Part shown: positions 1 through 64,000 of the stretch, one piece after another
Layout: each line of letters starts with the position of its first letter
Position numbering within the stretch: position 1 is the first letter of the stretch
NCBI GenBank assembly: GCA_031371545.1
Contig: JANMJU010000026.1
Span: 1,337-65,336, forward strand
Source of the DNA: Chitinophagaceae bacterium
GTDB taxonomy: Bacteria > Bacteroidota > Bacteroidia > Chitinophagales > Chitinophagaceae
Reading direction: 5' to 3'
DNA length: 64,000 nt
Position numbers and translations under genes: made by a program
The notes under the pieces: generated by a model
Seen by the model: only the letters and a program-made list of their open reading frames with translations
What the model was told of the DNA's origin: nothing
Databases searched by the model: none

Positions 1-1273
1 CTGAAACAAAACGGATATAATCCAAATCAACAGGGCGCTTTACAATGCCATTTGAAATAAATAAATCTTTATTGCCATCATTATCAAAATCAGCAAACAG
101 GGGCGACCAGCTCCAATCTGTTGCAGCCACACCACTTAGTAAACTTGTTTCGCTAAAGCTGGTTCCATTGCCGTTATTGCGTTGCAAGCAATTTTTTGAA
201 TTCTGATTTTGATAACCCTGTATTTCTAATTTTACTTTATAAGTATCCGGGTTTTCATCGCTGCCATAAGTTTTTAAAATCTTTTCATCAGCAGGCAGCA
301 TGTCTACAGTTACTATATCTAACTGCCCGTCGTTATTATAATCTGCAATATCGTTGCCCATACTAAAGCGGCTGTAATGCCCAAAATGTTTAGCGCCGCT
401 TTCTGTAAATGTTCCGTTCCCGTTATTTACATAGTAATAATCATTTTCATGAAAATCATTGCCGATATAAATATCATCCCAGCCATCATTGTTTATATCT
501 GCCACTGCTATCCCCAGGCCATAGCCAAGGTTACTTTGGTAAATGCCTGCCTGCTTAGATACTTCCATGAATTTTCCGGTGGTATTTAAATCATTCCGGT
601 ACAGCCTGTCTCCGGATGAACTGTCGTAGGTTCTTCGTTTACTGGTGTCTGATATATTAGCATGTGGGTGATGAGATTGGTTGAGAATATAACAATCCAA
701 ATCCCCATCATGGTCATAATCAAAAAAGGCTGATTGAGAAGTAAAGCAGGAAGTGTTCAACCCATACTGAGCTGATTTTTCTGTAAAAGTATTGTTGCCA
801 TTATTGATGTACAATTCATTGTGCCCCGTCAAACCATATTTGCCGCTTACAGTTGATACATAAATATCCAGCAGTCCATCGTTGTTTACATCTGCCATGG
901 TTACGCCGCTGCACCAGTCTGAAATACCGGACACGCCTGCTTTTGCAGTAATGTCTTCAAATTGAAAATTTCCTTTATTGAGGTAGAGTTTATTATTCCC
1001 TTTGCTGTTGGCGGTAAAATAAATATCATCCAGGCCATCATTGTTGATGTCGCCGGCAGCTACTCCGCCACCATTGTAATAATACAGGTAGTAGAGAATG
1101 TTGAGCATCTTTTTCTTTTCCAGGGTATTGGTAAATGTTACCTGTGTTTGTGATGCAGGCAGCGAAACGAAAAGATCTTTTCCATTACTCTTACCGCTGT
1201 TGCAGGATATTGAACCTGCAAGAATGAATGAGTAAATTGATACCCTGAATAATTGACTGGATTTACACAACAC
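1..1273 (-). CDS. CRTAC1/ASPIC-UnbV-type FG-GAP (VCBS) repeat lipoprotein; C-terminus runs off the window
   Basis: Absent from the ORF track because there is no stop inside the window. My minus-strand translation from GTG 1273 / TTG 1270 gives ...SIYSFILAGSISCNSGK (lipobox). This is followed by repeated GDINNDGLDDIY, DVNNDGLLDIY, DYDHDGDLD, DINNDGWDDIY and DYNNDGQLD motifs, open down to position 1. Confidence 0.75.
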   Translation of the reverse strand, partial: MLCKSSQLFRVSIYSFILAGSISCNSGKSNGKDLFVSLPASQTQVTFTNTLEKKKMLNILYYLYYYNGGGVAAGDINNDGLDDIYFTANSKGNNKLYLNKGNFQFEDITAKAGVSGISDWCSGVTMADVNNDGLLDIYVSTVSGKYGLTGHNELYINNGNNTFTEKSAQYGLNTSCFTSQSAFFDYDHDGDLDCYILNQSHHPHANISDTSKRRTYDSSSGDRLYRNDLNTTGKFMEVSKQAGIYQSNLGYGLGIAVADINNDGWDDIYIGNDFHENDYYYVNNGNGTFTESGAKHFGHYSRFSMGNDIADYNNDGQLDIVTVDMLPADEKILKTYGSDENPDTYKVKLEIQGYQNQNSKNCLQRNNGNGTSFSETSLLSGVAATDWSWSPLFADFDNDGNKDLFISNGIVKRPVDLDYIRFVS

Positions 1274-1366
1274 CGTTAACGTTTTTACAATTGACAGATA
1301 AATTAAAGGGCCGCACATTCGTACAAGCCCTTTAATAATATTCGAATATTTATGAGGAACTTTCTC

Positions 1367-2200
1367 TTATAGCTTACTATTATACAATGCTTGTACTTCA
1401 GATGCAGAGAGAGCTTTGCCGTATAAACGGAACTGATCCATTTTGCCCGTAAAACCATTAATCCATCCATCAGTGGGACCATCTAAACCAGCATGTTTAT
1501 TCCAACCTCCCAAAACTAAATTAGTTGCATTTTTCAAATCAAGCTTACCCAGCGGTGCGCCATTAGCTGTAAAATCAGCTGAAGTTCCCGGAGTTGGAAC
1601 AGGTTGTCCATCATAGTAAATTGTTAGATGAGAAGTGGTTTCATCATAGGCAAATGCTAAATGATGCCATTGTCCATCAAGCAGTGGTTTATTAAAATTA
1701 TCATTAAACTCAATCCAATGATCCATCAATGCAAACTTAAATGTACAAACACCAACTGTTGCTGCATGTTCTACCAATAAAAAGGCAGCACTTCCATGCC
1801 AGTAATCCTTACTTACCAAGGAAAAATAAAGCTCTGTATTAGGATTTGTACTGTTGTTTACCCACATAGAGATAGTGCAGCTTGTTACTCCTTTAAAATC
1901 ATTGGCAGAAGGATATTTTATTGCTTTTGCGCCATCCGCCTGAAAGCCTTTTCCATTTACACCATCTACTGAGGCTAAAGGATTATCACTTGCAAAATTT
2001 GCCCTTATGCTGTCCACTGCATTCATTAAAGGATCGGCTGTTGTGCCATCAAATGCTGCATAGAATTTTAGTGGGCCACCGGGAGGGTTTGCATCCTGTG
2101 GATAAGTTCCCAATTGTGGCCGGTTCATCTTTTGGCAACCTGAAGCTATTAGTACAACAGCACAAGTGAAAGTCAAAAGTTTTAAAATATTATTTTTCAT
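1367..2200 (-). CDS. LamG/concanavalin-A-like lectin domain lipoprotein (PUL accessory protein)
   Basis: 277 aa with signal peptide and lipobox (VLIASGC). C-terminal GKMDQFRLYGKALSASEV is typical of LamG-type jelly rolls. Sits directly downstream of SusD. Confidence 0.6.
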   Translation of the reverse strand: MKNNILKLLTFTCAVVLIASGCQKMNRPQLGTYPQDANPPGGPLKFYAAFDGTTADPLMNAVDSIRANFASDNPLASVDGVNGKGFQADGAKAIKYPSANDFKGVTSCTISMWVNNSTNPNTELYFSLVSKDYWHGSAAFLLVEHAATVGVCTFKFALMDHWIEFNDNFNKPLLDGQWHHLAFAYDETTSHLTIYYDGQPVPTPGTSADFTANGAPLGKLDLKNATNLVLGGWNKHAGLDGPTDGWINGFTGKMDQFRLYGKALSASEVQALYNSKL

Positions 2201-2238
2201 AATTAAAAATTTTAATAGTTATTGTTTTCGATACAGTT

Positions 2239-3759
2239 CTACCACTCTGGGTTTTGAATTAAAACACCGCCTGATTTATCAATTGCCGGTTGTGGTATTG
2301 GGTAAAACCTGCACCTGTTTGTGTAGCCCAATGAGCTAAGAACAGATACAGCATCATCCCATCTAACCAGGTCGAAAAACCTTTCTCCTTCCAGCCCAAA
2401 TTCAGCCCTGCGTTCTTTTTTTATCGCCGTTCTCATCTGTGCCTGATCGGTAAAGGTAACAGCCGGCATACTAACCCTTGCCCTTACCTGGTTTAGCAAT
2501 GTGGCAGCAGCGGCTCCATTACCAGTTTCATTATTACATTCAGCAGCCATTAATAATACATCGGCATAGCGGAGTATCCGGTGGTTAATCCAGTAAGCGC
2601 CATCCAGCCATCCGGTAGAAGCTCTCATTGCTGGGTCTGCATATACTTTTTTATTCCAGTATTTCCTTGGCAACGGACCGGCTGGTACATCATAAATTGA
2701 ATTGGGCAGTGTTCCTCCATATCCTCCTGTAGAAGGGTCGTCTGACTTTCCGGAAAATAATACAGAAGAACCCAATCTCGGATCTCCTGCTTCGAAAGAA
2801 TTTACAAAATCATCAGTTGGTGTATTCCAGCCCCAGCCTAAATTCCAGCCAGATGCAGTAGAAGCTCTTACACCCTGGCAAGTGGCATACCATGATCCAA
2901 AATCATCTGTTTTATTAGGACCGCTGTAGGACTGTAATTCAAAAATAGACTCACTGCAATTTTCGCCGGCATCTTTAAATATTCCATAATAGCTGGAAAA
3001 TAAAGAATAAGTGCCAGAGCCAATTACCTGTTGGCAAAGACCCAATGTACTGCTCCAGTTTTTTCTGAATAAAAATGCTTTGGCCTGCAATGTTTTGGCA
3101 GCACCGCTTGTAAGGCGCCCTGGGTATTGGCTTCCCCAACTCACTGGCAAATTTGCTGCTGCAAACTGTAGGTCTGCATCTATTAAAGCATAAATATCTG
3201 CGATAGGTGATTTGGCAATATTAGCCTGGGAAGCTTCGTACACCCTGAAATCAATTTTAGGTACTTCACCAAAAGTTCTTACCATATCGAAATAAGCATA
3301 AGCCCTGAAAAACTTTGCTTCGGCTATATTTTTTTGAGATGCAGGATCATTGGTAAGCCCTAAAGAATCTGCTGTTTGCAATGCGGTATTTGCTTTGTTA
3401 ATCAGGTTATAGTGGCCATCCCAATAAGTATTGGTAGCCCATAAATCTTTTACATAAGCGTAGTGATCAAAAGGGGCCACCCACTCTGCGCCATCAGCCT
3501 GGTCACTTCCTTTTTCAGAATCATCCGATCTAAAATTGTGTACTGCCTGCCATGGAATTCCTCCGAAGGCCTGCCCGTCATCATAATTTTCTGCACTGCT
3601 GTATAACCCGAAAATCAATCCTTCTACACCACCCTGGTTCAGGTCATCTAAGGTTGCTGTCAATGGTTTACGGTCTAGATATTTTTTACAGCTCCCTATC
3701 ATAAATAAAAGCGGGAGAAATATAAGAATACTTCCTAGTAGCCTGATATTCTTTTTCAT
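2239..3759 (-). CDS. SusD/RagB family nutrient-binding outer-membrane lipoprotein
   Basis: 506 aa with lipobox MIGSC. TPR-like N-terminal half (AKFFRAYAYFDMVRTFGEVP) and C-terminal ERRAEFGLEGERFFDLVRW motif. Immediately downstream of SusC. Confidence 0.9.
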   Translation of the reverse strand: MKKNIRLLGSILIFLPLLFMIGSCKKYLDRKPLTATLDDLNQGGVEGLIFGLYSSAENYDDGQAFGGIPWQAVHNFRSDDSEKGSDQADGAEWVAPFDHYAYVKDLWATNTYWDGHYNLINKANTALQTADSLGLTNDPASQKNIAEAKFFRAYAYFDMVRTFGEVPKIDFRVYEASQANIAKSPIADIYALIDADLQFAAANLPVSWGSQYPGRLTSGAAKTLQAKAFLFRKNWSSTLGLCQQVIGSGTYSLFSSYYGIFKDAGENCSESIFELQSYSGPNKTDDFGSWYATCQGVRASTASGWNLGWGWNTPTDDFVNSFEAGDPRLGSSVLFSGKSDDPSTGGYGGTLPNSIYDVPAGPLPRKYWNKKVYADPAMRASTGWLDGAYWINHRILRYADVLLMAAECNNETGNGAAAATLLNQVRARVSMPAVTFTDQAQMRTAIKKERRAEFGLEGERFFDLVRWDDAVSVLSSLGYTNRCRFYPIPQPAIDKSGGVLIQNPEW

Positions 3760-3779
3760 ATTTTTTAATTTTTTGTAGT

Positions 3780-6700
3780 TTAAAAAGTTACGTTTAATCC
3801 AAATGTGGATACCATTGGAATTGCACCTCCTGCATTGTCCACACCAAATGAAATAGCAGATCCGCCAAACTCAGGAGTATAGCCCAAATTGTGTTTCCAG
3901 GTTTTTAAATTTTGTGCATTGAAAAATACCCTTAGATTTTTAATTTTCAATTTTGAAATCAACTTCTGGTCAATATTGTATCCAACCTGAACATTTCTGA
4001 GCCTGAAATAACTTCCGTCTTCAATACCATAAGTAGATGCTTCATAATTGATCCTGTGATCCTGTCCTAAAATAGGATCCCAGTTGGAAGTACCTTCGCC
4101 ATGCCACCTGTTTATTTTATAAGCACCGTAGTTAACCCTTTGGAAAGGAGATTCTGTACCACCCCAGTTTCTATACACTTCATTTCCGTACACGCCACCA
4201 AAATCAAATCCTGCATCAAAGTTTTTATATTTAAAACTGATGGATCCGCCATAAGTAAAATCAGGAGTTGGATTGCCGATAATTGTTTTGTCATCAGTAT
4301 TAATTTTACCATCTCCATTTACATCCTTGTATTTAAAATCGCCCGGGCCATAAACAAATTCAGTGTTTACCGGTGATTTTAATTTATCTGCATAAGACTG
4401 ATAAAGCCCCTCAACAATATAACCATAAAAAGAGCCAATAGGCTGGCCTACTACAGTTCTGTTTAAACCTTGCACTATTGCAAAATCCTTAGTTGCCAGT
4501 TCCAGTACTTTATTTTTGTAAGTAGTTAAGTTGCCGCTTACAGTAACCGAGAAATCTTTATTGATTTTTTGGATCCAGCTTCCACTCAATTCAATACCTG
4601 AATTTTTTATACTTCCGATATTGTCCAGGCCATTAGCAACTCCGTTGCTGCCGGGAATAAATGTCATCAGGTCTTTTGTTACTTTATCAAAATAGGCTGC
4701 TTCAAAATGCAGGCGATTGCTGAATGCAGAAAGCTCAACTCCCACTTCTTTTGCATTTACAGTCTCCCATTTCAGGTTTGGATTAGGTAAGTATTCCTGT
4801 GAATTCGCTCTGTAAATATTGTTGCCGAAAATAGCAACCGTACCTTGTCTCAAGCCTGGGTAAAATGGATAATCGTAACCATAAGTATTTTGGTTGCCCA
4901 ATACACCAATAGAAGCCTTCAATTTTATGAAATCAAAATATTTCTGATCTCTCATGAAATTTTCTTTTGAAATTTCCCATGCACCACCAACTGCCCAAAA
5001 GTTTTGCCAGCGGTTGGCCGGTGAAATTTGGGAAGAGCCATCCCGGCGGAAAGATGCATTGATAAAATATTTTCCACCATAGTTGTACAATACTCTGAAT
5101 AAGGCAGACTCTGTTGTTCTTTCTCTTTGATCAGAGTTTGCTCTCCTGGAAGGGCCGTCTTCAAATCCATTGCTTACATACCAAAATCTTTGATCATCAG
5201 GAATAGCACCCCCTGTGGCACTTTGTTTTGAAGAAGCACTTCTATTGAAGTTTCCAAAATAATAAGTAGTCCATCCTGCAACAGCAGTTATATTATTGTT
5301 GCCGATGCTTGTTTTGTAATTCAGGATATAATCCTGCTGGAATTTTTTATAAGTTTGGTCATTTTCATCTACTCCTGTTTTAGTACTGTATAAAAAAGCA
5401 GCATCCACAGAAGCATCGTAAGCACTGTAAAGCGGCGTATAAGTCCTTGTATTTACATTACTCATATCAGCATAAAAAGTTGTTTTAAAACTTAAATTTT
5501 TGAGTATGTTTATTTCGGCAAATACACTGGCCACCGTTCTGTATTCTACATTCTTTCTTTTATTCCACTCGTTTTCCAGTTGTATCAATGGGTTTACCAC
5601 CCCAGAATTTTGAATAGATGGTAATGCATAATAAAGGTTATAATTCGCACTATCCAATCCATAAGGATTTTTGGTATAAACCGATTTTGTTCCTGCCGGC
5701 ACAATTGGGATTACTTTTCTTGCATCATTCAAAACGTTGGTAGCATTGTAAGGTTGATTTTGTCTTACGCCATTAAAATTAAACCCAACTTTTATTGATT
5801 TGTTCAGTTTTAATTCATCTGTTAAAGAAAAAAGGATCTTCTCTAGTTTTTCATGCCTGATAAGCCCCTCATCACTAGAGAACCCAACACCCATTGTAAA
5901 TTTATTTCTTTCAGTACTGGTAGCTACGCTCAGGTTGTTGGTATTAAAATGGCCTGTTCTTGTTACAACGTCCACCCAGTCAGTGTTGGCTGTCCACTTT
6001 GAATAATCAAATGGGTCTGTTACGTTGATATTTACTTTTTCTTCTTCATACAATGTTTTAAACTGGTCTGAGTTGGCCCACTGAATTTTATCCACTAATT
6101 TCTTAAAGCCATAAGAAGTATTAAAGTTGATAACAACCTGGCCAGCCTTGGCCCTTTTGGTAGTTATGGCAATAACACCAGCAGCTCCTCTTACTCCAAA
6201 AATAGCCAGGGAAGAAGGATCTTTTAATATTTCAATAGACTCAATGTCATTGGGATTGATGTAGTCAATATTGTCATTAAAAACGCCATCAACAACATAC
6301 AAAGGACTAACAGAACCAATACTGATAGTACCACGGATACGGATATCTGGCGCTGCACCCGGTGTGCCATTATTTACAATTGATAACCCGGCAACTTTTC
6401 CCTGCAGTGAAGCTACCGGGTTGGTGTTGGGTTTATCAGCAATATCTTTTCCACTAACTTTAACAATAGACCCAGTCAAATCTCTCTTGCTGGCAGTACC
6501 ATATCCAATCACCACCACTTCATCCAGCCCCTTGGTAGATGTTTTCAGCGATACATTTATTTCAGCTCTGCCATTTACAACTTCTTCTATTGTTTCGTAC
6601 CCAACAGATGAAAAAACAAGTGTAGCTCCTTCAGGTACTGAGATGGAAAAAGTACCTGCTGCGGTAGTAGAAGTTCCTGCTGCAGAGCCTTTAATCCTTA

Positions 6701-7175
6701 CGGTAACATTCGGCAGCGCTTCACCATTAGGCCCGGTCACTTTACCTGACACTTTGATATCTTGTACCAAAAAATCCTTTTGGGTAATTACTACCAGGTT
6801 GTTATCCAGAATTTTGTAAATGAGTGCTGTTTCTTTCAATATCATATCCAGCACGTCTTTTACCAGGATGTTGTTAGCATCAATGTTTATTTTACGCTTG
6901 GCAGATATTACATCGTCATTGTACAAAAAACGATAGATGCTTTTTTTCTCAATTTGCCTCAGGGCAGTTTTGAGTTCAGCAGATTCCAGCTTGAGGGTAA
7001 TCCTCTCCTGCGAATAGGTTTTGGCTGATACCTGCATCGTGGTAAACAGCAATAAGGCGATGGTAAATTTCATAAGCAGTAACAATTTGTAAATGCTTCG
7101 ATTTTTAGAAGCAAGCACTCGTTTGGTTTTTTTCATATTTTTATGTTTTGGTAGATGAAAAATGGGAACAATCAC
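3780..7175 (-). CDS. SusC/RagA family TonB-linked outer-membrane protein with N-terminal STN signalling domain
   Basis: 1131 aa. Contains an STN-like segment (ERITLKLESAELKTALRQIEKKSIYRFLY) and a carboxypeptidase-regulatory-like domain (VSGKVTGPNGEALPNVTVRIKG). Also has a plug (DEVVVIGYGT, IESIEILKD) and a barrel ending in F. The real start is probably ATG 7136 (MKKTKRV). Confidence 0.92.
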   Translation of the reverse strand: MIVPIFHLPKHKNMKKTKRVLASKNRSIYKLLLLMKFTIALLLFTTMQVSAKTYSQERITLKLESAELKTALRQIEKKSIYRFLYNDDVISAKRKINIDANNILVKDVLDMILKETALIYKILDNNLVVITQKDFLVQDIKVSGKVTGPNGEALPNVTVRIKGSAAGTSTTAAGTFSISVPEGATLVFSSVGYETIEEVVNGRAEINVSLKTSTKGLDEVVVIGYGTASKRDLTGSIVKVSGKDIADKPNTNPVASLQGKVAGLSIVNNGTPGAAPDIRIRGTISIGSVSPLYVVDGVFNDNIDYINPNDIESIEILKDPSSLAIFGVRGAAGVIAITTKRAKAGQVVINFNTSYGFKKLVDKIQWANSDQFKTLYEEEKVNINVTDPFDYSKWTANTDWVDVVTRTGHFNTNNLSVATSTERNKFTMGVGFSSDEGLIRHEKLEKILFSLTDELKLNKSIKVGFNFNGVRQNQPYNATNVLNDARKVIPIVPAGTKSVYTKNPYGLDSANYNLYYALPSIQNSGVVNPLIQLENEWNKRKNVEYRTVASVFAEINILKNLSFKTTFYADMSNVNTRTYTPLYSAYDASVDAAFLYSTKTGVDENDQTYKKFQQDYILNYKTSIGNNNITAVAGWTTYYFGNFNRSASSKQSATGGAIPDDQRFWYVSNGFEDGPSRRANSDQRERTTESALFRVLYNYGGKYFINASFRRDGSSQISPANRWQNFWAVGGAWEISKENFMRDQKYFDFIKLKASIGVLGNQNTYGYDYPFYPGLRQGTVAIFGNNIYRANSQEYLPNPNLKWETVNAKEVGVELSAFSNRLHFEAAYFDKVTKDLMTFIPGSNGVANGLDNIGSIKNSGIELSGSWIQKINKDFSVTVSGNLTTYKNKVLELATKDFAIVQGLNRTVVGQPIGSFYGYIVEGLYQSYADKLKSPVNTEFVYGPGDFKYKDVNGDGKINTDDKTIIGNPTPDFTYGGSISFKYKNFDAGFDFGGVYGNEVYRNWGGTESPFQRVNYGAYKINRWHGEGTSNWDPILGQDHRINYEASTYGIEDGSYFRLRNVQVGYNIDQKLISKLKIKNLRVFFNAQNLKTWKHNLGYTPEFGGSAISFGVDNAGGAIPMVSTFGLNVTF

Positions 7176-7295
7176 GGCCTTAGTACAGCATGTATGTTTT
7201 CTCTTTTTTATTACTATCCGGGGGAAATGTTAGCGCATTTCCCCTTTTTAGTTTTGTTTATGTTTATCAGGATGTATTATAAGTGTTTTGTTGTT

Positions 7296-8447
7296 TCATT
7301 TTTTTATTGAATTATTTTTAGAGATAATGATGTTGTTATTTTTTATGCTGTAAGAAAACCTTGTCGTTAGCTCCAATGCATTTAAAGCTTCCCTTACTGT
7401 TTCTTTCTCAAAACTTCCTGTTAGAGATGCTTTTTTTAATGCCCCATCAGCAAATTCAATATTTACACTGTACCAGCGCTCCATCTTTAAGGCAACATCT
7501 TCGAAGGTTTCGCTGCTAAAGATTAAACGATTTTGTACCCAGGCTGTTTCTATTAAAGTGTTATCGGCAGGGTAAAAAGTCAGGTGACTAAGGGATATGA
7601 TTGGCTTTTCATCCGTCGCTTTGGGCAAAAGTGGCCGAATAGAAGTTTGTTGTGTGCTTTTTACTACTGGTGCTTCCTGGTTATTAATGATCAGTTTTTC
7701 ATTTGGCTTCAGCATTATTTTTTCCTGGCGGTCTTTTAAAGTTACTTCAATGCTGCCCCTGATTAAACTGGTCTCGGTAGTTTTTTCGCCTGGGTAACAT
7801 TTTACATTGAATGCTGTACCCAATACTTTAATATCCATTTTAGTGGTATGAATTAAAAATGGTTTCTCTGCATTTTTAACCACATCAAAATAAGCTTCCC
7901 CCACCAGGTTTACTTCTCTGAGTTTGTTTCCATAATTTTTTTCGTAGGTTAACTGGCTGCTTGAATTGAGCCAAACCTTGGTTCCGTCAGGAAGTACCAG
8001 GTTAGTTTTAGAGCCATTTTTTGTATTGATTTCATTTTTAGAATGAACTTCTGCAAGGTCTTTTGAAGGAGCTTTTTTATTTCTATAGAAAAAAATACCG
8101 CCGGTAATAAGCGCCAGTGTGGCAAATGAACAAAGAGCTATCAGCCATTTTCTTCCGCCACCTTTTTTCTCCTCTTGTTCCCGATTAATATAATGATCGT
8201 CCTGGGTAAATTTCCCTTCATCAATACCCATGGTTTTCATTTGCTGCACCAGTTCTTTATACCTGTTTTCGGCATATTGGCTGTCTGGAATGGGATTGTT
8301 TTGCCACAGGTCGTGCAATATCTCTTTGGAGTAATTAATATGTGGATCCAGTCTCACAAGGCGATCCAGTTCAGATAACTCTTCGGGAGAAGCTTCTCCC
8401 GAAAGCTTCCTTGCCATTAATACCCATATTTGTTCTGAGTTATCCAA
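7296..8447 (-). CDS. FecR family anti-sigma factor
   Basis: 383 aa with a single TM (WLIALCSFATLALITGGIFFY). FecR-type periplasmic domain (LPDGTKVWLNSSSQLTY, GEAYFDV). Lies between the ECF sigma gene and the STN-bearing SusC. Confidence 0.85.
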   Translation of the reverse strand: MDNSEQIWVLMARKLSGEASPEELSELDRLVRLDPHINYSKEILHDLWQNNPIPDSQYAENRYKELVQQMKTMGIDEGKFTQDDHYINREQEEKKGGGRKWLIALCSFATLALITGGIFFYRNKKAPSKDLAEVHSKNEINTKNGSKTNLVLPDGTKVWLNSSSQLTYEKNYGNKLREVNLVGEAYFDVVKNAEKPFLIHTTKMDIKVLGTAFNVKCYPGEKTTETSLIRGSIEVTLKDRQEKIMLKPNEKLIINNQEAPVVKSTQQTSIRPLLPKATDEKPIISLSHLTFYPADNTLIETAWVQNRLIFSSETFEDVALKMERWYSVNIEFADGALKKASLTGSFEKETVREALNALELTTRFSYSIKNNNIIISKNNSIKK

Positions 8448-8539
8448 TATTATTGTTATGTAAAGTAATTAGACACCATTATCCTCTAAATCTACCAAAG
8501 GCAAAAAAAATATTTTTAAAAGAATGGAGTAAGGATGAA

Positions 8540-9109
8540 TTACTTATGTTCCTTTTTTAGATCAAAATTGATGGCGCTGCTGATTTTTTTTAAAGCAATG
8601 GCCATTTGATTGTCGATGGTTTTCACAGAAATGTTCAGCAGCCGGGCAATATCATTGTATCGCAGCCTGTCTTCTTTTACCAGTTTAAAAATCAGCTTAC
8701 ACCTGGGAGGCAGTTTTTGAATTTCATGGTTTATTTTCTTTACCGCCTCCGAGGTAATCAGTAATTGCTCGGGGTTGTAAGGCCCCATTGGAATATTTAT
8801 GGACATCTCTTCAAGAGAAATGATATTCTTTCTAAAATGCCGGGATAAATAATTAAGTGCGGTGTTTTTGGTACTTACATAGAGGTAAAGCTTGAAATTG
8901 TCAATCTTTCCAATCTCTGCCCTGTTTTGCCATATTTTGATAAATACATCCAAAACAATCTCTTCTGCAAGTTCATTGTTCTTAATAATTGAATTGGCAA
9001 ACTTCAGCAAATAAGGCATGTAAGCAATATACATTTGGGCATAAGCATGCTGATCGCCATATTGACTAATTTTTAATTGTAGCTCTTTGACTTCCTGTGG
9101 AGTAATCAT
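8540..9109 (-). CDS. ECF (sigma-70 family) RNA polymerase sigma factor
   Basis: 189 aa. Region 2 (EEIVLDVFIKIWQNR) and region 4 HTH (YNDIARLLNISVKTIDNQMAIALKK). Upstream of FecR. Confidence 0.88.
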   Translation of the reverse strand: MITPQEVKELQLKISQYGDQHAYAQMYIAYMPYLLKFANSIIKNNELAEEIVLDVFIKIWQNRAEIGKIDNFKLYLYVSTKNTALNYLSRHFRKNIISLEEMSINIPMGPYNPEQLLITSEAVKKINHEIQKLPPRCKLIFKLVKEDRLRYNDIARLLNISVKTIDNQMAIALKKISSAINFDLKKEHK

Positions 9110-9454
9110 ATAGCAGTTTCGGTATTAATGCAATCGTTTGGTGTTGATGCAATTTAATAAAAACTATTTTCTATTTTACAAACTATTTATAAATATTTAT
9201 GCTTATAAATTGGTATTTGTAAAATCACGCTATTTTAATAAAGCAATGTTGAAGAAAACAAAAATCTCTTTACTGCAGATTATTTTATAAAAACATCTTT
9301 ATCAATTATTGATTTTACTTACTTTTGCAATCCTTTATCAGGTTTCGGTTTACAGGTTTATTCCGAAATTTATTTAAGTGGATTAAAAAATCAAATAACC
9401 CAGCTGCTTTTTTATAAGCAGTTGTACCAATAAAAATCTTTCTTGAAAAAGAAA

Positions 9455-9531
9455 GGGCCTATAGCTCAGTTGGTTAGAGCACCTGACTCATAATCAGGTG
9501 GTCCCTGGTTCGAGCCCAGGTGGGCCCACCA
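9455..9531 (+). tRNA. tRNA with CAT anticodon (elongator Met or lysidine-modified Ile2), CCA encoded
   Basis: GGGCCTA acceptor arm pairs with TGGGCCC. D-arm AGCTCAGTTGGTTAGAGC, anticodon stem CCTGA/TCAGG with loop CTCATAA, and T-arm GGTTCGAGCCC. C4:G69 and C5:G68 resemble E. coli tRNA-Ile2, but identity is not settled. Confidence 0.93.
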
Positions 9532-9540
9532 AACAAAACT

Positions 9541-9567
9541 TGCCCGAAATATTTCGGGCAGTTTTTT
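9541..9567 (+). terminator. Intrinsic terminator after the tRNA
   Basis: Perfect 20-nt palindrome TGCCCGAAATATTTCGGGCA followed by GTTTTTT. Confidence 0.8.
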
Positions 9568-9631
9568 ATATGTTCATTTAACCTTTCATTAACCCCGATG
9601 GCGGGTATTTTTGTTACTCAAGATTACATTT

Positions 9632-10354
9632 ATGAAGAAAATCGTTTTTACCTTATTTGCCTTTAGCTCTTTTTTAATCTCTGCTGCCCAAACAACCAAG
9701 AAAGACTGGAAAAAAACAACTTTAGAACAACCCGGCGATCATATTATGCTTCAATTAACCAGCGACCACTGGGCTGGTGCTCCAGATAGCATTACTAACA
9801 GAATGGCTGGCTTATCAAGAGGGCTGGGTATATCTATTATGCTTAACAAGCCTTTTAAGACAGACCCTCACTGGGCTGTGGCTTTTGGTTTGGGTATAAA
9901 TGGAAGCAGTATGTTTTTTAAGAATACAGACATTGGTATTACTTCAACAGGAACCGTACTTCCTTTTAAAAATGCAGACTCTACCGACCATTTTAAAAAA
10001 TATAAATTAGTTACTGTATTTGCCGAAGTCCCTGTTGAGTTGCGATATACTTTTAACCCAGAAAAAGAAAATAAAAGCTGGAAGGCCGCCCTTGGACTAA
10101 AAATAGGTACTATGATAAATGCCCACACAAAAGGAAAGACTTTGCAAAACAGCAGTGGGACCACCATTAATTCTTACACTTTAAAAGAAAGTAAAAAAAC
10201 ATTTTTTAATGGCACTCGTGTAGTAGCAACAGCAAGGGTAGGAGTAGGTGCTTTTTCTTTAGTTGGAACATACCAACTTTCTACATTATTAAAAGATGGC
10301 GCCGGTGCAGATATCAGACCTTACCAAATTGGGATTTGCATCAGCGGTTTATAG
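9632..10354 (+). CDS. Outer-membrane beta-barrel (OMP_b-brl_2 / PorT-like) protein
   Basis: Signal peptide MKKIVFTLFAFSSFLISAAQ and alternating beta-strand pattern. The track ORF starts at TTG 9611; ATG 9632 is more plausible. Confidence 0.6.
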   Translation: MKKIVFTLFAFSSFLISAAQTTKKDWKKTTLEQPGDHIMLQLTSDHWAGAPDSITNRMAGLSRGLGISIMLNKPFKTDPHWAVAFGLGINGSSMFFKNTDIGITSTGTVLPFKNADSTDHFKKYKLVTVFAEVPVELRYTFNPEKENKSWKAALGLKIGTMINAHTKGKTLQNSSGTTINSYTLKESKKTFFNGTRVVATARVGVGAFSLVGTYQLSTLLKDGAGADIRPYQIGICISGL

Positions 10355-10440
10355 TTAACCAAAATTATATTTCATCCCTCCGCTATTCAACGGAGGGATT
10401 TTTGTTTTACATCAGTTAACTTTACCACTCATTTCACATC

Positions 10441-12288
10441 ATGAGCGACGAAATTAAACACGAATGTGGCCTCGCCTTCATTCGCCTTCGCAAAAACTTC
10501 AGTTATTATCAGCAGCAATACGGCTCTGTACTCTACGGCCTCAACAAGTTATACTTATTGATGGAAAAGCAACACAACCGTGGACAAGACGGAGCAGGTA
10601 TCGCTACCATTAAACTAAATGTAGAACCCGGTTATCCTTTTCTGCACCGCTTGCGAAGCAGTGCCAACCAGCCTATTGCCGATCTCTTTTTTCAAATTGG
10701 CAAAGAGATTGAAGAAATAGAAAAATACCAGCCGGACATTAAGAACCACCCGGGGTTAATGAAAGGCCATATCAACTACCTGGGCGAATTATTACTGGGT
10801 CATTTGCGCTATGGAACACAGGGAAAAAATAACGTGGAATTTTGCCACCCCTTTATTAAAAGAGATATCATACCGGCAAGAAATCTTGCACTCGCCGGTA
10901 ATTTTAATTTAGTAAATACGGAAGAGTTATTTGGCCTGGTCAATATGGAACCGGGTGTGTTTCAAAAACAAAGCGACCTGGCAGCGATGATGGAAGTACT
11001 GCATCATTTTTTGGTAAAAGCAGATGAGGCTTTTCCCGAAAATTTAGATGTTGCCAAAGTGCTTAAAAAAGCAGTGCCCCTTTTTGATGGTGGTTTTAAT
11101 TTTTGTGGTTTGATAGGCAACGGAAATGCATTTGTAATGAGGGATGCACATGGTATACGTCCGTCTTACTATTATATAAATGATGATGTAATTGTGGCTG
11201 CAAGCGAAAGGGCTGCCATCAGGACAGCATTCAATGTGGGGGAAAATGAAGTGCAGGAACTGATGCCGGGCTGTGCACTGATTGTAAATGCAGATGGCAA
11301 TTACAGTATTCAGCAAATTGTGGAACCAAAAGAAAGAAGAGCATGTAGTTTTGAACGGATTTATTTCAGCCGTGGCAGTGATGAAAAAATTTATAAAGAA
11401 AGAACCGCTTTGGGTTATTACCTGAGTGAACCGGTTTTGAAAGCCATTAATCATGATCTGAAGAATACAATTTTTTCTTTTATTCCCAATACGGCTGAAA
11501 CTGCTTTTTATGGCTTGCTGAAAGGGGCTGAAGATTATTTAACTAAAGTAAAAATTGAAAAAATATCAAGCTGGGGAAATGATTATGATGAAGCCAAACT
11601 AACAGAAATGGTGAGCCGTAAAGTGAGGATAGAAAAAATAGCCATCAAAGATGTTAAGCTGCGGACCTTTATTACAGAAGATACCAACCGCAATGAAATG
11701 GTGCAGCATGTGTATGATATTACTTACGGCACTGTGAGGGATCATGTTGATACGCTGGTGGTAATTGATGACTCCATTGTAAGGGGAACTACTTTGAAAG
11801 AAAGTATTATCCGGATGCTGGCAAGATTAAAACCAAAACGAATCATTGTTGTTTCTTCGGCTCCGCAAATACGTTATCCTGATTGTTATGGTATTGATAT
11901 GAGCAAGCTGGGAGACTTTATTGCTTTTAGGGCGGTTATTGATTTGCTGCATGAAACTAACCAGGAAGTATTGCTGGATGATTTATTAGTTTTGTGCAAA
12001 GAGCTGCAACGCAACAACCAGCTGCATACTGAAAACGTGGTAAGAAAAGTGTACAAACCTTTTACACTGGAACAGATCTCAAATAAAATAGCGCAACTCA
12101 TTACACCAAAAGAAATCAACATCCCGGTGGATGTGATTTATCAGACAATTGATACTTTACATTTAGCCTGCCCTACAAATACCGGCGATTGGTATTTTAC
12201 AGGAAATTACCCTACACCGGGCGGCAACAGGGTTTGCAACAAAGCATTTATGAATTATATGGAAGGAAAAAATGTGAGAGGATATTAA
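10441..12288 (+). CDS. purF: Amidophosphoribosyltransferase (long Bacteroidota form)
   Basis: 615 aa. N-terminal HECGLAF class-II glutamine amidotransferase Cys, plus PRPP-binding loop VVIDDSIVRGTT. Confidence 0.85.
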   Translation: MSDEIKHECGLAFIRLRKNFSYYQQQYGSVLYGLNKLYLLMEKQHNRGQDGAGIATIKLNVEPGYPFLHRLRSSANQPIADLFFQIGKEIEEIEKYQPDIKNHPGLMKGHINYLGELLLGHLRYGTQGKNNVEFCHPFIKRDIIPARNLALAGNFNLVNTEELFGLVNMEPGVFQKQSDLAAMMEVLHHFLVKADEAFPENLDVAKVLKKAVPLFDGGFNFCGLIGNGNAFVMRDAHGIRPSYYYINDDVIVAASERAAIRTAFNVGENEVQELMPGCALIVNADGNYSIQQIVEPKERRACSFERIYFSRGSDEKIYKERTALGYYLSEPVLKAINHDLKNTIFSFIPNTAETAFYGLLKGAEDYLTKVKIEKISSWGNDYDEAKLTEMVSRKVRIEKIAIKDVKLRTFITEDTNRNEMVQHVYDITYGTVRDHVDTLVVIDDSIVRGTTLKESIIRMLARLKPKRIIVVSSAPQIRYPDCYGIDMSKLGDFIAFRAVIDLLHETNQEVLLDDLLVLCKELQRNNQLHTENVVRKVYKPFTLEQISNKIAQLITPKEINIPVDVIYQTIDTLHLACPTNTGDWYFTGNYPTPGGNRVCNKAFMNYMEGKNVRGY

Positions 12289-12333
12289 GCTTTGTTGTTG
12301 ATTAAAATTTCTTGTAATTTTAAAACTTAGGAA

Positions 12334-12876
12334 ATGAATAATTCAATCGATAAAATTCACAGCACTTCTTTAGGGGAGGGAAGCAAAACACTTCTTTTGG
12401 TCCGTCATGCAAAAAGCAGTTGGGAGATTGGTACCCTTACTGACTTTGAACGGCCGCTTAATGACCGGGGTATTAAAGATGCGCCTGTAATGGCAAAAAG
12501 ATTAAAATCTCAAAACTTACACATTGATGCTTTTGTATCAAGCCCGGCCAAAAGAGCAAAAAAAACAGCTGAACTTTTTGCTGATGTATATCTCCAAAAT
12601 AACGATGCCATTATTTTTATTTCAAAATTGTATCATGCCGACACCAATGCTTTTTTTGATGTAATAAGTAATTTAGATGATTCACTAAATGCCGTGGCGG
12701 TATTTTCTCATAACAGCGGTATTACTGAATTTGCCAACCTGTTGACAGATACGGTAAAGGTGGATAATATCCCTACCTGCGGTATTTTTGCTGTAAAAAT
12801 AAATACGCCCAAATGGGCAGATTTTAAAAAAACGAAGAAAGAATTTTTATTCTTTGATTATCCTAAAAATTTGTGA
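12334..12876 (+). CDS. Histidine phosphatase family protein (SixA-like)
   Basis: LLLVRHAKSSW (RHA catalytic motif) and a later FSHNSGI His motif. 180 aa. Confidence 0.75.
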   Translation: MNNSIDKIHSTSLGEGSKTLLLVRHAKSSWEIGTLTDFERPLNDRGIKDAPVMAKRLKSQNLHIDAFVSSPAKRAKKTAELFADVYLQNNDAIIFISKLYHADTNAFFDVISNLDDSLNAVAVFSHNSGITEFANLLTDTVKVDNIPTCGIFAVKINTPKWADFKKTKKEFLFFDYPKNL

Positions 12877-12903
12877 GGTCTTAAGACTAGCTAAAATATA
12901 TTT

Positions 12904-14079
12904 CTACAAATTATTGAAAAAGTTTTTTATCCCCTCAACGTTAGAAGCGTAATGAAAATTATTATATCCCACTTCGTATCCCCTCCTGCCGATATCATCA
13001 AAGCTTAAATTATTTTGTTTCATTTGCCTGAGGGTAGCTACATACATATCAATATCATAATCGTCTGCCAGCAATGCAGATTCTTTGTCTTTAAAATAAT
13101 ATTTTAATTCCCCTATTTTAGAAGAGATCAATGGCCGGCCGGAAGCTGTGTATTCACTTACTTTATGAGGAAATCTGGCAATGTCCTGAATATTATTTCG
13201 CAAAGGAATTATCAGGAGGTCGGCAGATTTATACAGGGGGATGATATTATTATACGGCATATTTTTATACAAAATAATATCGCTGCTGTACTTGCTATTT
13301 TTAAATGCCGCTTCAATCGCCGCAAAGTTTTTTGGACTGTTTCCGCCAATGATGAACATTAGTTTTCCGGTATACAAATTTTCATCTCTCACTTTTTCAA
13401 AAAAAACAAGGACAAAATCTATCACCGGTGTATAATTGATGGTACCACAATACAGGAAATATTTATAATCAAGCATTGCCGCTTCAATAATTTCAAAGTC
13501 TCTGAAATCGCAGATGGCAGGTATTTTAATCAGGGGCAGCTGCGGTTTTTTTTTGCGAATTTCTGCAATCAGAAATTCACTGATACCAATTACGCCATCA
13601 CAAAAACTGGCGCAATAGCCATCAAAAAGTCGGTCATTTATTTTGGTAAAAAAAGAATCTCTATCTGTAATGGAAGAGCGGTGCTCTACATACTGTATCA
13701 CCAAACTAAACCCCAGCAGCTTTGAAACTATCCTGTAATAAACAAGTTCTGCAAACCCCGGAGTGTAGAGTATAGCAGACTTAATTTTTTTTCTGCGGCC
13801 ACACAGTAATTTTATTTCCCCCAACAGGCCCTGTATTTTATTGATGTTTCTTTTTAAAAAAGAAGGGGGCTTTGTTAATATTGGCGAAGTGTCTAAAAAA
13901 ATCAATCCATCAAAACGGTTGACATGTTTTTTATAAGCTACTTTTTCATGTGTACTTTGCTTGTTGATAATTAACGGAGTAAATCCGGCTTGCTGCACTG
14001 CCTTAAAAGTAAAGCGCACACGCTGGATAGCAGCATTGCCAACCGGGAAACCAGAAAAGCCAAGGTGAACTATGTACAT
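12904..14079 (-). CDS. Glycosyltransferase (GT-B fold, GT4/GT1-like)
   Basis: 391 aa. C-terminal FPHKVSEYTASGRPLISSKIGEL resembles the GT1/GT4 E-x7-E nucleotide-sugar motif region. Adjacent to a sugar-nucleotide SDR gene. Confidence 0.55.
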   Translation of the reverse strand: MYIVHLGFSGFPVGNAAIQRVRFTFKAVQQAGFTPLIINKQSTHEKVAYKKHVNRFDGLIFLDTSPILTKPPSFLKRNINKIQGLLGEIKLLCGRRKKIKSAILYTPGFAELVYYRIVSKLLGFSLVIQYVEHRSSITDRDSFFTKINDRLFDGYCASFCDGVIGISEFLIAEIRKKKPQLPLIKIPAICDFRDFEIIEAAMLDYKYFLYCGTINYTPVIDFVLVFFEKVRDENLYTGKLMFIIGGNSPKNFAAIEAAFKNSKYSSDIILYKNMPYNNIIPLYKSADLLIIPLRNNIQDIARFPHKVSEYTASGRPLISSKIGELKYYFKDKESALLADDYDIDMYVATLRQMKQNNLSFDDIGRRGYEVGYNNFHYASNVEGIKNFFNNL

Positions 14080-14127
14080 AAATATTCAGGGAATTTTTTC
14101 ATCAACCAGGAAATAGAAATTGTACAA

Positions 14128-15180
14128 TTACTTTTTTTTATTCAACCATGCCTGGTGTATTTCTTCAAAAGTTTGTTGCAGCGATTTTGTAATATCCCAA
14201 TCAGGATAATGCGCTTTCATTTTTCTCAAATCACTGTAATAACAAATGTGGTCACCAATACGATTGGTTTCATCGTACTTGTATTTCATTGGCTTCCCAC
14301 TGATGGATGCAATTATTTCGAACGCTTCCAGGATAGAGCAGGAGTTATCTTTACCACCACCAATATTATATACTTCTGCCACCCTTGGTGCTTTTATAAA
14401 CTCTTCTATAAAACGGGCCACATCATAAGAGTGAATATTATCCCTTACCTGCTTTCCTTTGTAACCAAATACCGTGTATTCTTTTTCTTCTAAATTACAT
14501 TTTACGAGGTAGCTTAAAAAGCCATGCAGCTCCACACCTGTATGATTAGGCCCAGTAAGACAGCCTCCTCTTAATACACAACTTGGCATATTAAAATAAC
14601 GGCCATATTCCTGAACAGAAATATCTGCAGAAACTTTTGATGATCCAAAAAGTGAGTGTTTGCATTGGTCTATTCTAAACGATTCCGGTATCCCATTTTC
14701 GTATGTCTTATCTGCATAATCCCAACGGGTTTCTAGTTCTGTCATTGCAATTTCGTTGGGGGCATCGCCATACACTTTGTTAGTACTCATGTGTACAAAA
14801 GGGATAGTAGTAGAATATCTACGGGTTGCTTCCAGCATATTAAATGTGCCTACAGCGTTGGTATCAAAATCTTCGAATGGAATAGATGCAGCCCTGTCAT
14901 GACTTGGCTGGGCTGCAGTGTGTACAATTGCATCTGGCTTTACGGTAGCTATCAGTGCCAGCACCCCTTCCCTGTCACGAATATCTAATTCATGATGCAC
15001 AAAGTTTTTAATGGTCTGCTCAAGTCTGCCTTGGTTCCACCGGGTATCGCCACTGGGGCCAAAAAAAACTGCTCTTTGATTGTTATCTACGCCATGTATT
15101 TCCCAACCCTGTTCTGCAAAATGAATACAAACTTCGGAACCGATTAAACCTGACGAACCTGTTACTAATAACTTTTTCAT
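14128..15180 (-). CDS. Extended SDR, NAD-dependent epimerase/dehydratase family (CDP-paratose-2-epimerase-like)
   Basis: Rossmann motif [28 protein letters not shown] and YNIGGG line up with CDP-tyvelose epimerase as I remember it. The expected YxxxK site reads SLFGSSK. Confidence 0.75.
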
Positions 15181-15510
15181 GAAATAATGTTTATAATTTG
15201 GGAGGTTACTATTTTAAAATTGTCTTGAAATAAAGGTTGTAAAAATACTGATTTTATTATCTGGTTTCAGAAGTTCAGGCACTTCATTGCCTGCTTCGGT
15301 TGAAACATCATAAAATAGAAATTTGGTATGATTGGGAAACGTTTTGGTCTTATTGGTAAACATTACTGTTGTAGGCTATTATTGAATGCTGATTTATTTT
15401 TTAGTTTTATTTTTTTTCAATATAATTATAACGTTAGAATATATAAAATATTATTTATCATTATTTAACTCCCAAACAAACCCCGGGTTAATGAATCGAA
15501 AGTCCGATCA

Positions 15511-16419
15511 TCAATTATTTTTAGACTGCAAAGAACTGGGCTGCCTGTTAGACAAATAGACTCCTGTAAAAATTAATACTGCTGCAAAAATTTTATATAG
15601 TTCCAGTTTTTCTTTTAAAAAAACCATTGCAATTGCAGTGGCAAACACCGGCTGAATATAAATGTAAGCCCCTGCTACTGATGCCCCTAAAATTTTTATT
15701 CCATAAGCATTGAAAAGATACGCTAAAAATGTACCGCCTATTATTATAAAGCTGATACAGCCATATTCTGTAGTGCTAAAGTTTTGCCATTTTATTGCCA
15801 TAAATTCTGTCAACCCAAATGGAAGTATCATTAATAAACCCAAAGTAAATATCCAGCGAATAACCTGTACAGGATTATATTTCAGCATTAGTGGTTTTAC
15901 TAGGATAAAATAAATGCTGTAAGAAACAGCATTGATAATTATCAAAAAATCTCCCAACAAAATACTATTGCCGCTGCCTGTATTTTGCCGGGATGTTATC
16001 AAAACAATAGCACCGCTTATACCCAGGCCAAGGCCAATAATCTTGTAAATATTTATCCGCTCCTTTAAAAGCCACGCCGCAATGATGGTAATCAAAATAG
16101 GGGTGGTAAGCATTAGCAATACTGCATGTATCGAGTAAGTAAGGGATAGCCCTTTTAAAAAAAGCATTTGGTTGATAGCAACTCCTGTTAAGGCACATAA
16201 TATAAATCTCGGTATATCCTGCCCTTCAATTTTTTTGTGAGAAGGGTTTAATAAAAATAATAACCAGAACAACAGTACACTCATGCCAACCCTGATGACA
16301 TTCATGCCAAATGGCTGCATGTAATTATTGGCAGTGAGGTATTTTATAGCACTGAGATTAATGGCAAAGAAAAGATTGGTGGCCAACAAACCCAAGTGTG
16401 CTTTTACTTTTTTATCCAC
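15511..16419 (-). CDS. DMT superfamily (EamA-type) transporter
   Basis: 302 aa with about 10 hydrophobic helices arranged as two EamA-like halves. Confidence 0.75.
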   Translation of the reverse strand: MDKKVKAHLGLLATNLFFAINLSAIKYLTANNYMQPFGMNVIRVGMSVLLFWLLFLLNPSHKKIEGQDIPRFILCALTGVAINQMLFLKGLSLTYSIHAVLLMLTTPILITIIAAWLLKERINIYKIIGLGLGISGAIVLITSRQNTGSGNSILLGDFLIIINAVSYSIYFILVKPLMLKYNPVQVIRWIFTLGLLMILPFGLTEFMAIKWQNFSTTEYGCISFIIIGGTFLAYLFNAYGIKILGASVAGAYIYIQPVFATAIAMVFLKEKLELYKIFAAVLIFTGVYLSNRQPSSLQSKNN

Positions 16420-16449
16420 TTATAAAATTGTTGTATAAAATTGAGTACT

Positions 16450-17553
16450 TTAAAGCGTCTCAACGAATAGCTGTATTGTTTTTTTATATAACTCCATATC
16501 ACAAACAGGCATCTGATATGAAAATTTATTTGCTTTATTAATTACATCCTGCAGTAAAAACCCATCCTGCGAAGCAGTACAAAAAAATTGTTGCCCAGAT
16601 AAATAAGCCGCAAGATACTCTTGTTCTGTTTGCCCCGGAGTAGGCACCAGTACAGCTTTTTGATTGAGCTTTAATAAATCCATAACAGAGGTATAACCGC
16701 TTCTGCAAAGTACAAGTTCGGCAGATTGTATTGCAGTATTGAGCTCTGTTGCTGAGAGGTAATTTTTTATAATAATCTCGTTTGGTAATCCGGGTTCATC
16801 TGTAAATACTAAGTTATGACCGACGGCAGCCAATCCTCTTACAAACAAAACTCTGCCCGTGTATTCTCTGAGTTGTGTAAATAATATATTTTCAAAAATT
16901 GTTCGCTGCGGTTCCGGGCCAGAAAGAATAATCAATAAATTAATTTCTTTATTTACTGTTGCTGTTTTTTCAAATCTTGAAAGACAACCGATATATTTTA
17001 TATTGGCAGGTAATGCTTTTGGGTGTGATAAAACCCCGGCAATATTAACAGCTCCATCAAAATCAGGTACCCAGCATTGGTTGTATTTTTTTATACCCCA
17101 TCCATGAATTTTTTCGGCTATTTTTTCAGAAAACCAGTTGCCTGTTTTTATAAATAACTGGTGTGTGATATAAACCGAAGGAATGGTAGAATGATATAAT
17201 CCAAAACGGTTATCAGAAATAACAGCATCAACAGCATATTTTTTTACAACTTTCTTTAACCAGTTGTGTTCTTTAAAGATGCAGGTGATTATTTGAGGAA
17301 GCTGAAATAATATCTTTAGATGAAACCATTTTTTATTTTTGCTGTATTGTATTTTGTATCCTGGCAAATCAATAAAAAACAGCTGGGGAAATTCCTGTTT
17401 CAACATAGTTTTAACAGGCTCATCTGCTGCTATAATGACCTCGATATTGTAGCTTTTAAGTTCTTTTATAATCGGTATACACCTAGCCGCATGACCCAGG
17501 CCCCAGGCCAAAGGGGCTATTAAAATGGTTTTTTGTGGAGTTTTTTGAGTCAT
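16450..17553 (-). CDS. Glycosyltransferase (GT-B fold, GT28/MurG-C-terminal-like UDP-glycosyltransferase)
   Basis: N-terminal WGLGHAARCIPIIKEL and C-terminal CRSGYTSVMDLLKLNQKAVLVPTPGQTEQEYLA motifs. Confidence 0.65.
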   Translation of the reverse strand: MTQKTPQKTILIAPLAWGLGHAARCIPIIKELKSYNIEVIIAADEPVKTMLKQEFPQLFFIDLPGYKIQYSKNKKWFHLKILFQLPQIITCIFKEHNWLKKVVKKYAVDAVISDNRFGLYHSTIPSVYITHQLFIKTGNWFSEKIAEKIHGWGIKKYNQCWVPDFDGAVNIAGVLSHPKALPANIKYIGCLSRFEKTATVNKEINLLIILSGPEPQRTIFENILFTQLREYTGRVLFVRGLAAVGHNLVFTDEPGLPNEIIIKNYLSATELNTAIQSAELVLCRSGYTSVMDLLKLNQKAVLVPTPGQTEQEYLAAYLSGQQFFCTASQDGFLLQDVINKANKFSYQMPVCDMELYKKTIQLFVETL

Positions 17554-17622
17554 TTAAGAAAAAATACCAGAGAAATGCAATAATATTCAGTGAAAATAGT
17601 TTAATTTGTTAATTCAATTTTT

Positions 17623-17748
17623 ATGCACCGTTTTTTTAAAATATCCTTATTGCTTGTTTTGCTTGTATCAATCATTGCAACCAGTTGTAGTTCGTCAAGA
17701 AAAAGTCAATGCGGCTGTCCCAATAAAAAGGGCATGGTAGGATACTGA
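17623..17748 (+). CDS. 41-aa predicted lipoprotein (below the ORF-track cutoff)
   Basis: ATG 17623 to TGA 17748 encodes MHRFFKISLLLVLLVSIIATSCSSSRKSQCGCPNKKGMVGY. It has a textbook signal peptide and lipobox (IATSC) and sits in an otherwise empty 230-bp gap. Confidence 0.5.
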   Translation: MHRFFKISLLLVLLVSIIATSCSSSRKSQCGCPNKKGMVGY

Positions 17749-17784
17749 TAAAACTAACAATAACGTAAAAGCCATTTTACAAAA

Positions 17785-18033
17785 ATGAACAATATCAACC
17801 GTGATTTACTCGTAATGTTCAATCAGGAACTGATGAGTCCACAGGCTATTGAGCACCAGGTGGAAATGCTGCATGAGTTATTATTTGACGTCGAGCAAAT
17901 GGATAACCTTGTAATTGCACATGAAGTAATTGACCTTAATAAATACAAAGTTTACAGCAAAGAAACTTTGGTAAAAACTATTATACGCCAGCAGGCTTTA
18001 AAAGCCTTTGTTTTTTTAAATTGCAAAAATTAA
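17785..18033 (+). CDS. Hypothetical protein (82 aa)
   Basis: Only an intact ORF in an otherwise empty interval; no motif recognised. Confidence 0.35.
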   Translation: MNNINRDLLVMFNQELMSPQAIEHQVEMLHELLFDVEQMDNLVIAHEVIDLNKYKVYSKETLVKTIIRQQALKAFVFLNCKN

Positions 18034-18054
18034 TTTAATCTTCTCAAAACTATT

Positions 18055-19320
18055 TTACGAAAGATGCCCCAGGGCATCTTTTAATTTTTGCAGCATCTCA
18101 TCAATCTCTTCTATTTTGCAAGTTCCCACACTCAGCCTATACCAACTACTCTCTGACGAAGCTCCAAAAGCGCTGAATGGTACAATCGCCAATTTAGCCT
18201 CATCTAATAAATAAGCTGTTACATCACTTTGAGTGGTTAATATATTTCCTGCCGATGTTTTTTTTCCAGTCAAATCAATTTGTATGGTAAGATAAATTGC
18301 TGCCTGCGGTGCAACTGCATTAAGAGAAAATCCTTCCGTTTTTAATTGGATAAAGCCATGATAAATTCTGTTGAGCCGCTCGGATATAGCTGCTTTAAAA
18401 TGAGCAAAATAATTATCAATATTTTCAGTTTGCTTTAAATAATTAGCAGTGGCATTTTGCTCCGCCATCGGGCTCCAGGCTCCCAGGTGGCTGTTGATGG
18501 CTTTCATTTTTGCAATGAGGTTAGCAGGTCCCATACTCCAGCCCACCCTTACGCCAGTGGCAGCAAATGATTTGCTGATGCCATCAATAAAAATAGTGTA
18601 CTCCTTCATGGCAGGCCTCAAAGACACAGGGTTGTAATGTTGTATATTGCCATAAGTAAGTGTCCAGTAAATCTGGTCGTACAAGAGGTATAATTTTTTT
18701 TCATTTTCACCACGGCGTTCATTTTCTTCTATTACCAAATCGCATATCGCCTCCAGATCTTTTTTAGTAAATGCGGTACCCGTTGGGTTCAATGGTGAGC
18801 ATACTGCCAGCAAACAGGCTCCTTTTATATGTGGCTTTATTTCTTCTGCTGTGGGCATGAAATTATTTTCCAGCTTAGTTTCAATCATCACATGTTCGCC
18901 TTCGGTGAAATGCACATAGTGATTGTTATTCCAGCTGGGTACAGGGTAAATTACTTTTTCACCTTTGTCTACAATGGCTCTGTAGGCAGCATATATCAAT
19001 GGCCTGCCGCCGGCTGCAATTAAAATTTCATTTGTTGCATACTCCAACCCTTCTCTTTGTAATAAAAATTGTGCTACCGATTCCCTCAATTCGATGATAC
19101 CATCTGCTGGCGGATAAGTAGTAAAATGGTTATTAAATGCAGCAATAATTTCTTCCTGCAATCCAGCGGGTATAGGAAAAATAGCACTGTCAAAATCGCC
19201 AATGGTAAAGTTGTAAATTTTATTGCCCTGTTTAATTTTTTCTTTTATATCAGCCCCCAGTTTTACTATTTCAGAACCAATAAGGGTTTCGGCAAGCTGG
19301 CTAAGTTTGTCTGAAGGCAT
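18055..19320 (-). CDS. Class I/II pyridoxal-phosphate-dependent aminotransferase (aspartate/aromatic type)
   Basis: PLP-lysine context SKSFAATGVRVGW, plus NPTG. The track ORF extends to 19395, but MPSDKLSQLAETL (ATG 19320) fits family N-termini better. Confidence 0.82.
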   Translation of the reverse strand: MPSDKLSQLAETLIGSEIVKLGADIKEKIKQGNKIYNFTIGDFDSAIFPIPAGLQEEIIAAFNNHFTTYPPADGIIELRESVAQFLLQREGLEYATNEILIAAGGRPLIYAAYRAIVDKGEKVIYPVPSWNNNHYVHFTEGEHVMIETKLENNFMPTAEEIKPHIKGACLLAVCSPLNPTGTAFTKKDLEAICDLVIEENERRGENEKKLYLLYDQIYWTLTYGNIQHYNPVSLRPAMKEYTIFIDGISKSFAATGVRVGWSMGPANLIAKMKAINSHLGAWSPMAEQNATANYLKQTENIDNYFAHFKAAISERLNRIYHGFIQLKTEGFSLNAVAPQAAIYLTIQIDLTGKKTSAGNILTTQSDVTAYLLDEAKLAIVPFSAFGASSESSWYRLSVGTCKIEEIDEMLQKLKDALGHLS

Positions 19321-19564
19321 ATCTTTTACTTTGTTTGCTTTTAATAATGAAGGTTTCTGCAAATGTAAATTGTTTGGTACAAAGGACTTCACCAATGGAG
19401 AATAAAGAAAAATAAAGACATTGTCTCTTTCTTATATGATTCAGTAAAAAATGATAGAGAAATAAAACTTGCTGTACGCTAAATCCGTGACCATTATAAG
19501 ATTGGGCAGGCTGGATTGTAATATTGCATATTGAAAATGCAGGATCCATTCACAATAAAAAATT

Positions 19565-20134
19565 TTACGCTGGTTTTTCTCCTGTATATTTTTCTGCAAC
19601 TTCTTTTGCTTTTTCAAAATCAAGGATCACAGAGTTAATGCAATAGCGCAAGCCTGCAGGTGGCGGGCCATCTTCAAACACGTGGCCTAAGTGGGCTTTG
19701 CATCTGCCACACATTACCTCTGTTCGCTGCATACCGTATTTATTATCCGGCGCATAAATGATGCTGCCTTTTGTAATGGGTTCAAAAAAACTTGGCCAGC
19801 CACAACTGCTTTCAAACTTACCATTACTTGCAAATAATGGATTGCCGCAGGCGGCACAATAATAAATGCCGGTTTCTTTGTGTGAGTTGTACTTTCCGGT
19901 GAACGGCCTTTCTGTTCCTTTTTGCCTGGCTATTTCGTATACCTCTTCAGGTAATATTTTTTTCCATTCCGTTTCGCTGATATTTACCTTATTGCTGTCT
20001 GTGTTAGAATATACCGGGTTATTATCGTTTGGATTCATGGTTTTTTGATTTTGGTGATTGTTGCTGTTATTACAACCGAATATGATAATTGGCAAAATAA
20101 TTATTATGTGAATGATTCCTTTCATTTGCGCCAA
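19565..20134 (-). CDS. msrB: Peptide-methionine (R)-S-oxide reductase with N-terminal export signal
   Basis: Zn-binding CAACGNPLF and CGRCKAHLGHVF, plus active-site RYCINS. N-terminal hydrophobic segment with FGC. Confidence 0.88.
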   Translation of the reverse strand: MAQMKGIIHIIIILPIIIFGCNNSNNHQNQKTMNPNDNNPVYSNTDSNKVNISETEWKKILPEEVYEIARQKGTERPFTGKYNSHKETGIYYCAACGNPLFASNGKFESSCGWPSFFEPITKGSIIYAPDNKYGMQRTEVMCGRCKAHLGHVFEDGPPPAGLRYCINSVILDFEKAKEVAEKYTGEKPA

Positions 20135-20277
20135 AAAATGAATAAGTAATAGACTTTTTTTAAATACGATAAGTTTATTTCAATAGTTTTTCAATAGTTT
20201 CTTTAAAATGTTAATGGATATTTAAACCTCAACTATTATATTTGTTTCTTTACAGGTACAACGGCAACCAATCAAAT

Positions 20278-20853
20278 ATGTTCAATTTAATACTCTTTGG
20301 CCCCCCGGGCAGTGGTAAAGGTACGCAAAGCGAAAAGCTGATAGCTAAGTATGGCCTTAAACATCTTAGCACCGGAGATTTGCTCCGCACTGAAATTACC
20401 CGGCAAACTCCCTTAGGATTGGAAGCAAAAAAAATTATGGACAAGGGGCAATTGGTTCCCGATGAAGTGGTGATTGGAATGATCAGTTCATCGCTGGATG
20501 CTAACCCCGGTGCCAGGGGATTTTTATTTGATGGTTTTCCCAGAACAGCAGCACAGGCGGAGGCTTTAGACAAATTGCTCGATTTGAAAAACACGTCCAT
20601 TGGCGTAATGCTGGCACTGGAAGTAAGCCAAGAAGAATTGGTAAGGCGTTTATTAAAACGTGGCGAAACCAGCGACCGCAGTGATGACACCAATGAAAAT
20701 GTGATCAGGGAAAGGATTGCGGTGTACCATAGTAAAACTTCGGCAGTAGCTGATTATTATAAAGTTTTTGATAAAGTGGTAATGCTGAAAGGAGAGGGTT
20801 CTGTAGATGAAATATTTGACAGAATCAGTAAAGAAATAGACAGCCGTTTATAA
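20278..20853 (+). CDS. adk: Adenylate kinase (short-lid type)
   Basis: MFNLILFGPPGSGKGTQ P-loop, LSTGDLLR and GFLFDGFPRT. ATG 20278 is preferred over the track start at 20242. Confidence 0.92.
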   Translation: MFNLILFGPPGSGKGTQSEKLIAKYGLKHLSTGDLLRTEITRQTPLGLEAKKIMDKGQLVPDEVVIGMISSSLDANPGARGFLFDGFPRTAAQAEALDKLLDLKNTSIGVMLALEVSQEELVRRLLKRGETSDRSDDTNENVIRERIAVYHSKTSAVADYYKVFDKVVMLKGEGSVDEIFDRISKEIDSRL

Positions 20854-20875
20854 AAGACCTTAATTTCTTATTTAT

Positions 20876-20906
20876 AAAAAACAAGCTTCGCGGCTTGTTT
20901 TTTTAT
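20876..20906 (+). terminator. Intrinsic terminator after adk
   Basis: ACAAGC-TTCGCG-GCTTGT hairpin flanked by an A-run and followed by TTTTTTTATTTT. Confidence 0.7.
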
Positions 20907-20933
20907 TTTAGCTTGTGTTTCTAAAATTTATTT

Positions 20934-21395
20934 ATGGATACCATTAAACTTGCCTTTGTAGAAAATGGCTTTACCGCATTGATAAAAAATTTACCAGCTG
21001 ATGCTGTGGGCAAATGGGGTAAGATGAATGCACAACAAATGCTGGAGCATGTTTCCGGATTTTTTAAAGTCTCTACTAATCAAATTCATTTTCCACTGGT
21101 AACACCAGTTGAGCATTTGCCTAAATTCAAAGAGTTTTTGTTAAGTGAAAAAGAGTTTAGGGAAAATACCAAAGCCCCGGTACTTCCGGAAGAACCATTG
21201 CCCTTAAAATTTACAACAATGCAGGAAGCTGTGGATGATTTGAAACAGCAAATAAAATTGTTTGCAGATAAATTCAGTTCTGGAGAAATTGTTACATCGC
21301 AACATCCGGTATTTGGTGATTTGAATTTTGAAGAGTGGGTATTGCTGCATTATAAGCATGTGGTGCATCATGCAAGACAGTTTGGGTTGATATAA
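20934..21395 (+). CDS. DinB superfamily / DUF1569-like protein
   Basis: 153 aa with C-terminal HYKHVVHHARQFGL His-rich motif typical of DinB-like four-helix bundles. Confidence 0.55.
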   Translation: MDTIKLAFVENGFTALIKNLPADAVGKWGKMNAQQMLEHVSGFFKVSTNQIHFPLVTPVEHLPKFKEFLLSEKEFRENTKAPVLPEEPLPLKFTTMQEAVDDLKQQIKLFADKFSSGEIVTSQHPVFGDLNFEEWVLLHYKHVVHHARQFGLI

Positions 21396-21533
21396 TTTTT
21401 GTGACCGCTATTAGTATTTTATTTTTTTTAGGTTAATCCTGTTGAACTATTAATTAAATTTTCACCATCAAACTCATAAAGTTTAATCCACTTTTGCTTT
21501 GTAGATTTGTTGTTACAATTAACGATTAGCACA

Positions 21534-23612
21534 ATGAACAAACTGGGTAACTACATCAATGGCCAATGGATTACAGGTGATGGTGATGGGCAACTTTTAT
21601 TTAATGCCGTAACTGGCGAACCCTTTGCTGCAGCAACTACGAAGGGCATTGATTTTAAAAATATCTTAGAATATGGAAGAGTGGTTGGCAATCCTGTTTT
21701 GCGAAAAATGACCTTTCATCAAAGAGGCAATATGCTGAAAGCTTTGGCCATACACTTACGCAGCCACTTAGAAAAATTTTATCAAATCTCTTATCAAACC
21801 GGAGCCACCAAAGCAGATAGTTGGGTAGATATTGAAGGCGGCATCGGCAATCTCTTTGCCAATGCATCGCTCCGCAGAAAATTTCCTGATGAAGTATTTT
21901 GCATTGATGGCGAAAGCCACAACCTCAGCAAGAACAATACTTTTATGGGTACGCATATTCTTACCCCAAAAGAAGGTGTGGCTATTCACATCAACGCATT
22001 CAATTTTCCTGTGTGGGGCATGCTGGAAAAAATTGCAGTGAATTTATTGGCAGGTATGCCCTGTGTAGTAAAGCCTGCAACAGTTACCTCTTATTTAACA
22101 GAGGCGGTAGTAAAAGAAATCATAGCTTCCAACATTTTGCCCAAGGGTGCAGTACAATTAATTTGTGGCAGTGCCGGCGATTTACTGGATCATGTAAACT
22201 CACAAGATGTAGTAACATTTACAGGGAGTGCATCTACAGGATTGATGCTGAAAAGCAATCCTAATATTTTAAGAGAAAATACACCCTTCACGATGGAGGC
22301 TGATAGTTTAAATTGTATTGTGCTGGGTAATGATGTAAGTACCGATATGCCGGAGTGGGATATTTTTATTAAGGAGATAAGAAAAGAAATGACATTGAAA
22401 GCAGGGCAGCGTTGCACCGGCATCAGAAGAATATTTGTACCGGAAAATAAAATAGAAGATGTACAGGTTTCTTTGGGCAAGGCTTTGAGCCAAACTGTAA
22501 TTGGTAATCCATTAAACACGACCGTAAGAATGGGCAGCCTTGCAGGCAACACACAACGCAATGAAGTGAGAGAGCAGGTGCAAAAAATACTTGCCTCCTC
22601 ACAAATTATTTATGGCAGCCTGGATAGTGTGCAGGTGGTGGATGCAGATGCTGTAAAAGGTGCTTTTCTTTCTCCTATTTTATTGCTGAATGAGAAACCA
22701 CACCAGTCTTTTGAACCACATAACATAGAAGCATTTGGTCCGGTAAGTACTTTGATGCCTTATACCAACATGAATGATGCAATTGCATTAAGCAAAATGG
22801 GAAAAGGCAGTTTGGTATCAACCATTGTAACCGCTGATTATAAAACTGCCAGGCAATATGTAATTGGTGCAGCTTCACATCATGGAAGAATTTTAGTGTT
22901 GAATAATGAATGTGTTAAAGAAAGTACCGGCCACGGCTCACCATTGCCGTTATTGGTTCATGGCGGCCCCGGCAGGGCGGGTGGTGGTGAAGAGATGGGA
23001 GGCATTCGTGGTGTGAAACATTATTTACAGCGTACCGCTTTGCAGGGTTCACCAACCACCATCACAGAAATAACTAATGTATTTCAACCAAATGCTAAAG
23101 GAAAAGATCCAGGCAAACATCCGTTTAAAAAATATTTTGAAGAGTTGCAAATTGGTGATCAGATCATCACAGAAAAAAGAATTATTACATCAGAAGATAT
23201 CGACCGCTTTGGAGATTTAAGCGGTGATCATTTTTATGCTCACATTAAAACTACAGACTTCACCGGCACCATGTTTGAACAACAGGTGGCACATGGATAT
23301 TTTATTATGAGTATTGCAGCAGGCCTGTTTGTAGATGGATATGAAAAAAATCCAGTACTGTTAAATTATGGTATTGATGAATTGCGTTTTACAAAACCTG
23401 TATATCCTGGAGCAGAAGTATATATCCGTTTTACCTGCAAAGAAAAATTGCCAAACGATAAAAGGATTGTAGAAAACCCGGAAGATTTTAAACGGGGAGA
23501 TGATATTGACAAAGGCATCGTAAAATGGCTGGTGGAATTTTTTGATGAAAGCAATGAAGTAACCGGAATTGCCACTATCTTAACAATGGTGCAACGAAAA
23601 AAAAATAAATAA
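21534..23612 (+). CDS. paaZ: Bifunctional aldehyde dehydrogenase / MaoC-type enoyl-CoA hydratase (PaaZ-like)
   Basis: N-terminal ALDH domain (FTGSASTG, catalytic GQRCTG) with a C-terminal hot-dog/MaoC domain (FGDLSGDHFYAH). ATG 21534 is the likely start. Confidence 0.82.
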   Translation: MNKLGNYINGQWITGDGDGQLLFNAVTGEPFAAATTKGIDFKNILEYGRVVGNPVLRKMTFHQRGNMLKALAIHLRSHLEKFYQISYQTGATKADSWVDIEGGIGNLFANASLRRKFPDEVFCIDGESHNLSKNNTFMGTHILTPKEGVAIHINAFNFPVWGMLEKIAVNLLAGMPCVVKPATVTSYLTEAVVKEIIASNILPKGAVQLICGSAGDLLDHVNSQDVVTFTGSASTGLMLKSNPNILRENTPFTMEADSLNCIVLGNDVSTDMPEWDIFIKEIRKEMTLKAGQRCTGIRRIFVPENKIEDVQVSLGKALSQTVIGNPLNTTVRMGSLAGNTQRNEVREQVQKILASSQIIYGSLDSVQVVDADAVKGAFLSPILLLNEKPHQSFEPHNIEAFGPVSTLMPYTNMNDAIALSKMGKGSLVSTIVTADYKTARQYVIGAASHHGRILVLNNECVKESTGHGSPLPLLVHGGPGRAGGGEEMGGIRGVKHYLQRTALQGSPTTITEITNVFQPNAKGKDPGKHPFKKYFEELQIGDQIITEKRIITSEDIDRFGDLSGDHFYAHIKTTDFTGTMFEQQVAHGYFIMSIAAGLFVDGYEKNPVLLNYGIDELRFTKPVYPGAEVYIRFTCKEKLPNDKRIVENPEDFKRGDDIDKGIVKWLVEFFDESNEVTGIATILTMVQRKKNK

Positions 23613-23629
23613 TCCTATAATTTTATTGT

Positions 23630-24409
23630 ATGATACAGCAAGAAAATAACGGCTACGTAAAAACAGAAACACACCAGGGCATCACCAGCATCGAGTTTTT
23701 TCATCCACAAAGCAATTCATTACCTGGAAAAATTTTGGAAGAGCTGGCGCATGAAATACATTTTGCAGGCACACACACCGAAACAAAAGTGATCATTTTA
23801 AAAAGCGGCGGCGACAAAGCATTTTGTGCAGGCGCTTCTTTCGATGAATTAATGACCATTAAAAGTGAAATAGAAGGCTTAAAGTTTTTCAGTGGTTTTG
23901 CCCATGTCATCAATGCCATGCGTAAGTGTCCTAAGTTTATTATTGGAAGAATACATGGCAAATGTGTTGGTGGTGGAGTAGGGCTTGCAGCAGCAGTGGA
24001 CTATGCCATTGCGGTAGAAGGTGCTGATATAAAATTGAGCGAATTGGCGGTTGGCATTGGCCCATTTGTAGTGGGTCCTGCCATAGAAAAGAAAATTGGA
24101 CTGGCTGCTTTTAGTGCATTGGCAATTGATGCTGCCGGGTGGCGCAACAGTGACTGGGCAAAGCGCAAAGGCTTATTTGCAGAGCTGCATGAAAATACAG
24201 CAAACATGGAAGAGTCTATTCACCGGTTGGCAAATTCGTTGGCACACAGCAGCCCGGATGCAATGGCAGAAATGAAAAAAATATTTTGGAAAGGAACGGA
24301 ACATTGGGATGAATTGCTGAAAGAAAGAGCTGCCATTAGCGGACGTTTGGTACTAAGTAGCTTTACAAAAAAAGCAATTGAAAAATTTAAAGAGAAGAAT
24401 AAAGGCTAA
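23630..24409 (+). CDS. Enoyl-CoA hydratase/isomerase (crotonase) family protein
   Basis: DKAFCAGASFDEL oxyanion-hole motif and GKCVGGGVGLAAAVD. 259 aa. Confidence 0.85.
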   Translation: MIQQENNGYVKTETHQGITSIEFFHPQSNSLPGKILEELAHEIHFAGTHTETKVIILKSGGDKAFCAGASFDELMTIKSEIEGLKFFSGFAHVINAMRKCPKFIIGRIHGKCVGGGVGLAAAVDYAIAVEGADIKLSELAVGIGPFVVGPAIEKKIGLAAFSALAIDAAGWRNSDWAKRKGLFAELHENTANMEESIHRLANSLAHSSPDAMAEMKKIFWKGTEHWDELLKERAAISGRLVLSSFTKKAIEKFKEKNKG

Positions 24410-24449
24410 GAGATTGAAGGAGAAAAACTAATTAGATAAAAGAGTTGTT

Positions 24450-25075
24450 GTGAGCATTATTGAAACTTTTGATGAGAATAATTTTACACTCTTTTGTAAT
24501 CAGTTGGCAAAGAAGGACGCTGATTTAAAATTAATTATTGATACACATGGGCATCCTCCAATTTTTCGGCGCACGCCGAATTTTGAAACCCTGATTCACC
24601 TCATCTTAGAGCAACAGGTTTCATTGGCTTCGGCAAAAGCTGCATTGAAAAAATTGGCAGTTTCACACCACAAAAAATAATCTCCCTTACCGATGCAGAA
24701 TTGAGGGGCTGTTATTTCAGCAGGCAAAAAACAATGTATGCAAAACATTTGGCGGAAGCGATATTAACTAAACAACTTAACCTGAAAGCACTTGCCGCTG
24801 CACCTGATGAAACTGTAAGAACAGAACTGAAAAAAATAAAAGGTATCGGCGACTGGACAACTGATGTGTACCTGATGATGGCATTGCAAAGAACCAATCT
24901 TTTTCCTATTGGTGATATCGCTTTGGTGAATAGTATGAAAGAAGTAAAGCAATTGGCAAATCACACACCAAAAGATGAACTGCTGTTGATTGCTGAAAAA
25001 TGGAAACCTTACAGAACGATTGCAGCTTACTTATTGTGGCATGCATACATTAAAAAAAGAAACATAAAAATCTGA
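24450..25075 (+). pseudogene. DNA-3-methyladenine glycosylase II (AlkA-like HhH-GPD), interrupted by a 1-nt frameshift in an A6 run
   Basis: Track ORFs 24450-24680 and 24701-25075 are two halves of one HhH-GPD protein. The second frame reads back to ...IGSFTPQKIISLTDAELRGCYFSRQK, so one extra A at 24648-24653 restores a continuous protein. GIGDWTTDVYLM is the HhH-GPD motif. Confidence 0.75.
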
Positions 25076-25093
25076 CCAATTGTTTAAATAAAA

Positions 25094-26338
25094 CTAACCA
25101 ATCGTTTCTTTAGCCACATCCAAATCAATTTCTTTTTCCCATTTAGCAATTACAATGGTTGCCACTGCATTTCCAATGATGTTGGTAATGGCTCTTCCTT
25201 CACTCATAAAACGGTCTATCCCTAAAATCAAAGCAATGGCTGCAACAGGGATATGGCCAACCGCAGGCAATGTGGCAGCCAGTGTAATAAAGCCACTTCC
25301 TGTAACGCCGGCTGCTCCTTTGGATGTAAGTAATAAAACCAGCAGTAATGAGACCTGGTGAGAAATATCTAACGGTGTGTTGGTGGCCTGTGCTAAAAAA
25401 ACTGCTGCCATGGTAAGATAAATAGCTGTGCCGTCCAGGTTAAATGAATAGCCCATTGGTATCACTAAACCAGTTACAGGTTCTGAGCAACCAGCCTTTT
25501 CCAATTTAGTGATAAGGCTTGGTAATGCGGCCTCAGATGAAGATGTTCCCAATACAATCAGGAGTTCTTCCTTAATATGTTTCAGCAGGCGAAAAATATT
25601 AAACCCAGATAATTTTAGTATGCCTCCCAAAATAATTAAAATAAAAAGCAGGCAGGTGATATAAAATGATCCCATTAACTGACCCAGTGAACTCAAAGAA
25701 CCCAAACCATATTTGCCAATAGTAAAAGCCATTGCTCCCAAAGCCCCAATAGGAGCCAATTTCATAATAATACGGATAATAGTAAACAGTGCGTCTTCCA
25801 GCGACTGGATACCTTTTAATAATGGATTTGCTTTCTCTTTAATTTTTGACAACGCAAATCCCATTAAAACAGCAAAGAAAAGAACCTGCAACAGGCTGTT
25901 ATTAGAAAGGGCGTTTACAATATTTTCTGGAATGATATTTAAAATAAAATCTAATGCTGTTTGGCTTTTGCTTTGAGTTATATAGCCTTCCACAGCTTTT
26001 GAATCAAGCGATGCAATCTCTATATTCATCCCAACACCGGGTTTCAAAATGTTGATTACAACAAGGCCGGTAACCAATGCCAGCGTAGTAACAATCTCAA
26101 AATAAATCAATGCTTTTAAACCAACCCTTCCTACTTTTTTTGTATCCTGCATACCGGCTATTCCGGTTACAATGGTGCAGAAGATGATAGGGCCAATCAT
26201 CATTTTGATCAGCCGGATAAATCCATCACCCAAAGGTTTTAACTGTGTTGCAAAATCTGGATTAAAGTGACCCAGCAGGATACCGGCAACTATTGCCAGC
26301 AACACCTGTATATAAAGGCTTTTAAATAATCTTAGCAT
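25094..26338 (-). CDS. dctA: Dicarboxylate/amino-acid:cation symporter (DAACS family)
   Basis: 414 aa with SSSEAALP and [14 protein letters not shown] motifs characteristic of DctA/GltP carriers. Confidence 0.85.
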
Positions 26339-26387
26339 AGCTGTTGGTTACCAAACACAAGTTAAGAAATATAAAAAGTCCGGTATT

Positions 26388-26933
26388 TTAATCTTCCTTA
26401 CTTCCTTTATCTCCTACAAACCATTGCTCTTTATTTTTAAACAATACATTAAAAGTAGTGAGAGATCCATAACAACGGGTGATGTACTGCTGTATGTTTA
26501 CCTTGTCTTCATCACTCAGTTTTTTATTGCTGTTGATATTTTGTTCCAGCACCCTCAGCCTGTCTCTCAGCATTACTACCTTATGGAAAAAATCTTCGAT
26601 AGGAATTTCTTTTGGTTTTTGAGTTTTATCGTAAGGTTGTAATAATAAAGACCCTCCTTTCCACTTGTCTCCCAAGGACACCACTTCCGAAAAGCCGGAC
26701 CATAAACGTAAAATTTTCAGCAATGACTTTTCCGTCTCTGAAACTGTTTCTATTTCTGCACTCACATTTTCTGGTATGATCTCATCGAGGCTGGTATCCG
26801 TTTTTTCTACTTCCTTTATACCATGATGAATAAAAGAGATCAGGTAAGTGGCGTATCGTATCCCCACTATTACCCCGGGGCCAAATTGTGTATGCTGCAG
26901 GCGGGTGCCAATTCCTAATGTAGTTTGTTCCAT
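26388..26933 (-). CDS. Hypothetical protein (181 aa)
   Basis: Long intact ORF; no motif recognised. Divergent from the NusG-paralog gene. Confidence 0.45.
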   Translation of the reverse strand: MEQTTLGIGTRLQHTQFGPGVIVGIRYATYLISFIHHGIKEVEKTDTSLDEIIPENVSAEIETVSETEKSLLKILRLWSGFSEVVSLGDKWKGGSLLLQPYDKTQKPKEIPIEDFFHKVVMLRDRLRVLEQNINSNKKLSDEDKVNIQQYITRCYGSLTTFNVLFKNKEQWFVGDKGSKED

Positions 26934-27177
26934 AAAATTATTTTTTCAAAAATAGAGTTTTTAGAAAAATGTTATGCCAGCTCAATTTAAAAGCGCCTGT
27001 AAAAATTATTTTTTTTCTATCAATTAATTCGTATGTTTGTGTTCCTACTATTTAATCCCGTTCCGGATATCCTTTTAAAAGCGCAACCAATCTTCTTCCT
27101 CATTTTCCTTTCGAAAAGCATTACACGTCTGATTGATATTTGAAAAACTGCAGTTTTTTCAACCAAAATTTTACACC

Positions 27178-27729
27178 ATGACACATAATTGGTATGCAGT
27201 TTATACAAAGCCATTAAAAGAAAGAAAAGTTTCTTCCATGCTTAATAAAAAGGGAATTGAAAGCTATTGCCCCGTCATTAGCTCCTGGGCAACAAAATCA
27301 AATAACAGGAAGCCTGTTTTTGAAACACTTTTTAATTCGTATGTATTTGTATACGTGGCAGAATCTGTAGTTGCATCTCTCCGGTTCATTCCCGGTGTCA
27401 TAAATGTTATTTACTGGAAAGCAAAGCCGGCCATAATAAATAAAGAGGAAATTGATATTGTTAAGCAATTAACAGCAAATTATAGCAATATAAGATTGGA
27501 AAAGTCTTTTGTTGATGTTGGCGGAACGGTAAAAGTGATTGATGAACCGGCAATTGCCTATAATGAAAATACAGTTTCAGTAAAATATAATACAGTTAAG
27601 GTTAATCTTCCTTCTCTTGGATTTACTATGATAGCTGAAAGGATGAAAAAGAAAGAAGAGTTGGTATTTGAAGAACGAAATACCCTTACTTCCTTTCCTC
27701 AAAAATTAAATGCATTGTTGTTTAATTAA
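27178..27729 (+). CDS. UpxY-type NusG paralog (NGN-domain transcription antiterminator)
   Basis: MTHNWYAVYTKPLKERKVSSMLNKKGIESYCPV is the NGN-domain opening seen in UpxY/RfaH-like proteins. It is not in a secE-nusG-rplK context, so it is not the housekeeping NusG. ATG 27178 is preferred over the track start 27133. Confidence 0.7.
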   Translation: MTHNWYAVYTKPLKERKVSSMLNKKGIESYCPVISSWATKSNNRKPVFETLFNSYVFVYVAESVVASLRFIPGVINVIYWKAKPAIINKEEIDIVKQLTANYSNIRLEKSFVDVGGTVKVIDEPAIAYNENTVSVKYNTVKVNLPSLGFTMIAERMKKKEELVFEERNTLTSFPQKLNALLFN

Positions 27730-28067
27730 AATAGAAAACTTATTAAAAATCAATTGTCCCGTTTTAAAATCATTGTTCTGGTATCAGACAAATATCCTGA
27801 TTGTTTTTAAATGTTCTATCAAACAAAAAATAGAACATCAAATAAATACCCGTGTAATCTTGCCTTAAACCAGGTAAAATTTTATACGTACCAATCCTTT
27901 GAACCACTCTTTTTAAAGACGCAATTCTCTGCAATATCTTATGCTTAAAAGCAATTGCTTTATAAAATTTTATCGGTAACACTTGTTGTTTTTATGATCC
28001 CCGTAACTACAAAACCAAAAGCTGATAAGATTTTAAAAGACATTTTTTATCACCGTAAAATACCTGT

Positions 28068-28346
28068 ATGGAAAAGATTTACCAATCGTACACAAAAACA
28101 ATACAAAATACTACCTACTATTTTGTAAAAAAATTCATGGTTTTCCCCGAACTCAAGGATCTACCACCAATTCTAGAAAGCTATGGTATGCACACCAACT
28201 TTGATAGATGCTGCGTAATTGCAGGGATTGAGGAAGATGTTGTAAAAAAACAACTCTTAGATGAAATGCATAGAAATGCTCACCAAGCAAAAGTGATTGA
28301 TTTAAGGGATATCAATTTTTTGAATCCGAAAGCCGCAAACCTGTAA
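28068..28346 (+). CDS. Hypothetical protein (92 aa) downstream of the NusG paralog
   Basis: Intact ORF on the same strand as its neighbours; no motif recognised. Confidence 0.4.
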   Translation: MEKIYQSYTKTIQNTTYYFVKKFMVFPELKDLPPILESYGMHTNFDRCCVIAGIEEDVVKKQLLDEMHRNAHQAKVIDLRDINFLNPKAANL

Positions 28347-29018
28347 TTAAAATCTTAGAGGGCAACAATACTCTGTACTACAGCAAAATTATATCGAAAC
28401 ATTTTCGATAATACAAAACAATAGACATCACTAATCATCTTTTTTAAACCTGACTAATGTTTAAAAAGCATACCCTTTCAATAAAGATAAATCTTCTTAA
28501 AAATGTATATTTTTTTATTTTGTCCTTAGGAAGCAATGAAGTTTTTCAGGCGATTAAACTCTTTTGTTGAGCTTGAAACAAAAAAACTTCCGCAAAAGGC
28601 AGAAAACGACTTTGCCAGGTAGGCAAAGAAACGTTGGTTAACAGTATTGTTTGTCATAATATTGGAATTTGAAAGTAAAATTAAATAATTGTGATTTTTT
28701 ATACAAGAGTGATTTTGCTAATTTTTTTGTACCGTATTTTCCGCAGTTTTTCATCTGTTCCAAGAACAACCCTCTGACGGATTTTTAATTACCCATCTGT
28801 TTTGACTTCCTTTTCCTCTCTTTTGTACACATTTTTGCAGGTAATTGGTATTTGTTAGATTTTATAAGTCATAAAGTTTTTTTATTATTAAACGCTTTTA
28901 TACTTTTACTTTAATCAATTTTTTGAAGCCTGTTTTTTAGAAACTCAGAATTATTTGCTTTTATATTATTGGTCAAACAACAATCAACCGTTAATAAATC
29001 CAGCATCATTTTTTATCT

Positions 29019-30188
29019 ATGCCAGATTTTCTTACCTCTTTAAATACATTGTCTGATCTTCCTTTTAAAGTGTGGGTACTGGTTCCTTCTGTGAAAAGCA
29101 ATGATGAAAATTTGGACTACTATTATGATTTCTCTCAAAGTATTTTAGAGTACACTAAAACTTTTGAAGTACTTAATTTACACTGGCAATGGCAACCAGT
29201 AACAATCCATGACTATAAGGAGATCATCAATACCATTCTTGAAGAAAAAAAATTAAAACAATTTTTTCCAATTGTATTCAATATTTGCGATGGTGATGAA
29301 ATAAATGGTGCCCCCGGTATATCAGTGGTAGAGTTATTACAAGAAAAAGGATTGATATATTCCGGTGCTGACAGTTTTTTTTATAACATCACCACTTCTA
29401 AAATCGCAATGAAAAAAGCTTTTGATAAAGCCGACATACCTACGCCTGAATGGGAGGCCATTCATAACAAAGACCATAACGTACAGGGAATTTTTGAAAG
29501 GCTGGGTACTCCAATAATTTTAAAGCCATCGGTATCTGGCGGAAGCATGGGGGTGGGTACAAAAAATGTAGTGTACAATGAGGGTGAATTAAAATCACTC
29601 ATCAATAATTTGTTTACCGGTTATCATGGATGGAACTTGGTGTCTGATGGCTTGATAGCTGAGTCGTTTATCCGGGGTGCAGAATATACTTGTCTGATTG
29701 TTGGTGATCATAACAAATCAGATGTGGCCTTTATTTATGATCCGGTTGAAAGAGTTTTTCATAAATCACTTCCCGAGGATGAAAAATTTTTAAGTTTCGA
29801 CCGATTATGGGAAATTTATGAAGATGAAACTGAAATGCCCAATGAAGAAAATTTTTATGAATATGGCCAGGTGGATTCTTCACGTGTAGATGTGGTAAAA
29901 CAAATTAGTTGGGATGCTTACAGCTCTCTAAAAGGAACTGGATATACAAGGGTGGATATAAGGAGAGATGACCGCACTGGCAAAATGTATGTACTGGAAG
30001 TAAATGCCCAATGTGGTATCAGCGAAAACGAGGATTATACTTCTATTGGAGCTATATTAAGATATAGTAAAAAAACATTTACAGAATTGGTGAAAGAAAT
30101 AATTATAAATGCTATTACTAGAAATAAAAATTCAATCTCCAAAGAAAAAAAAGTAAGCAGTTTAATACATGAGCCCAATCCAAAATAA
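29019..30188 (+). CDS. ATP-grasp ligase, D-Ala-D-Ala-ligase (Ddl) family-like
   Basis: Ddl-type N-terminal motif FPIVFNICDGDEINGAPGISVVELLQEKGLIYSG. ATP-grasp core ILKPSVSGGSMGV, AESFIRGAEYTCLIVG and YVLEVNAQCG. 389 aa. Confidence 0.8.
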   Translation: MPDFLTSLNTLSDLPFKVWVLVPSVKSNDENLDYYYDFSQSILEYTKTFEVLNLHWQWQPVTIHDYKEIINTILEEKKLKQFFPIVFNICDGDEINGAPGISVVELLQEKGLIYSGADSFFYNITTSKIAMKKAFDKADIPTPEWEAIHNKDHNVQGIFERLGTPIILKPSVSGGSMGVGTKNVVYNEGELKSLINNLFTGYHGWNLVSDGLIAESFIRGAEYTCLIVGDHNKSDVAFIYDPVERVFHKSLPEDEKFLSFDRLWEIYEDETEMPNEENFYEYGQVDSSRVDVVKQISWDAYSSLKGTGYTRVDIRRDDRTGKMYVLEVNAQCGISENEDYTSIGAILRYSKKTFTELVKEIIINAITRNKNSISKEKKVSSLIHEPNPK

Positions 30189-31671
30189 TGACAGTTTTTC
30201 TGCTATAACTATAGAATCTGCTGCTTCGCATAATTGGAGTACACTAAAAATATGTGTGCTGCTTCCCGATTATTCAACATCCGATGTTGACTACCAGTTG
30301 TATGATCCGCCAAGGAATTTATCTCACCTTATTCCAGAAGCATATTTTGAACATGTTTTTCTGAATAAATTGAGTACTTACAAACAGTTAAAAGAATTAA
30401 AGAAAAAGCAATTCGACATATTTGTAAATCTATGTGAGGGCTATCTTGAATGGGCAGTTCCTTCTATTGATGTTATCTATACATTGGAGATACTCAACCT
30501 GCCATTTACCGGCCCCACAACTCTGTTATATGATCCACCAAAAGAACTGATGAAATATGTGGCATACACTGAAGGTGTTAGAACTCCTGCTTATACCCTT
30601 ATAGAAAATGAAGAAAATATTGAATCTGAATGCAAGCTGCTACAATATCCATTGTTTGTAAAACCTCATAAAGCGGGGGATAGCCTGGGAGTGGATGAGA
30701 AAAGTCTGGTAAATAACCTTTTTGAATTAAAGGAAAAAATACGTTCTGTTATTGATGAATACAGTCCTTTGCTTGTAGAAGAGTATATCGAGGGAAGGGA
30801 GTTTACGATAATGCTTGCTGCTGACGCCGGTAATAAATCTGTGACAACCTTCCGGCCTGTTGAGTATATTTTTCCTGAAGGAAACCAGTTTAAAACTTAT
30901 GCACTGAAAACTTCAGAACTTCATCCAAACGCAAATATTCCTGTTATGGATGAGCAACTTAATAAAAGATTAAAAACTGCAGCCACAAAAATATTCACCG
31001 CATTTAAAGGGGCTGGTTATGCCCGTTTAGACTTCAGAATGAATGCTGAAGGAGAGCTATTTTTTCTTGAAATAAACTTTACATGTTCTGTATTCTATAC
31101 TAAAGGTTATGAAGGAAGTGCAGATTATATACTACAGCATGATGGATTTGGGCAGGCAAATTTTTTAAAAAATATTATTGCTGAGGGTATTGAAAGATAT
31201 CGCCTAATGCAAAAAAAATATTTTATGAAGGGTAATTCAATAGCTGGTTATGGCATTTATGCCACCAATAATATTGCAGCTAATGAATTGATATTCAAAG
31301 GAGAGGAAATGGCTCAGCGGATAGTTACCAAGAGTCATGTGGAGAAAAACTGGGATGATAACCAAAAAGAAATATTTAGAAAATACGCTTATCCTCTAAG
31401 CAAAGAGGTATTTTTGCTGTGGGATAACAATCCGTATGAATGGGCTCCACAAAATCATAGTTGTTCGCCAAATACGGCATTTGATGGTTTAAATATAAAA
31501 GCTATAGGCTACATTAAAAATGGCGATGAATTAACTTTAGATTATGCGTCTTTTTTGGATGAAAATATGGAGCCTTTTAAATGCAAATGTGGCTCTCCCA
31601 ACTGTCGTGGCTTAATTACCGGAATTACTAACAACTCGGTAACCGAAAGAGAAAAAGAAGCCACTACTTAA
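30169..31671 (+). CDS. Fusion protein: Ddl-type ATP-grasp ligase plus C-terminal SET-domain methyltransferase
   Basis: ATP-grasp part: FVKPHKAGDSLGV, VEEYIEGREFTIML, FFLEINFTCS. SET part from about nt 31201: GYGIYAT, NHSCSPN (31453-31473), ELTLDY and post-SET CKCGSPNCRG (31582-31611). Overlaps the upstream ligase gene by 20 nt. Confidence 0.82.
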   Translation: MSPIQNNDSFSAITIESAASHNWSTLKICVLLPDYSTSDVDYQLYDPPRNLSHLIPEAYFEHVFLNKLSTYKQLKELKKKQFDIFVNLCEGYLEWAVPSIDVIYTLEILNLPFTGPTTLLYDPPKELMKYVAYTEGVRTPAYTLIENEENIESECKLLQYPLFVKPHKAGDSLGVDEKSLVNNLFELKEKIRSVIDEYSPLLVEEYIEGREFTIMLAADAGNKSVTTFRPVEYIFPEGNQFKTYALKTSELHPNANIPVMDEQLNKRLKTAATKIFTAFKGAGYARLDFRMNAEGELFFLEINFTCSVFYTKGYEGSADYILQHDGFGQANFLKNIIAEGIERYRLMQKKYFMKGNSIAGYGIYATNNIAANELIFKGEEMAQRIVTKSHVEKNWDDNQKEIFRKYAYPLSKEVFLLWDNNPYEWAPQNHSCSPNTAFDGLNIKAIGYIKNGDELTLDYASFLDENMEPFKCKCGSPNCRGLITGITNNSVTEREKEATT

Positions 31672-31776
31672 ACTAACCCAACGTCTTTCGGTCTAACTAC
31701 TCCATTAAATGATTGGCTTACCGGTTTATCCGGGATAGAAATTGTATGATTTATTAAATGATTCAAAAGAAGATTT

Positions 31777-32718
31777 ATGTCAAGATTTAATGTACTACGA
31801 ACATTGATAGTAAAACATAAGTATCAATTAAGTTTTACCTATTTTTTATTTACGCTGGAAACGATGGGCAGCTTGATGCGATTTTATTTTTTCGGGGAGG
31901 CTATCAATGATTTAATAAAAGGCAGCTATCATGGATTAATTGTACTAACCATAGCGCATATAATTTATTTAATTGTTGGTACAGCGAGGCATATTTATGA
32001 CACCAGAACATATACAGCTATTTACACCTCTTTAGTAACAAAACTTTTAAGCAGGCGTTTTGAAAAAATTGAATTGTCCAAGCTGAGTGCTCACTCTACA
32101 TTGGCAAGGGAATTCATTGATTTTTTAGAACACGACCTGGTGTATGTAATAGAAGCAACTTATAATTTGTTGGGCTCTTTAATTATTCTTTTTTTCTATG
32201 ATAAAATGATTGTTGGTATCTGTTTAGCTATTTTGGCACCCGTGCTGTTGGTGAGTTATTGGTATGGTAAAAAGATGAATAAGCTCAACAAGCAAAAAAA
32301 TGATGAATTAGAAAAGCAGGTTGATGTTATTGGTACGGGCAATAAAAAAATGATTTATCAGCATTACAACAATTTAAGAAACTGGCAAATAAAAATTTCT
32401 AATAAAGAAGCTTTCAATTTCGGTTTTATGGAAGTAATGGTATTACTTGTAATTACAGTTTCTTTAGTATTATCTAAAAGCATGCACAATCCTGCATTGC
32501 TTGCTGGCAGCCTGTTTGGTATTTACAGTTACATTCTAAAATTTGCCAGTGGTCTTGATACAATTCCTTATACAATACAACGACTTTCTTCATTAAATGA
32601 TATTTCAAGAAGAATTGAGATACAGAAGGAAGACATACCAAAAGAAAAGAAGAAGGGAGAGATTAGCGTACACCCTTATAGTATTATTTCAGCGAAAGAA
32701 ATTAAAATATCTGCGTAA
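31777..32718 (+). CDS. ABC-exporter-type six-helix transmembrane domain protein lacking a nucleotide-binding domain
   Basis: 313 aa with type-I ABC exporter TMD architecture: two clusters of long helices separated by a charged intracellular loop (KKMNKLNKQKNDELEKQVD). It ends where an NBD would start. No Walker A, signature motif or NBD ORF follows. Confidence 0.6.
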   Translation: MSRFNVLRTLIVKHKYQLSFTYFLFTLETMGSLMRFYFFGEAINDLIKGSYHGLIVLTIAHIIYLIVGTARHIYDTRTYTAIYTSLVTKLLSRRFEKIELSKLSAHSTLAREFIDFLEHDLVYVIEATYNLLGSLIILFFYDKMIVGICLAILAPVLLVSYWYGKKMNKLNKQKNDELEKQVDVIGTGNKKMIYQHYNNLRNWQIKISNKEAFNFGFMEVMVLLVITVSLVLSKSMHNPALLAGSLFGIYSYILKFASGLDTIPYTIQRLSSLNDISRRIEIQKEDIPKEKKKGEISVHPYSIISAKEIKISA

Positions 32719-33002
32719 ACTAATTGTATTATTAATTAAGCTTGTCCCAATTAAATATTTTCTTTATATCTATAACAACAATATTTCTCTATTTCCTTTG
32801 GTGTACCAACCTGCAAAAAAGTACTAATTACCGATCATCCCAACAATTTACCATCTACAAAATCAGCAATTTTTGTTTTATTGATAGCTAATTTTTGTAA
32901 AACCCAATACCGGCAAGGTTTTTACTCAAAACAAAGTTAACAAACACTGCCTATTACCATTATTAAATTAGTACTTTGTTTCGCATAGTACTAATTATTT
33001 TA

Positions 33003-33010
33003 TATCTTTG
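33003..33010 (+). promoter_or_regulatory. Bacteroidota -7 promoter element (TAnnTTTG) for the micro-protein genes
   Basis: TATCTTTG lies 42 nt upstream of ATG 33052, directly after an 8-bp inverted repeat. Confidence 0.45.
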
Positions 33011-33051
33011 TTTTATCAAAGTAATAAATACAATAATTAAAACTTACAATC

Positions 33052-33240
33052 ATGAAAAAGACATTAAACAGCTCATTTGTCCATTTAACTCAAAATGAGC
33101 TTAAAAATTTAACAAGCGAAGTAAAAGAAACTATTGCTGTAGCGTTTTTCCGCAAACCAGAAAACAAGATTTTTACTGCGGCCAATCTTTGGAATATACA
33201 ACGGCAGACTAAAACAAGAATGCAAAGAAGGTTTATTTAA
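33052..33240 (+). CDS. 62-aa basic micro-protein, paralog 1 (candidate precursor/substrate peptide)
   Basis: MKKTLNSSFVHLTQNELKNLTSEVKETIAVAFFRKPENKIFTAANLWNIQRQTKTRMQRRFI. Paralogous to the next ORF: 29 identical positions in my hand alignment. Confidence 0.6.
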   Translation: MKKTLNSSFVHLTQNELKNLTSEVKETIAVAFFRKPENKIFTAANLWNIQRQTKTRMQRRFI

Positions 33241-33269
33241 AAACATTATCAATCTAAAAACTTATAATC

Positions 33270-33455
33270 ATGAAAAAGACAACTAATTGCATATTTGCTA
33301 AACTTAGCAGCAGCCAAATAGAAAACTTAACCAATGTAGTTAAAGAAACGATTGCTTTTGAAACTGGTATAGCAGCAATCAAAACATTTACCTCTGCAGA
33401 CTTGCGAAATATTCAAAAGCAGTCAAGGGGCAGATGGCAAAGGAAATTTTTTTAA
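33270..33455 (+). CDS. 61-aa basic micro-protein, paralog 2 (candidate precursor/substrate peptide)
   Basis: MKKTTNCIFAKLSSSQIENLTNVVKETIAFETGIAAIKTFTSADLRNIQKQSRGRWQRKFF. The translation-initiation context is duplicated (AAAACTTATAATCATGAAAAAGACA versus AAAACTTACAATCATGAAAAAGACA). Confidence 0.6.
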   Translation: MKKTTNCIFAKLSSSQIENLTNVVKETIAFETGIAAIKTFTSADLRNIQKQSRGRWQRKFF

Positions 33456-33485
33456 AGGCAGGAAATAAAAAAAAATTGACACATT

Positions 33486-33866
33486 TTATGAGCGATAAAA
33501 CTCCTCCAACATTCCAAAATAATTGTGATTCCAGCCTTCTGTCATGTTTATGTATTCTTCATCCGGGATATTGGTATGTGTTAGTTCAACGGAGGTTCCG
33601 TGTTTATGTGGATGTAATTTGATTGTTACAATGGAGGCTTCTTCCTGATCACCAAAATACCACTCTTGAACAATCATTTTACCAGTTTCAAAAGCCAAAT
33701 TTCTTCCAGAAATGCTACCTTCCCATAATGAGAATTCGCTGCCAATCTCTGTACTCATTTCAGCAGGATCACCGCTCCAGAGTTGAATTGTAGCCGGATT
33801 AGTTAATGCAATAAAAATATCTTCGGGGCTTGCCGGGATGATATAATATTTTTTAAAGTCCTTCAT
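33486..33866 (-). CDS. SRPBCC superfamily (AHSA1/START-like) protein
   Basis: 126 aa. PEDIFIALTNPATIQLWSG and VELTHTNIPDE are typical of Aha1-domain proteins. Confidence 0.65.
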   Translation of the reverse strand: MKDFKKYYIIPASPEDIFIALTNPATIQLWSGDPAEMSTEIGSEFSLWEGSISGRNLAFETGKMIVQEWYFGDQEEASIVTIKLHPHKHGTSVELTHTNIPDEEYINMTEGWNHNYFGMLEEFYRS

Positions 33867-33881
33867 TTTTAGGTGATATAT

Positions 33882-34397
33882 TTATCTGCCAAAATCATCT
33901 TGTATTCTTACAATATCATCTTCATTGCTGGGATTATCTGTATCGGTGTGCTGCCATATTTCAGCCACAATACCCCAACCGTCTAAACCAATGAGCCGGT
34001 GCCGTTCCCCCTGTTTCAACTGTATGATATCTCCAATTGACAAATGGTTTGTATTCTCCTCAACATCCGTATCACTTGTTACTACTCCAGCCGTGCCTCC
34101 AATAAGTTTCCATATTTCTGCACGCCGGTGATGATACTGCCAGCTTAATCTTTTATTAGGTCCAACAATCAATACCTTGGGGCTTAATTTACCAGATATT
34201 ATTAGTTTTTCTTTTGTGATGTGTGGGAAATACAGTGAAATAAATCTTTCAGCCTGCGATTCATCTAAAACAAAAAACCCCCCCCAAGGCCTTGTGTCAT
34301 CCTGCTGATTTACATTTAATTGCTGTTGATTTAGGTACTCTTCAACCTTTTCAAAAACCAATACTTTTGGGGTATCCTCTGAAAAATTTAAAGTCAT
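33882..34397 (-). CDS. Cupin domain protein (type II phosphomannose-isomerase C-terminal-like)
   Basis: RPWGGFFVL, SWQYHHRRAEIW and GERHRL cupin motifs. Confidence 0.7.
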   Translation of the reverse strand: MTLNFSEDTPKVLVFEKVEEYLNQQQLNVNQQDDTRPWGGFFVLDESQAERFISLYFPHITKEKLIISGKLSPKVLIVGPNKRLSWQYHHRRAEIWKLIGGTAGVVTSDTDVEENTNHLSIGDIIQLKQGERHRLIGLDGWGIVAEIWQHTDTDNPSNEDDIVRIQDDFGR

Positions 34398-34450
34398 AAA
34401 GTTTATTTGATTCTGTTATTGCTGAATATTTAATTAATTGTCCACTACAA

Positions 34451-36319
34451 TTATCTTCCCATAAAAACCATCAATATCTGCACGTCACTTGGATTAACGC
34501 CTGATATCCTTGAAGCCTGTCCTAGCGTACGTGGCCTTATTTTAGTAAATTTTTGCCTGGCTTCATTGCTCAGAGATACCAGTTTATCATAACCAAAGTT
34601 GTCTGGTATCAGCAAGTCTTCTAACTGGCTCATCTTAGTAACAAGCTCTTTTTCTTTTTGAATATATGTTTCATACTTTGTTTGAATTTCCACCTGCTCC
34701 AGTATCTCAGGCTTCATGCTCATTATGGCTTCTTTTATTTTAGGTACATGATTTATCATATCTGCCAAACCAATATTAGGTCTTAATAATAAAGAAAGTA
34801 CTTTTTGGCGATTTACTAACGGAGAAGATTGTACCCTATTAAGCAGTGGGTTTATTTCTTCAGGCTCTATAGAAAGTGAGCTTAAAATCACTCTTGCTTT
34901 TTCTACCATCTCTATTTTTAATTTTACTCTTTCCATCCTCTCCTGAGATGCCAATCCAATCCGGTAACTTTTTTCTGTTAATCTTATATCGGCATTATCC
35001 TGCCGTAATAAAGTTCTGAACTCTGCCCTGCTTGTGAACATCCGGTAGGGTTCATCAGTTCCCTTATTAATTAAATCATCTATTAATACCCCAATGTATG
35101 CTTCACTCCTCTTTAATATTAGTGGGTCTAAGTCTTTTACTTTTTGATGGGCATTAATCCCTGCCATTAATCCCTGGCAGGCTGCTTCTTCATAACCCGT
35201 AGTGCCATTTATCTGTCCAGCAAAGAAGAGGTTATCAATTAGTTTGGTTTCTAAGCTAAATTTTAGCTGGGTTGGTGGAAAATAATCATACTCAATTGCA
35301 TAACCCGGCCTGAACATTTTGCAGTTCTCAAATCCAGGAACCAATTTGAGTGCTTTATATTGAACCTCTTCCGGCAAGGAAGATGAAAATCCATTTACAT
35401 AAATTTCAACCGTATTAAACCCTTCCGGTTCTACAAATAATTGATGCCTATCCCTTTCTGCAAATCGGTTGATCTTATCTTCTATACTTGGGCAATAGCG
35501 TGGACCAGTGCCCTTAATCCGACCCTGAAACATAGGACTTTTTTCAAAACCAGTTTTAAGTATTTCATGCACTTCACTACTGGTGTAGGTAATCCAACAG
35601 CTCTTTTGTTGCAAAGGGGTAATTTTCTTTGTATCTAGATAACTAAATCCTATTATTTCATCATCCCCTTTTTGTTCCTCCATTTTACTGTAATCCAGAC
35701 TTCTGCCGTCTATTCTTGGCGGAGTTCCCGTTTTTAAACGGTTACTTTCAAAACCAAGACCAATCAATTGCTCTGTAATACCCTTTACGGCTCTCTCAGC
35801 CATTCTCCCTCCACCTATTTTTTTCTCTCCAATATGAATTACGCCGTTTAAAAAAGTACCATTGGTTAAAACTACTGCCTTAGCTTTTATTTCATGCCCT
35901 AACCCCGTGTGGACGCCACATACTTTACCATCTTTTACTAATAAACCAACCACAGTATCCTGATAAAAGTCCACATTAGGAGTATTTTCAAGCATCTCCC
36001 GCCATTTTGAGGCAAATAACATCCGGTCGCTCTGAACCCTTGGACTCCACATTGCCGGCCCCTTACTCCTGTTGAGCATCCTAAACTGGATCATGCTTTC
36101 ATCCGTAACAATTCCACTATAACCCCCTAATGCATCTATTTCTCTTACAATTTGCCCTTTTGCAATCCCGCCCATCGCTGGGTTACAGCTCATTTGGGCA
36201 ATTGTCTGCATATTCATTGTAATCAAAAGCACCTTACTACCCAAATTGGCTGCAGAAGTTGCGGCTTCACAACCAGCATGACCAGCACCCACTACAATTA
36301 TATCATACTCATTAAACAT
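34451..36319 (-). CDS. mnmG: tRNA uridine-5-carboxymethylaminomethyl(34) synthesis enzyme MnmG (GidA)
   Basis: 622 aa. YDIIVVGAGHAGCEAA FAD motif, SCNPAMGG and GQINGTTGYEEAACQG. Confidence 0.95.
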   Translation of the reverse strand: MFNEYDIIVVGAGHAGCEAATSAANLGSKVLLITMNMQTIAQMSCNPAMGGIAKGQIVREIDALGGYSGIVTDESMIQFRMLNRSKGPAMWSPRVQSDRMLFASKWREMLENTPNVDFYQDTVVGLLVKDGKVCGVHTGLGHEIKAKAVVLTNGTFLNGVIHIGEKKIGGGRMAERAVKGITEQLIGLGFESNRLKTGTPPRIDGRSLDYSKMEEQKGDDEIIGFSYLDTKKITPLQQKSCWITYTSSEVHEILKTGFEKSPMFQGRIKGTGPRYCPSIEDKINRFAERDRHQLFVEPEGFNTVEIYVNGFSSSLPEEVQYKALKLVPGFENCKMFRPGYAIEYDYFPPTQLKFSLETKLIDNLFFAGQINGTTGYEEAACQGLMAGINAHQKVKDLDPLILKRSEAYIGVLIDDLINKGTDEPYRMFTSRAEFRTLLRQDNADIRLTEKSYRIGLASQERMERVKLKIEMVEKARVILSSLSIEPEEINPLLNRVQSSPLVNRQKVLSLLLRPNIGLADMINHVPKIKEAIMSMKPEILEQVEIQTKYETYIQKEKELVTKMSQLEDLLIPDNFGYDKLVSLSNEARQKFTKIRPRTLGQASRISGVNPSDVQILMVFMGR

Positions 36320-36450
36320 AAGGTTGCAAAGATACCTTTTTGGTATATTACTATAAATAGGGTGTTATTATTCAAAATTTGATGTTCCACATGAAACGTG
36401 CGGTTTTCCTTGATTCATTTTAATAACCAATGTTCCACGTGGAGCATTGG

Positions 36451-36873
36451 TTATTTGAAATAGCTATTTAGATATTTATCTTCGAGCTTTCGCATTAAAT
36501 TTTTATCTGCCGTCTTTTTATCTTTATATCCGCAAAGGTGTAATACACCATGAAATATTACTCTATGAAGTTCATTTTGAAGAGACGCATTCAGGCTTTT
36601 CGCATTTTCTATAACTCTATCAATACTAATGTACACCTCTCCATTTATTGGATCCTGAATACCTGAAAGATTGAATGTAATAATGTCTGTGTAATAGTCA
36701 TGTTTTAAAAACTCATAATTAATATTGAGTAAATATTCATCGGAGCAAAAAATATAATTGATAGATGTCAGTCTCTTTCCCTCTTTTAAAAAAATGGATA
36801 TAATAAACCCCTTAAGCCTTGTTCTTTCTTTCAAAGTAATTTTAGTATCGGCAATATAGAATTGTACAAGCAT
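36451..36873 (-). CDS. ybeY: rRNA maturation RNase YbeY
   Basis: 140 aa with the HGVLHLCGY zinc-binding motif. Confidence 0.9.
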   Translation of the reverse strand: MLVQFYIADTKITLKERTRLKGFIISIFLKEGKRLTSINYIFCSDEYLLNINYEFLKHDYYTDIITFNLSGIQDPINGEVYISIDRVIENAKSLNASLQNELHRVIFHGVLHLCGYKDKKTADKNLMRKLEDKYLNSYFK

Positions 36874-36946
36874 TGTAATATTTCTTTAAATCGAAATTAT
36901 TGAACAATCACTAATGTATACTTTTGCAACTGAAATAAAATAAAAC

Positions 36947-37180
36947 ATGGATATCAGGCTTTCGGAAATTTCAGCTGGCAAAACAGTAGTAATAAAATCG
37001 TTTGAAAAAGATGACATTTTTTTGAAACTAATGGAGATGGGATGTGTACCAGGAGAAAAAATTATAGTAGATCAAATTGCGCCCCTTGGTGATCCGATTT
37101 CAATATTAGTGGCGGGGTATCATTTAAGTCTCAGAATAAATGAGGCTGAAAATATCTGGGTAGAAGAAGTTAGTTATTAA
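36947..37180 (+). CDS. FeoA-family small protein
   Basis: 77 aa SH3-like FeoA pattern (VVIKSF...LMEMGCVPGEKI...APLGDPI). No feoB follows. Confidence 0.7.
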   Translation: MDIRLSEISAGKTVVIKSFEKDDIFLKLMEMGCVPGEKIIVDQIAPLGDPISILVAGYHLSLRINEAENIWVEEVSY

Positions 37181-37189
37181 ATTTATTAA

Positions 37190-37780
37190 TTGAATGATTA
37201 TCACGTAGTTATGCTAATTGGTCTTTATTTTGGGTCTTTCAATCCGGTACATACGGGTCATCTTATAATAGCAAAACATCTATTAAACTCCACACTTCTC
37301 CAACAGGTTTGGTTAATTGTTTCGCCACACAACCCATTAAAAAAATCCACTTCGCTTTTAAATGAATATCACCGTTTACATTTAGTTCAGTCTGCAATTG
37401 AGGGAGAAAAAAATTTAAAAGTCTCCAATGTAGAATTTCATCTTCCCAAACCTTCTTATACAATTGATACCTTAACCTATTTAAAAGAAAAATTTCCAGA
37501 ACACTCTTTTGCTGTTATTATGGGAAGTGATAGCTTTTGTAACATTCATAAATGGAAAAATTATGAGGTATTACTTAAAGAATACGAACTTTATATTTAC
37601 CAACGACCAGGTTTTGAAGTTAAGGGAAACACACATAGTAATATTAAATTGCTAAATGCACCGTTACTTGAAATTTCGAGTACGCTTATACGTGAGTTAA
37701 TTAAAAAAAAGAAATCTATCCGTTATCTTGTTCCTGATATTGTAAAAGAAGAAATTGAAGGAAATAATTACTATAACTAA
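37190..37780 (+). CDS. nadD: Nicotinate-nucleotide adenylyltransferase
   Basis: GLYFGSFNPVHTGH nucleotidyltransferase motif and a C-terminal ISST motif. The start may be ATG 37211. Confidence 0.88.
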   Translation: MNDYHVVMLIGLYFGSFNPVHTGHLIIAKHLLNSTLLQQVWLIVSPHNPLKKSTSLLNEYHRLHLVQSAIEGEKNLKVSNVEFHLPKPSYTIDTLTYLKEKFPEHSFAVIMGSDSFCNIHKWKNYEVLLKEYELYIYQRPGFEVKGNTHSNIKLLNAPLLEISSTLIRELIKKKKSIRYLVPDIVKEEIEGNNYYN

Positions 37781-37798
37781 TTTTAAAATTACAATAAA

Positions 37799-39049
37799 TT
37801 AAAAAATTATTCCAATAAGTAAACAGGTGAAGACAATTATTGGTGGGGGTAATTTTGTAAATTTCATTATAAAAAAGGTAAGGACTATCACTGCAATATT
37901 TATAAAACTTTCATAAGTAAATGAGGTAATAGAAATATCTTTCAACAGGTATAAAGAAGCTGCCCACATTAAACCAACCACAACTGCATTAATTCCTTCT
38001 AACGCCCTGAATACTACAACAAATTTTTTGAGATATTGCCAAACAGGGAAAAAGAAAAGTACCAACAATGCACTTGGTAAAAATATTGCCACAGTTCCAA
38101 TTATACAACCCAATGCCTGAAAAGCCACCCCCTTATCTTTTAGAGCAATCCCACCAGTATAAGAAGCAATAGAAAATACAGGTCCCGGTATTGCCCTTAC
38201 CACTCCAGCTCCCGTTAACAATTCATCCCGGTTGATCCTGATAATATTTTGAGTTGAGTCTTTAAACTTTTTTGCAGTTGGCCTTGCTACATATTGATCA
38301 AGCATCATTGGAATTAGGACGTCGCCACCACCAAAAACAAAGCTTCCAAATCGGTAAAAATTTTCAAATAAATTAAATGCCTTTCTATCTTTCCAGTTCT
38401 GCTTTCGGGCTGCCTCACTTAAAAAACCCGCTATTAAAAAGATTAACAGAAACAGCCAAATATTTGTCCATCTTATATTTCGTGGCTTGCCATTTTCCCT
38501 GTCAGGAAAACGCTTATTACTAAAATTAGTAACTATACCTCCCAAAAAAATTAATATTGGAATAACCCAAGGGGTTTTAAATAATAAATAAGTGGAAGCC
38601 ATTGACACCAACATAATAATAAATGTGATAAGGTTATTAACAGAAAATTTAAAAGCCTTATACGCCGCATAAATTAAAAAACCAATGGCCATTTCAGGGA
38701 TAAACTGAAAAATATCTGTTTGCAATTTTACCTCTCCAATACTACCAACTAAAAATGAAAGTAAACCCATTATAGTACAGGCTGGTAATATCCATATTAA
38801 TAATGTTATTACTGCCAAAGGGATACCCCCTCTTTTATAACCGATTAATGTAAGTGTTTGAGTAGATGAAGCACCGGGAAGCATCTGGCAGAAAGAGATA
38901 TATTCCATTAATTCTTCTTTGGTAACATCTCTTCGTTTATCAACAAATGTTTTTAACATCATTCCAAAGTGGCCCTGTGGGCCACCAAAAGCTGTAAGAC
39001 TATGTAAAAGCACAGCTTTAAGAAATGGTATGTGTCTTATAAAACGCAA
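37799..39049 (-). CDS. chrA: Chromate ion transporter (CHR family, duplicated domain)
   Basis: 416 aa. Two homologous halves each contain FGGP/FGGG plus MLPGASS/IPGP motifs. Confidence 0.82.
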
Positions 39050-39166
39050 TTATTGAAAATACAAAATATAAAATTAGTATAAATCAGCAGCACAGTAAAT
39101 ATTCTATTCTATTTTTGAAATTCTGAAACGTAGAACTTTATTTCTTTAAAACAAACTTAGCTGAAA

Positions 39167-40204
39167 ATGCTGCACAAAATTTCTTCCTTCTTTATTTTTA
39201 TAAGTACTGTCATGCTCACCTCCTGCAGTCAAAAAAATTATACCAGTTATAAAGCAAATTATCAATTTAAAAGTATTGATGGAAAACCTGATTACAGTAA
39301 TTTGAATTACTGGGCAGCACATCCTTGGAAATGGGATCCTTCAGACAGCGTACCTACTCCTTTAAAAACCAATTATATAAAAGATTCTGCAGCAGATGTT
39401 TTTTTTATTCACCCCACCACATTAATTGATAACAATGATGATAGATGGAATGCACCTATTGATGATTCCATCATTAATAGAAAAACCGATTATTCTACTA
39501 TTCTCTACCAAGCAAGTGTATTCAATCAAAACTGCAGGGTATTTTCTCCCAGGTACAGACAAGCGCATTTAAGAGCCTTTTTTAATGATAATAAATTGAA
39601 AGATTCATTGGCTTTTGAGATAGCATACAGCGATATTAAAAAGGCGTTTGAATATTATCTAACTAATTTTAATGATGGCAGACCAATAATTATTGCATCG
39701 CATAGTCAGGGTACAATACATGCCGGCAGGCTGCTAAAAGAATATTTTGAAGGCAAAAATTTACAAAATAAATTAATTTGCGCCTACCTGATTGGAATGC
39801 CCACTCCTGAAAATTATTTCACCAAAATACCACCCTGCAAAGATTCTTTGTCAACAGGCTGTTTTGTTGGGTGGCGTACTTTCAAAAAAAATTATGTTGA
39901 TACAACTTATATCAGCAAAGAGAAATTTAGAAGTATTGTAATAAATCCACTTACCTGGACGACAACCCTTAGTTATGTATCCTCAACAATAAATACCGGT
40001 GGAGTATTAAAAAATTTTAATAAAATAAAAAAAGGAGTGGTGGATGCTCAAATACATGACAATATATTATGGACCTGTAAACCAAAATTTTTTGGCAATA
40101 TTTTCCTTACTAAAAAAAATTACCATGTGGGAGATATCAATCTTTTTTATACCAATATAAGAGAGAATGTAAATACAAGAATAAAAATGTTTAGCAAAAA
40201 TTAA
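39167..40204 (+). CDS. DUF3089-like alpha/beta-hydrolase-fold lipoprotein
   Basis: Lipobox [15 protein letters not shown] and nucleophile-elbow-like IIASHSQGT. Confidence 0.6.
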
Positions 40205-41205
40205 AGACCGTATCGTTTACTTATCTCCAGCATTCTTTCAATTGGTTTTGCGGCAGCAACTCTTAATTCCTCATCCATTAAAATCTCCGGTGTTTCGTAT
40301 TCCATACATAAGTACAGTTTCTCCAGTGTATTTAATTTCATGTGGGGGCAATCATTACAGGCACAGCTATTATTTGGCGGAGCTGGTATAAAAGTTTTAG
40401 CAGGGTTACTCTTTTGCATCTGGTGCAGTATACCTGTTTCAGTAACTACTATAAATTCATCAGCATCATTTTGTTGAGAGTATTTTAATAATCCAGTTGT
40501 ACTTCCAATATAATCTGCTACAGCCAACACTGCTTCTTCACATTCAGGATGTGCTATCACTTTGGCTTTAGGGTGCCTTATTTTTAACTTAACAATTTTT
40601 TCCAGGCTAAATATTTCATGCACCATGCAGGAACCATTCCATAATACCATATTCCTTCCTGTCTTCTTATTTAGATAAGAACCTAAATTTTTATCAGGTG
40701 CAAAAATTATCTTTTGCTCTGCTGGTAAACTATCTAAAATTTTTTCTGCATTACTGCTGGTGCAAATAATATCACTTAACGCTTTCATCCCGGCAGAGCA
40801 GTTTACATAAGTAATAACAAGATGATCTGGGTATTTATCTTTAAACAATTTGAATAGTGCCGGAGGAGCACTGTCACTTAAAGAGCAACCTGCTTTCAAA
40901 TCAGGCAACAATACTTTTTTATTTGGATTCAATATTTTAGCAGTTTCCCCCATGAAGTGTACACCTGCAAATACTATTATATCGGCTTCTGTTTTTTCTG
41001 CCTGTTGTGCAAGCCCAAGACTATCTCCAATAAAGTCTGCCACATCCTGAATATCCGGCTCCTGGTAATAATGTGCCAGGATGATTGTATTCTTTTCTTT
41101 TTTCAGGCGTTCAATTTCTGCAAATAAATCAATACTGGCATCTAGCTCAATATCAAGGAAACCTATTTCTTCTACTTTTGATTTTGCAATGTTAATATCT
41201 GTCAT
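40201..41205 (-). CDS. nadA: Quinolinate synthase
   Basis: 334 aa. [19 protein letters not shown] and the conserved Cys pattern including CNDCPHM. Confidence 0.92.
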
Positions 41206-41881
41206 AGTATTTTTTAATAATTTTTTTATTTAAGTAAACATACTATTACTAGGGATGTGAATTTGTGGAAACAAATTTTTATAATCTTTTGTAAAGTTAA
41301 ATTAATCGTCTTTTCCACCATCATCCACAGGTAATTAACATTATTCATTTAAGGAATGTTTATCTGTACACCTATATTCATGTTGTTTATTGAATTATCA
41401 AACTATTACTTTTTAACAGCCGTTAATAAAATATAGTGAGGATAATAAAATTACTTTATTCAAGTTTATCTATGTTAATGAGCTACCTGATAAATATTTT
41501 TTCTTCCAGTCAAAATACTTTTTTCAATAAACAAGGGCTCATTTATACTATATATTTCCCCCAATTTTAAAATAAAACCTGCTGTTATCAACATAAAAAA
41601 TCGGTAATTCACAGCAGATGTTAATAATAGCTTTTATCAAAACCAAATACTGTATTGTTTTGATTTACCAGCCGATATTATATAAAATGTAAGTTGCTGC
41701 TATTTCATTAAAAAAGCAAGATCATACATACAAAGAACATTTTTTTAGAATAAGCATAACCGGTCACCGATTTTAAAGCGCTTACCGAAGCTGAATCATA
41801 GCCAATTTTGATTGTTTATTTTTTGGGGATAAATATAGTTTTTTACCCTATTTTTGCCCTCCATTTTAACTAAAATAACAA

Positions 41882-44020
41882 ATGCAGATTATTCAAAAAA
41901 TTCGTGACAAAGGCGCTGCCATTGTAATTGGTGTGATTGCCCTTAGCTTAATTGGTTTTATTTTGATGGATGCAAACCTGGGTGCCAACCGCAGTTCGGC
42001 TTCAGGCGCTAACAGCATCGGTAAAATTAATGGAGTAGCGGTAGAAAGTAAAGACTACCAGGAAAAGATAAAACAAATTGAAGAACAATATGGTGGACGT
42101 ATCAGCGGACCACAGGTATATTACATTCGCAATAATGCCTGGGATCAGATAGTAACTGAAAGAGTACTGAGTGATGAGTTTGATAAACTCGGCCTCAGCT
42201 TTTCACCAAAAGAGTTAACCAGCATCATGTTTAGTGACGATGCTCCACAAACATTAAAGCAGGCCTTTACCGACAAAGCCAGCGGACAATACGACATTTC
42301 CAAAGTACAGCAATGGTGGCAGGGAGCAAAAAAATCAAAAGGCGATCAGAGAGATGCGTTGGTTAAGCAAATTGTGGAACCATTGGTATTACAAACACTG
42401 GCAACCAAATACAGCAGCCTCATTGCAGCCAGTGGTTATTATCCGGCCTGGATGAAAGAAAAAGAAAATGCAGAAAGTAAAACCTTTGCCAACATTTCTT
42501 ATGTAGCAGTACCTTATAGTGTAATAACTGACAGCACGGTAAAAGTTGGTGATGAAGATATTACTGACTATGTAAGCAAACATAAAGCAATGTATAAGCA
42601 GGATGGCGGAAGGCAAATAGCTTATGTAGCTTTTAGTGCTAACCCGAATGCAGCCGATACCGCAGCAGCATTAGAATCAGTAACTTCTTTAAAAACTGCA
42701 TTTGCTGCAGATACCAATGCAAAAGTTTTTGTGACAAAAAATATGACTGCCAAACCTTTTGATGATGCCTATATTCCAAAATCAAAATTAACCATGGCAC
42801 AGAAAGATACGATTGCCTCATTGTCAAAAGATGCAGTATTTGGCCCTTACCAGGATGGAAAAGATTTTGTGATGGCAAAAATGATTGGCACCAAAATATT
42901 ACCAGACTCTATTAAATGCAGACACATATTAATAGGCACAGTAGACAGGCAGAGCGGACAACCAACAATGGCAGACAGCATCGCCAAAAAACGTATTGAC
43001 AGTATTGAACTGGCTATTAAAGGGGGAGCAAATTTTGATGAACTGGAAGCAAAATATTCTACCGATGAAGCTGCACATAAAGACAAAGGCGTAATGACTT
43101 TTGATATTGCATCAATACAGGACAAAGAAAAATTTGCTACAGAATTCGGAGATTTTTTACTGAATGAAAAAGGCGAGACAAAGAAGGCTGTAAAGACTGG
43201 TTTTGGTTGGCACTATATTGAGATAATGCAAAAAATGAATCCATCACCTGCATATAAAATAGCTTACCTGGCCAAAGAAATTTCTGCAAGCGAAGAAACT
43301 ATCAATAGTGCCAATGCCAAAGCAAGTAAATTATCTGGCGAGGTAAGAGATATAAAAGCATTGGATGCTTATGTTGCAAAAAATGGTTTGCAAAAAGTAG
43401 ATGTGCCCAATGTGATTAAAGAAAACGATTTTCAGGTGGGTGCTTTGCAGGAAGCCAGGGAATTGGTAAAGTGGGCATTTGGAGCCAAGCAGGGAGAAGT
43501 GAGTGAGACACAATTTAAAATTGGGGAACAGTATGTGGTAGGTGCAGTAACTAAAATACAGCCCGAAGGTTTGCCTGATGCAAAAGCTGCCAGGCCAATG
43601 GTAGAGCTTATTGTACGCAATCTTAAAAAAGCGGAACAGATCAAAACCAAATTAACGGCTACACCAACTTTAGAATCCGCTGCTGCTGCTTACAGTGTGA
43701 AGGCTGCAACTGCAGGTGCCGATTCTTCAATCACATTCAATGCAAGTATCATCAATGGAATTGGACAGGAACCAAAACTTATTGGCGCCTCATTTAATAA
43801 AGCATACCAAACAAAAGTATCTGAACCAATTGCAGGTATCAATGGTGTGTATGTATTAAAAGTAAACAGCCAGGGAACAAAGGCTGCTGATGCACCTGAA
43901 GTTGCTGCTAAAAAAGCCAACGACAGAACAAAAACTTTAGCACAGCAAATTAGTTCCGGCTGGTTTGAGTCATTGAAAAAATTAGCAGTGATCAAAGATG
44001 AAAGAAGCAAGTTTAATTAG
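41882..44020 (+). CDS. Periplasmic chaperone / peptidyl-prolyl isomerase (PpiD/SurA-N-domain family)
   Basis: 712 aa. N-terminal membrane anchor (AAIVIGVIALSLIGFILM) and a parvulin-like segment (CRHILIG...GFGWHYIE). Confidence 0.8.
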   Translation: MQIIQKIRDKGAAIVIGVIALSLIGFILMDANLGANRSSASGANSIGKINGVAVESKDYQEKIKQIEEQYGGRISGPQVYYIRNNAWDQIVTERVLSDEFDKLGLSFSPKELTSIMFSDDAPQTLKQAFTDKASGQYDISKVQQWWQGAKKSKGDQRDALVKQIVEPLVLQTLATKYSSLIAASGYYPAWMKEKENAESKTFANISYVAVPYSVITDSTVKVGDEDITDYVSKHKAMYKQDGGRQIAYVAFSANPNAADTAAALESVTSLKTAFAADTNAKVFVTKNMTAKPFDDAYIPKSKLTMAQKDTIASLSKDAVFGPYQDGKDFVMAKMIGTKILPDSIKCRHILIGTVDRQSGQPTMADSIAKKRIDSIELAIKGGANFDELEAKYSTDEAAHKDKGVMTFDIASIQDKEKFATEFGDFLLNEKGETKKAVKTGFGWHYIEIMQKMNPSPAYKIAYLAKEISASEETINSANAKASKLSGEVRDIKALDAYVAKNGLQKVDVPNVIKENDFQVGALQEARELVKWAFGAKQGEVSETQFKIGEQYVVGAVTKIQPEGLPDAKAARPMVELIVRNLKKAEQIKTKLTATPTLESAAAAYSVKAATAGADSSITFNASIINGIGQEPKLIGASFNKAYQTKVSEPIAGINGVYVLKVNSQGTKAADAPEVAAKKANDRTKTLAQQISSGWFESLKKLAVIKDERSKFN

Positions 44021-44040
44021 TAGAGAATAAAATTTTTTAA

Positions 44041-44074
44041 ACAGCCCCTGATTTATCAGGGGCTGTTTTGTTTT
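44041..44074 (+). terminator. Intrinsic terminator after the PpiD-like gene
   Basis: CAGCCCCTGA-TTTA-TCAGGGGCTG hairpin followed by TTTTGTTTT. Confidence 0.85.
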
Positions 44075-44164
44075 ATAAAAATTTAATTTTTTACCGAATT
44101 AATTATTCCGATTATCGAAACACCCCGGGATATTGCTCAATTTTAATAATTGTAAATTTGCAGG

Positions 44165-44671
44165 ATGGACGAAGCATTAATAAATAAAGTAAGCGAAAGC
44201 GCTTTGGTCACTGTTAACCTGGAAGATTATTATCCGGCAGAACTTATTGCTGTTTTTGATATGAAGGATTATTTATTCATGGGGCTTATTTTAAAAGAAA
44301 AAGATTTTAGGGAAGCATTAAAAAATCTTGACCTTACTCCTTTCACAAATAAAGCAGTTGCGGTTACCTGTTCGGCTGATGCAGTTATTCCAATGTGGGC
44401 CTATATGCTGGTGGCCAGTAGCCTGCAGCCAGTAGCAAAAGAAGTGGTTTTTGGAACGGAAGAGGAACTGAAAAAACAATTGCTGTTAAAAAATATTGAA
44501 GCACTTCCGGTAAATGAGTTTGCCGATAAACGGGTGGTGATAAAAGGTTGCGGCGATTTGCCTATTGGTGAAGCAGCCTACTTACTGGCAACAAAATTAT
44601 TAAGGCCCGTTGCCAAAAGTATCATGTATGGCGAACCCTGCAGTACCGTTCCTATTTTCAAAAAAAAATAA
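44165..44671 (+). CDS. DUF2480-like protein
   Basis: 168 aa. The N-terminus (INKVSESALVTVNLEDYYP) resembles what I recall of DUF2480 proteins from Bacteroidota; this is a memory-based call. Confidence 0.45.
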   Translation: MDEALINKVSESALVTVNLEDYYPAELIAVFDMKDYLFMGLILKEKDFREALKNLDLTPFTNKAVAVTCSADAVIPMWAYMLVASSLQPVAKEVVFGTEEELKKQLLLKNIEALPVNEFADKRVVIKGCGDLPIGEAAYLLATKLLRPVAKSIMYGEPCSTVPIFKKK

Positions 44672-44725
44672 TCAGGTTTTATTTTTATCTTCATACACTA
44701 TCTTTCCATCCTATTCTTTTATTGA

Positions 44726-45367
44726 ATGATTGATGCTTTAAATTCTTTTGCAAAAGGTTTTGCTATTAGCTTACTGCTGGTTTTTTCAGTAGGGCCGCTT
44801 GTATTCACCATTATCAAACAAAGCATTAATAATGGAAGGGCAGGTGGCTTCAGTTTTGTAGGCGGTATCTGGCTCAGCGATGTAATGTGGGTGATACTCA
44901 GCAACGCCTTTTCTGAATTGGTAATGCAAATGCTGCACTTCAAAAAGGAAATTGGTTTTACGGGCAGTATGTTTTTAATAGCAATGGGTGTGTATTTTCT
45001 TTTCTTTAAAAAAATACACTTTAAAGAAGATGAAGATAAAATTGTTATTACCACCCGTACACATGCCAAGCTGGTGCTGTCTGGTTTTTTAATCAATGCA
45101 CTCAATCCGGGTGTAATGATTTTTTGGCTTACAACTGCCACCACCATTGCCGCCACACACACAGTGAAACAGCGGATAATAATTTTTACCACCTGTCTCA
45201 TCGTCAATACCAGCGTGGATATTTTAAAAGTATTGCTGGCCGGTAAAATAAGAAAGCGGATGAATGAAAAAAATATTTCTTTGATCAATAAAATTTCAGG
45301 CGCCCTTTTGCTGGGGTTTGGTATTGTTTTAATGTTTGGTGTTTTTTATGCAGCAGAAAAACTTTAA
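44726..45367 (+). CDS. LysE family amino-acid exporter
   Basis: 213 aa with six hydrophobic helices. N-terminal GFAISLLLVFSVGP and mid-protein NPGVMIFW motifs. Confidence 0.7.
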   Translation: MIDALNSFAKGFAISLLLVFSVGPLVFTIIKQSINNGRAGGFSFVGGIWLSDVMWVILSNAFSELVMQMLHFKKEIGFTGSMFLIAMGVYFLFFKKIHFKEDEDKIVITTRTHAKLVLSGFLINALNPGVMIFWLTTATTIAATHTVKQRIIIFTTCLIVNTSVDILKVLLAGKIRKRMNEKNISLINKISGALLLGFGIVLMFGVFYAAEKL

Positions 45368-45401
45368 CGGATATTTTTCCCGGTAGTTTATAAATTACAG
45401 T

Positions 45402-45953
45402 ATGAAACAACTGTTACTTTTATTCTCCATTTTTATCAGCAGCCAAACATTTGCCCAGCCATCCGATTTTATTTTATTGAAAAAAAATAACCGTACTGTT
45501 ACCAGTTTTTTTGCCGGCGGTACCATCAATTTTACTTCTCTTTCCGGCGCCTATATAGAAGCGAATATCACTGCAATAAAAAATGATACCCTCTTTTTAA
45601 AAGAATACATTGTAAGGCAAATGCCAACACAGCTGGGTATTTATATTTTAGATACCAGTTTTTATTATGCTCAATATCATTACAACGAGATTAAAGCAAT
45701 TGGTAAAACAGGAAGGCATTTTGACTGGGCTGGCAGCGGAGCTGCTTTGATGGGTGGTGGCGCATTGCTTACTGTTGCAAGTGGCGTTATATTTTTGGCT
45801 GATAATAAAAAATTCAGCCCGGAGCTGTTGGGTGCATCTGTTGTATTGGTGGGTGTGGGATATTTATTATCAAAGACATGCGCCAAGGGGATGGAGATAG
45901 GAAAAAAATATTCACTGGTATATATCAAAGCTGCTGAAAATAAAAAGGGCTAA
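45402..45953 (+). CDS. Hypothetical exported/membrane protein
   Basis: Signal peptide MKQLLLLFSIFISSQTFAQ and two C-terminal Gly-rich hydrophobic helices. Confidence 0.45.
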   Translation: MKQLLLLFSIFISSQTFAQPSDFILLKKNNRTVTSFFAGGTINFTSLSGAYIEANITAIKNDTLFLKEYIVRQMPTQLGIYILDTSFYYAQYHYNEIKAIGKTGRHFDWAGSGAALMGGGALLTVASGVIFLADNKKFSPELLGASVVLVGVGYLLSKTCAKGMEIGKKYSLVYIKAAENKKG

Positions 45954-45989
45954 AAATTTATCTTGCACAAAAATAACCTTCACTAATCT

Positions 45990-46715
45990 ATGCAGAAAGC
46001 CTGGCGCATTTTTAAAAAAGTTTTCCTGTGGCTTTTTATTTTGCAGTTTATTTATATCCTCTTTTGTAAATGGGTCAATCCACCCATCACCATTACGCAG
46101 GCTGTAAATTTTATCCAGGGCAATGGATTGAACAGGGATTATATTTCTTTTGATGAAATGGGCAGCAATATTAAACTGGCAGTAATTGCCAGCGAAGACC
46201 AGCTGTTTCCAGGCCACGAAGGTTTTGATACGGTAGCAATAAAAAAAGCATTGAAGTATAATGAAAAGCATACCAAAACAAAACGTGGTGGCAGCACCAT
46301 TAGCCAGCAGGTGGCCAAAAATGTTTTTCTGTGGCAGCACGGAGGCTATATACGCAAAGGGTTTGAAGTATATTTTACTTTTATGATTGAAAAAATATGG
46401 AGTAAAAAAAGAATTTTAGAAACCTACCTCAATGTGGCAGAAATGGGCAAAGGAATTTTTGGTGTGCAGGCCGCCGCTAAAACTTATTTCAATAAAAATG
46501 CCAAAGACCTCACCCCTACAGAGGCGGCGATGATTGCGTCCTTTCTGCCCAACCCAAAAGTATATTCAATAAAGCCCTACCGAAAAAATGTGGTGAACCG
46601 CTATAATAATATTTTGCGGCAGATGAATAATTTGGATGGGGATGAAGAGATTGATGAATTGGTGAAACAATTTCCAGCAAAAAATAATAATAATAAAAGC
46701 GAAGAAAAAAAATAA
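45990..46715 (+). CDS. mtgA: Monofunctional peptidoglycan glycosyltransferase
   Basis: GT51 motifs ASEDQLFPGHEGFD, GGSTISQQVAKN and RILETYLNVAEMG. Confidence 0.9.
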   Translation: MQKAWRIFKKVFLWLFILQFIYILFCKWVNPPITITQAVNFIQGNGLNRDYISFDEMGSNIKLAVIASEDQLFPGHEGFDTVAIKKALKYNEKHTKTKRGGSTISQQVAKNVFLWQHGGYIRKGFEVYFTFMIEKIWSKKRILETYLNVAEMGKGIFGVQAAAKTYFNKNAKDLTPTEAAMIASFLPNPKVYSIKPYRKNVVNRYNNILRQMNNLDGDEEIDELVKQFPAKNNNNKSEEKK

Positions 46716-46962
46716 GAACACCATCTAAAAACCCTTATCAAAAAGATTTTACAGCCCTGTATTTTATCAATTAAAAACCCATCAAAAAACAAAACCCTAC
46801 CTTCGCAGCCTACACCACACAGATATACGGCAGGTTGTAAGCCGGTGTGATAAAAAATTTCCTTCGCTGATTCAGAAAATACAACGTCTTTCCAGCCTTA
46901 TAAAAATTAAACCATTCAATGGCATTTAAAAAATTAGAATTAATTGAACCCACCTGAAAGCA

Positions 46963-48183
46963 TTGGCTGATGAAGGATACACTACACCCACTCCCATTCA
47001 GCAACAGGCAATACCGCTGGTGCTGGAAAAAAGAGACCTGCTTGGTTGTGCACAAACCGGCACCGGAAAAACCGCTGCTTTTGCAATTCCTATTTTACAA
47101 TTACTGTACAATGAAAACAGCAATGAAAAAGGCAGGCGCAATATTAAAGTGCTGATACTAACGCCAACAAGAGAGCTGGCAATACAAATAGATGAAAGCT
47201 TTGCGGCGTACGGGAGATATACCGGGCTTACTCATGCAGTAATTTTTGGTGGCGTATCACAATTGCATCAAACCAACCAATTAAGAAATGGCGTGGATAT
47301 TTTAGTAGCCACACCCGGCAGGTTATTAGACTTAATGAGCCAGGGTTATGTTGGCTTACAGCATTTAAAAATATTTGTACTGGATGAAGCAGACCGAATG
47401 CTGGACATGGGCTTTATCCATGATGTAAAAAGAGTGATCATCAAATTGCCTGCAAAAAGACAAACACTTTTCTTTTCGGCCACTATGCCGCCAGAGATAC
47501 AAACATTGGCGAATGTATTGCTCACTAATCCTGCAAAAGTGGAAGTGACACCGGTATCATCTACTGTAGATACAATTGATCAGAGTTTGTTTTATGTAGA
47601 TAAAAAAAATAAACCCGACCTGTTATTGTACCTGCTCAAAAATCACAACATTCCATCGGCACTTGTTTTTACCAGGACAAAACATGGCGCAGATAAACTG
47701 GTGAAAATTTTACACCGGGAACATATTGGTGCAGCTGCAATACACGGCAACAAATCGCAAAATGCAAGACAAAATGCGTTGAGTAATTTTAAGAATGGCC
47801 AGCTGAAAGTATTGGTGGCAACAGATATTGCAGCAAGGGGAATTGATATTGACGATCTGACGCATGTAATTAATTTTGAACTGCCCGAAGTACCTGAAAC
47901 TTATGTACACCGCATTGGCCGTACCGGAAGAGCCGGTAACCTGGGCACTGCATTTTCTTTTTGTGATCATGAAGAAAAAGATGATCTGCGGATGATTCAG
48001 AAACTGATTACTAAAAATATTCCTGTAACCGACAGTCATCCTTATCCACTGAGCGCTGCTTCTTTTGCACCAGCGCCAGCCATGCCCCCACAAAACAGGA
48101 ATGGACAAAGGCCGCAGCAACAGGGCAGGTGGAGCGGTGGCAGAGGAAACAGCAACCAGCCGCAGCAAAAAAGAAGATACTAA
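46963..48183 (+). CDS. DEAD-box ATP-dependent RNA helicase (RhlE-like); 5' end displaced by an apparent 1-nt frameshift
   Basis: GYTTPTPIQ (Q motif), AQTGTGKT, VLDEADRMLDMGF, SAT and HRIGRTGRAG, with an R/G/Q-rich tail. The canonical N-terminus MAFKKLELIEPT is encoded at 46919-46954 in another frame. Confidence 0.9.
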   Translation: MADEGYTTPTPIQQQAIPLVLEKRDLLGCAQTGTGKTAAFAIPILQLLYNENSNEKGRRNIKVLILTPTRELAIQIDESFAAYGRYTGLTHAVIFGGVSQLHQTNQLRNGVDILVATPGRLLDLMSQGYVGLQHLKIFVLDEADRMLDMGFIHDVKRVIIKLPAKRQTLFFSATMPPEIQTLANVLLTNPAKVEVTPVSSTVDTIDQSLFYVDKKNKPDLLLYLLKNHNIPSALVFTRTKHGADKLVKILHREHIGAAAIHGNKSQNARQNALSNFKNGQLKVLVATDIAARGIDIDDLTHVINFELPEVPETYVHRIGRTGRAGNLGTAFSFCDHEEKDDLRMIQKLITKNIPVTDSHPYPLSAASFAPAPAMPPQNRNGQRPQQQGRWSGGRGNSNQPQQKRRY

Positions 48184-48313
48184 TAGATTATAATGAAAGT
48201 GGCCGCTCTTTGATTTTGTGTAGTGAAAAACTGCCATCAGAGTTCGGCCTTTTTTATGTGAAGAAAGGAACGGTAAAATTGTGTTACTAATAGTAATTTT
48301 GTAAGGAACAATC

Positions 48314-49147
48314 ATGTTGTTTATGTCTCAACTCACCATCACCACTATTCAAACCAAACTTGTTTGGGAAGATAAAGCTGCCAATCTGCAATTGCTGGAA
48401 GAAAAGATAAATGCAATTGAAGAAAGAACAGAGATAGTGGTGTTGCCAGAAATGTTCAGTACCGGCTTTAGTATGCAGCCACAATTGTTTGCCGAAACAA
48501 TGGATGGAGAAACGGTGGACTGGATGAGAAGAATTGCAGAAGACAAAAGGATTATTGTAACAGGAAGCATTATTATAAAAGAAGACAATCATTTTTACAA
48601 CCGTCTCATCTGGATGCTGCCAAACGGGGATGTTGGTTTTTATAACAAGCGCCATTTATTTGCTTACGCCGAAGAGGATAAACATTACACAGCCGGCAAC
48701 AAAAGATTGATTGCATCTGTAAAAGGGTGGAAAATAAATCTGCAGGTTTGTTTTGATTTGCGTTTTCCTGTGTGGGCAAGACAAGCGGCCCCTTCACCGT
48801 CTCCTCCGCTGATTAGCGCAGAGAAGAAAGCAAATCCTGAATTTGATGTTTTGATTTATGTTGCCAACTGGCCCGAAAAACGCAGCCATGCCTGGAAAAC
48901 ATTATTGTGTGCAAGAGCCATCGAAAATCAATGCTACGTTGTTGGGGTAAACAGGGTGGGTGCTGATGGCCATAATATTAATCACAGTGGTAACAGTTTG
49001 GTGATTGATCCGCTGGGTGAAGTACTTTACCACATGGCTGATGAAGAAGATATTTTCACTATCACATTGCAAAAAGAATGGCTGGAAGAAGTGAGAACAA
49101 AATTTCCTTTCTGGAAAGATGGGGATGATTTTTTAATCAATAAATAA
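48314..49147 (+). CDS. Carbon-nitrogen hydrolase (nitrilase superfamily, omega-amidase/YafV-like)
   Basis: Glu-Lys-Cys triad contexts VVLPEMFSTGF, YNKRHLF and LQVCFDLRFP. Confidence 0.82.
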   Translation: MLFMSQLTITTIQTKLVWEDKAANLQLLEEKINAIEERTEIVVLPEMFSTGFSMQPQLFAETMDGETVDWMRRIAEDKRIIVTGSIIIKEDNHFYNRLIWMLPNGDVGFYNKRHLFAYAEEDKHYTAGNKRLIASVKGWKINLQVCFDLRFPVWARQAAPSPSPPLISAEKKANPEFDVLIYVANWPEKRSHAWKTLLCARAIENQCYVVGVNRVGADGHNINHSGNSLVIDPLGEVLYHMADEEDIFTITLQKEWLEEVRTKFPFWKDGDDFLINK

Positions 49148-49150
49148 AAA

Positions 49151-50644
49151 TTATCGATTGCCTGCCTTTATTATCTCTTTTACAATCAGCATTTTTCTGT
49201 CCATACTTTTTCTTACACCTTCTACTGTTGGTGGAATATAAATATCAGGAGCCACCCCCCTCCCATCTTTCGGTACATGATTGTATTGCACAATTTTAAA
49301 AAATGGCAGCCTTACTCTCAGCTTAGTTTTAGGTAAAGTAATATCAGGAATCATTACGCCGCTGTTGCCATACCAGCCACCGCCGGTTTCTTCTCCTGCA
49401 AGTGTTATGTTTTGTTGTCCCTTTACTGCATTGCAAAATAAAGTGGAAGCAGAAAATGTTGGTCCGTTGGTAAGTACATACACTTTTCCATCAAAATGAT
49501 TTTTCTTTTTTGGTTTGTACAAATGTCTTTCCCAATAACCAAAATGATAATTGCCGTCTGTATGTTTTTTTGTGAGAAACCACAGCCCGATATTGCTAAG
49601 CCAACCCTGCCTGATATAACTGGTATAAGGAGCAAATGATTTGGCCACGGCATAAGCAGAGTCGGCCACTTTAAAAGGTTTTTTACGCAGGTATTTGGTG
49701 AGCAGCACATGCATATTAATATCGCCCCCACCATTACTTCTTAAATCAATAATTAAATTCTTTACCTGCTGCTCTTTAATTTTTTGGAATGAATTTTTTA
49801 TAAAACGCCGCAGGTGTCTGCCTCCGCCGTTACTAAAAGTATTGAGTGTTATTGTTGCCGTATTGCTGCTGTCTATTGTTAGCGAACGGTAGCTTTCCCG
49901 TTGCTCTTTTTTTACCTGCTGCTTTGAAACTTTTACCAGCGGCTTAATTTTTTTTGACTTAACCGTATCTGGCTGTGGGCTCCACATCGGAATTAAAATA
50001 GTTTTTTCATCGCCGCTGCTGTCAATATAACCAACTCTGTAATTTTTAAACAAACCAAAAACATTGCGGTGGTAATAAGGAAAATTTCCGCTGATACGGA
50101 TGTAGTTTACATTATCAGCATATCCATCCGCCGGCAGGTATTGAAAAATTTTTTGCACCAGCTCATGATTTTTTACACCATTGACGGAAGTAATGAGTGT
50201 ACCATATTTTAATACAGAATCTTTATGATTGAGATTGCCCATTACAATCATGGTATCGCCCCACACTTTCAGGTACAATGGAAAAGAAGGAATGGTTTTT
50301 CCTCTTATATATTTCCCCCATTGTTTACTCATGCCAAAGCTGGTGTGGCCGCAATGGATCTTTTGTGTAAGCGGCGCTAATACCTCCCAGCCAAAACGCA
50401 GTTCCGTCATGCTGTCTGCAATATTATTGTACAGGCTGTCGAAATAAAAATTCATGCTGTCTTTAGGAGTGTACCAATAAAGTGCAGGATGTTTTTTTTC
50501 CAGAATATTTCTTAGCAAAGTATAATCCTCCTGCAGTTCCTGCCGGGTAAATTTTTTATTGGCGTCGTAATTTTTATTACTGGCAGCACAACCAGACAAA
50601 AGCCAAATAACAATTACAAGAGGAGGAATAATTTTATTTATCAT
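49151..50644 (-). CDS. S41 family peptidase (tail-specific protease-like lipoprotein)
   Basis: Lipobox LLSGC, LIIDLRSNGGGD and TNGPTFSAST motifs. Confidence 0.8.
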   Translation of the reverse strand: MINKIIPPLVIVIWLLSGCAASNKNYDANKKFTRQELQEDYTLLRNILEKKHPALYWYTPKDSMNFYFDSLYNNIADSMTELRFGWEVLAPLTQKIHCGHTSFGMSKQWGKYIRGKTIPSFPLYLKVWGDTMIVMGNLNHKDSVLKYGTLITSVNGVKNHELVQKIFQYLPADGYADNVNYIRISGNFPYYHRNVFGLFKNYRVGYIDSSGDEKTILIPMWSPQPDTVKSKKIKPLVKVSKQQVKKEQRESYRSLTIDSSNTATITLNTFSNGGGRHLRRFIKNSFQKIKEQQVKNLIIDLRSNGGGDINMHVLLTKYLRKKPFKVADSAYAVAKSFAPYTSYIRQGWLSNIGLWFLTKKHTDGNYHFGYWERHLYKPKKKNHFDGKVYVLTNGPTFSASTLFCNAVKGQQNITLAGEETGGGWYGNSGVMIPDITLPKTKLRVRLPFFKIVQYNHVPKDGRGVAPDIYIPPTVEGVRKSMDRKMLIVKEIIKAGNR

Positions 50645-50653
50645 TTTTCGCTA

Positions 50654-51685
50654 TCAACTTTTCATGTGGTTCCAGCCCTGTGCTACCAACTCATGTTTAT
50701 TTCCACCCCTTGTTAAAATATGTTTGCCTTCTTCCGTTGCAGTCATATAACCAATGACGCTGATCTGGTCATTGAGTTTTACTTTTTCATAATCTTCCTG
50801 GGCAACAGTAAACAATAATTCATAATCTTCACCACCACTCAATGCACAGGCAGTAGGATCTAATTCTAATTTATAAGCAAATTGTTTTGCATCTTCATAC
50901 ACCGGAATTTTATCTTCATAAATTACGCACCCTAAATTACTTTGTTTGCAGATGTGCAAAGCCTCACTGCTGAGGCCGTCGCTTACATCAATCATGGCGG
51001 TAGGTACTATTTCGCTGTCGCTGAAAAATTCTATGATATCATACCTTGCTTCCGGTTTCAGCAAGCGGCCAACAATATAATCCTGTCCTTCCAGATCGGG
51101 CTGGGCGCCTGTTTCAGCAAATATTTTTTTCTCTCTTTCTAAAATGGTCAACCCTAAAAAAGCGCCGCCTAAAAATCCACTCACACAAAGCAGGTCGCCT
51201 TTATTGGCAGTACTGCGTTTTACAAATTTATCCGGCGCCACTTCTCCTACACAGGTAACAGAAATCACAAACCCTTTTTGAGAAGAAGTGGTATCACCAC
51301 CAATCAGGTCCACACCATACTTTTCACAGGCGGCATATACTCCATCATAAAACTCATCCATGGCTTCCAAACTAAAACGGTTGCTGAAAGCAATGCTCAA
51401 TGTAATGTGAGTGGGTGTTGCATTCATTGCATAGATATCACTTAGGTTTACGATCACAGATTTGTAGCCCAAATGTTTCAGTGGTGTGTACATCAAATCG
51501 AAATGGATACCCTCTATGAGCATATCTGTAGTGATTACCGTTTGCTTTCCGAAATGATCAATTACCGCAGCATCATCTCCCACACTTAAAATAGTAGAAG
51601 CATTTTTTGTTTCATTGTTTTGTGTCAAATGATCTATTAAACCAAATTCACCAAGAGATGATATTTCTGTACGTTCATTACTCAT
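50654..51685 (-). CDS. thiL: Thiamine-phosphate kinase
   Basis: LGEFGLIDHL and VGDDAAV at the N-terminus with AIR-synthase-like fold motifs. 343 aa. Confidence 0.88.
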   Translation of the reverse strand: MSNERTEISSLGEFGLIDHLTQNNETKNASTILSVGDDAAVIDHFGKQTVITTDMLIEGIHFDLMYTPLKHLGYKSVIVNLSDIYAMNATPTHITLSIAFSNRFSLEAMDEFYDGVYAACEKYGVDLIGGDTTSSQKGFVISVTCVGEVAPDKFVKRSTANKGDLLCVSGFLGGAFLGLTILEREKKIFAETGAQPDLEGQDYIVGRLLKPEARYDIIEFFSDSEIVPTAMIDVSDGLSSEALHICKQSNLGCVIYEDKIPVYEDAKQFAYKLELDPTACALSGGEDYELLFTVAQEDYEKVKLNDQISVIGYMTATEEGKHILTRGGNKHELVAQGWNHMKS

Positions 51686-51705
51686 TGTTATTTTAATTAA
51701 ATTTT

Positions 51706-52482
51706 TTATAAAGATTTTCCGTTGATTATTTGCAACAGTTCATCATGTATTAAACCGTTTGTAGCAAGAATGTGAGGTTGATAAACAGAATAATATTCGC
51801 CATTGAAATCTGTTACTTTTCCTCCCGCCTCTTCAACTATTAAAAAGCCTGCGGCACTGTCCCAGGCTTGTAATTTATGTTCATAAAAACCATCAAAGCG
51901 GCCAGCGGCCAGCCAGCAAAGATCTAAAGCCGCACTGCCCAGTCTTCTTACCGGCACACCTTTTCGTATCAACTTTTCAAACACCTGCAATGGGCCATTG
52001 GGAGCATCAAGGTAAGTGTAAGGAAAACCTGTAACAAGACAACTGTTTATCACTTTATCTTTTCTAGTAACGGTCAATTTTTTATCATTGAGCCAGGCAC
52101 CCACACCTTTTTCAGCAAAATAAAACTCATTCATAAAAGGATTATATACAGCGCCCATTATCATTTTGCCTTTATGCTCCACCCCGATACTTACACAACA
52201 AATAGGGATGTTATTGGCAAAATTAATGGTGCCGTCAATCGGGTCAATAATCCATTTGTATTCACTGTCCATTTTTATTTCACCAGCCTCTTCACTCAAA
52301 ATAAAATGATTGGGGAAGTCATTTTTAATTACTTCAAAAATTGCTTTTTCTGAAGCATGATCAGCTTCTGTTACCGGGTTGTTGATGCCCTCTTTATTGG
52401 TAATTTTAAAATCGGTATTGAAAAAACGAAGCAATTCTTTTGCTCCTGCTTCCGTAGCTTTTAGTAAAGTACTTTTTATCAT
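51706..52482 (-). CDS. Inositol monophosphatase family protein (SuhB-like)
   Basis: SEE, WIIDPIDGTINF and AWDSAAG motifs. Confidence 0.88.
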   Translation of the reverse strand: MIKSTLLKATEAGAKELLRFFNTDFKITNKEGINNPVTEADHASEKAIFEVIKNDFPNHFILSEEAGEIKMDSEYKWIIDPIDGTINFANNIPICCVSIGVEHKGKMIMGAVYNPFMNEFYFAEKGVGAWLNDKKLTVTRKDKVINSCLVTGFPYTYLDAPNGPLQVFEKLIRKGVPVRRLGSAALDLCWLAAGRFDGFYEHKLQAWDSAAGFLIVEEAGGKVTDFNGEYYSVYQPHILATNGLIHDELLQIINGKSL

Positions 52483-52682
52483 GGCGCAAAGATAAGCCCC
52501 ATTGCTTATCTATTCGACCACCAGTTATTTGTTATGGATATAAAAAGATAACCGTTGCATGTTTTGATAAAATGGCTATTTTTTATAAAAGCAGCCACAT
52601 TGTTATAGCGAAGTATAAATAAATGATAGTATTTTGCCTTTGCTAATAAAATATATTTAGCAATGATAAAATAAGCAGTCAT

Positions 52683-53846
52683 TTGCAACTCTCCATCATC
52701 ATAATAAACTACAATGTAAAATTTTTTTTAGAGCAATGCCTTGCATCTGTGATAAAAGCCTGTAAAAATATTGAAGCCGAAATATTGGTGGCAGATAATA
52801 ATTCTTCAGATGGAAGCAAAGAGTTTTTTAAAGACAGGTTTGCCGTAGTAAAATTTACGTGGCTTAAAGAAAATATTGGATTTGCCAAAGCTAATAATAT
52901 AGTACTGCAGCAGGCTGCAGGAGAAAAAGTTTTATTCCTCAACCCGGATACCATTTTGCCGGAAGACTGTTTAGAAAAATGTCTTCATTTTTTTTCTACA
53001 CAAAATGATTTGGGTGTGTTGGGTGTAAAAATGATTGACGGCAGCGGAAAATATTTATCAGAAAGTAAAAGGGGTTTTCCATCTGTATTTACTTCATTTT
53101 GTAAAATGTCAGGACTTACAAGGCTGTTTCCTAATTCAAAATTATTGGCTAACTATTACCTTGGTCATTTGCCGGAAAATAAAACGAATGAAGTAGATGT
53201 ATTGGCGGGTGCTTTTATGATGATCAATAAAAAAGTACTGGATACGGTCGGAAGTTTTGATGAATCTTTTTTTATGTATGCAGAAGATATTGACCTGAGC
53301 TACCGGATACAAAAAGCTGGATATAGAAATTACTATTTTGCCAACAGCACTATTATACATTTTAAAGGAGAGAGCACACAAAAAGAAACCCTGCAGTACT
53401 TCCGGTTATTTTATGGCGCCATGTTGCTGTTTGTAAAAAAGCAATATGGCAAGGCAGTTCCATTTTTCTTTTCATTGCTGATATCAGTTGCCATTGCTGC
53501 CAAATCTATTTTAGCAGGGATTAAAAAATTATTTAAAAAACCAAACGAAGCACCGAAAAAAAAATATGCTTACAGCAAAACGCTTGTTGTAAGTGATGCT
53601 GACCATTTCCAAAATATTCAACCAGGCCTTCAACAATATTTTAGTCAACTGGAAAGAGTTGGCGATTTAAATAACATTGCGCCAACAACTACTACGCTGA
53701 TTTTGTGTGAACCAACAGTATCATTTGAAGATGTAATAACCCTCATGCAGCAACGGAAATTAAAATTCTTTATTCATGCAGCAGGAACTAAAAGTATTGT
53801 GGGCAGCAGGGATAAAAAAAGTAGCGGAGTTGGTATGCCTGTCTGA
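52683..53846 (+). CDS. Glycosyltransferase family 2
   Basis: LSIIIINYN, ADNNSSDGS, NPD and YAEDIDLSYR (GT-A DxD/ED motifs). Apparent TTG start. Confidence 0.82.
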   Translation: MQLSIIIINYNVKFFLEQCLASVIKACKNIEAEILVADNNSSDGSKEFFKDRFAVVKFTWLKENIGFAKANNIVLQQAAGEKVLFLNPDTILPEDCLEKCLHFFSTQNDLGVLGVKMIDGSGKYLSESKRGFPSVFTSFCKMSGLTRLFPNSKLLANYYLGHLPENKTNEVDVLAGAFMMINKKVLDTVGSFDESFFMYAEDIDLSYRIQKAGYRNYYFANSTIIHFKGESTQKETLQYFRLFYGAMLLFVKKQYGKAVPFFFSLLISVAIAAKSILAGIKKLFKKPNEAPKKKYAYSKTLVVSDADHFQNIQPGLQQYFSQLERVGDLNNIAPTTTTLILCEPTVSFEDVITLMQQRKLKFFIHAAGTKSIVGSRDKKSSGVGMPV

Positions 53847-53872
53847 AATGAAAAATAAGTTGGTGAAAGATC

Positions 53873-54838
53873 TTAGGATAAAGTTTTAGTAGTCTTACCA
53901 ATCATCAGCCCGTTATGATAAACTTCTACGGTGTATTTTCCCGGCAAATATTTATCTGCCTGCAAAGAAAAATTTAGCTTTTTTGTTTCACCGCCATTGT
54001 TATCAAACCGTAATTTATTTGAGTATATCTGTTTGCCTGATTTTGTGTAAAAAATACCCGTCTCCCAATTAGAGTTTTGCAGCACTTTTCCATTTGGCTG
54101 CAGCACCACCACCATTACTTCCAGAATTGTATTTTGTGCACCGCCGTTTTTTACCATAAATGATCCAACCAATTTATCCGTTTCTTCTGCCATGGTAGTT
54201 TCCTTTTCTGTAAAATCGTTTCCGCTAATTGCAGACAGTTGAATATTATCAACTCTCAAAGCTGCATCTGTAGCTGGTTTGGAGATGCTGTTGTTTTCTA
54301 TGCTAGTGCCTCTTGCAGCATTGTCAGTAGTTTTTCCTTCAGTGGCTAATTGTTTCAGCAAAGCATACAGCCGTTCATTTTCTTTTGTTATTTCTGTGTT
54401 CTTATTTTTCAGTAATCCAACAAGCGCTTGTAGTTCACCAATTTTCATTTTGGCTAACTCCAAATCTGCATTGGGGCTTTTGTCCTGCAAAATGGTATTG
54501 ATTTCATTTCGCAGTTTGTCAAATGCTGCGGATGTATTTACTGTCTTGCTGTTTAAAGAATCTGGATATTGCGGATGTGCATTTAAAGTATCTGTGTATT
54601 TGGCGGGTGTGGCTGCAAATGAAGTATCCAAATCTTTAACGGCAGCAGAATATATTTTTTCAAGCGAATCCCTGGTGTTGTTAATTGATATTGCAACCGG
54701 TGGATTTTTAATCTTAGTAATATTGCTAAGGTCTGCAGGTTTTTTATAGTAGAGGTAAAGGGCAGCAGACAATAAGCCAACAGATATTAATAAAAATATC
54801 GAAACTATCACTAATAAAAAAGGCTTGGTTTCTTTCAT
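53873..54838 (-). CDS. Hypothetical membrane-anchored coiled-coil protein
   Basis: N-terminal TM (PFLLVIVSIFLLISVGLLSAALYLYY), heptad-like middle (ELQALVGLLKNKNTEITKENERLYALLKQL) and a beta-rich C-terminus. Confidence 0.45.
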   Translation of the reverse strand: MKETKPFLLVIVSIFLLISVGLLSAALYLYYKKPADLSNITKIKNPPVAISINNTRDSLEKIYSAAVKDLDTSFAATPAKYTDTLNAHPQYPDSLNSKTVNTSAAFDKLRNEINTILQDKSPNADLELAKMKIGELQALVGLLKNKNTEITKENERLYALLKQLATEGKTTDNAARGTSIENNSISKPATDAALRVDNIQLSAISGNDFTEKETTMAEETDKLVGSFMVKNGGAQNTILEVMVVVLQPNGKVLQNSNWETGIFYTKSGKQIYSNKLRFDNNGGETKKLNFSLQADKYLPGKYTVEVYHNGLMIGKTTKTLS

Positions 54839-54897
54839 TTTTTATTTGGGTAACAACCTGAAATTAAATGTAAAACATTTGCACTGCGGCAAAGAAT

Positions 54898-56049
54898 TTA
54901 TTTACGCACCTCCTGTGTAACATAAGCAGATATCCAACCCACCTGCCCGTTTTTTACCAGGTAAAATTCTTTGCGTTCATATACTCCATCAAACTGCCTC
55001 ATCACTTTTAGTAACAGCCCGGCTCCGGCCATTAATGACTTTTGATCAAAAACCTGGTGTACCGATTTTATTTCTTTTGAAATTTTTTCTTTGTCAAGGC
55101 TTTTATCACTAAGGTTTTTTATAAGTGCCACATCACTAAAGGAGCTGTATTTTTTGTACAAATTATCAAAGAGTTTTTCTACTTCTTGATAGGTTACCGG
55201 TACTACAGAATTATCAATCAGTTCCGGGTATAAAAGGGTGGACACAGACCAGGCAATGCCTCCGCTAAATGCGATGTAATCGTTCATGGCATAAGCACCA
55301 CTTTCATTTACTGCATACACCACATCGCTGTTTACTGCACCGGCCAGCACACGGGTTAATTGCTTTTGATAATTTTGAATGCTCTTATCATTGTCGCAGC
55401 GTTTGTCAACAGCATTGTTAGTGCTTTTGGTGCCCCACCCTAACTGGAACAATTTTAAATCTGTTGTATTGCCATTGGGAAAATAACCGCCCTTGCTGTT
55501 GCCACTTCCAATATCAATTAAAAAAGTATTGTAGCGCCGCTCTTCCGGTACAATGCCCAGGTGGCTCAGGCGGGCTTCTTCCAATATATCAATGATGGTT
55601 ACTTTCCTGTTTGGTTCAGCTATTCTTACTTTAAACGAATCGGCTAAATTATTTATCCAGGTTATTTTTTCTTCTTTGTCTGCCTGTATTTTTACGCCGC
55701 TGCTGATAGTGGTAAAAATTTTTTCTGATGGGATTTCATATTGCTTTACTGCTTTATCAAACAAAGCCTGCATGGCATTTAATGTAGCAAAGAAGGTAGG
55801 TGCCGAAAAGGAAATGAAGTCAGAGTTGATAGCAGTATCTTTTAAAACCAGGAAGCTTGCCCCTTTTTTATTTTTCTTGTTTACTTCAACGATGCTCATT
55901 TTTACACCTTTAGACCCAACCTCTATCCCGGCGTATGTTCTTGAATTGGTAAAATTTAGTTTTACATCATTCTGTGCCGGAAGGCTTGCAGCACAGACCA
56001 ACAACAGAAATGAAAAACATATTTTTTGCTTCAGAAAATTAGTGGCCAT
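54898..56049 (-). CDS. Secreted ASKHA-fold protein, Ppx/GppA- or GDA1/CD39-like phosphatase (tentative)
   Basis: Signal peptide, then the phosphate-binding loops YAGIEVGSKGVKMSIVEV and FLIDIGSGNSKGGY expected for actin-like ATPase-fold phosphatases. Confidence 0.45.
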   Translation of the reverse strand: MATNFLKQKICFSFLLLVCAASLPAQNDVKLNFTNSRTYAGIEVGSKGVKMSIVEVNKKNKKGASFLVLKDTAINSDFISFSAPTFFATLNAMQALFDKAVKQYEIPSEKIFTTISSGVKIQADKEEKITWINNLADSFKVRIAEPNRKVTIIDILEEARLSHLGIVPEERRYNTFLIDIGSGNSKGGYFPNGNTTDLKLFQLGWGTKSTNNAVDKRCDNDKSIQNYQKQLTRVLAGAVNSDVVYAVNESGAYAMNDYIAFSGGIAWSVSTLLYPELIDNSVVPVTYQEVEKLFDNLYKKYSSFSDVALIKNLSDKSLDKEKISKEIKSVHQVFDQKSLMAGAGLLLKVMRQFDGVYERKEFYLVKNGQVGWISAYVTQEVRK

Positions 56050-56304
56050 GTGGTAAAATTATTATGCGGTATCTAAATGGTATTGTAATAAAGTCCTGCT
56101 TTCTTTTCGTGAAAAATAAATCAGTTTTTATGAAACGTTTTGCCAATATTTTTCTATTTCCAAAATAATTGGTTCGTCTGTGTTAAAACAGCTAACCTAT
56201 CTGTTCACAAATCTAAATAACATTTAATTACTTCATGACTTTTAGCATGCTGTTACAGGATGTAATTTTCAACAAATAATACAGTAACCACCGTGGTTTG
56301 GGTA

Positions 56305-56335
56305 AAATAAAAAACCATTCCTAAAAGGAATGGCT
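56305..56335 (-). terminator. Intrinsic terminator after recA
   Basis: On the minus strand, a GCCATTCC-TTTTA-GGAATGG hairpin is followed by TTTTTTATTTT, about 30 nt after the recA stop. Confidence 0.8.
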
Positions 56336-56366
56336 TTTATATTTACTAACCCCTGAACTATAATTT

Positions 56367-57368
56367 TTATCCAGCCGCATTCTCTGCAATCTTGGCTCTT
56401 ATCTTAGCTTCTATTTCATTGGCCATGCCGGGATTATCTAAAAACAACTGTTTTACAGAATCCCTTCCCTGGCCTAATTTATTGGTATCATAACTAAACC
56501 AGCTTCCGCTTTTTTGAATAATACCAAGCTCAACACCCATATCAATAATTTCACCCACTTTGGAAATACCTTCGCCAAAAATAATATCAAACTCTGCAGT
56601 GCGGAATGGCGGAGCCACTTTATTCTTTACCACTTTTACTTTTACCCTGTTACCAATTGCATTGTCGCCATCTTTTATTTGAGCCATACGCCTGATGTCT
56701 AACCTTACAGATGAATAAAATTTCAAAGCGTTACCCCCGGTGGTTGTTTCTGGATTTCCAAACATCACCCCAATTTTTTCCCTTAACTGGTTAATAAAGA
56801 TGCAGCAACAATTAGTTTTAGAAATAGTGGCAGTAAGCTTACGCAATGCCTGGCTCATCAGCCTTGCCTGTAAACCCATTTTGCTGTCGCCCATTTCACC
56901 TTCTAATTCACTTTTAGGAACCAAGGCAGCTACCGAGTCAATCACCACCACATCAACCGCACCTGAAAGTATCAGCCTGTCAGCAATTTCTAAAGCCTGC
57001 TCACCATAATCGGGCTGAGAGATCAGTAAGTTATCAATATCAACTCCCAACTTTTGTGCATACGAACTGTCAAACGCATGTTCTGCATCTATAAAAGCAC
57101 ACATGCCGCCTTTCTTTTGTGCTTCTGCAATTACATGGGTGGCAACGGTGGTTTTGCCACTACTTTCCGGGCCATAAATTTCTACCACCCTTCCTTTTGG
57201 TAAACCGCCAATGCCAAGAGCCACATCCAGCCCCAGCGATCCTGTTGAAATTACTTCCTGTTCTATATGTGGCTTGTCGCCCATTATCATTACCGATCCT
57301 TTGCCGAAATCTTTATCAATTTTGTCGATTGTAAGTTTCAGCGCCTTTAATTTTTCTGCATTGCTCAT
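56367..57368 (-). CDS. recA: Recombinase RecA
   Basis: [12 protein letters not shown] Walker [10 protein letters not shown], and L1/L2 loop regions. Confidence 0.97.
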
Positions 57369-57848
57369 AATTGTAATTTTTTGTTGTGATGTATCTGGTT
57401 GTGCGTTGTAAAAATAAATTGGAAAACAAAGATAATAGGTTTCTTTTATTCACACTAATATTATTAGTATTTTTTTGATAAAATATTTAGTTGTGTTTAA
57501 AAATACCCCTTTCAATTTGTTGAAAGAGGTATTTTGGCCAAATAATTTTTAGGGTTGCACTTCCCGTTGGGTGCTTTACGGACGAAAACGGGCTTATGTT
57601 TATACTAGCCGGGGCAACTGAATTTCATAATTATTTCTTTTACAAAGAGACAAAACCCTGCATTTTTAAACAATACCCTAAAAGGGGAATTTTTTGGATG
57701 GAAAATCAATTCAAAATAGGCTTGTTTAATTAATTTGGCTTTTATCAACCAGTTTCATAAACTTTTAAAATACCGGTATTAATTAATTGTTACCAAATAC
57801 TAAAGCTCTTGTAACTCTAGCAATAAGGTTATAATTTTTACCAATAAA

Positions 57849-58346
57849 ATGATTGATATGAAATGGATTTTAATCAGCAGCCACAAGTCACCATTGCAGG
57901 AATATCATTTAATGGAAAATGATGAGTGCAAAGTAGTAATGAAATACAATCCGCTGCACCGCTCTGCCAGGATAAGCTGTGCCAACCAGCACCGGCTTTT
58001 TTTTATTGAAAGCACCGGATCGCTGACAGGAAAATATATTTTTAAAAATGAGTATGGAATGGAGATTGGAAATATGAGCAATGATAAATGGTTTGGAAAA
58101 GATGGTTCTGTTACGATAGAATCAAAAAAATATACCTACAGCATCAAAAATAATCCACTTGCAGAACTTACTATTTATGAAGGGATTTCTCAACAACCAT
58201 TGGTAAGTTGTGGATTGGCAATTGACACCGGCATCTCACCATCTGCTCACAACACAGATATTAATAACAAGTGCCTTCTGCTGGGCTTGTGCTGGTATTT
58301 ATTTTTACCGGCAGCCAAAGAAAATTTAGTGGAATATGCGGCCTGA
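57849..58346 (+). CDS. Hypothetical protein (165 aa)
   Basis: Intact ORF with a C-terminal hydrophobic segment (CLLLGLCWYLFLPAA); no motif recognised. Confidence 0.4.
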   Translation: MIDMKWILISSHKSPLQEYHLMENDECKVVMKYNPLHRSARISCANQHRLFFIESTGSLTGKYIFKNEYGMEIGNMSNDKWFGKDGSVTIESKKYTYSIKNNPLAELTIYEGISQQPLVSCGLAIDTGISPSAHNTDINNKCLLLGLCWYLFLPAAKENLVEYAA

Positions 58347-58411
58347 ATTTAGGCTGGCAAAAGCTTTCAGCGCACAGCCATTTTTACCAATAAAAAATTA
58401 TAAGCTATTAT

Positions 58412-59782
58412 TTACTGTATTGTCAGGTTGCCTGCAATTCTGAATTGTTTATCATTTTGAACAGTTATTTTACTGCCTGGCGAAATGGTTTGCAAAGTAT
58501 TCAGCACACATTCGCCGGATACCGAAGGCCTGATTACAATTTCTGAACCGGCAGGAAGGGTGGCCGGTGGAATTGTTTTATTAGACCAGTTGTTAGCCAC
58601 ATCCCAATTGCCATTTCCTGTAAAAGTATATTGTATAGCTCCATTGGAAACAACCCTGTAAAGCGTACCATTATTCAGGCAGGTAACATACAACTCACCA
58701 TCTTCTGTTTCACCAAAATTGGATATGCCGGCTGGTGTTATTACCTGCGATGAGGTATCATAAATATGCGTAACGGGATCATATTTTATTTTATAAAAAA
58801 CAGCGGAATAATAATCGCTTGCCAGGTAATAACCCCTCAGGCCAATATAGGTTTCTCCCCTGTAAACGGTACCACCGGTTACAGCAACACTTACATTACC
58901 AACAGGATCAGGATAGGTAAATATAGGGAAGGTATAATTTGAAATGGGGCCACAGCCGGACGTGTTGAAGCTGTTGTTTCCTTCATAACAGCGCCAGCCA
59001 AAATTGCTTCCTTTTATATCGCCAGCCAGCCGGTGATTGATCTCTTCAAAAGAATCCTGCCCCACATCGCCAATCCACATATCATTTGTCAACCTGTCAA
59101 AACTCCAGCGGAAAGGGTTCCTTAATCCATAGGCATATACTTCATTGCCAAAAGGATTGTCTGCAGGAACGGTATAGTAAGGAGCCGTAAGGGAAGTGTT
59201 GACATTAAGCCGCAATATTTTTCCTAACAGTACAGCGGTGTTTTGTGCATTGCCGGGCACATCTCCGCCCCCGCCGCCATCACCTGTTGAAAGATATAAA
59301 AACCCATCTGCCCCAAAATGTAAAGTGCCGCCATTGTGGTTGGTATTGGTGGGGTGAGGGATGGTAATTACCACTGCTTTTGAATTGGCATCGGCCACAT
59401 TGGGGTTGGCACTTACCTTATATCTTGCCAGCTCAAGATCACCATTGGCATTGGTATAATAAACATAGAAAAAACCATTGTTGACATAATCAGGATGAAA
59501 AGCCATACTGAGCAAACCCCTTTCTCCAGCAGTAGTAATGCCTGCAACAGTAAGAAAAGTACCCAATGAAATATACGACCTGTCAAACACCCTTACAGAG
59601 CCAAATTTTTGAGGTATAAATATCCTGTTGGTATTATCGCCGGCATGTACTACCTGCATAGGGGCTGCAAGGCCGGTAATTACAGAGGTCAATGACAATA
59701 CCGGCTGAGCCATTGTATTATTTACAAGTAATACTAAAAAGAGGAAGGCTGAGCGTAATGTTCTTTTCATTTTTCTTTTCAT
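58412..59782 (-). CDS. PQQ-dependent sugar (glucose/sorbosone) dehydrogenase-like beta-propeller with extra C-terminal domain
   Basis: GERGLLSMAFHPDY, NHNGGTLHFGADGFLY, YAYGLRNPFRWSFD and DVGQDSFEEIN motifs. Start taken at ATG 59782 (MKRKMKRTL... signal peptide) rather than 59890. Confidence 0.78.
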   Translation of the reverse strand: MKRKMKRTLRSAFLFLVLLVNNTMAQPVLSLTSVITGLAAPMQVVHAGDNTNRIFIPQKFGSVRVFDRSYISLGTFLTVAGITTAGERGLLSMAFHPDYVNNGFFYVYYTNANGDLELARYKVSANPNVADANSKAVVITIPHPTNTNHNGGTLHFGADGFLYLSTGDGGGGGDVPGNAQNTAVLLGKILRLNVNTSLTAPYYTVPADNPFGNEVYAYGLRNPFRWSFDRLTNDMWIGDVGQDSFEEINHRLAGDIKGSNFGWRCYEGNNSFNTSGCGPISNYTFPIFTYPDPVGNVSVAVTGGTVYRGETYIGLRGYYLASDYYSAVFYKIKYDPVTHIYDTSSQVITPAGISNFGETEDGELYVTCLNNGTLYRVVSNGAIQYTFTGNGNWDVANNWSNKTIPPATLPAGSEIVIRPSVSGECVLNTLQTISPGSKITVQNDKQFRIAGNLTIQ

Positions 59783-59971
59783 TTTAGTTTTGCAGGATGT
59801 AATATGGAAGGGTTGCGTAAGGTACAAAAAAGAGGATAAAATGATACCCGGTTTTGGTTCCTGTTCCCTGCCTGTACTAAGAAAAATCAATACGCCGTTG
59901 CTGTTGGTTTGGTTGTCTTGCTGAATTTTTTTACAACAATAAAAAAACTGCGGTGGTAATTTCCCGAAAGT

Positions 59972-60400
59972 TTAGCTGCTGTGGTCTTTTACAATTACCC
60001 ATTTGTTTTTAATCTTTCTTAGCAGCAATGTAAATGCCCCGTTAAGGTTGCCGATGGTTCTTGTTAAATGCCATTTGCCCACCACAAAAAAATAATTTAC
60101 CGACAGCCGTTTTATCTCGATGTATTCAAAATTCAGTTTGCCCATTACGGCTGTATCAGGATAACCTTTTTTATAATTCTCCAGCGTATTTTGCCAGCCA
60201 TAAGTAACACCGCTTTTACCAATAAACATCAGCGAATCATTTTTCCAGTATCCATCCATAAAGCCTTCTATATCTCCTTTGTTCCAGGCTTCATCCTGCT
60301 GTTGCAATATTTTGCGGACGGCCTGCTCTTCTTTTGTTTGGGCAGCAATGGTTGCTCCAAAAAGAAAAACTGTAAAGAGTAAAAGAAATATCTTTTTCAT
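59972..60400 (-). CDS. SnoaL-like / DUF4440 (NTF2 fold) exported protein
   Basis: Signal peptide, then ILQQQDEAWNKGDIEGFMDGYW, typical of the NTF2-like family. Confidence 0.6.
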   Translation of the reverse strand: MKKIFLLLFTVFLFGATIAAQTKEEQAVRKILQQQDEAWNKGDIEGFMDGYWKNDSLMFIGKSGVTYGWQNTLENYKKGYPDTAVMGKLNFEYIEIKRLSVNYFFVVGKWHLTRTIGNLNGAFTLLLRKIKNKWVIVKDHSS

Positions 60401-60477
60401 GCAGCGTAAAATTTTATCATTACAAGATAGTAAAATATTGACTCTGGATATTTGAAAAAAATAGGGAGGTTTTTATT

Positions 60478-60511
60478 CCCTCTATTGGCGCAAGCGTCCG
60501 CTTGTGCCTTA
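60478..60511 (+). repeat. REP-like palindromic element, copy 1 (upstream of the RAYT gene)
   Basis: CCCTCTATTGGCGCAAGCGTCCGCTTGTGCCTTA. Imperfect hairpin GGCGCAAGC/GCTTGTGCC. The 26-nt core is identical in all three copies. Confidence 0.8.
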
Positions 60512-60595
60512 CAACAAAAAGAGCAATTGGTTTAAGTATCTAATTCTTGTCACATAAGAATCGCCTGCTTTCAAAAGTTTTTGTAACTTCCTTAC

Positions 60596-61141
60596 ATGAG
60601 CCGCAAATACAAATTTTGGGATAGCCAGAAAATGTACTTTATCAGTTTTGCCACAGTACATTGGATAGACGTTTTTACAAGAAATGAATACAAAGATGAA
60701 TTAATAAAATGCTGGCAATACTGCCAGGAAAAGAAAGGATTGGAAATATATGCCTGGTGCATTATGCCAAGCCATGTGCACCTGCTGATAAGCAGCCATG
60801 ATAAAACTTTAGAAGATATTGTAAGAGACATGAAAAGCCATACATCATCAAGGATGAAGGCATTAATAAAAGAACATCCACAAGAAAGCAGAAGAGAATG
60901 GATGGTATGGATGTTGGAAAGAGCAGGCAGGAAAAACGGCAACAACAGAGACTGGCAGTTTTGGCAACAACATAATCAGCCAATAGAAATTGTAAATCAA
61001 AAAATGTATGTTGAGATTGTTTGGTATATTCATCAAAATCCAGTGGTAAGTGGTTTTGTGTATGAAGCAGAACAATGGATATACAGCAGTGCCAAAGGCT
61101 ATGCAAAGAATGATGGTATAATAAAGCTGGCCGAGTACTGA
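60596..61141 (+). CDS. REP-associated tyrosine transposase (RAYT; IS200/IS605 Y1 HUH family)
   Basis: 181 aa. HUH motif in MPSHVHLLIS and catalytic Tyr context VWYIHQNPV. Flanked by inverted REP copies. Confidence 0.82.
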   Translation: MSRKYKFWDSQKMYFISFATVHWIDVFTRNEYKDELIKCWQYCQEKKGLEIYAWCIMPSHVHLLISSHDKTLEDIVRDMKSHTSSRMKALIKEHPQESRREWMVWMLERAGRKNGNNRDWQFWQQHNQPIEIVNQKMYVEIVWYIHQNPVVSGFVYEAEQWIYSSAKGYAKNDGIIKLAEY

Positions 61142-61155
61142 GTGGATAGTTTATA

Positions 61156-61187
61156 AAGCACAAGCGGACGCTTGCGCCAATAGGGGG
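61156..61187 (-). repeat. REP-like palindromic element, copy 2 (inverted, 15 bp after the RAYT stop)
   Basis: AAAGCACAAGCGGACGCTTGCGCCAATAGGGGG is the reverse complement of the copy 1 and copy 3 core. Confidence 0.8.
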
Positions 61188-61343
61188 ACCTACCATATCA
61201 ACCTAATAAAACAAGCTGTACGTTATGCGGTCAAGGGCCCCATGGCTATAATGATGTGATGACAGATGGAAAAAATAATCCTATGAATATTATTACTCAT
61301 ACAACCGTTTATAACCCAAAAACCAAAACAACATCTGTAAAAA

Positions 61344-61871
61344 ATGACACACTACCAGTTCCGAAATTATAAGCAAATAATTTTTCTTTTTTTACTTTTT
61401 GGGTGCAATCCCGGTTCTTCTTCCAAAGGCAGACCATTTGAAGAAGAGTATTATTCTAATGGACACTTAAAAGGATTAGCACTTCCACGAAGTGATGGTG
61501 CTGTTCAGATTTTCAGTTTTGATACATTAGGCAATTGCACAGATTTGCTGACATCTAAAAATAGACAGATGGAAGGCGAACAACTATGGTTTTATCCCAA
61601 TGGTTTTTTAAAACAAAAAACAGGTTATAAAGAGGGAAAACCAGATGGGTTTTTATATCAATATTATTCAAGTGGTGCAATAAAAAGTAGTAGATTTTTA
61701 AGAAATGGAATAGAAAAGGAATTTGGGCTAGAATATTACGATACCCATATTGGAATTACCAAAGCCACGGTCTATATTAATGATAGTGGTATGATTTACT
61801 TTAAACAAAACTTTGATAGTTCAGGTAACTTATTAAGTGAGGAAGGGCAAAAGCCTAAATCTTTAAAATAG
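61344..61871 (+). CDS. MORN-variant repeat (YwqK-like) lipoprotein
   Basis: Lipobox LLFGC. Repeats of the type YYSNGHLKG, FYPNGFLKQKTGYKEGKPDG and YYSSGAIKS. Confidence 0.65.
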   Translation: MTHYQFRNYKQIIFLFLLFGCNPGSSSKGRPFEEEYYSNGHLKGLALPRSDGAVQIFSFDTLGNCTDLLTSKNRQMEGEQLWFYPNGFLKQKTGYKEGKPDGFLYQYYSSGAIKSSRFLRNGIEKEFGLEYYDTHIGITKATVYINDSGMIYFKQNFDSSGNLLSEEGQKPKSLK

Positions 61872-62026
61872 CCTTATTTCCAGCAACGTCTCTCAACGAG
61901 CCATGAGCAGAGCCGAGGACGTTGTGCCAATAGGAAAAGAAATTTGAATATTAATAACCCAACTCCGGCAAACGCAACGTCCTTGCTATCACACAAAGCC
62001 AAGAGAAGAGACGTTGCTAGGAATAA

Positions 62027-62356
62027 AATAAAATAAGGGTTGAGAAAAATATTTCACAGCAAGAGCTTGCTGATATTGTAGGCATACACTCCACCCATGT
62101 AAGCCGCTATGAACGCAACATGGCGCAACCCTCCGTTGAGATTGCTAAAAAAATGGCGGAAGCTTTAAATGTTTCTGTTGATACCTTAATTTATGGGGCT
62201 ACGGATGAGAAGGCTAAAAATAATTTGAAGGATGCTGATTTACTTAACATGTTTACCAAAGTGCAGGCACTCGATAAAACCGATGTGGTTACTGTTAAAA
62301 ACTTACTCAAAGCTTTTATTTTTCAAAAAGAAACACAGCAAAGGCTGGCACAATAA
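62027..62356 (+). pseudogene. XRE-family helix-turn-helix regulator, apparently 5'-truncated
   Basis: The frame of track ORF 62120-62356 is open back to 62027 and reads NKIRVEKNISQQELADIVGIHSTHVSRYERN, an HTH_3 motif. There is no ATG/GTG/TTG before 62120 and helix 1 is incomplete. A stop lies at 62024 next to a palindromic repeat. Confidence 0.5.
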
Positions 62357-62406
62357 AAATTTATTACTGGTGGCGCCGGGCTCTCATTGTCAATGAAGAT
62401 TATTAA

Positions 62407-63222
62407 TTATTCTTTCTCATAAACCAACTTAATATTACTTTCCTGATAAGTACTTTTATCTTTCAAAGAATCGTATTGACTTCCAAAAATTTTAATAGTT
62501 AATATACTATCGGATAATCTTTCTTTTTTAGAATAATAAGGTAGCCCTGCGATGCTATCAGTTCGTGTAATAAATCCGTTTTTAGATACATAATCAATCT
62601 TAACTAAACTGCGGCATTTAGGCGGATTTGAAATAACAATTTGCACATCATAAGAACGCTCATGCTCCTTGTCGAGGCTATCATTATATGCATGGATAGA
62701 ATCAATAAATATATTCTGTCTTTCATCTTTTATTATTCTGCCTGACAAACTATCGTATTCGATAAAGTTTATATTGTGTCCTTTAAAATCATAGAAATTA
62801 TAAATAATACTTTTACTGCCTGTATTATTATAAGCATAACTATCCCCAAGTTGTAAATCATTTATGAAAAATATTTTACTTTTTAAACCACCATTTTCAA
62901 TGAACTCATAAAAGAAATTATTTGAAAGCCCTCTATTGTAATTAATAATTTGATAGACATTCCCATTTTGAAAATAAAAAATTGTCTGTCCGTGCAATAT
63001 ACCGGAAGAGTCATAAACCATTAATGAAGAACGTTTGCCATTTTCAAAAAAATTATTAATAGTGTCAATTGGTATAGTGTCATGAATATAATATCCATAA
63101 CTTTTAAGTTCCCCCGAAGGATAATATTTCTTAATCAATTTTACTCCTTCGTTTCTAACGCATCCATAAAAGTATCCTACACATAAAATTGACAATACTA
63201 TTAGGTTTCTTTTTTTTGACAT
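62407..63222 (-). CDS. MORN-variant repeat (YwqK-like) lipoprotein
   Basis: Lipobox-like YFYGC. Repeats KKYYPSGELKSYGYY, FFENGKRSS, FYFQNGNVYQIINY and FIENGGLKSK. Confidence 0.6.
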   Translation of the reverse strand: MSKKRNLIVLSILCVGYFYGCVRNEGVKLIKKYYPSGELKSYGYYIHDTIPIDTINNFFENGKRSSLMVYDSSGILHGQTIFYFQNGNVYQIINYNRGLSNNFFYEFIENGGLKSKIFFINDLQLGDSYAYNNTGSKSIIYNFYDFKGHNINFIEYDSLSGRIIKDERQNIFIDSIHAYNDSLDKEHERSYDVQIVISNPPKCRSLVKIDYVSKNGFITRTDSIAGLPYYSKKERLSDSILTIKIFGSQYDSLKDKSTYQESNIKLVYEKE

Positions 63223-63286
63223 GGGTTAATACTTTACTTTACGTGGTTTGATAGGAACCAACACTTGCTTGTATGTTCTTGTGGTA

Positions 63287-63320
63287 CCCCCTATTGGCGC
63301 AAGCGTCCGCTTGTGCCTTA
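63287..63320 (+). repeat. REP-like palindromic element, copy 3
   Basis: CCCCCTATTGGCGCAAGCGTCCGCTTGTGCCTTA lies in the intergenic space between the MORN gene and the MerC-like gene. Confidence 0.8.
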
Positions 63321-63360
63321 ATAAGAATAGCAAACTAAAATTAATAAAATCTACCAGCTT

Positions 63361-63750
63361 TTAATGCCGATGATGTGGTGATGAACATTTGCTTTGGTGA
63401 CAAAGCCGGTAATTATAATAATGTGCACTGATGATCAATACCACAGCCGGTGCAAGCAACCAATTTTCGATGGGATGAAAAAATTGTTTCAGCACCAGGA
63501 AAAAAAACCCGGCAGCAAAAATAAAAATTGGGGCAAATGAACGATGGTGTTTTACAAAACCATGAAACAGAGAATAAGAGCCCACAATAAATGCCAGCGC
63601 AATCATGCCCCACTCAAAAAAAGCATTGTGAATAATATTGATACCAAACAAAGGCAGGCTGCTTACCATCACTGGCAGCAGGGCACAGTGAATGGCACAG
63701 GCCACCGAAGCAGCAATACCCATCATATCCCAATTAACTTTTCTTGACAT
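63361..63750 (-). CDS. MerC-domain membrane protein
   Basis: AASVACAIHCALLPV Cys-x-x-x-Cys context in the first helix and four hydrophobic helices. ATG 63750 is preferred over 63792. Confidence 0.6.
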   Translation of the reverse strand: MSRKVNWDMMGIAASVACAIHCALLPVMVSSLPLFGINIIHNAFFEWGMIALAFIVGSYSLFHGFVKHHRSFAPIFIFAAGFFFLVLKQFFHPIENWLLAPAVVLIISAHYYNYRLCHQSKCSSPHHRH

Positions 63751-63870
63751 TTTCAGCACCGCAAATATAGTATATTTGCAATGCTGTTGCAACTATTTTA
63801 AACAGGCTTTCTCCTGCACACAATTGCATTGAGAGCATCTTTACCAGTAGCTTTACAAAAAAATTGGATA

Positions 63871-64000
63871 ATGAAAAATAAATGGGTTTGGTACGTTGGA
63901 TTCTTTGTGCTGCTTTTTGCCGGGTATTTTGTTTTTGTTTTTTCGCAAACAGATATTTCTCAATCCAATCTCCCGGTGATTAATAATAATGTGCAGCCTT
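63871..64000 (+). CDS. Partial ORF (N-terminus only), membrane-anchored; possibly SCO/thioredoxin-like
   Basis: MKNKWVWYVGFFVLLFAGYFVFVFSQ... runs off the window. The family guess rests only on the anchor-plus-linker pattern and the MerC neighbour. Confidence 0.3.
   Translation, partial: MKNKWVWYVGFFVLLFAGYFVFVFSQTDISQSNLPVINNNVQP

Follow-up and report, generated by a model that had tools for sequence, protein, structure and literature searches.

Two Ddl-fold ATP-grasp ligases, a SET domain and a six-TM membrane protein beside a clade-specific small-protein array in a Chitinophagaceae bacterium: a possible small-molecule pathway

Ligases of the Ddl/Van type act on small substrates. RiPP systems usually build on precursor peptides in which a conserved leader is followed by a variable core, and tandem diversifying paralogs are typical of such precursors. 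BurB from Burkholderia is a SET-domain methionine S-methyltransferase that converts free methionine to S-methylmethionine; it shows that methylation of a free amino acid is within reach of a small SET protein bearing a post-SET CxCx4C motif (PMC12542666). No ATP-grasp ligase is fused to BurB or adjoins it, as far as that report says (PMC12542666). In eukaryotic TTLL12, SET-like and ATP-grasp (TTL) domains are joined (PMC3520985).

The locus described here lies in a window of 64,000 nt (the whole stretch of DNA that was analysed) from a Ferruginibacter-like bacterium of the Chitinophagaceae. An earlier reading of the sequence (the original prediction) took it for a RiPP-like locus in which two ligases act on two small peptides. 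All its ORFs are found where it had placed them, and profile searches bear out its domain calls (NusG NGN, Ddl-type ATP-grasp, SET, and ABC membrane). The parts of the locus are:

27032–27039, plus strand: promoter-like TATGTTTG of the Bacteroidota -7 type, upstream of the UpxY-like gene
27178–27729, plus strand: UpxY-like NusG paralog with an NGN domain (Pfam NusG E 2.3e-15)
28068–28346, plus strand: orf92, a conserved 92-aa protein whose homologs precede the ligase operon in relatives
28526–28657, minus strand: conserved 43-aa micro-ORF inside the leader, kept in the related loci L001 and L002
29019–30188, plus strand: AG1, a SET-less Ddl-fold ATP-grasp ligase (Dala_Dala_lig_C E 9e-17)
30169–31671, plus strand: AG2-SET, a fusion of a Ddl-fold ATP-grasp ligase and SET (Dala_Dala_lig_C E 1.6e-23; SET E 6e-9)
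31777–32718, plus strand: six-TM ABC-type membrane protein without nucleotide-binding domain (NBD) (PF13748, ABC_membrane_3, E 1.2e-42)
33003–33010, plus strand: promoter-like TATCTTTG, 42 nt 5' of the pepA ATG
33052–33240, plus strand: pepA, a small basic protein of 62 aa from a clade-specific tandem family
33270–33455, plus strand: pepB, a 61-aa paralog of pepA (48% identity)

AG1 and AG2-SET overlap by 20 nt, as predicted, and are paralogous (25% identity, E 1e-20). AG2-SET consists of an ATP-grasp part (approximately residues 26–345), followed by the SET domain with its post-SET zinc motif (approximately residues 350–490), and its AF2 model is a rigid two-domain model (pLDDT 90.7, pTM 0.88). 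The ATP-grasp part has the three-domain Ddl fold: its top 50 Foldseek matches are all Ddl/Van ligases (TMt 0.64–0.81, with up to 0.81 to Ddl structures), and the best PDB matches of AG1 are Ddl as well. Both ligases show the Mg-ATP motifs RxD and ExN, and AG1 carries the family's N-terminal NxCDG motif. Neither protein reaches any Ddl family cut-off, with NCBIfam scores of 88.8 and 83.7 bits for AG1 and of 93.9 and 85.2 bits for AG2 (cut-offs 243–246). The Pfam SET match covers residues 360–459 of AG2-SET (36.7 bits; gathering score 22.4), and the motifs NHSC ("PQNHSCSPN"), "ELTLDY", and post-SET CxCx4C ("CKCGSPNC") can be read. Among 51 diverse family members, the ATP-grasp residues K165, E204/E205, K247, R286, D288, and N303 and the SET residues H430, C432, C472, C474, and C479 are at least 90% conserved. 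BurB (9l4t) is the best PDB match of the fused SET (E 3e-9) and the nearest solved relative of SET165, a 165-aa SET protein encoded at related loci (E 1.8e-11), whereby these matches span only approximately 60–85 residues. The nearest solved relatives of the ligase (Ddl) and of both SETs (BurB), hence, use small substrates, which counts for a small-molecule substrate here.

The membrane protein scores 146.4 bits against PF13748 (cut-off 27), and no NBD is encoded in 31777–32718. The original prediction was right about this absence but described a protein that stops where the NBD should begin; truncation does not apply, since lacking the NBD is normal for PF13748. All its homologs of 300–320 aa are without one. 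In Cronobacter, Priestia, and Fulvitalea, members of the family stand alone next to TetR, MerR, or AraC regulators. In approximately 24 loci, the six-TM gene lies 3' of AG2-SET, and its product probably serves the module as exporter or permease.

The conserved unit is made up of a small SET gene, AG1, AG2-SET, and the six-TM gene. It is intact in approximately 20 related species; in the peptide-less Ferruginibacter clade, this holds for 20 of 20 loci. Wherever a Chitinophagaceae locus extends far enough upstream, AG1 stands directly 5' of AG2-SET, and it does so too in the high-GC locus L044, which is probably from another phylum and carries the same four genes in a different order (SET–ABC–AG1–AG2SET). 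The BurB-like gene for SET165 sits 5' of AG1 in most relatives; it is absent from the window, where it has been lost. Homologs of AG2-SET form 236 representative clusters at E ≤ 1e-30, eukaryotes included. In distant bacteria, AG-SET and the small SET form a single polypeptide; these AG-SET-SET fusions have 647 and 674 aa and a C-terminal SET resembling SET165. AG-SET(-SET) stands alone in marine bacteria (Tara Oceans contig) and in eukaryotes. Module conservation, probable recurrence across phyla, these Rosetta-stone fusions, and the stand-alone proteins all count for a small-molecule product. L044, the AG-SET-SET bacteria, and the eukaryotes carry no pep-type small ORFs. The distant contexts, sampled at five places only, have the ligase but no such peptides; among their neighbors are AdoMet_dc (twice), AlaDh_PNT, DAO, a weak Arg-decarboxylase-like match, and ABC transporter genes. 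By gene content, they point to amine or amino-acid metabolism over precursor peptides. The window's own locus has no amine- or amino-acid-supplying genes, which counts against a small-molecule product. With one genome taken per species, the peptides are lacking at 22 of the loci that extend far enough downstream and present at three. Judged from this distribution, the ligase/SET/six-TM module long predates the peptides and is much more widespread.

At roughly even confidence, we read the module as a self-contained pathway whose enzymes ligate and methylate a small molecule that is then exported, with the peptide array being a separate, vertically inherited neighbor. The interval would, thus, hold two neighboring units, the first comprising AG1, AG2-SET, and the six-TM PF13748 protein. 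Herein, the two Ddl-fold ligases would each use ATP to form an acyl-phosphate and then join small amino-acid or amine substrates through an amide bond; the fused SET, plus the separate SET where present, would methylate substrate or product with SAM; and the NBD-less six-TM protein would move the product across the membrane. The UpxY-like NusG paralog, presumably acquired upstream in this lineage, may sustain transcription through the long leader. The second unit would be the separately transcribed pepA/pepB array of clade-specific, two-helix basic proteins, probably inserted once into a syntenic slot together with a class I methyltransferase that was later lost here. Because the module is old, widespread, and mostly occurs without the small proteins, a small methylated compound is more likely as its product than a modified peptide.

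Upstream of the ligases, the gene at 27178–27729 was predicted to encode an UpxY-like NGN protein. The NGN domain is present (Pfam 57.3 bits; cut-off 22.2), but UpxY, although the best NCBIfam match, is missed as a family (NF033644; 84.7 bits vs a curated cut-off of 100). Of approximately 45 loci, just two carry the gene, the window and its nearest relative, L001; it is, hence, lineage-specific and outside the conserved module. TATGTTTG at 27032 is the sole plus-strand TAnnTTTG before AG1, the next ones being at 31409 (within AG2-SET) and 33003. Homologs of orf92 (48–56% identity) lie 5' of the ligase operon in L002, L008, L011, L019, L020, L023, L033, L035, and L037, and orf92 has no match in Pfam, NCBIfam, PHROGs, or PADLOC. 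The 672-bp leader, predicted to be noncoding, contains a block of approximately 220 nt that is conserved in L002 (76% identity over 223 nt), the rest not aligning with L002. The block has no Rfam match and a fold z-score of -0.69. Because of this block, the minus-strand 43-aa ORF, and two terminator-like minus-strand hairpins (28628–28610 and 28605–28587), the leader may be neither empty nor purely plus-strand.

The two small ORFs are paralogous, as predicted (E 3e-15), and are preceded by the predicted TAnnTTTG element. The peptide pepA is predicted to form two helices (pLDDT 68). The original prediction was to fall if such ORFs had no homologs or if these were never linked to the ligases. 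Neither is the case, because homologs exist (at least 1272 clusters, almost all of 61–62 aa) and the array lies 0.5–3.0 kb 3' of AG1–AG2SET in eight of eight independent contexts, meaning independent peptide loci having upstream sequence. No array away from the ligase pair was found among the cases examined; hence, a functional link between peptides and ligases is conceivable, which counts against the small-molecule reading. All peptide-bearing loci fall into one clade of the AG2SET tree, within the conserved backbone SSB, PIF1, AHSA1, and MnmG, so that one insertion, inherited vertically thereafter, would produce this linkage as well. In L011, L035, and L037, unrelated genes on the opposite strand separate the ligases from the peptides, and the array co-varies with a class I methyltransferase gene in convergent orientation, which the window lacks. 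Together with their own TAnnTTTG and the confinement to one clade, this counts for the peptides being a separate unit.

That the ligases extend or cross-link pepA and pepB, that SET methylates them, and that the six-TM protein serves export or immunity is, all in all, unlikely. The domains, homologs, and linkage of this prediction stand, and the arrays of 1–4 tandem copies in their constant position consist of diversifying paralogs. Compared with L001, pepA shares 92% identity (4 synonymous and 5 nonsynonymous codon changes) and pepB 87% (7 and 8), whereas AG2-SET and ABCm3, the six-TM gene, share 93–97%; the peptides, thus, evolve faster than their neighbors. The invariant T21 and E26 and the nearly invariant T27 could be ligase sites, but the other invariant residues are hydrophobic or Q50 and R59, rather as in a folded helix pair, and neither a repeated core motif nor a conserved-leader/variable-core layout is seen. 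What counts against methylation of a basic tail by SET is that none of the internal Lys residues is invariant and that K and R replace each other in the tail. Furthermore, the ligase fold is Ddl, not that of MvdC/MvdD or RimK; of the 25 informative species loci, 22 have the module without peptides, as do all distant taxa; and the peptides arose once, in a single clade and in part behind opposite-strand genes. In that clade, ABCm3 or SET165 is often lost while AG1–AG2SET is kept. ABCm3 is missing from at least four peptide-bearing loci, which speaks against the peptide reading, but such erosion could also mark neofunctionalization, meaning a shift of function toward the peptides, and in this respect counts against a small-molecule product.

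It is likewise improbable that the ligases add amino acids to a conserved cellular protein and that SET methylates its lysines, comparable with RimK and TTLL12. The SETs do resemble protein lysine methyltransferases, with canonical motifs and matches to histone KMTs (E 1e-5 to 1e-6), which tells against a small-molecule substrate; the domain pairing is that of TTLL12, and occurrence in bacteria and eukaryotes would suit a universal protein substrate. However, the ATP-grasp fold is of the closed Ddl type and not of the RimK, LysX, or TTL type (RimK Pfam E 0.006, under threshold), and the neighborhoods yielded no conserved gene as a candidate substrate. The transporter gene of the operon and the ABC partners in L044 and L045 suit an exported small product better.

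Quite improbable is the recruitment of an ancestral small-molecule module in one Ferruginibacter clade to modify the tandem 61–62-aa proteins. It fits the array always being 3' of the ligase pair and the erosion of SET165 and the six-TM gene in exactly that clade; if true, it would define a new RiPP-like class in which a SET methyltransferase works alongside Ddl-fold ATP-grasp ligases. Finally, Ddl paralogs making an alternative peptidoglycan dipeptide or depsipeptide are very improbable, for although Ddl/Van ligases come out on top in both sequence and fold comparisons, the scores (84–94 bits) are far under the Ddl cut-offs, the N-terminal substrate motif is different (NxCDG / NLCEG), a SET fusion and eukaryotic members occur, and mur or van genes are absent from every neighborhood examined.

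Among known systems, the ligases of the module compare with Ddl/Van ligases, with which they share the three-domain fold and the RxD and ExN motifs; by analogy, the same chemistry would be expected. They differ by an identity of only approximately 20%, far under family cut-offs, by their other N-terminal substrate motif, and by being SET-fused, outside a cell-wall context, and present in eukaryotes. UpxY/RfaH/LoaP systems are alike in that the gene for an NGN protein comes first, followed by a long leader and an operon; here, the protein is below the UpxY cut-off and occurs in the window and L001 alone, an ops-like element was not identified, and no polysaccharide locus lies downstream. Graspetide/microviridin clusters likewise have an ATP-grasp gene near tandem small ORFs and a transporter gene. 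Their macrocyclases are of the RimK-related MvdC/MvdD type, whereas the ligases here are Ddl by Pfam, NCBIfam, PDB, and fold; in such a system, a precursor would be expected wherever the ligase occurs, in contrast to the peptide-less species loci and five distant contexts; and their cores combine Thr/Ser/Lys with Asp/Glu, for which only T21, E26, and T27 could stand here. TTLL12, likened by domain content, also holds SET-type and ATP-grasp domains in one polypeptide, but in the opposite order and with an ATP-grasp domain of the TTL type instead of the Ddl type (PMC3520985). For SET165 and the fused SET, BurB is the nearest solved relative.

The locus at 27133-33455 brings together known catalytic folds in a combination that is uncharacterized yet widely distributed. 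All open reading frames of the original prediction were found at their coordinates, and the domain calls were confirmed by profile searches against Pfam and NCBIfam. The main genes are as follows.

27178-27729, +, NusG NGN protein with UpxY as the closest family (Pfam E 2.3e-15); its UpxY score of 84.7 bits lies below the curated cut-off of 100, outside UpxY membership
29019-30188, +, AG1, Ddl-type ATP-grasp ligase (Dala_Dala_lig_C E 9e-17)
30169-31671, +, AG2-SET, Ddl-type ATP-grasp ligase (Dala_Dala_lig_C E 1.6e-23) with a SET domain at residues 360-459 (E 6e-9)
31777-32718, +, six-TM protein without a nucleotide-binding domain (PF13748 ABC_membrane_3 E 1e-42)
33052-33240, +, pepA, small basic ORF
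33270-33455, +, pepB, small basic ORF

The genes of AG1 and AG2-SET overlap by 20 nt, which bears out the geometry proposed for their coupling, and their products are paralogs (25% identity, E 1e-20). AG2-SET is a member of the SET family, with the NHSC, ELTLDY, and post-SET CxCx4C motifs all legible in its sequence. The six-TM protein is a member of PF13748 and, as predicted, has no ATPase domain; this is not an anomaly, however, but the normal state of the family, whose members in Cronobacter, Priestia, and Fulvitalea are encoded by standalone genes adjoining TetR, MerR, or AraC regulators. The proposed paralogy of pepA and pepB holds as well (48% identity). Since PADLOC and PHROGs gave no matches for any protein of the locus, it represents no known defence or phage system.

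All fetched loci were compared in gene content by tblastn with the window proteins and by searches with an HMM built from the small ORFs. The nearest genome locus is L001 from a Chitinophagaceae MAG, with 93% identity in AG2-SET, and thirty further species-level loci belong mostly to Ferruginibacter. The AG1–AG2-SET pair is present in every locus fetched, and the six-TM gene lies downstream in about 24. SET165, a separate 165-aa BurB-like SET protein, is encoded directly 5' of AG1 in most loci (L003-L030, L032, L033, and L041; for example, at 6253-6750 of L011) and has been lost from the window, L001, L019, and L037. Among the fetched loci, the UpxY-like gene is confined to the window and L001. 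The 92-aa ORF upstream of AG1, orf92, is a real conserved gene of no known family, with 48-56% identity in nine loci. A search of the window for remnants of SET165, QSregVF_b, a class I methyltransferase, SSB, PIF1, and ATE_C came up empty; these genes are therefore truly absent from it. A metagenomic protein of 838 aa (P0100), spanning AG2-SET at 66% identity, may be an AG1–AG2-SET fusion or a frameshift merging both genes.

For promoter search, the TAnnTTTG element was used in place of a sigma-70 model, which is ill-suited to Bacteroidota and showed no enrichment (25 found versus 28.7 expected). The element predicted 5' of pepA, TATCTTTG, is present at a distance of 42 nt. On the + strand of the locus, TAnnTTTG recurs only twice, within AG2-SET at 31409 and 5' of the UpxY-like gene at 27032; none lies directly 5' of AG1. 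Across the whole window and both strands, TAnnTTTG is depleted (63 versus 105 ± 11 in dinucleotide-preserving shuffles). The 672-bp leader that had been described as noncoding contains a conserved block of approximately 220 nt (28525-28745; 76% identity to L002) and a minus-strand ORF, whereas the remaining leader does not align to L002. The features of this block are as follows.

28526-28657, minus, 43-aa ORF MTNNTVNQRFFAYLAKSFSAFCGSFFVSSSTKEFNRLKNFIAS, kept in L001 and L002
28628-28610, minus, terminator-like hairpin
28605-28587, minus, second terminator-like hairpin, the pair being followed by a T-run

A structured RNA is not supported for this block, whose fold is not unusually stable (z-score −0.69), and no Rfam family was found in 26500-34000, leader block included, at E≤1. 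The sole Rfam family match across the 64-kb window is a tRNA gene at 9455-9528 (+).

The small ORFs belong to a family of at least 1272 clusters, nearly all of 61-62 aa, which was identified with a profile built from 11 copies. The few clusters with an organism-bearing source name are labelled Ferruginibacter or soil metagenome. The family consensus reads MKKxSxxLFxxxSxxQxENLTxxVKETLA…KxFTAADLWNIQRQGKxRxQRRFSF, with M1, K2, T21, E26, F41, L46, I49, Q50, and R59 being invariant. No Pfam domain was found in the family clusters, no relatives in PHROGs or PADLOC, and nothing below E 0.8 when the profile was compared with the PDB. AF2 predicts two helices with modest confidence (pLDDT 68, pTM 0.27), which is insufficient for a fold search. 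Both this small-protein family and the AG-SET(-SET) module are real and unannotated entities, the former a distinct, well-defined, and wholly unannotated group open to expression studies.

The genomic contexts of the peptide arrays rest on six look-ups of contigs encoding family members. All arrays with upstream sequence available occupy the same slot, 0.5-3.0 kb 3' of AG2-SET (window, L001, L011/L035, L019, L032, L033, L037, and L041). The stretch between ligases and peptides is variable—holding the six-TM gene, nothing, or unrelated opposite-strand genes, namely a cupin and an amylase or a 790-aa SprB/CHU_C protein. At all of these loci but the window and L001, the array is directly followed by a class I methyltransferase in convergent orientation (approximately 300 aa, Methyltransf_23, with a Cys-rich N-terminal segment) and then by SSB and a PIF1 helicase. 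The methyltransferase genes directly after the array are as follows.

L011, 13109-14017, minus
L019, 10924-11829, minus
L032, 10715-11623, minus
L033, 10884-11792, minus
L037, 10639-11544, minus
L041, 10222-11121, minus

Loci without peptides also lack this methyltransferase, other genes filling the slot, and it may be the true partner of the peptides. In the peptide-bearing clade, a protein with an ATE_C domain, related to arginyl-/leucyl-tRNA protein transferases, is encoded 5' of orf92.

L011, 1625-2686, ATE_C protein
L019, 4030-5070, ATE_C protein
L035, 1-279, ATE_C protein
L037, 1602-2642, ATE_C protein

Seen from the peptide side, the linkage between ligases and peptides is perfect. The same pattern is exactly what a single insertion into a conserved backbone, inherited vertically thereafter, would leave: in a neighbour-joining tree of AG2-SET, the peptide-bearing loci form one clade, most peptide-less loci form its sister clade, and the others branch basally. 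Among the loci of a one-genome-per-species sample whose downstream sequence spans 2.5 kb or more, peptides are absent from 22 and present in three. Members of the peptide clade have often lost SET165 or the six-TM gene and kept AG1–AG2-SET, which could reflect relaxed constraint or changed function. The original prediction of a RiPP-like locus with the peptides as substrates is unlikely, and the specific claim is weak. In ligase type and in the obligate co-occurrence of a precursor, the locus does not fit the definition of graspetide systems.

The ATP-grasp–SET family extends well beyond Chitinophagaceae. Searching 1.84 billion representative proteins with AG2-SET returned 236 clusters at E≤1e-30, many of them full-length ATP-grasp–SET proteins of 30-48% identity. 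The family as a whole comprises hundreds of diverged clusters from several bacterial lineages and from eukaryotes, including Vermamoeba, Mesostigma, a 6220-aa protein, and an amoebal-looking contig with BTB and Kelch neighbours. A plasmid search with AG2-SET yielded SET-less ATP-grasp proteins only (25-31% identity). Conservation of the ATP-grasp catalytic residues, the SET NHSC motif, and the zinc-binding cysteines reaches at least 90% across 51 diverse members, and hence both ligase and methyltransferase activities are probably retained. Two forms from distant bacteria carry a second SET domain.

L042, 10001-11944, P0365, AG-SET-SET protein of 647 aa
L047, 8001-10025, P0538, AG-SET-SET protein of 674 aa

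Their extra C-terminal SET domain resembles SET165, which ties the latter functionally to AG2-SET. L044 (48% identity), probably from another phylum because of its high GC content, holds SET165, an ABC membrane protein, AG1, and AG2-SET together in changed order, followed by Glyoxalase_3 and DAO. L045/L046 encode, in a row, a large ABC fusion protein, AG-SET, AlaDh_PNT, a 136-aa SET protein, AdoMet_dc, and DUF3326. In L047, an AdoMet_dc gene faces that of AG-SET-SET, and the Tara Oceans contig L042 carries AG-SET-SET on its own. None of these distant loci (L042, L044, L045/L046, and L047) contains pepA/B-like ORFs. The AdoMet decarboxylase-family genes adjoining AG-SET (L045 6650-14572, L047 8001-10848) hint at polyamine or sulfonium-amine chemistry. 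A specific sulfonium route, from SET165 via S-methylmethionine to AdoMet_dc-like decarboxylation, is not claimed, as it draws only on neighbours at these two loci.

AF2 models AG2-SET with high confidence and as a rigid unit of its two domains (pLDDT 90.7, pTM 0.88), and the 50 best fold matches of this model in the PDB are all Ddl/Van ligases. Such ligases are enzymes of small substrates. RimK, LysX, TTL, and graspetide cyclases do not occur among these 50 matches. A RimK- or TTLL12-like system that modifies some other protein of the cell is improbable. For both SET domains, that of AG2-SET and SET165, the nearest solved relative is BurB (E 1.8e-11 for SET165). The structural relatives, the transporter partners, the amine/amino-acid genes at distant loci, and the stand-alone occurrence of the module agree on an autonomous small-molecule pathway, the reading with the best support, to which we give about an even chance. 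Herein, the ligases would join small amino-acid or amine substrates, the SET domain would methylate the ligated substrates, and the transporter would export the methylated product; the peptide array would form a transcription unit separate from the ligase module. This product could be methylated to a quaternary ammonium or a sulfonium, perhaps, and could represent an unrecognized compound.

No functional study of ATP-grasp–SET or AG-SET-SET fusions, bacteria included, was found in the literature searched, which yielded only a jumonji comparative-genomics paper and one on eukaryotic TTLL12 (PMC3520985), the latter being the only related item. The module bears on the origin of eukaryotic proteins combining SET and ATP-grasp domains, such as TTLL12. 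Compared with graspetide systems, the locus departs in two defining features. Ddl shares its fold with the ligases described here, yet these fall below every Ddl family cut-off, and a cell-wall Ddl paralog is very improbable. To our knowledge, no SET enzyme of solved structure other than BurB has a free amino acid as its substrate. It consists of 172 aa and converts free methionine to S-methylmethionine (PMC12542666). Beside BurB, the module is a candidate for a second and far wider class of small-molecule SET methyltransferases—one whose methyltransferase is joined in a single protein to an amide-forming ligase and operon-linked to a transporter.

What the first reader, a model, noticed from the sequence alone, without database searches (positions are those of the whole stretch)
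30169..31671. ATP-grasp ligase fused to a complete SET methyltransferase domain with post-SET cysteine cluster
Residues from about 345 to 500 contain the canonical SET signatures: GYGIYAT, NHSCSPN (nt 31453-31473), ELTLDY and the post-SET CKCGSPNCRG (nt 31582-31611). They are fused in one ORF to a Ddl-type ATP-grasp domain. SET domains are established protein-lysine methyltransferases and are uncommon in bacteria. Fusion to an amide-bond-forming ligase implies that both act on one substrate, a peptide or protein rather than a cell-wall precursor. A second stand-alone ligase is translationally coupled upstream.
Basis: partly seen in the sequence, partly recalled or inferred. Interest (0 to 1): 0.65.

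Follow-up and report, generated by a model that had tools for sequence, protein, structure and literature searches.

The report
ATP-grasp ligase fused to SET methyltransferase
A soil bacterium of the family Chitinophagaceae carries a real, strongly conserved gene that joins an amide-bond-forming ligase to a SET methyltransferase; thousands of relatives exist and none has been characterised, and the evidence leans towards it building a small methylated metabolite rather than modifying the neighbouring small peptides.

Summary
ORF 30169-31671 (500 aa) is a Ddl-type ATP-grasp ligase fused to a complete SET domain with a post-SET cysteine cluster. A second Ddl-like ligase overlaps its start by 20 nt, and a membrane-domain-only ABC protein follows it.

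The fusion is not an artefact. All 120 listed homologues have the same architecture, at least 236 clusters at 50% identity exist, and the AlphaFold2 model is confident (pLDDT 92, pTM 0.89).

Most relatives carry a second small SET protein (SET-B), either as a separate gene or fused on. This window lacks it. Fusions in several orders link both ligases and both SET domains, so they form one functional module.

The P1/P2 peptides accompany the operon in only 4 of 32 loci, and a P1 homologue occurs elsewhere without it. The ligase looks like small-molecule Ddl enzymes. The closest solved relative of both SET domains is BurB, which methylates free methionine.

My best reading (confidence about 0.45) is that the module ligates and methylates an amino-acid-derived small product that is handed to the membrane protein. 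Modification of a protein is a serious rival. The substrate is unknown.

The parts
29019..30188 (+). grasp1: stand-alone Ddl-like ATP-grasp ligase (389 aa), first gene of the core operon. Its last 20 nt overlap the next gene.
   Evidence: Pfam Dala_Dala_lig_C 61.7 bits. NCBIfam Ddl models score 84-89 bits, far below the cut-offs of 243-246. Best solved relatives are Ddl enzymes. It lies directly upstream of the fusion gene in every related genome locus with enough upstream sequence. A grasp1-type domain is fused to graspN in P0165.
30169..31203 (+). graspN: the N-terminal Ddl-type ATP-grasp ligase domain of the fusion protein (aa 1-345). The first ~25 aa are a poorly conserved extension.
   Evidence: Pfam aa 146-303, 83.7 bits. 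The motifs VKPhkaGdSlGV, EEYIeGrEfT, YARlDf and LEiN align with the same motifs of solved Ddl enzymes. K165, S172, E204, E205, E211, K247, R286, D288 and N303 are at least 90% conserved in 68 diverse homologues. Foldseek top hits are Ddl, TMt 0.75-0.81 against PDB and 0.84 for the Bodo saltans virus Ddl.
31150..31209 (+). Long linker helix (aa 328-347) joining the ligase and SET domains.
   Evidence: Helix 328-347 in the AlphaFold2 model. A whole-protein pTM of 0.89 indicates a confidently fixed arrangement of the two domains.
31246..31545 (+). SET-A: the SET methyltransferase domain core (aa 360-459), with GYGIYAT, NHSCSPN and ELTLDY.
   Evidence: Pfam SET 36.7 bits against a gathering score of 22.4. 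H430, C432 and Y459 are at least 90% conserved. The PDB sequence search finds BurB (E 6.5e-10) and then KMT2A/SETD2. Foldseek matches viral SET proteins over 116-138 columns.
31582..31611 (+). Post-SET cysteine cluster CKCGSPNCRG (C472, C474, C479). Together with C432 of NHSC these are the four cysteines that bind zinc in post-SET domains.
   Evidence: Read directly from the sequence. C472, C474, C479 and R480 are invariant in 28 diverse homologues.
31777..32718 (+). ABC_membrane_3 protein (313 aa): the six-helix membrane domain of an ABC exporter type, with no ATPase domain. Third gene of the core operon.
   Evidence: Pfam PF13748, 146.4 bits. Directly downstream of the fusion gene in 25 of 31 related genome loci. 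All 120 best homologues are membrane-domain-only proteins of ~311 aa. ABC-exporter membrane proteins of other families sit beside the fusion gene in unrelated loci L035, L036 and L061.

Best explanation
The gene encodes a bifunctional enzyme of a conserved multi-part pathway. The pathway has two Ddl-like ATP-grasp ligases (grasp1 and the N-terminal half of this protein). It has one SET methyltransferase here and two in most relatives. It usually also has an ABC-type membrane protein without an ATPase.

Proposed mechanism:
1. The ligase domains activate a carboxylate of an amino-acid-like building block as an acyl phosphate.
2. They join it to an amine, making an amide-linked di- or oligo-amide.
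3. The SET domain, held rigidly against the ligase, uses SAM to methylate a nucleophilic group of the same intermediate or product. That group is most likely an amine (giving a methylated or quaternary ammonium) and less likely a thioether.
4. The membrane protein takes the product for export or for placement in the envelope.

What is shown: the domain identities, intact catalytic motifs in all three enzymes, a rigid two-domain model, and conservation of the module with repeated fusion of its parts.

What is inferred: that the substrate is a small molecule rather than a protein, the chemistry of the methyl acceptor, and export. The identity of the product is unknown.
For: 1. Functional coupling. 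In 31 Chitinophagaceae genome loci the order is SET-B, grasp1, graspN-SET-A, ABC_membrane_3. Among 64 full-length representatives of 50%-identity clusters the architectures include graspN-SETA (38), graspN-SETA-SETB (8), SETB-graspN, g1-graspN and graspN-SETA-SETB-graspN. SET-B is adjacent or fused in unrelated loci L032, L035, L036, L038, L039 (Streptomyces), L041, L043, L044 and L057.

2. All catalytic motifs are intact and conserved. AlphaFold2 gives pLDDT 92.2 and pTM 0.89.

3. A small-molecule substrate is suggested by the whole ligase, which superposes on Ddl (TMt 0.75-0.84). Both SET-A and SET-B have BurB as their best solved relative (E 6.5e-10 and 1.5e-11, against about 1e-6 for histone methyltransferases; 48% identity over 58 aa and 37% over 83 aa). 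BurB methylates free methionine (PMC12542666).

4. The three-domain protein often stands alone, with no conserved partner or target gene beside it (L032, L038, L040). This fits common metabolites as substrates.

5. In L036 the operon also holds an AlaDH-family dehydrogenase, SET-B and an AdoMet-decarboxylase-family enzyme. In L041 an AdoMet_dc gene is convergent with the fusion gene.

6. An exporter-type membrane protein recurs in three unrelated contexts.
Against: - No substrate has been identified, and the neighbourhoods of distant homologues are heterogeneous.
- The canonical chemistry of SET domains is methylation of lysine in proteins. The similarity to BurB covers mainly the C-terminal half that all SET domains share.
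- One homologue lies in a phage genome (L042). A protein-modifying role seems as natural there as a metabolic one.
- The membrane protein has no ATPase, so transport is unproven. It is also absent from 6 of 31 related loci.
- This window lacks SET-B, so its pathway may differ from the majority form.
- The KamA-ligase-ligase-GNAT operons that hint at (beta-)lysine-type substrates are only 21-30% identical to the window ligases.
Confidence: 0.45

Rival explanations
1. Protein-modifying enzyme. The SET domain methylates lysine(s) of a conserved cellular (or, in phage, host or phage) protein. The ATP-grasp domain(s) add amino acids to a carboxylate of the same protein. This would be a bacterial counterpart of RimK tailing combined with lysine methylation, or of eukaryotic TTLL12.
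For: Methylation of protein lysine is the established activity of SET domains, and all canonical motifs are present. The gene is as conserved as the housekeeping gene mnmG across the family (70-77% against 68-77%), which fits a conserved protein target. A phage-borne copy exists (L042). cNMP-signalling genes lie beside homologues in four unrelated loci, which may point to a regulatory role. Eukaryotes have a SET-like plus TTL fusion, TTLL12 (PMC3520985).
Against: The ligase is Ddl-like throughout, not RimK- or TTL-like. The top 50 PDB fold matches are all Ddl or Van ligases, and TTL-family proteins appear only as weak hits in the viral library (rank 9 onwards, TMt 0.23-0.48). No candidate target gene is conserved next to it. 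The closest characterised SET relative acts on a free amino acid. An exporter-type membrane partner is hard to fit with an intracellular protein target.
Confidence: 0.3
2. Polymer synthase. The two ATP-grasp ligases build a non-ribosomal polyamide (cyanophycin-like or poly-amino-acid). The SET domain(s) methylate its lysine-type side chains, and the membrane protein exports it.
For: The operon has two ligases plus one or two SET domains plus an exporter-like membrane domain. grasp1 gives weak hits to cyanophycin synthetase models (E 5e-7). The L036 transporter resembles the cyanophycin-associated ABC transporter model among others. SET domains prefer lysine in a peptide backbone.
Against: Many organisms have only one ligase domain (three-domain stand-alone proteins). 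No Mur-ligase-like or primer-binding domains are present. The cyanophycin hits are far below the cut-offs.
Confidence: 0.1
3. Maturation of the ribosomal peptides P1 and P2. The small ORFs at 33052-33240 and 33270-33455 would be precursors that are methylated on lysine and ligated by the two ATP-grasp enzymes, then exported by the membrane protein.
For: P1 and P2 lie 330 nt downstream of the membrane-protein gene on the same strand. They form a real, conserved family in tandem arrays with a basic C-terminus containing lysine. Arrays also lie within 1-3 kb of the fusion gene in L001, L011, L019 and L126.
Against: Only 4 of 32 loci with the operon have such peptides, and no other conserved small ORF replaces them. 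In L011 and L019 genes on the opposite strand separate them from the operon. The peptide family is very small (10 clusters). In L125 a homologue sits beside a sigma-54 two-component system and HlyD/MacB-FtsX exporters with no ligase-SET gene within 10 kb. The ligases are Ddl-type, not the RimK-type of known peptide maturases.
Confidence: 0.05
4. Peptidoglycan-precursor ligase paralogue. The ATP-grasp domains make D-Ala-D-X for the cell wall, and the SET domain is an unrelated passenger.
For: The best sequence and fold matches are D-Ala-D-Ala ligases.
Against: Scores are far below every Ddl/Van equivalog cut-off. The N-terminal substrate region does not align with Ddl, and Thr248 replaces the Tyr after the conserved Lys. 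The recurrent fusions with two SET types argue for a dedicated pathway. No mur, ddl or van genes are adjacent.
Confidence: 0.03

Closest known systems
BurB / MSMT (SET-domain methionine S-methyltransferase of the DMSP methylation pathway; PDB 9l4t; PMC12542666)
   Same: It is a small bacterial SET domain with NHSC-type and post-SET CxCx4C motifs. It is the best solved sequence relative of both SET-A (48% identity over 58 aa) and the SET-B proteins of related operons (37% over 83 aa, including the substrate-binding strand). It shows that this kind of SET domain can methylate a free amino acid.
   Different: BurB is a stand-alone 172-aa protein in a cluster with a decarboxylase, an aminotransferase and a dehydrogenase. 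Here the SET domain is fused to a ligase, its N-terminal half has a different ~45-residue insert rich in conserved aromatic residues, and no Bur-type partner genes are in the window. Methionine as substrate is not implied.
D-alanine-D-alanine ligase (Ddl/Van family ATP-grasp enzymes)
   Same: Same three-subdomain fold (TMt up to 0.84), and the same ATP, Mg and acyl-phosphate motifs.
   Different: It fails all NCBIfam Ddl and Van cut-offs. The N-terminal substrate region is not alignable. It is fused to a SET domain, paired with a second divergent ligase, and not in a cell-wall gene context.
Ngg of NAGGN biosynthesis (GNAT acetyltransferase fused to an ATP-grasp dipeptide ligase; from my own knowledge, not tested here)
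   Same: An amide-forming ATP-grasp ligase is fused to an enzyme that caps an amino group, and the two together make a small modified dipeptide.
   Different: The tailoring domain is a GNAT acetyltransferase, not SET. The ATP-grasp clade is different. No sequence comparison was made here.
TTLL12 (eukaryotic SET-like plus tubulin-tyrosine-ligase-like protein; PMC3520985)
   Same: It is the only described protein type that combines a SET-related domain and an ATP-grasp ligase domain in one chain.
   Different: The domain order is the opposite. Its ligase is TTL-type, not Ddl-type. According to that paper's abstract it catalyses neither histone methylation nor tubulin tyrosination. There is no evidence of common descent.
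Graspetide (microviridin-type) ATP-grasp peptide maturases
   Same: ATP-grasp enzymes, often two in tandem, next to small peptide genes and an ABC transporter.
   Different: Those ligases are RimK-like and always accompany their precursor genes. Here the ligases are Ddl-like and the nearby peptides are not conserved with the operon.

Membership tests
SET-domain methyltransferases (Pfam PF00856, class V) | Profile match above the curated threshold | tested here: met
   36.7 bits against a gathering score of 22.4, aa 360-459, covering profile positions 1-104 of 105.
SET-domain methyltransferases (Pfam PF00856, class V) | SAM-binding and catalytic motifs: GxG, NHSC, and the Tyr of ELxxDY | tested here: met
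   GYGIYAT, NHSCSPN and ELTLDY are present. H430, C432 and Y459 are at least 90% conserved in 68 homologues.
SET-domain methyltransferases (Pfam PF00856, class V) | Post-SET CxCx4C, which with the Cys of NHSC forms the zinc site | tested here: met
   C432 plus C472, C474 and C479. The last three are invariant in 28 diverse homologues. Zinc binding itself was not tested.
SET-domain methyltransferases (Pfam PF00856, class V) | SET fold | tested here: met
   The AlphaFold2 model has pLDDT 92. Foldseek matches SET proteins of CroV, tailed phages and others over 116-138 columns with TMt 0.5-0.64. The PDB list was filled by Ddl hits, so no PDB SET ranking by fold was obtained.
Protein-lysine N-methyltransferase (the name NCBI gives homologues) | Methylates lysine in a protein substrate | not testable with these tools
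   The name is transferred from the domain. The closest characterised relative methylates free methionine (PMC12542666).
D-alanine-D-alanine ligase (EC 6.3.2.4) | ATP-grasp fold with the Ddl ATP/Mg motifs | tested here: met
D-alanine-D-alanine ligase (EC 6.3.2.4) | Score above the NCBIfam subfamily or equivalog cut-offs | tested here: not met
   TIGR01205 gives 93.9 bits against 245.65, and NF002378 gives 85.2 against 243. All Van models are far below their cut-offs.
D-alanine-D-alanine ligase (EC 6.3.2.4) | Substrate-site residues: the N-terminal D-Ala1 site, and the Tyr after the catalytic Lys (E15 and Y216 of E. coli DdlB, from my own knowledge) | tested here: not met
   Alignments to solved Ddl begin only at aa 102. 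'yalKT' aligns with 'ynaKY', so Thr248 replaces the Tyr. The family consensus at that position is Trp.
BurB/MSMT-type small-molecule SET methyltransferase | Specific sequence relationship to BurB | tested here: inconclusive
   BurB is the best PDB hit (E 6.5e-10, against 1e-6 for KMT2A), but only over the C-terminal 58 aa for SET-A. The match is longer for SET-B of relatives.
BurB/MSMT-type small-molecule SET methyltransferase | Stand-alone ~170-aa protein clustered with SMM decarboxylase, aminotransferase and dehydrogenase genes | tested here: not met
   SET-A is fused to a ligase, and no such genes lie at 24-38 kb of the window. One distant operon (L036) has an AdoMet_dc-family gene and an AlaDH-family gene.
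Graspetide / microviridin-type RiPP maturase | Precursor peptide genes conserved alongside the ligase | tested here: not met
   P1/P2-like ORFs occur in 4 of 32 loci. A P1 homologue occurs without the ligase in L125.
Graspetide / microviridin-type RiPP maturase | RimK-type ATP-grasp ligase | tested here: not met
   The best Pfam family is Dala_Dala_lig_C. RimK scores 16.7 bits for grasp1, below the cut-off of 21, and gives no hit for the fusion protein.
ABC exporter (for ORF 31777-32718) | Six-helix exporter membrane domain | tested here: met
   PF13748, 146.4 bits.
ABC exporter (for ORF 31777-32718) | Nucleotide-binding (ATPase) domain, fused or encoded adjacently | tested here: not met
   The protein is 313 aa of membrane domain plus a short tail. 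No ABC_tran hit was found among the 10 neighbouring ORFs scanned. All 120 best homologues are also membrane-domain-only.

The most novel reading that the evidence does not exclude
The graspN-SET-A (plus SET-B, plus grasp1) module is a self-contained synthetase for a so far unrecognised class of methylated (quaternary ammonium or sulfonium) amide-linked metabolites. It would be made from common amino-acid or polyamine precursors. It is spread across many bacterial lineages, with isolated copies in a phage-like contig and in eukaryote-derived datasets that have not been checked for contamination. In Chitinophagaceae it is a core, exported or envelope-associated product. This would extend SET-domain chemistry well beyond protein lysines.
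Probability: 0.35. Interest if true: 0.75.

Novelty: new variant of a known kind. Interest (0 to 1): 0.55.

Why it matters
SET domains are known almost entirely as methyltransferases of protein lysine, above all on histones. BurB was the first clear small-molecule exception.

Here a large, strongly conserved family hard-wires one or two BurB-like SET domains to Ddl-like amide ligases. It comprises at least 236 clusters at 50% identity. In Chitinophagaceae it is as conserved as mnmG. If it makes a metabolite, it defines a new biosynthetic logic (ligate, then methylate) and probably a new compound class in abundant soil and freshwater bacteria. If it modifies proteins, it would be a combined tailing and methylation system in bacteria.

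Either result would replace the current database name 'protein-lysine N-methyltransferase' with a tested function. A culturable host exists (Ferruginibacter sp. SUN106), so the question can be tested directly.

Tried and rejected
- A single-sequence AlphaFold2 run was useless (pLDDT 31). It was replaced by a run with a 68-sequence alignment.
- The Foldseek PDB list was saturated by Ddl chains, so it gave no fold-level ranking of SET structures. The viral library was used instead to confirm the SET fold.
It was repeated with 7 sequences.
- The IMG/VR scan found no viral relatives, so the phage copy in L042 is an isolated case.
- Rfam at E <= 0.1 found no riboswitch or other RNA family at 26000-34500, including the 670-nt gap upstream of grasp1. 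The promoter and terminator scans were no better than shuffled sequence.
- Six literature searches found no paper describing a bacterial ATP-grasp-SET fusion. The Iyer et al. 2009 amidoligase paper (PMC3268129), which may mention it, is not held.
- PHROGs gave nothing for the window proteins.
- The apparent recurrence of 'ABC transporter' among neighbours in the metagenome set (cluster 1) partly reflects generic ATPase similarity, including MacB systems. It was therefore not counted as evidence beyond L035, L036 and L061.
- The KamA-ligase-ligase-GNAT operons looked like a clue to lysine or beta-lysine substrates. Their ligases are only 21-30% identical to the window's, so I kept this as a lead only.
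- I considered whether orf92, the UpxY-like gene and P1/P2 belong to the operon. I rejected this because they are confined to one subclade and are separated from the operon by opposite-strand genes in relatives.
Full report
OBSERVATION

The ORF 30169..31671 (+) is real and encodes 500 aa. Pfam finds Dala_Dala_lig_C at aa 146-303 (83.7 bits) and SET at aa 360-459 (36.7 bits against a gathering score of 22.4).

The upstream ORF 29019..30188 (389 aa, 'grasp1') is a second Ddl-like ATP-grasp protein. Its stop lies 20 nt inside the fusion ORF. Downstream, ORF 31777..32718 is an ABC_membrane_3 protein (PF13748, 146 bits) with no ATPase domain.

ATG 30169 is the only sensible start codon. The first 25 residues are weakly conserved and have low confidence in the model.

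NOT AN ARTEFACT, AND NOT RARE

A search of 5.8 billion proteins returned 3,590 hits. The best 120 (66-94% identity) all carry both domains in one chain. They come from many independent assemblies, mostly Ferruginibacter and other Chitinophagaceae. NCBI already calls them 'SET domain-containing protein-lysine N-methyltransferase' and IMG calls them 'D-alanine-D-alanine ligase-like'.

Against 1.84 billion representatives at 50% identity, 236 clusters score E <= 1e-30. The window itself is about 93-97% identical at protein level to a Chitinophagaceae MAG (L001).

STRUCTURE AND CATALYTIC COMPETENCE

With a 68-sequence alignment, AlphaFold2 gives mean pLDDT 92.2 and pTM 0.89. A long helix (aa 328-347) joins the two domains. 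The high pTM means their relative position is predicted with confidence.

Foldseek puts D-Ala-D-Ala ligases on top, with TMt 0.75-0.81 in PDB and 0.84 for the Bodo saltans virus Ddl. It also matches viral SET proteins over 116-138 columns.

HMMER alignments to solved Ddl enzymes line up VKP..G.S.GV, EEYI.G.E.T, YARxD and LExN. K165, S172, E204, E205, E211, K247, R286, D288, N303, H430, C432, Y459, C472, C474 and C479 are each at least 90% conserved in diverse homologues. Both halves therefore look active.

It is not a true Ddl. NCBIfam scores (94 and 85 bits) are far below the cut-offs (246 and 243). The N-terminal substrate region does not align, and Thr248 (Trp in the family consensus) replaces the Tyr after the catalytic Lys.

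THE REAL UNIT IS LARGER THAN THE FUSION

In 31 related genome loci the conserved order is a stand-alone SET protein of ~167 aa (SET-B), then grasp1, then graspN-SET-A, then ABC_membrane_3.
- SET-B is intact in 23 loci.
- The membrane protein is present in 25.
- The window and its closest relatives (L001, L002, L126) lack SET-B. tblastn finds no second SET anywhere in the 64-kb window.
- In its place is a 670-nt AT-rich gap.

Among 64 full-length representatives of 50%-identity clusters I found these architectures:
- graspN-SETA (38);
- graspN-SETA-SETB (8);
- SETB-graspN (2);
- a g1-graspN fusion;
- graspN-SETA-SETB-graspN;
- a 1,415-aa Mesostigma protein with four SET-B-like domains, a ligase and SET-A.

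SET-B is adjacent or fused in unrelated loci, including a Streptomyces contig. These repeated fusions in different orders are strong evidence that both ligases and both SET types serve one pathway.

Within Chitinophagaceae the fusion protein is as conserved as mnmG (70-77% against 68-77%).

WHAT IS THE SUBSTRATE?

They belong to a conserved ~62-aa family with the motif F[TS]xxDLWNIQRQ...QRR, found in tandem arrays of 2-4. But several points argue against them as substrates:
- They accompany the operon in only 4 of 32 loci, and no other conserved small ORF takes their place.
- In L011 and L019 opposite-strand genes separate them from the operon.
- The family has only 10 clusters in the whole database.
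- In another Chitinophagaceae genome a homologue lies beside a sigma-54 two-component system and HlyD/MacB-FtsX exporters, with no ligase-SET gene within 10 kb.

P1/P2 therefore look like an independent peptide system that happens to be a neighbour in one lineage.

Three lines of evidence point towards a small molecule.
1. The ligase is Ddl-like over its whole length, not RimK- or TTL-like.
2. The best solved sequence relative of both SET-A and SET-B is BurB (E 6.5e-10 and 1.5e-11, against about 1e-6 for KMT2A; 48% identity over 58 aa and 37% over 83 aa). BurB and its Streptomyces homologue MSMT methylate free methionine (PMC12542666).
3. The three-domain protein frequently stands alone. One distant operon adds an AlaDH-family dehydrogenase and an AdoMet-decarboxylase-family enzyme.

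Exporter-type ABC membrane proteins recur beside the fusion in three unrelated settings. This suggests that the product leaves the cytoplasm.

Three points argue the other way.
1. The similarity to BurB is concentrated in the C-terminal half that all SET domains share.
2. Distant neighbourhoods are heterogeneous. They include a phage-like contig (L042) and four loci with cNMP-signalling genes.
3. The window's membrane protein has no ATPase.

MOST LIKELY MECHANISM (confidence about 0.45)

The two ligases activate carboxylates as acyl phosphates and form amide bond(s) between amino-acid-like units. The SET domain is rigidly attached to the second ligase. It methylates an amine (less likely a thioether) of the intermediate or product. 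The membrane protein then receives the product.

The domain identities, motif integrity and module coupling are shown. The small-molecule nature of the substrate, the methyl acceptor and export are inferred.

The main rival (about 0.3) is combined tailing and lysine methylation of a conserved protein. Minor rivals are a methylated polyamide polymer (0.1), P1/P2 maturation (0.05) and a cell-wall Ddl paralogue (0.03).

COMPARISON WITH WHAT IS KNOWN

The closest known relatives or analogues are:
- BurB/MSMT, for the SET domain;
- Ddl, for the ligase;
- Ngg of NAGGN synthesis, a GNAT-ATP-grasp fusion that makes a capped dipeptide, as a functional analogue (from my own knowledge);
- eukaryotic TTLL12, a SET-like plus TTL protein with the opposite domain order and a different ligase clade. 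According to its paper's abstract it catalyses neither histone methylation nor tubulin tyrosination (PMC3520985).

Six searches of the paper library found no description of the bacterial fusion. One possibly relevant paper is not held.

VERDICT

The architecture is already present in databases under generic names, but I found no paper that tests its function. I rate it a new variant of a known kind, with interest 0.55. The highest-value follow-up is heterologous expression with labelled-methyl metabolomics, together with in vitro substrate panels.

Noticed in passing
window 33052-33240 and 33270-33455 (+): Two paralogous small ORFs of 61-62 aa (P1, P2) belong to a tiny conserved family (10 clusters in 5.8 billion proteins). 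Members occur in tandem arrays of 2-4 copies. They share an MKK... N-terminus, an ENLTxVVxETLA block and a basic C-terminal motif F[TS]xxDLWNIQRQ..R.QRR. In another Chitinophagaceae genome (L125) a homologue lies between a sigma-54 two-component system and HlyD/MacB-FtsX exporter genes. They may be a secreted or bacteriocin-like peptide system of unknown function.
   Followed up: yes
window 28526-28657 (-), within a conserved block at about 28520-28750: In the 670-nt gap between orf92 and grasp1, a block of ~230 nt is 76% identical to L002 while its flanks are not alignable. The block holds an intact 43-aa ORF on the minus strand (MTNNTVNQRFFAYLAKSF...KEFNRLKNFIAS, 84% aa identity in L002) and two hairpins followed by T runs on that strand. 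It is found only in the clade that lacks SET-B (W, L001, L002). Whether it is a small protein or an RNA is undecided.
   Followed up: partly
window 28068-28346 (+): A 92-aa ORF (orf92; MEKIYQSYTK...YYFVKKF...ESYGMHT) has no Pfam or NCBIfam hit. It is conserved at 47-55% identity in seven more distant related loci (L002, L008, L011, L019, L020, L023 and others) and at 94% in L001. It is always upstream of the operon, but in most loci an opposite-strand DUF3820-like gene separates it from the operon.
   Followed up: partly
window 27133-27729 (+): A NusG/UpxY-family antiterminator-like gene (NF033644, 84 bits, below the cut-off of 100) lies upstream of orf92 and the ligase operon. This arrangement is seen only in the window's clade (L001, L126). 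Whether it controls the operon is unknown.
   Followed up: no
related loci L003-L030 (for example L022:4336-4839): Most relatives start the operon with a stand-alone BurB-like SET protein of ~167 aa (SET-B; motifs INHSCEPN, FFYPSTEWDM, CNC...C, INGASHL). The window's clade has lost it from this position, and no copy exists in the 64-kb window.
   Followed up: yes
metagenome loci L106, L107, L108 (for example L108:6488-10304): Compact operons encode a lysine 2,3-aminomutase homologue, two tandem Ddl-like ligases (graspN-like and g1-like, 21-30% identical to the window's) and a GNAT acetyltransferase. This has the same layout as the window module, with acetylation in place of methylation, and hints at beta-lysine-type substrates.
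   Followed up: partly
loci L032, L036, L061, L123: Cyclic-nucleotide signalling genes lie directly beside ligase-SET genes in four unrelated contigs. They include cNMP-binding proteins, adenylate/guanylate cyclase-like proteins and a phosphodiesterase. This could be chance in cyclase-rich phyla or a sign of regulation.
   Followed up: no
locus L042:7793-9238: One ligase-SET homologue (P0158) sits in a phage-like contig between ParB-like genes and the small and large terminase subunits, near a DNA polymerase A gene. A scan of IMG/VR found no other viral copy.
   Followed up: partly
window 26388-26933 (-): A 181-aa ORF with no Pfam or NCBIfam hit is conserved in L001 and L126. It lies between a sodium:dicarboxylate symporter-family gene (PF00375 SDF on the L126 copy) and the UpxY-like gene.
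   Followed up: no
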